From Candidatus Iainarchaeum sp. (GTDB lineage Archaea > Iainarchaeota > Iainarchaeia > Iainarchaeales > JAZDDZ01), in assembly GCA_043809245.1 (NCBI GenBank), contig JAZDDZ010000055.1:1-14248 (forward strand): 14,248 nucleotides of DNA, written 5' to 3'. Both the position numbers and the translations under genes were made by a program. The notes below the pieces were generated by a model. It ran no database searches. It was not told the origin of the DNA and saw nothing but the letters and a program-made list of their open reading frames with translations. Shown piece by piece: positions 1-14,248 of this stretch; position 1 is the first letter of the stretch, and each line of letters opens with the position of its first letter.

Positions 1-2
1 AA

Positions 3-125
3 ATCACCAACGCAGCAAGCGAAGCATTCAACAACAAAATCGGTCTACTGAAAAGACGAGCATACGGTTACAAGGACTTGGAATACTTCAAACTCAAAAT
101 CATAAACTCATGCTGGAGGTCCTAA
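3..125 (+). CDS. ISL3-family transposase, C-terminal 40 aa (5'-partial)
   Basis: Frame +3 reads ITNAASEAFNNKIGLLKRRAYGYKDLEYFKLKIINSCWRS*. This fits the ISL3 C-terminal consensus TN-x-x-x-E-x-x-N-x-K-I-x-x-x-KRxAYG(Y/F)-x-x-x-x-YFxLKI. Confidence 0.9.
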   Translation: MTNAASEAFNNKIGLLKRRAYGYKDLEYFKLKIINSCWRS

Positions 126-140
126 ATATGCAGAAGAGCC
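121..140. repeat. Right terminal inverted repeat of the ISL3 element (inner boundary uncertain)
   Basis: Reverse complement is GGCTCTTCTGCATATTTAGG. The partner repeat is outside the window. Confidence 0.75.
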
Positions 141-843
141 CTATTTTTATTATCGTGTCACACACGCGGTCCAAAAAATATCTGTCGTGTGTGACTATTA
201 TTACGGTTCCTTTAAAGTCACGGACATAGTTTTCCAAAATATCAAGCCGCTTAAAATCCAGGTGATTTGTTGGCTCGTCAAGCAGCAATAAATCCGCATC
301 AGAAGATAAAACCCTGACAATGGCAATAACTGCGCGCTGTCCGGTGGAAAGCGATCCAATTGTCTGGTCCAGCCAGGCTTCTTGGACCTCAAAGGTTCGC
401 AAAATTGATTTAATTTTTGTTGAACCGGGTGTTTGCTGTTGAGCCATTTTTGCCTGCAGTTCAACGTAGCGGTCTGTTAGTTTGGTTAATTGCGCGTTAT
501 TGTTTTGATAAGTTGCTTGGTCTGAAAGTTTTTTTTCAATTGCATGCGATTCTTTTTCAAACTGGTTTGGATTATGCGTCGTAGCGCTTTCCTCAATGAT
601 TTGGCGCACAGTTTTGTGCGGGTCCAAATCAACGTGTTGTGAAAAATAGGCTGCTTTGCCAGTGAATTCAATCTCACCCGTGTAATCCGCTTGGCCCAAA
701 ATTGCTTTGAGAAAAGTTGTTTTTCCCACGCCGTTTCTGCCAATGAGCCCGACTTTGGAGCCGTCTGCGATTCCCACACTTTCATCAAGAAATAGTTCTT
801 TTTTGCCAATGGAAATAGAAATTTTTTTTATTGAAAGAGGCAT
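141..843 (-). pseudogene. ABC-F family ATPase, N-terminal half, interrupted by ISL3
   Basis: Walker A GRNGVGKT, helical arm insert, signature LSTGQ, Walker B LLLLDEPTNHLD and H-loop VTHDRYFLD. After DTIIKI the ORF runs into the IS end, so GLFCIFRTSSMSL* (stop at 100) is IS-derived. The linker and second ABC domain are missing. Confidence 0.85.
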
Positions 844-868
844 ATTAAAATATCATTTATGCAATTCA

Positions 869-875
869 TTTAAAA
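869..875 (-). promoter_or_regulatory. Candidate TATA box for the ABC-F gene (leaderless geometry)
   Basis: TTTTAAA on the minus strand, 25 nt upstream of ATG 843, with no SD motif. Confidence 0.45.
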
Positions 876-893
876 CATGAAAATGCGGTTTGG

Positions 894-907
894 TTTAATG
901 CATTAAA
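894..907. promoter_or_regulatory. Perfect 14-bp palindrome in a divergent intergenic region
   Basis: TTTAATGCATTAAA. Confidence 0.35.
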
Positions 908-970
908 ATTAATGGTTTGGCGAGGGCACATTTTTATTTCTTTTGCTCTTTTCTCTGTAAGGTGTAAAAA

Positions 971-1261
971 ATGGTCTGCTATGCTATCCCCTTATCTTTG
1001 TCTGTAATCCTTTTCGCGCTTAGAAAGCGCGCCATCAAGGACAGCAGCGAGCTGCATTGGCTTAACCTGATGCTTAGCGGCGGCGCGGTAATGCTTGTAA
1101 TAGACCATTTCTGGAACGGCGAGCTATTCCTTATAGGGGAAAACCTTTTCTCAGACTTATTGCTTGGCGTGCTCATGACAGCAGGGGTTTTCGTGTTCTG
1201 GGGAATCATGATTGCGGCGGGAAAAGCAAAGGCACCGGCACCGGTGAAAGCAAAGGCTTGA
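971..1261 (+). CDS. Small hypothetical membrane protein (about 3 TM)
   Basis: GGTG SD at 961-964, three hydrophobic segments, a DHFWNGEL motif and a basic Ala/Lys/Pro tail. Confidence 0.8.
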   Translation: MVCYAIPLSLSVILFALRKRAIKDSSELHWLNLMLSGGAVMLVIDHFWNGELFLIGENLFSDLLLGVLMTAGVFVFWGIMIAAGKAKAPAPVKAKA

Positions 1262-1277
1262 ATTTCTTTGTTGCGGC

Positions 1278-1844
1278 TCATTTCCTTGAATAAACAGTGA
1301 AGTGCTGCTCCGGCAAAAAATCAAATTCCTTTTCAAGCGAATAGCCTGCCTGCTTCATTTCCTGCATAATTATCTTTTTCTTTACGCTGTGGCCGAACAA
1401 GCCATGGAAAGAAAAAAGGCCACGGGGTTTGTGCTCTATTACCGCTATTCTGCCATTGGATTTAAGGAAATTCCCCAGCTGCCTGAAATACTTTGCCCTT
1501 TCAGAGATGTGGTGTGTTGCATTTCGGATGAAAATCAGGTCAAGCAATTTTTCTGGAAGCCCCAATTTATTCTTTTCCGAGAGGACTATTGAAAGGTTCT
1601 TCAACCCTTTGCCTTCAGCGCTTTTTTTGATGAAATCCAAAAAGCTTTGGTTCACATCAACCGCGAAAACCTTTCCTTTTAAGCCGACTATTTCTGCGAA
1701 CCTCAAAGAAAAATATCCTCCGCCAGAACCAATGTCCGCAATGCTCTGCCCTTCCTTGAGGCCAAGCGCCTCAATTACCTTGTCAGGCTTGCTTTTCGGG
1801 CTTGCAGCCATTTCATTGAACATTTCCACCCGGGAGTTACTCAT
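1278..1844 (-). CDS. Class I SAM-dependent methyltransferase
   Basis: IADIGSGGGYF (motif I), VFAVDV, LDLIF and LKSNGRIAVIE. I prefer ATG 1844 over TTG 1859 because it overlaps the DUF134 stop and follows GGAGAGGGG. Confidence 0.9.
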   Translation of the reverse strand: MSNSRVEMFNEMAASPKSKPDKVIEALGLKEGQSIADIGSGGGYFSLRFAEIVGLKGKVFAVDVNQSFLDFIKKSAEGKGLKNLSIVLSEKNKLGLPEKLLDLIFIRNATHHISERAKYFRQLGNFLKSNGRIAVIEHKPRGLFSFHGLFGHSVKKKIIMQEMKQAGYSLEKEFDFLPEQHFTVYSRK

Positions 1845-2181
1845 TTGCCCCTCTCCCAAACCGCCTTCCGTGCCTTCCCCTGTGCCTTCCCACGAATTTA
1901 AAGCTGCCTCCTTCGATTCTCAGCGCCTTTCCGTTCACTATTGCGTCAACGATTTTTTTTCGCGCAGAGGAAAGCAGGCGGTGGAAGGTGGGCTGGGATA
2001 TGCCCATCTTTGAAGCGGCCTCTTCCTGTTCAAGGCCCTCCAAGTCATTCCACCTTACCGCCTCAAACTCTTCAACCGCAAGAATGCTTTCTTCCAGGTC
2101 AACCATTCTCACTCCCGCTGGCTTGAAGTAAGTTACACGCGGTTCCATTAGGACTTTCCTGAAAAGCCTTGGCCTTGGCAT
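1837..2181 (-). CDS. DUF134 (UPF0251) HTH DNA-binding protein
   Basis: MPRPR...YFKPAG, EEFEAVR, QEEAASKMGISQPTFHRLLSSARKKI and GKALRIEGG, with an Arg/Gly/His-rich tail. Confidence 0.92.
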   Translation of the reverse strand: MPRPRLFRKVLMEPRVTYFKPAGVRMVDLEESILAVEEFEAVRWNDLEGLEQEEAASKMGISQPTFHRLLSSARKKIVDAIVNGKALRIEGGSFKFVGRHRGRHGRRFGRGANE

Positions 2182-2190
2182 TTTTTTGCA

Positions 2191-2412
2191 CTATTCCCCG
2201 AGCTCCTTCAGCTCTTTCTCTATATCCTCTTTTTCCGCTTTCAGTATTTTAACCCTTTCCTCTTTGGAAAGCTCCAAAGGCATTCCCCTGAAGCCATATC
2301 CAAAGCCCCTTCCGCGGCCGCGCCTTAAAGCACGGCCTCTTCCGCATGAGCCAAAACCCCTTCCGGTAAAAGCACCGGCTCCCATAGGGCCGGTTCCATC
2401 ATTTCCAGGCAT
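2191..2412 (-). CDS. DUF5320-family protein
   Basis: MPGNDGTGPMGAG..TGRGFGSC, an RG-rich middle and a C-terminal coiled coil. SD AGGAGGTGA lies just upstream. Confidence 0.88.
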   Translation of the reverse strand: MPGNDGTGPMGAGAFTGRGFGSCGRGRALRRGRGRGFGYGFRGMPLELSKEERVKILKAEKEDIEKELKELGE

Positions 2413-2437
2413 AATAAATTCACCTCCTTTAATTCAG

Positions 2438-2512
2438 TCATTTGCAGGAACCCTTCTTCCTGCCTGTTTTTCGGCCCTTTCCATCAGGGCCTGTTCCGTC
2501 TTTATTGGGCAT
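2438..2512 (-). CDS. Unannotated 24-aa DUF5320-like peptide MPNKDGTGPDGKGRKTGRKKGSCK
   Basis: ATG at 2512, TGA at 2438-2440, SD AAGGAGG just upstream. Aligns without gaps to the N-terminus of the adjacent DUF5320 protein. Confidence 0.85.
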   Translation of the reverse strand: MPNKDGTGPDGKGRKTGRKKGSCK

Positions 2513-2526
2513 TTCCAAAGCCTCCT

Positions 2527-2581
2527 TTTTGAATTAATATTCAAAACCATATAATGAATAGGTATTCATAATGTTTAAAAA
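2527..2581 (-). promoter_or_regulatory. Promoter with two TGAAT-N4-ATTCA palindromes (putative operators)
   Basis: TTTTGAAT-TAAT-ATTCAAAA (2527-2546) and ATGAATA-GG-TATTCAT (2554-2569). TATA box TTTTTAAA on the minus strand at 2574-2581. Confidence 0.7.
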
Positions 2582-2605
2582 CCTTATGTCGGGAGAAAAC
2601 AGTTC

Positions 2606-2641
2606 AAAAACCACGTGAGCAGGCGTACTGCTTCCCGCACG
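2606..2641 (-). terminator. Possible stem-loop plus T-run after the EamA gene
   Basis: Minus strand reads CGTG-cggga-AGCAG-tacgc-CTGCT-CACG-tgg-TTTTT. Confidence 0.4.
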
Positions 2642-2656
2642 CAAAAGCATCCGGCT

Positions 2657-3559
2657 TTAACCCTTGTTTTTGTATTGAATCAGAATTCCGCTGACGATTA
2701 TAACAAGTGCCGCAATTGAGATGATTGAAATAGCCTCGTTGTTAAGAAGATATGTCCAGGCCAATGCCAGGAACGGGACGGCATATACCCCATTAGCCAT
2801 CCTGTGCGTGTGCCCGAGCTCAAGTGCCTTGAACCAGAATACAAATGCCAAGGAGTTCGCAAATCCACCCAAAAAAATTACTGCAGCTATTGTTTCAATT
2901 TTTGCTGGCAAAACAATTCCTCCAAGAAGATAAACCGCAACTATAACTGGAATCATTGACGAAAGATAGTAAACCAACATGCTTGTGTAGCTCTCGAAAT
3001 GCACTTTTTTTCCAAGCACAGAGAAAAGGCCGTAACAAACCGCGGCAGCGGCAGCAAGCATATAACCAAAAGTGTACTCGTTTGCAAAAGCCGCCAGATC
3101 CCCTTGGGTGAAGATCAATAATGCCCCAAAGAAACTGAGCAATATTGCAGTTATTGTTTTAAGATTGAATTTTTCTTTAAGCAGGAGGATGGAAAAAATT
3201 ACGACAAAAATAGGCCACAAGTAATTGATTATATTTGCCTGCCCTGCAGGGGCAAGCGTAAAGCTTTCATACAAAAATACATAGTATAAAAAGAGCCCTA
3301 AAACCCCCATGAAGAACATTTTAACATAATCGGATTTTTTGTATTCTAAGAAATGGTGCAATTTTTTTTGGATCAGAACAGCAAAAGAGAGGGAAATTAG
3401 CCCAACCAGATTTGCATAAAGAAGCAGCTGAAAATCATTTAGCTCGCCCAACGCAATCTTTGCAGCAGCAGGAGTGCCAGACCATAAAATAATAGTCAGC
3501 AAAAGATAGGCATAAGCCAATTTACTGTCCGACATAATTATCTTATTGAATTGAATCAT
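2657..3559 (-). CDS. EamA/DMT family transporter (about 10 TM)
   Basis: Two EamA repeats: ILWSG...AKIAL and NYLWPIFVVIFSILLLKEK, then CYGLFSVLGK and AFVFWFKAL. ATGA overlap with the decarboxylase stop. ATG 3535 is an alternative start. Confidence 0.92.
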   Translation of the reverse strand: MIQFNKIIMSDSKLAYAYLLLTIILWSGTPAAAKIALGELNDFQLLLYANLVGLISLSFAVLIQKKLHHFLEYKKSDYVKMFFMGVLGLFLYYVFLYESFTLAPAGQANIINYLWPIFVVIFSILLLKEKFNLKTITAILLSFFGALLIFTQGDLAAFANEYTFGYMLAAAAAVCYGLFSVLGKKVHFESYTSMLVYYLSSMIPVIVAVYLLGGIVLPAKIETIAAVIFLGGFANSLAFVFWFKALELGHTHRMANGVYAVPFLALAWTYLLNNEAISIISIAALVIIVSGILIQYKNKG

Positions 3560-4758
3560 TTATTAACGTGCACCACTTTCGCCGGCGGAAAGCCGTTGAA
3601 GTAGCTCGCAGAAGCCATTGTGTACGCGCCAATGTTTTCAGCGTAAACCAAGTCATGCAACTCTAAATCAGGCAGCTCTGCCTGCTGCGTGATTGTGTCA
3701 AAGGCGTCACAAGTCGGGCCAAAAACCGCGCTAATGTGCTTTTCGCCTTCCTTGAATGCGTGAATGGGGTAAATGCAGTGGTCGAATACCTGCCCTGAAA
3801 AAGTGTGGTATACTCCGTCGTTGATGTAATAACACGGCTTGCCGTCGCGGTTTGCCAAACCGATTACTTTTGCGACAAGCGTGCATGCGTTTGCGGCAAT
3901 GAACCTTCCGGGCTCTGCGAGAATCTCCATATCCTTGGGAAAAATCCTCCCTATTTCTGAATTAAGTTTTTTCGCAAGCGTGCGGAAAGACTTCACCTTT
4001 GAATTATATTTTACCGGGAAGCCTCCGCCGATGTCCAAAATCTTTATCCTCTGCCCTGCCCTTGTTTCAGCCTCTTTTATTATGTTCGCGGAAAGCTGCA
4101 GCGCCTGGACATAGTTTTCGAAATTAGTGCACTGGCTGCCAACGTGAAAGCTTAAGCCCTCAACAACAGCGCCTGAATCAAATGCCTCAACTATCAAATC
4201 AACTGCTTCACCCGGGTCTGCGCCGAACTTGGAGCTTAATTCAACCATCGAACCGGTGTTTGGCACGCGAATCCTTAACACAAGGCCTGCGTGCGGCGCA
4301 AACTGCCTTATTTTTTTCAGCTCTGCTGTGTTGTCAAACGTAACCAATGGCTTGAATTTGTCCAATGCCTGCAGAGTTTCAATCGGCTTAATCGTGTTCG
4401 CGTAAATTATTTTGTCCCAGATAAAGTCCTGCCTTTCCCTGTCAGGCAAATCCTTTATGTTCTCGTATACAAGCATGAATTCAGGCATTGAGGCAACGTC
4501 AAAGCTTGCGCCTTCCTTGTACAGTGTCCTAACAATCTCAGGGTCTGAATTGGCTTTCACCGCATAGTATGCCTGCACTTTCGGCAGGTTCTCTTTGAAT
4601 TCGCGGTAATTCCGCCTTATCTTTTCATGGTCGATTACAAAAATCGGCGTTCCATTTTGCCTTGCAAGTTCCTGTAAAAGAAATTTCTCTTTTTCATCAA
4701 TGTGCGGAACTCCATTAACCCTGACTTTTTTTTCCTCTTTCTGCCCTGCCTGCTCCAT
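3556..4758 (-). CDS. Fold-type III PLP-dependent ornithine (or lysine/ornithine) decarboxylase
   Basis: YAVKAN (PLP lysine), FDVAS, SKFG, FHVGSQ, DIGGGF, EPGRF, FDH specificity element, GPTCD, GAY and FNG. I prefer ATG 4758, which follows GGGGATG, over GTG 4812, which lies inside hss. Confidence 0.92.
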   Translation of the reverse strand: MEQAGQKEEKKVRVNGVPHIDEKEKFLLQELARQNGTPIFVIDHEKIRRNYREFKENLPKVQAYYAVKANSDPEIVRTLYKEGASFDVASMPEFMLVYENIKDLPDRERQDFIWDKIIYANTIKPIETLQALDKFKPLVTFDNTAELKKIRQFAPHAGLVLRIRVPNTGSMVELSSKFGADPGEAVDLIVEAFDSGAVVEGLSFHVGSQCTNFENYVQALQLSANIIKEAETRAGQRIKILDIGGGFPVKYNSKVKSFRTLAKKLNSEIGRIFPKDMEILAEPGRFIAANACTLVAKVIGLANRDGKPCYYINDGVYHTFSGQVFDHCIYPIHAFKEGEKHISAVFGPTCDAFDTITQQAELPDLELHDLVYAENIGAYTMASASYFNGFPPAKVVHVNK

Positions 4759-4778
4759 AACAATCATCCCCAAATTTT

Positions 4779-6224
4779 TCACGGTGTGAAAAGAAAGTTT
4801 TTGAACTGCCACACGTCCTTTTTGTCGGGCTTGCTCGCGGGATTTTCCTTGAAGTAAACCTTCCTGTTTCCAAGCGGAGTCCAGTCGCTTGGCTTTGAAA
4901 CAAACTCCCCCAAATATGGTTTTGAAATTTTTAAAACAAATTCATGCGGCAAATCATCCGGCAGGCAAAAGCCTTTCCTTGGGTTTTCAATTGCCCACAT
5001 CGCGGCGGCAATAACGCTGATTGCAACCTGAATCGTTGTCGCATTCTGCCCGGGCGCAAGTTTTCGCGATTCTTCAATCGTTAAAATGCTTCCAGCCCAC
5101 CAGGAATTGAATTCATGCCCCATCAAAAGCGCGCCTAAAATGTCAGCTCCGGAAGTGATTTCCTTGTCGTCCAGAATCCTGAGCTTTGGCTGCATTTCGT
5201 AATTCCTGCACCTGAGTTCATGCAGGGAGCTGATGGTTTCATCACAGGGCATGTAAGCGTAATGGACAGTGGGCCTGTAAATTGCCTTGCCGTTTTTCCA
5301 CACAGTCCAGCTGTCCGATAAGCCAAAGGCTTCTCCGTGCCTTATAACCATGCCCACAATCTCGTAGTCAGGCACCCAGGAGTGCACCCAGGTGTTTATT
5401 CCCATTTGCGCCAAAAAAATCTGGTTCTTCGGGCCCACAGGCGGATGATAAGCTAATGCGGGAAACTCTTTTTCATGCGTTCCCCAGCCCATTTCCGCTG
5501 GCGCTGTTCCCTCTTCCCTTAACCCTTCAATGCTCCATGTGCCGACAAATTCATTCACTTCTTTGGGCTTGTTGGTTATCTGCGTGTCCCTCTCCGAGCA
5601 ATGAATCACTTTAATGCCCAAATGCATTGCAAGCTCGCCGAACTTCTCCTCTTTGATGAGTTTCTCCAAAAGCGAGGGGTTTTTTGCCTTTTTTTCCTTA
5701 ATCAGTTTTCTTGCGATGTCAATTGCGCCCTGTTTTGCGAAGTGGGAGATTAAGCCGGGGTTTGCGCCGTGGTCAACAACAAAAGTTGTCGCGTTCTTCC
5801 AGTTTTTGCATAGCTCGCGCATCTTCATTTGCCTGAAGTAAAGCGATTTCTCGTAAGGTGAGGCATTGAACACGCCTTCCTTTGGGTCCCATTGTTCAAC
5901 GGAAGTGTTAACGTAAAGCACTTCATTGTCATGGCACCACTGCACTATGTCCCAGCACGCAATGTTCCAAGCCAAGTCAATGCATAATCCGCCTTTTTCA
6001 AGGTGCTGTGAAAGAATATCCGCCAAATTTTCCCGCGAAACCATTTGCTTGTGGTATTTTACGCCCTTTGAAATCCAGTGATTCAGTTCCTTGCTTTTGT
6101 CAGCAAAATCTATTACCGTAACGTTCTCAAACGGAACCTTTATGTGCTTGAACAGCAATGGCAGCGCGCACTTTGAGACAGCGCCATAGCCAATCATCAG
6201 GATTTTTTTATTGAAAGTATGCAC
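4779..6224 (-). CDS. hss: Homospermidine synthase
   Basis: Rossmann motif IGYGAV, YVNTSVEQW, HGANPGLISHF, HCSERDTQ, TWSIEGLREEG, AEMGWGTHE, YRPTVHYAY and NATTIQVA. Confidence 0.92.
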   Translation of the reverse strand: MHTFNKKILMIGYGAVSKCALPLLFKHIKVPFENVTVIDFADKSKELNHWISKGVKYHKQMVSRENLADILSQHLEKGGLCIDLAWNIACWDIVQWCHDNEVLYVNTSVEQWDPKEGVFNASPYEKSLYFRQMKMRELCKNWKNATTFVVDHGANPGLISHFAKQGAIDIARKLIKEKKAKNPSLLEKLIKEEKFGELAMHLGIKVIHCSERDTQITNKPKEVNEFVGTWSIEGLREEGTAPAEMGWGTHEKEFPALAYHPPVGPKNQIFLAQMGINTWVHSWVPDYEIVGMVIRHGEAFGLSDSWTVWKNGKAIYRPTVHYAYMPCDETISSLHELRCRNYEMQPKLRILDDKEITSGADILGALLMGHEFNSWWAGSILTIEESRKLAPGQNATTIQVAISVIAAAMWAIENPRKGFCLPDDLPHEFVLKISKPYLGEFVSKPSDWTPLGNRKVYFKENPASKPDKKDVWQFKNFLFTP

Positions 6225-6259
6225 CCCTAAACCCCACGCAAAGAAATAAATTGAAAATT

Positions 6260-6267
6260 TTTATATA
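6260..6267 (-). promoter_or_regulatory. Candidate TATA box for the hss operon
   Basis: TATATAAA on the minus strand, about 35 nt upstream of GTG 6224. Confidence 0.5.
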
Positions 6268-6305
6268 TGAATATGTTTGGCGCCGGGGAAAGCCTTTGTA
6301 AAAGT

Positions 6306-6617
6306 TCAGCAACTTAACAGCAAAAGTATGAATGAAGTGTTTTTCTCGGCTTTAAGGGAGTGCACTGCGTTTTTCTCCATGTGAATGAATGTGCCAGGCA
6401 GCATTGGAATGCTTTTGCCGCCTAAATTAAATGTCCCTTTTCCTTCAAGCACGAAGACAAATCCTTCTTTGGTAGAAGTGTGCTCAGATATGCCTGTGCC
6501 CCTGGCCAAACAGAAGAGAGTGACATCTTTGCCCTCTGTTTTTGGGAGTTTTTTGCTGAGCACTCCGCCTTTTGAATACTCGATGATTTTTTTCAGTTCT
6601 TCCCATTTCCCCGCCAT
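6306..6617 (-). CDS. Cupin-domain protein
   Basis: GTGISEHTS...FVLEGKGTF...PGTFIHMEKNAVHSLKA cupin motifs. Confidence 0.9.
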   Translation of the reverse strand: MAGKWEELKKIIEYSKGGVLSKKLPKTEGKDVTLFCLARGTGISEHTSTKEGFVFVLEGKGTFNLGGKSIPMLPGTFIHMEKNAVHSLKAEKNTSFILLLLSC

Positions 6618-6655
6618 TTCAATTGCCTCAAAATAATATAATACTGGTTAATTTG

Positions 6656-6734
6656 TTTATAAAGATTATTACTGATTAAAGCCCTCAACATGTAAAAAAA
6701 AGGCATCAAGCTTTAGAAGGAAAACCATTAAATA
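6656..6734. promoter_or_regulatory. Divergent promoters for the cupin and lipoprotein 1
   Basis: TTTATAAA at 6656-6663 (minus, cupin). GAAAACC-ATTAAATA (TATA at 6727-6734) lies 24 nt before ATG 6759. Confidence 0.55.
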
Positions 6735-6758
6735 CCACTTAATTCATTATTTTGTTTA

Positions 6759-7370
6759 ATGAAAACAGGAATTGCGCTTTTTGCGTTTCTGGTTTGCGCA
6801 CTGGTTCTTTTCAGCGGCTGCCCTGAGCCACCGAAACCTTTGGATGCGCTTCCGCCGGATTTCAAGATTGCTTATGGAACAGGCGCAATGCATTTGGAGT
6901 GGGGCAGATACGAGTTCGCGGTGGATGCGGAAGGAAAGGCTTATTTTACAAAAGAACAGGGAATGTTCCTGGGCAAAACAAACGAATTCACTGTTTCAAA
7001 AGAAGAGCTGCTCGCGATTTACAATTCCGCGATTGAAAACGGTTTCTTTTCCCTGAACGCGGAATACAGCGACCCTTCAATCATGGATGGCGGGTGGTCG
7101 AGGATTGACATTACGGCAAACGGCGGCGAAAAAAAAGTGACCTTGTCGAACACAGCAAACAATGCCTTTGATGCAGTTGAGAAAAAAATAAACGAAGTTA
7201 TTTCTGCAAAACTCGGCGAGGGCGCTTATAGCTTTATTGACTTAATGGACGAGTGCCCTGCAAAAATTGCCGAATGCGAGGCAATGGAATGCGGCGGAAA
7301 AGCCGAATGCGACCTTTTTAACGCAGAATGCGATGAGTGGAAAGAATTCTGCAAAAAAGTTTTTATATAA
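6759..7370 (+). CDS. Putative lipoprotein with a Cys-rich acidic C-terminal tail
   Basis: Signal peptide ending in the lipobox-like LFSGC. The tail has six Cys, mostly in EC repeats. Confidence 0.8.
   Translation: MKTGIALFAFLVCALVLFSGCPEPPKPLDALPPDFKIAYGTGAMHLEWGRYEFAVDAEGKAYFTKEQGMFLGKTNEFTVSKEELLAIYNSAIENGFFSLNAEYSDPSIMDGGWSRIDITANGGEKKVTLSNTANNAFDAVEKKINEVISAKLGEGAYSFIDLMDECPAKIAECEAMECGGKAECDLFNAECDEWKEFCKKVFI
7362..7369 (+). promoter_or_regulatory. Candidate TATA box for lipoprotein 2, inside the last codons of lipoprotein 1
   Basis: AAAAAAG-TT-TTTATATA, 20-23 nt before ATG 7390/7393. Confidence 0.5.
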
Positions 7371-7389
7371 GTTTGTCCTTAGTTTTACC

Positions 7390-7815
7390 ATGATGAAGGC
7401 ATTTCTTGCTGTTCTTATTTTGACGGCATTGTTTTTCAGCGGTTGCCCCATAGACGACCGCCAGATTCTCTACAAGGAAATTCCAAACGCTTTCGTTTCA
7501 AAGGAATGTGAATCGGTTAAGGATGATGCGTGCGCTCTTTTTGCCTGCACTATTGAGAGCTGCTGGTGCGATGATGGAAGTTTCCCCAGCCCTGTGCTCA
7601 AAGAGGGAAGCGGAATAATCGCGGATGACTCGGGCGCTGTTTCAGCAGCGGAAGCATATGTGCAGGCAAGCGGCTCCGATTACTCTGATGTAAGAAACGC
7701 CGCAAAAATCAGCGAAGTTTTCTGGAATGTTTTTGCTTTCAATGCCTCGGGCGATGAAAAGGTTTTCACTGTTGCGGTTGACGGCACAATAATTGCAACG
7801 GTTTGCGGTGTGTGA
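7390..7815 (+). CDS. Putative Cys-rich lipoprotein (C-terminal part weakly PepSY-like)
   Basis: True start is MMKAFLAVLILTALFFSGC (ATG 7390/7393). Contains C-x6-C-x4-C-x4-CWC and ends in VCGV. The upstream extension in the ORF track overlaps lipoprotein 1. Confidence 0.8.
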   Translation: MMKAFLAVLILTALFFSGCPIDDRQILYKEIPNAFVSKECESVKDDACALFACTIESCWCDDGSFPSPVLKEGSGIIADDSGAVSAAEAYVQASGSDYSDVRNAAKISEVFWNVFAFNASGDEKVFTVAVDGTIIATVCGV

Positions 7816-7827
7816 AATAATTTGTTT

Positions 7828-8568
7828 TCAGGCGCCGACGAGAATTTTTATTGAAACCATGAACGCTATTCCCGCGAGGAAGAAGGCAAAGGAGCCAAAG
7901 TATTTTTTGAAGCTTTTTTCCTTGTGCAGCTGGGGTATTAGGTCACTTGCGCCAATGTAAATGAATCCCCCCGCTGCAAAAGGCAGTAGCAGCGGGACTA
8001 TTCCCGTGCCGCCGATAAAGAAAAAGCCGAGTATTCCGCCTAAAATGCTTGCCATCTGCGCGACAAAATTATAGAAAAGCGCTTTTTTCCTTTCCATTCC
8101 CCCGAAAACCATTACCCCGAAATCGCCGAGCTCCTGCGGAAGCTCATGGCCGATTATTATCAGCGTGGTTACTATTCCAAAGCCGCTGTTTACCAGAAAA
8201 CTTGCGGCAATGACTAACCCGTCAATGAAGTTATGCATTGCGTCGCCGAAAAGAATCATGTAAGAGAAAGCATGCACGTCGCATTTGCCTTCATGGCAGT
8301 GATGCCAGTAGAGAAATCTTTCAAGCAGAAAGAAAACAATGAATCCAACGAAAAGATAAGCGAATGCCTCCATTACAGGCAGCTGCTCAAGCGATTCCGC
8401 GAGCAAGTGAAAGAATGCTCCGCTCAAGAGTGCTCCTGCGGAAAAGCCGACAAGCGCAAGAAGGATGCTTTCAAGCTTTTCCTTTGAAATGAATAAGGAG
8501 AATGCGCCGACAAATGCCACAAGGCTGTTTGCAATAGTTGCGGCCAGAATCCATAAAAGTGCATCCAT
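7828..8568 (-). CDS. ZIP family divalent metal (Zn/Fe) transporter
   Basis: FSAGALL, His-rich loop HHCHEGKCDVH, HNFIDG, HELPQELGDF and AGGFIYIGASDLIP. Confidence 0.95.
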   Translation of the reverse strand: MDALLWILAATIANSLVAFVGAFSLFISKEKLESILLALVGFSAGALLSGAFFHLLAESLEQLPVMEAFAYLFVGFIVFFLLERFLYWHHCHEGKCDVHAFSYMILFGDAMHNFIDGLVIAASFLVNSGFGIVTTLIIIGHELPQELGDFGVMVFGGMERKKALFYNFVAQMASILGGILGFFFIGGTGIVPLLLPFAAGGFIYIGASDLIPQLHKEKSFKKYFGSFAFFLAGIAFMVSIKILVGA

Positions 8569-8587
8569 TCAAATTACCCGAAATTGA

Positions 8588-8974
8588 TTACCCTGTGAGC
8601 TGGATGAAGCTCATCTTTATTTCAAGGCCCTCTGCCGCCTTTCCTTTCACAAATGTAGCGGTTAAGGGGTTTTTGTCCGCGGTTGAAACATTCATTGAGC
8701 CGTATAATTCGCCGTAATGGTGCTTGAAGTTGCCTGAGGCGCGAAGAATCTGCTGGTTTTTCAAAACCTTTGACTCATACCTGCTTCCGTTCATGTAATT
8801 CACTGTTGCCTCGCGCAGAATGCCGTTCATGTCCTCTACCTTTGCCTGCTCTATTTCGTGCTCTGCCATTGCCTTTTTAATGGAGTCAAGGACTATGTCG
8901 CCTTCATCCAATACAAGCCTTAACACTTTTTTTTCGCCTTTTTTCTTGAACAACTGCGCATCAATGTACGGCAT
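8588..8974 (-). CDS. DUF296/PPC-domain protein, atypical
   Basis: RLVLDEGDIVLDSIKK...GILREATV...ILRASGN matches the DUF296 N-terminus. SD GGGGTGA precedes ATG 8974. The HxH and GGH motifs are absent. Confidence 0.7.
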   Translation of the reverse strand: MPYIDAQLFKKKGEKKVLRLVLDEGDIVLDSIKKAMAEHEIEQAKVEDMNGILREATVNYMNGSRYESKVLKNQQILRASGNFKHHYGELYGSMNVSTADKNPLTATFVKGKAAEGLEIKMSFIQLTG

Positions 8975-9056
8975 CAAAAATCACCCCAAAATGGAAGATT
9001 AATGAATATTGCATCAAATAATTTAAATAGCGTGTTCCAAGGCGGATTAAACATAA

Positions 9057-9701
9057 TTATTTCAGTATCTTCCCTGTTTCCGCGCACCAGAGGTACAAGT
9101 CCAGTTCCGCCAGATTCATTCCAGCTTTGGCAGCGACTTTTTCCAGCACTTTTTCAATCTCCAGATATTGTTTTCGTGAAAGCGCCTTGCTTTTCGGCTT
9201 TTCAATCAGGCCATGCTCCGCTAGGATGTCTGCAATGTGGAAGTCAATTATTGCCAAATTCTTGAAGCCAATGTTGCGCAGAAAATGGCTTGCCTCTTTA
9301 TAGCCCAAGCCTTTCACGTTTTCCGCTAACCAGTGCCTTGCCTCTGCCTCTGAAGAAAAAGACTTGATTGTATCCTTCAATGAAGCCGCGTGCTTTCTTG
9401 CTTCTGAGATATACTTTGCCCTTGTATTGGGATAGCGGTAGCCCAGTTGCTTCAATTTTTTTGCAAGCTTTTTTTCTGAAAGGGAAAAAAAACCGTCACC
9501 CAGCGCTTCCTGAATCTTTATTGCCCTTTCCGCGTTAAAGTTCGCGGTCAAAAGGCAGAAACACAACTCATTGAACAATTCCTTGCTTTCCTTCTTGCCC
9601 AAACCGCTGAATTCATCCATTCGCGCGCAGACAAGCTTTCCCTCAGAGCCTTTCTTCAAGGCATTGACGCATAAAAGAAGCTTTTTCATATCAAATAACA
9701 T
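9057..9701 (-). CDS. ogg: 8-oxoguanine DNA glycosylase/AP lyase (archaeal/Thermotoga Ogg type)
   Basis: ELCFCLLTAN, RYPNTRAKYI, HhH motif KGLGYKEASHFLRNIG, AIIDFHI, LDLYLW and terminal GKILK. Confidence 0.95.
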   Translation of the reverse strand: MLFDMKKLLLCVNALKKGSEGKLVCARMDEFSGLGKKESKELFNELCFCLLTANFNAERAIKIQEALGDGFFSLSEKKLAKKLKQLGYRYPNTRAKYISEARKHAASLKDTIKSFSSEAEARHWLAENVKGLGYKEASHFLRNIGFKNLAIIDFHIADILAEHGLIEKPKSKALSRKQYLEIEKVLEKVAAKAGMNLAELDLYLWCAETGKILK

Positions 9702-9740
9702 TTACCCCAAAAGGATTAAATGCATTAATCAGATTTGGCA

Positions 9741-10373
9741 TCAGCCGACTATCTTCGCCTTGTAAGTCTTGAACACTTCCAGGCCCAAAATCTGCTCTTT
9801 TGTCACCTTTGAGAAATCGCAGTCAACCGCAAACTGGTCCGGGGAAATGTATTTCACTCCTTTGACCCCTTCAAGCTTTTTCAATTCATCCACAATAAGC
9901 GCCGCATGGCCCGAACAGGGAATTTCAACCTGCAAAGTGATTATTGAGCTTGCCTCAGGCTGCGATTGAACTCCCGCTGTTGCGCCAAGCGATGCTGCAG
10001 CGGTTACATTGCTGCCGAAAGAGCCGGTGTCAAAGTTTGCAGTCAAGGGAAAAACGAACAGGAAAAGGAAAAGGTTCACGCCGATTGTTGTTCCGTACAT
10101 CAAGGAAAGGTACTGCTTTTTCCTTTTCACGCCGTTCCAGGAAAGAATTCCGTTTTTCCTGAGGTAAAGGGCAGCTGAAACAGTCGCGAAAACGAATGAA
10201 AGCGCGATAAGGAAGTGGAAGAAAAACGGGTTCAAAAGCAAGGGCTTGAAGAATTCCACTGCAACAGTCACGCCGAGAATTGACGCGGCAATGAATGCAA
10301 TGCAGCCAATGTGCGGCATCAAACCGTAAATTAGCCCCTCCTTCAGGGAAAGCTTTGCTTTTTCTTCGGGCAC
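9741..10373 (-). CDS. 3-TM membrane protein with a C-terminal heavy-metal-associated (HMA-like) domain
   Basis: TM1 carries PHIGC. The C-terminal ITLQVEIPCSGHAALIVDELKKLEGVKGV...VDCDFSKVTKEQI fits the HMA fold, with CxxH in place of CxxC. Confidence 0.8.
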   Translation of the reverse strand: MPEEKAKLSLKEGLIYGLMPHIGCIAFIAASILGVTVAVEFFKPLLLNPFFFHFLIALSFVFATVSAALYLRKNGILSWNGVKRKKQYLSLMYGTTIGVNLFLFLFVFPLTANFDTGSFGSNVTAAASLGATAGVQSQPEASSIITLQVEIPCSGHAALIVDELKKLEGVKGVKYISPDQFAVDCDFSKVTKEQILGLEVFKTYKAKIVG

Positions 10374-10402
10374 TCTTCCACGCTCACTAAAAAAGAAACA
10401 TT

Positions 10403-10438
10403 TGCTTTACAGTATGTGTAAAGCATTACATTTAAATA
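10403..10438 (-). promoter_or_regulatory. TATA box followed by a 9-5-9 palindrome (putative operator) upstream of the HMA gene
   Basis: TGCTTTACA-GTATG-TGTAAAGCA at 10403-10425. TATTTAAA on the minus strand at 10431-10438. Confidence 0.7.
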
Positions 10439-10525
10439 TGGATATGTGTTAGGCGCTTGCCTTGCTTTGGCGTGAAAGAGCTGAACGGCTTCCTTCAGCG
10501 GCGAAGCTGGCTTTCCCACGGTTTC

Positions 10526-11203
10526 TCAACCCAGGATTGCAAACACGAATAAGAGATAGTAAAGAGATATTGCAAGCATTATTGTTCCTGCCGCCAGGTT
10601 TATTTTTCTCTTGTGCTTTGCCATGAAGTCAAGCAATGCGTTGCCTGAAGCCGCTGAAACAACTGAAAGCAAGAGCAAGGGCGCGCCTATGCCCAGACCG
10701 AAGAAAAGAAAGTTAAGAATGTTTTCTATGGGGCTTGCGATGAGGACTGACCTTGCGAGTAGCGCGGCAATGAAAGCAGGATTGCAGGGAAGCACTATTG
10801 CACCGAAAAAAAAGCCGAAAATAAGCGCGCTAGACAAAGGGTTTTTGACAATCGGGGCATTGATTTTTGGGAACAGCCTTCCAAAATCAACGTTTAATAT
10901 CAACAGAACGCTTATAGCGGCAAGAACAAAAAATGCAGCCGGAGAAATTATGCCAATCACATTTGTAAGCGAAACCTGCAGGACCGTTGAAAAAAGCAAG
11001 CCAAACAACAGCATGAAAAAAATAACCCCTGAAACAACTACAAGCCCGAGAAAAGGAATGTGTTTGCCGCCAGGTTTTTCACCACCCATACGCCCTGCTA
11101 GGAACGCGAGAAAACCAGGGTAAACAGGAAGCACGCATAACGCGCCAAGGGGCGTGAGCAAGCCGAGAATGAAAGCAGTTGCGATTCCCGCAAAGTCAAT
11201 CAT
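10526..11203 (-). CDS. ccdA: CcdA/DsbD-type transmembrane disulfide reductase
   Basis: Six TM segments with two redox Cys motifs (ALCVLPVYP and LPCNP), GLGIGAPLL and INLAAGTIM. Confidence 0.88.
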   Translation of the reverse strand: MIDFAGIATAFILGLLTPLGALCVLPVYPGFLAFLAGRMGGEKPGGKHIPFLGLVVVSGVIFFMLLFGLLFSTVLQVSLTNVIGIISPAAFFVLAAISVLLILNVDFGRLFPKINAPIVKNPLSSALIFGFFFGAIVLPCNPAFIAALLARSVLIASPIENILNFLFFGLGIGAPLLLLSVVSAASGNALLDFMAKHKRKINLAAGTIMLAISLYYLLFVFAILG

Positions 11204-11204
11204 G

Positions 11205-11795
11205 TCAGCACCCGGCCTCTATTTCGTTTTTCAGGTCCTCAGCGGTTTTAACCCCGTTTCTGAGGAATCTCGCAGACTGGTCTTCGCACACCAGAATTAC
11301 AGGCGCGCTCGGCGCGTTAACCACTGTCAATCCAAACTCGCTTATGAGCGCCTGGGTCATTTCAGCCGGTGAAACAGCATAATGCCAGCCAAAGCCATTT
11401 CTTGCAATGTGTTCCCTGACTCTTGCAGTGTCTTCATTGGGGTCAGTGTCAACCGATACTGCAACAAAGGAATCCCCTTCGGAGTCCTTGAGTTTTTTAA
11501 TCTCTTTCTGTTGTTCAAGGCACACAGGGCACCACACCGCAAAGCTTTCCAGCACAACTGCTTTTCCCGTGAAATCTGAAACCTTAAAACTGTTTCCCGT
11601 GCCAATATCGGTTAGTGAAATGCTTTTCCATCCGGCAGTTTCAGAGGAAGGCAAAGAGTTTGCAACTGTTCCCTGATTGGCATCAGCGTCAGATAAAGCA
11701 GAGGGCTGCGCGGAAGGCGTTGTATCAACCGATGAAATGCAGCCTGCAAGCAACAAAAAAGCCAAAAAAAATGCCGCAAAAACAAATTTTTCCAT
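11205..11795 (-). CDS. TlpA/thioredoxin-like lipoprotein
   Basis: Lipobox LLAGC, a Ser/Thr/Pro linker, then GKAVVLESFAVWCPVC and VSVDTDPNE. Confidence 0.9.
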   Translation of the reverse strand: MEKFVFAAFFLAFLLLAGCISSVDTTPSAQPSALSDADANQGTVANSLPSSETAGWKSISLTDIGTGNSFKVSDFTGKAVVLESFAVWCPVCLEQQKEIKKLKDSEGDSFVAVSVDTDPNEDTARVREHIARNGFGWHYAVSPAEMTQALISEFGLTVVNAPSAPVILVCEDQSARFLRNGVKTAEDLKNEIEAGC

Positions 11796-11826
11796 TCAAA
11801 TCACCGAAAAAAATTTTTCGCAGCAC

Positions 11827-12444
11827 CTATTTCAGCAGCTTCTCCAGCCTTTCGCCTGCTTCCTTCCAGTTTGCAACGCTCCAGAAGCATTCAATGAATT
11901 TTCCGCGGTCGTTTTTGTAGTCAAGGTAGTAGGCGTGCTCGAAAACGTCCAGCACCAAGAGAATCTTGAATGAAGGATAAACATTTGTGTTGTGCTTTTC
12001 TATCTGCATTATAATTGGCCTGTTTGTTTTCATGCAGTAACTTAGCGCAGCCCAGCCGGAGCCCTCGGCGCTTGCAGCCGCCTTCGTGAATTCGCTTTTG
12101 AACCTTTCAAAGGAACCGAATTCCTTGCTGATTTCTTCCGCTAATTTGCCTTCAGGTGTTCCGCCTCCGCCTTTTCCCGCGGGAGCCATGTTCTCCCAGA
12201 AAAGAGAGTGAAGAATGTGCCCGCCGATTTGGAAGGAAAGGTCTTTGAGAGTTGCCTTCATGTCCAAGTCAGCGCCTTCTTGCCTTGCCTTGTCAAGTTT
12301 TTCAAGAATTGCATTCGCGCCCTTCACATAGGCTGCGTGGTGTTTTTCATAGTGAATCTGCAATTGCTGTTCGGAAATGAACGGCGCAAGGCCAGCGTAA
12401 TTGTAAGGCAGTTTCGGCTGCGAGTAAAATTTTTTTTCATCCAT
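11827..12444 (-). CDS. sod: Fe/Mn superoxide dismutase
   Basis: LPYNYAGLAP, HYEKHHAAYV, GGHILHSLFW, GSGWAAL, EKHN and DVFEHAYY. ATG 12444 follows GGGGG; TTG 12450 is an alternative. Confidence 0.96.
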   Translation of the reverse strand: MDEKKFYSQPKLPYNYAGLAPFISEQQLQIHYEKHHAAYVKGANAILEKLDKARQEGADLDMKATLKDLSFQIGGHILHSLFWENMAPAGKGGGGTPEGKLAEEISKEFGSFERFKSEFTKAAASAEGSGWAALSYCMKTNRPIIMQIEKHNTNVYPSFKILLVLDVFEHAYYLDYKNDRGKFIECFWSVANWKEAGERLEKLLK

Positions 12445-12456
12445 GAACAAACCCCC

Positions 12457-12738
12457 TTATTTTTTCAGCTCTTCAACTTCTTCTTTTCCGTGAGCCAGCT
12501 CTTTTTCCTGTTCCTTGTCAAGTTCAAGCAAAAGCGCCTGGAATTCGCCCACATGGGTTTTCTCTTCCTTCGCTATGTCCACCAGAACCTTTTTTATGTT
12601 CTCATTTTCAGCCATTGCCGCCAGCTGCTCGTAAAGGCTCACAGCATCAAGCTCCGCGATTATTCCAACCCTTAGAATCTCCTTGTCTATCTGGCCCTTG
12701 CTCAGGTTCTCCAACTTTTGGGGAATTTGTGACATCAT
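12457..12738 (-). CDS. Short ferritin-like protein (EncFtn/Flp-type half-ferritin)
   Basis: IIAELDAVSLYEQ...DIAKEEKTHVGEF, two helices with an ExxH di-iron motif. SD GAGGTGG. Confidence 0.88.
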   Translation of the reverse strand: MMSQIPQKLENLSKGQIDKEILRVGIIAELDAVSLYEQLAAMAENENIKKVLVDIAKEEKTHVGEFQALLLELDKEQEKELAHGKEEVEELKK

Positions 12739-12774
12739 TTCATACCACCTCTAGTAAAAGTATGGCGGGTTAAG

Positions 12775-12781
12775 TTTAAAA
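12775..12781 (-). promoter_or_regulatory. Candidate TATA box for the flp-sod-tlpA-ccdA operon
   Basis: TTTTAAA on the minus strand, about 36 nt upstream of ATG 12738. Confidence 0.45.
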
Positions 12782-12800
12782 TTTTGGCTGCGGAAAACAA

Positions 12801-14153
12801 TCAGATCCACACGAATGTCGCGAAAACAGCAAGCAAAAGAGACGCAAGTAAGGAAAGAAGCAAACCTGATTTCGCCATCTGCAATACATTCACGTAGCCC
12901 GTGGAGTAAGCGATTGCATTTGGCGGAGTTCCCATCGGAGCAGTGAAATCAAGAGAGACGCCAACTGCAACAATCACTATGAGCACCTCGGGGCGAACGC
13001 CTATAATCGGCGCCAAAGGAATCATTAGCGGAATCATTATTGCTGCGCTCGCTGTATTGCTTGCAAACATTGTGAGCAAAACACTGAAAACCGAGATAAC
13101 GAATATGACTAAGAACAACGGCTGCCCTATGACAATGCCCTGAATCAGCGAGGCTACAAAAGAGTCAAAGCCGCTTTGGTGGAAGGCATAACCCAAAGCG
13201 ATTCCGCTTCCAATCAAGGAAAGAATTCCCCAGTCAACCCTGCCGAAATCCTTTTCATCAACCAGCTTCAAAAGATATAGGAGGATTATGGGAACGATTG
13301 CGACAACGCTGTTCACCAGGCCGAACTGCTCCCCGAAAATCCATAAAAGAATTGTGACAAAAAAAATCCCCAAAACTTTTTCCTGGTTTCCATTCAATTT
13401 CATGTCCCTTAACTCAACGTCCACTTTATCTATCTCTGGCTTGAAGAGATAGCGCACCACAACCCAAATCACCAAGAGAAAAACGACAACGAATGGAAGG
13501 CCGTAAAGCATCCAGTCAGTGAAGCCGAATGAAACTCCCATTTCGTTTATGTATTTTGCTGCAAGCGGGTTTGGAGTGGAGCCAACCAATGTCCCCAAAC
13601 CACCTATTGTTGCAGCGTATGCAACGCATAAAATGAATGCCCTTGCAAAATTTGATTTTCCAGGGTCAAGCTTGTTCTTCCTTATGATGTAAAGCGCAAT
13701 TGGAATCATCACCGCCGCACTTGCGGTGTTTGAAACCCAGAAGGAAAGAAAAGCAGTCAAAGCCATGAAGCCGAGTATAAGCCATTTTGGGTCATGCCCG
13801 AAATGCCTTGCCGCGCGCAAAGCAATCAATTCATCCAACTCAAATTTCTGCAGCGCCAACGCGAGCATGAAACCGCCAAGCAAAAGCATTACAACCGGGT
13901 CAAAGTAGTTGGGGAAAATCTGCGCGGGAGTGAAGCCGCCTAAAACAATTAACAGGAAGGCAATCATCAGGCCTGTAACGTGAAGCTCTATTACCTCTGA
14001 AAACCAGTAAACGACTGCGAGAACGGTTATTCCGAAAACGATTTTCGCCTGAGGGGGAATAGGCAAATCAAGCGAGTAAGCCAGAAAGCCAAGTATAGGG
14101 CCGAGCACTATAGCGAATGATTTATATATTTGAACATTCCTATATAGTATCAT
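12801..14153 (-). CDS. SLC13/DASS family Na+/anion (dicarboxylate or sulfate) symporter; native 5' end probably replaced by IS sequence
   Basis: Two SNT motifs (WVSNTA, FASNTA), TIGGLGTLVGSTPN and PMGTPPNAIAY. The first 14 codons or so lie inside the proposed IS630 end. Confidence 0.9.
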   Translation of the reverse strand: MILYRNVQIYKSFAIVLGPILGFLAYSLDLPIPPQAKIVFGITVLAVVYWFSEVIELHVTGLMIAFLLIVLGGFTPAQIFPNYFDPVVMLLLGGFMLALALQKFELDELIALRAARHFGHDPKWLILGFMALTAFLSFWVSNTASAAVMIPIALYIIRKNKLDPGKSNFARAFILCVAYAATIGGLGTLVGSTPNPLAAKYINEMGVSFGFTDWMLYGLPFVVVFLLVIWVVVRYLFKPEIDKVDVELRDMKLNGNQEKVLGIFFVTILLWIFGEQFGLVNSVVAIVPIILLYLLKLVDEKDFGRVDWGILSLIGSGIALGYAFHQSGFDSFVASLIQGIVIGQPLFLVIFVISVFSVLLTMFASNTASAAIMIPLMIPLAPIIGVRPEVLIVIVAVGVSLDFTAPMGTPPNAIAYSTGYVNVLQMAKSGLLLSLLASLLLAVFATFVWI

Positions 14154-14248
14154 GCGTTATGACTTAGCTCGCGGGGAAGAGTTTCTGCCGGATTATTCTC
14201 TTGCCGAGTTGAAACAAATGGCTTCGGCAGAGAAAGAACGGCAACCGC
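14109..14248 (+). mobile_element. Probable left end of an IS630-family insertion sequence
   Basis: TA|TAGCG... start at 14109, TATA box TTTATATA at 14121-14128, and a transposase-like ORF from 14152 running off the window edge. Confidence 0.6.
14152..14248 (+). CDS. Probable IS630-family transposase N-terminus (3'-partial)
   Basis: MRYDLARGEEFLPDYSLAELKQMASAEKERQP. It resembles, from memory, the G(E/D)(E/D)FLP...ELK...EK N-termini of archaeal IS630 HTH ORFs. Leaderless promoter geometry. Confidence 0.6.
   Translation, partial: MRYDLARGEEFLPDYSLAELKQMASAEKERQP

Follow-up and report, generated by a model that had tools for sequence, protein, structure and literature searches.

The DUF5320 family comprises small proteins, so far uncharacterised, from anaerobic archaea and bacteria. 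DUF5320 and the helix-turn-helix family DUF134 are both widespread in these organisms, and we know of no function for either. The literature that names DUF5320 was off-topic, as far as titles and the openings of abstracts indicate. Results for "DUF134" were mostly false matches to DUF134x names (PMC10434189 mentions DUF1349 instead). A fixed 24-residue stand-alone form of DUF5320, encoded beside a full-length paralogue, is not described in the literature searched.

Small proteins of other kinds offer points of comparison. Eukaryotic microProteins are small single-domain paralogues that titrate larger relatives. FbpA, FbpB, and FbpC of Bacillus subtilis are Fur-regulated small basic proteins whose action is believed to involve a small RNA. 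Fusions of DUF134 to a NifX-like domain are named [quoted passage not shown] in one source. According to excerpts of its description, IssA of Pyrococcus furiosus joins a NifX-like domain to a cationic, Gly-rich tail that holds the only Cys of the protein, and serves as a thioferrate store (PMC5524996). The same excerpts propose that this tail, which is rich in aromatic residues, binds or wraps the anionic thioferrate (PMC5524996).

The locus described here lies in the window, defined as the whole 14,248-nucleotide stretch of DNA that was analysed (Candidatus Iainarchaeum sp.). It encodes a micro-protein of 24 residues, a full-length DUF5320 paralogue, and a DUF134 protein (Table 1). The micro-protein contains the DUF5320 N-terminal motif MPxxDGTGPxGxGxxTGRxxGxC (N-motif), aligned without gaps and with the Cys at position 23. 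With DUF5320 (PF17253) it shares profile positions 1–24, the invariant residues M1, P2, G8, P9, G13, G17, G21, and C23, and the linkage to DUF134. Unlike a canonical DUF5320 protein, it has no linker or coiled-coil helix, is lysine-rich, and co-exists with a canonical member in its operon. As in the eukaryotic microProteins, a single module of a larger multi-part protein survives in a very small paralogue; the differences are that the micro-protein is prokaryotic, that its gene lies beside that of its paralogue in one operon, and that the part retained is the head motif, not the oligomerisation helix. Like FbpA/B/C it is very small and highly basic, and the Fbp promoter is under a repressor linked to metal homeostasis; the regulator, however, is of a different family, and we know of no sequence relation between the micro-protein and FbpA/B/C.

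The cassette regulator has the same DNA-binding domain as the DUF134-NifX-like fusions, and in two fusions an N-motif links the domains. In the window, however, the parts are separate genes with no NifX-like domain, and the N-motifs of the fusions lack Cys23. By the excerpted description of the IssA tail, the micro-protein shares with it a cationic, Gly-rich, presumably disordered segment in which there is one Cys. Some NifX-like domains also have a relative of the motif fused at their C-terminal end, an architecture that resembles IssA. The micro-protein differs from IssA in having neither a NifX-like domain nor an aromatic or Pro-rich segment. Its likeness to the tail is drawn from that description.

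Table 1. Positions of the micro-protein gene, its upstream elements, and the downstream genes in the window.
Feature	Position	Strand	Basis and remarks
TATA-box-like TTTTTAAAC (putative archaeal promoter)	2573..2581	minus	Sequence; same place before O1 in relatives
Operator-like palindrome O1, ATTATGAATA-CC-TATTCATTAT	2551..2572	minus	Core TGAATN4ATTCA at 2555-2568, TGAATACCTATTCA; directly downstream of the TATA-like box
Operator-like palindrome O2, TTTTGAAT-ATTA-ATTCAAAA	2527..2546	minus	Core TGAATN4ATTCA at 2530-2543, TGAATATTAATTCA; in the predicted 5' leader
Shine-Dalgarno-like site AAAAGGAGG	2521..2529	minus	GGAGG end 8 nt before the micro-ORF ATG; GGAGG-type site at the same place in most relatives
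Micro-protein gene, 24 codons and TGA stop	2438..2512	minus	DUF5320 N-terminal motif alone; Pfam match, 15 genomes with a 24-codon ORF ending in CK, coding-type substitutions
Full-length DUF5320 paralogue, 73 aa	2191..2412	minus	Pfam 39.4 bits, positions 1-92; own GGAGG at 2427-2423
DUF134 (UPF0251) helix-turn-helix protein, 114 aa, no cysteine	1837..2181	minus	Pfam 99.2 bits
SAM-dependent methyltransferase	1278..1859	minus	Pfam; overlaps the DUF134 end by 23 nt

The ORF of the micro-protein (micro-ORF) runs on the minus strand from an ATG at 2512–2510 to a TGA at 2440–2438. Its 24-residue product is MPNKDGTGPDGKGRKTGRKKGSCK, in which M1, P2, D5, T7, G8, P9, G11, K12, G13, T16, G17, R18, G21, and C23 are the conserved positions. 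The 24-mer has eight K/R against two D for a net charge of about +6, with seven Gly, one Cys, and no aromatic residues. The Arg/Gly-rich linker and C-terminal coiled-coil helix of DUF5320 (profile positions ~25–99) are absent from it, as the ORF ends at residue 24. An in-frame TTG at 2518, two codons upstream of the ATG, is an alternative start that would give a 26-aa product. The micro-ORFs of relatives all begin at the ATG, with equal spacing from the GGAGG site.

The Pfam DUF5320 profile matches the micro-protein over positions 1–24 of 99 with 30.9 bits (gathering score, 27 bits) and an E-value of 6.2e-7. A 23-position motif profile run against the host genome finds the micro-ORF with a genome-wide E-value of 2.9e-11. 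Across 15 aligned N-motif sequences, M1, P2, T7, G8, P9, G13, G17, G21, and C23 are invariant. The heads of the micro-protein and of the 73-aa paralogue align ungapped with 15 of 23 residues identical (65%). Eight of the 15 shared residues differ in codon: P2 (CCC/CCT), D5 (GAC/GAT), T7 (ACA/ACC), G13 (GGC/GGT), T16 (ACA/ACC), G17 (GGC/GGA), G21 (GGT/GGC), and S22 (TCC/TCA). The initial annotation of the window had pointed to this gap-free alignment with the N-terminus of the next gene and to the different codons for shared residues. It had also noted a strong Shine-Dalgarno site and a stop one residue after the Cys. All four observations hold, the site being the GGAGG within AAAAGGAGG and Cys23 being followed by residue 24 and then the TGA.

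The 24-codon ORF is very probably a real, translated gene. Its product is the DUF5320 N-terminal module in minimal, stand-alone form: approximately 20 residues (DGTGPxGxGxxTGRxxGxC), rich in Gly and with an invariant Cys. It is a member of a lysine-rich DUF5320 subtype with the consensus MPNxDGTGPEGKGPKTGRKKGxCK.

The motif profile was run over 196 genomes of the same archaeal order and gave an N-motif match in 67 of them. ORFs were read at every locus with a short open frame beside a longer match, or with a frame of at most 39 codons. A micro-ORF of 24–35 codons is present in 22 of the 196 genomes, from nine families; the genomes counted are related, so these counts are not of independent events. 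The micro-ORF is exactly 24 codons in length and ends in CK-stop in 15 of the 22 genomes (five families). The other seven are 27, 28, 30, 31, 32, 32, and 35 codons in length. All 22 start with ATG, and a GGAGG-type site precedes most of them. M1, P2, G8, P9, G13, G17, G21, and C23 are invariant in this set.

A longer DUF5320 paralogue is adjacent at 21 of the 22 loci. The micro-ORF lies directly upstream of it in 20 and directly downstream in one (L050, genome G132). The remaining locus (L057) lacks a long paralogue, and its micro-ORF of 32 aa immediately precedes DUF134. DUF134 lies downstream at 20 of the 22 loci, including the window (exceptions, L007 and L043). The genes past DUF134 differ between loci and include CDF, TrkH, P-type ATPase, ArsP, DsbD-like/redoxin, and NifX-like genes. 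By gene order, the micro-protein, the longer DUF5320, and DUF134 form a conserved cassette with the micro-protein as its first cistron.

Relatives also have longer forms, of 27–35 aa and of 42–63 aa or more. Five genomes of the order have a single N-motif match each, in a short open frame of 39–59 codons from stop to stop. Three of these five ORFs were read and are 32, 44, and 45 aa in length; one of the genomes (G002) is a single contig and 94% complete. A class-level search of 19 further genomes added one genome with matches.

The pattern of variation among the 15 ORFs of 24 codons is of the coding type. At codon positions 1, 2, and 3, the number of variable sites is 10, 11, and 22 of 24, and the summed entropy is 5.0, 6.8, and 19.5, respectively. 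Pooled pS is 0.47 and pN is 0.118, for a pN/pS of 0.25; differences in GC content between genomes inflate the third-position differences behind these values, and the sequences are only 72 nt in length. Inside genera, pN/pS is 0.44 (five sequences) and 0.16 (four sequences). The window ORF and its nearest nucleotide relative (L046) have about equal values (pS 0.20, pN 0.18), which places the constraint mainly on the invariant positions. Frame, length, start, and stop are kept in 15 genomes, and a decaying copy is therefore ruled out. The initial annotation had suggested selection on the protein rather than a decaying copy, and had proposed a dN/dS-type comparison; a longer ORF in relatives, or a lack of conservation, was to count against its reading. 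The suggestion stands on the third-position bias, the pN/pS of 0.25 over the 15 ORFs, and the fixed length. The refuting condition does not hold, as relatives keep the same short ORF, in 15 genomes at exactly 24 codons.

Upstream of the window micro-ORF, the elements follow in the order TATA-like box, O1, O2, and GGAGG site. Relatives have a TATA-like box, TTATGAATatatATTCATTA, then usually a second copy, and then the micro-ORF. Their TATA-like boxes before O1 read TTTAAAA, TTTATAAA, or TTTAAATA. At least one exact TGAATN4ATTCA is present within 130 nt upstream at 20 of the 22 loci, and two are present at 12, always after a TATA-like box. The two loci with no exact palindrome (L007 and L050) both have a micro-ORF that is not the first gene. 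The position of the window gene as first in its operon, an early claim as well, is upheld in that the micro-ORF is the first cistron behind the TATA-like box and the palindromes.

The 1.48-Mb host genome contains seven TGAATN4ATTCA sites, compared with one for a control pattern. Two of the seven are those before the micro-ORF. Four of the other five are intragenic, and one (locus L036) follows a TATA-like run. The L036 site (1501–1514; G000:C15:7427–7440) comes after the run TTTTATATAT and just upstream of a 187-aa ORF. Sequence and placement suggest that the cassette regulator may act here too.

The host genome (G000) consists of 55 contigs, is 91.8% complete, and contains an archaeal 16S rRNA gene (1418 bits). 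The genomes of relatives are 0.5–1.5 Mb in size. The host is a DPANN archaeon. Two N-motif genes and one DUF134 copy were detected in its genome. The 73-aa paralogue begins 25 nt past the micro-ORF stop and is composed of the N-motif, an Arg/Gly-rich linker, and a C-terminal helix. AlphaFold2 models it with a mean pLDDT of 57.6 and residues 50–72 as the sole predicted helix, and the N-motif is predicted to be unstructured alone.

The helix-turn-helix of DUF134 resembles sigma-70 region 4. Sequence searches of the PDB with DUF134 and with a long DUF5320 gave only weak matches to sigma-factor region 4 and generic coiled coils. The DUF134 protein of the window ends in an Arg/Gly-rich C-terminal tail (VGRHRGRHGRRFGRGANE, window 1840–1893, minus) that is similar in character to the linker of long DUF5320 proteins. 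Similar tails are found on the DUF134 proteins of loci L057 and L014.

The methyltransferase gene is probably co-transcribed with the cassette. It is probably not part of the DUF5320/DUF134 system, because a methyltransferase is found near the cassette at only two of the 22 loci (the window and L007). At L007 it sits upstream of the cassette. An EamA transporter gene lies upstream of the window cassette. The NifX-like domain (PF02579/IPR003731) is absent from the micro-protein and has no match in the host genome at its 91.8% completeness, so any cluster-carrier partner of this kind is missing here. No sequencing runs containing window positions 1300–3300 are listed, RNA included.

Several other features of the region were recorded. 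Genes for a ZIP transporter (7828–8568), a redoxin (11205–11795), an Fe/Mn superoxide dismutase (11827–12450), and an EncFtn-like/rubrerythrin protein (12457–12738) are found on the minus strand of the window. At locus L043, ZIP transporter and EncFtn-like genes directly flank the micro/long DUF5320 pair. Two antisense ORFs of approximately 100 aa each overlap at 979–1281 (minus) and 971–1261 (plus) and have no family match. The minus ORF seems to be of low complexity and has a 4-nt overlap with the stop of the methyltransferase gene. At 3556–6224 (minus), saccharopine-dehydrogenase-like and Orn/DAP/Arg-decarboxylase-like genes (Pfam) overlap, a pair that we take to be typical of carboxy(nor)spermidine polyamine synthesis.

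A scan of the genomes of 185,579 species was made with one peptide pattern of the basic subtype. Such a search for short motif ORFs had been proposed in the initial annotation, and it returned 43 loci, 13 of which duplicate loci already in the set. The remainder are from many bacterial phyla and other archaea and are basic short forms of 25–124 aa. A DUF134 gene is no more than 1.5 kb away at 26 of the 43 loci, and none is found within that distance at the other 17.

Locus L081 (570–647, plus), from a metagenome-assembled genome (MAG) titled Crenarchaeota archaeon, encodes a 25-aa micro form ending in CPK. It has no DUF134 or long DUF5320 within 1.5 kb, and its sole nearby gene is ARMT1-like. 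Locus L062 (661–3067, plus), from a Spirochaetia MAG, contains in one run DUF134, a NifX-like gene, a 33-aa basic micro form, DUF5320 genes of 68 and 113 aa, a second NifX-like gene, and a MinD/ParA-ferredoxin ATPase. Three N-motif genes of rising length are thus found in an ORP-like Fe-S gene set.

A profile of the micro-proteins matched 3,164 representative proteins at E ≤ 0.001 among 1.84 billion. A homologue search with a 44-aa relative (L012) gave three matches only. Among the best 150 of the 3,164 profile matches, 68 are at most 60 aa in length, 33 have two motif copies, and eight end within three residues of the Cys of the last motif. Three of these 150 (P0043, P0046, and P0153) are ORFs of 24 or 25 aa annotated with wrongly extended upstream starts. 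P0004, P0005, P0006, P0008, and P0110 are small proteins with two tandem copies of the motif, the second of which begins R/K-x-DGTGP without the Met-Pro. P0110 has a hydrophobic, signal-peptide-like N-terminus ahead of its two copies.

The N-motif is also fused to other domains. It is joined to a 2x[4Fe-4S] ferredoxin at two Elusimicrobia loci (L071, 1706–1963, plus; L099, 1501–1758, plus), each preceded by a basic short form of 51–59 aa. A zinc ribbon of the form CxCxxCG...CPxCG is found on the N-motif (L086, 1524–1748, plus; L049, 457–648, minus) and on DUF134 (L055, 1311–1715, plus), with BLASTP E-values of 2e-7 and 9e-7 for the likeness between ribbons. A NifX-like domain is fused to a full DUF5320 in six of nine long DUF5320 matches. 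Among the long DUF134 proteins listed, 118 of 120 are DUF134-NifX-like fusions. P0180 and P0230 combine DUF134, the N-motif, and a NifX-like domain, and P0273 combines DUF134 with a degenerate DUF5320. Cys23 is missing from the N-motif of the DUF134-NifX fusions and of the zinc-ribbon fusions, so the motif can fill some of its roles without the cysteine.

The N-motif of approximately 20 residues is thus modular. It can stand alone, be repeated in tandem, or be joined to a ferredoxin, zinc-ribbon, NifX-like, or DUF134 domain. The early proposal that MPxxDGTGP...C is an autonomous functional unit is well supported by the stand-alone 24-codon ORF in five families, the tandem repeats, and the fusions to unrelated domains. 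Metal or sulfur binding by the micro-protein is plausible from the domain fusions and gene contexts.

On balance, we favour the reading that the micro-protein serves the DUF134 regulator as a separately encoded module, for sensing or as a partner, and may bind a metal-sulfur species via Cys23. Chief among the rival readings is that it competes with or caps the long paralogue, a possibility raised by the nearly constant presence of such a paralogue beside the micro-ORF. The micro-protein would then act as a dominant negative, a target-binding head with no linker or helix, adjusting the activity of the long paralogue by competing for its ligand or partner or by capping its assemblies. It is in fact a small single-module paralogue of a larger multi-module protein (24 vs. 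73 aa, 65% identical over the shared module), 21 of the 22 micro-ORFs adjoin the longer gene, and the predicted C-terminal helix of the long form is absent from the short one. The heads also differ systematically: the micro form has K12, K15, K19–20, and K22, where the long form has hydrophobic residues, M15, and Y/P22. However, the partner is itself short and helix-less at L048 (24 + 63 aa) and L044 (24 + 42 aa), the 32-aa form of L057 immediately precedes DUF134 in the absence of a long paralogue, and in five genomes of the order no N-motif protein other than a basic short form was found. Exact conservation of length with a CK end is also not needed by a competitor, and we consider this role unlikely. 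Regulator-independent polyanion binding ranks next and is likewise doubtful. The peptide would be a cationic chaperone or store for an anionic metal-sulfide or a nucleic acid, and would merely be co-regulated with DUF134. Consistent with such a role are its composition (net charge ~+6, seven Gly, and one Cys in 24 residues), the NifX-like + DUF5320 fusions, the 33-aa basic form inside the Spirochaetia operon of DUF134, NifX, NifX, and MinD/Fer4, the lack of a nearby DUF134 at 17 of 43 loci of other lineages, and the tail model in the IssA excerpts (PMC5524996). Against it, the host genome has no NifX-like protein, the cassette in the order is minimal (two N-motif proteins and the regulator, followed by varied genes), and DUF134 + N-motif fusions exist.

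The other explanations are far less probable. A cis-acting leader peptide (uORF), whose translation would control the downstream DUF5320/DUF134 genes while the peptide has no function in trans, would fit an ORF that is first in its operon, very short, rich in Lys and Gly codons, and 25 nt before the next gene. The micro-protein is, however, homologous to a module found in many proteins, with amino-acid conservation across families and domains of life and recurrence, fusions and repeats included, in 3,164 representative proteins (E ≤ 0.001). The downstream gene has a strong GGAGG of its own, the hairpin inside the ORF (2444–2463) has no counterpart in the ORFs of relatives as judged by eye, and the micro-ORF follows the long gene in G132 (L050). 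On the module homology and the separate GGAGG, a leader peptide was rejected as very improbable. A RiPP-like precursor of a modified peptide, or a substrate of the neighbouring methyltransferase, is if anything less credible. The peptide is short and contains Gly and Cys, and a SAM methyltransferase gene overlaps the end of DUF134 in the window; modification of the peptide had been suggested early on. Across the 22 loci, however, radical-SAM, YcaO, lanthipeptide-type, and protease/exporter genes do not recur, only two loci have a methyltransferase close to the cassette, and no leader/core split can be drawn, the whole peptide being the conserved motif. With no conserved modifying enzyme at these loci, the suggestion was dropped and the candidate rejected. 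The least probable explanation is that the ORF arose by chance or is a partial copy of the next gene in decay, for which the tandem arrangement with the paralogue and the near equality of pN and pS against the nearest nucleotide relative could be cited. The same length and end in 15 genomes of five families, each with a GGAGG-type site, and the third-position-biased variation stand against this, as does the genome-wide E-value of 2.9e-11 against chance. Together, the E-value, the conservation in 15 genomes, and the substitution pattern effectively refute it.

For the micro-protein as a sensing or partner module of DUF134, the steps can be set out as follows. DUF134 would bind the TGAATN4ATTCA palindromes and autoregulate the operon. 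The N-motif proteins would supply the signal-sensing or partner function, as the fused NifX-like cluster-binding domain would in other lineages. They are the likeliest input for DUF134 because the protein has neither a sensor domain nor a cysteine here, and elsewhere, when long, is usually fused to a NifX-like domain and sometimes to the N-motif. Whether the micro-protein acts in one system with DUF134 is, to us, an even call on the genomic evidence, and Cys-ligated metal-sulfur sensing is a more tentative proposal that we rate as rather improbable. Most speculatively, the cationic disordered peptide might fold on an anionic metal-sulfur species or on the DUF134-DNA complex with Cys23 as ligand. 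Cys23 of the longer coiled-coil paralogue may join as a ligand, and repression would change. A complex prediction for DUF134 and the 24-mer scored 0.00; a partner of fewer than 30 residues is outside the calibration of the tool, and the score is evidence neither way. We favour a Cys23-dependent, ligand-induced association of the micro-protein with DUF134, the longer paralogue, or both. This mechanism is held loosely, because the host has no NifX-like partner and the fused motifs have no Cys23.

Several families of archaea with reduced genomes have retained a DUF5320 cut down to its first 24 residues, and this piece marks out the functional core of DUF5320. The 24-mer can be synthesised chemically and, with a C23S variant, is a reagent for probing DUF5320 function. 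Genes of this size are easily missed; among the best 150 profile matches, library equivalents are present only with wrongly extended starts (P0043, P0046, and P0153). In its fullest form, the favoured reading would make DGTGPxGxGxxTGRxxGxC a self-sufficient, previously unrecognised module for binding anionic metal-sulfur species, and, together with the long form, a Cys23-bridged cluster or metal would switch a sensor-less DUF134 repressor on its TGAATN4ATTCA operators. We hold this full form to be unlikely. If true, no transcription factor would be known to have a smaller signal-sensing subunit than the free 24-mer, and a three-part sensor of Fe-S, sulfide, or metal would be common to DPANN archaea and many anaerobic bacteria.
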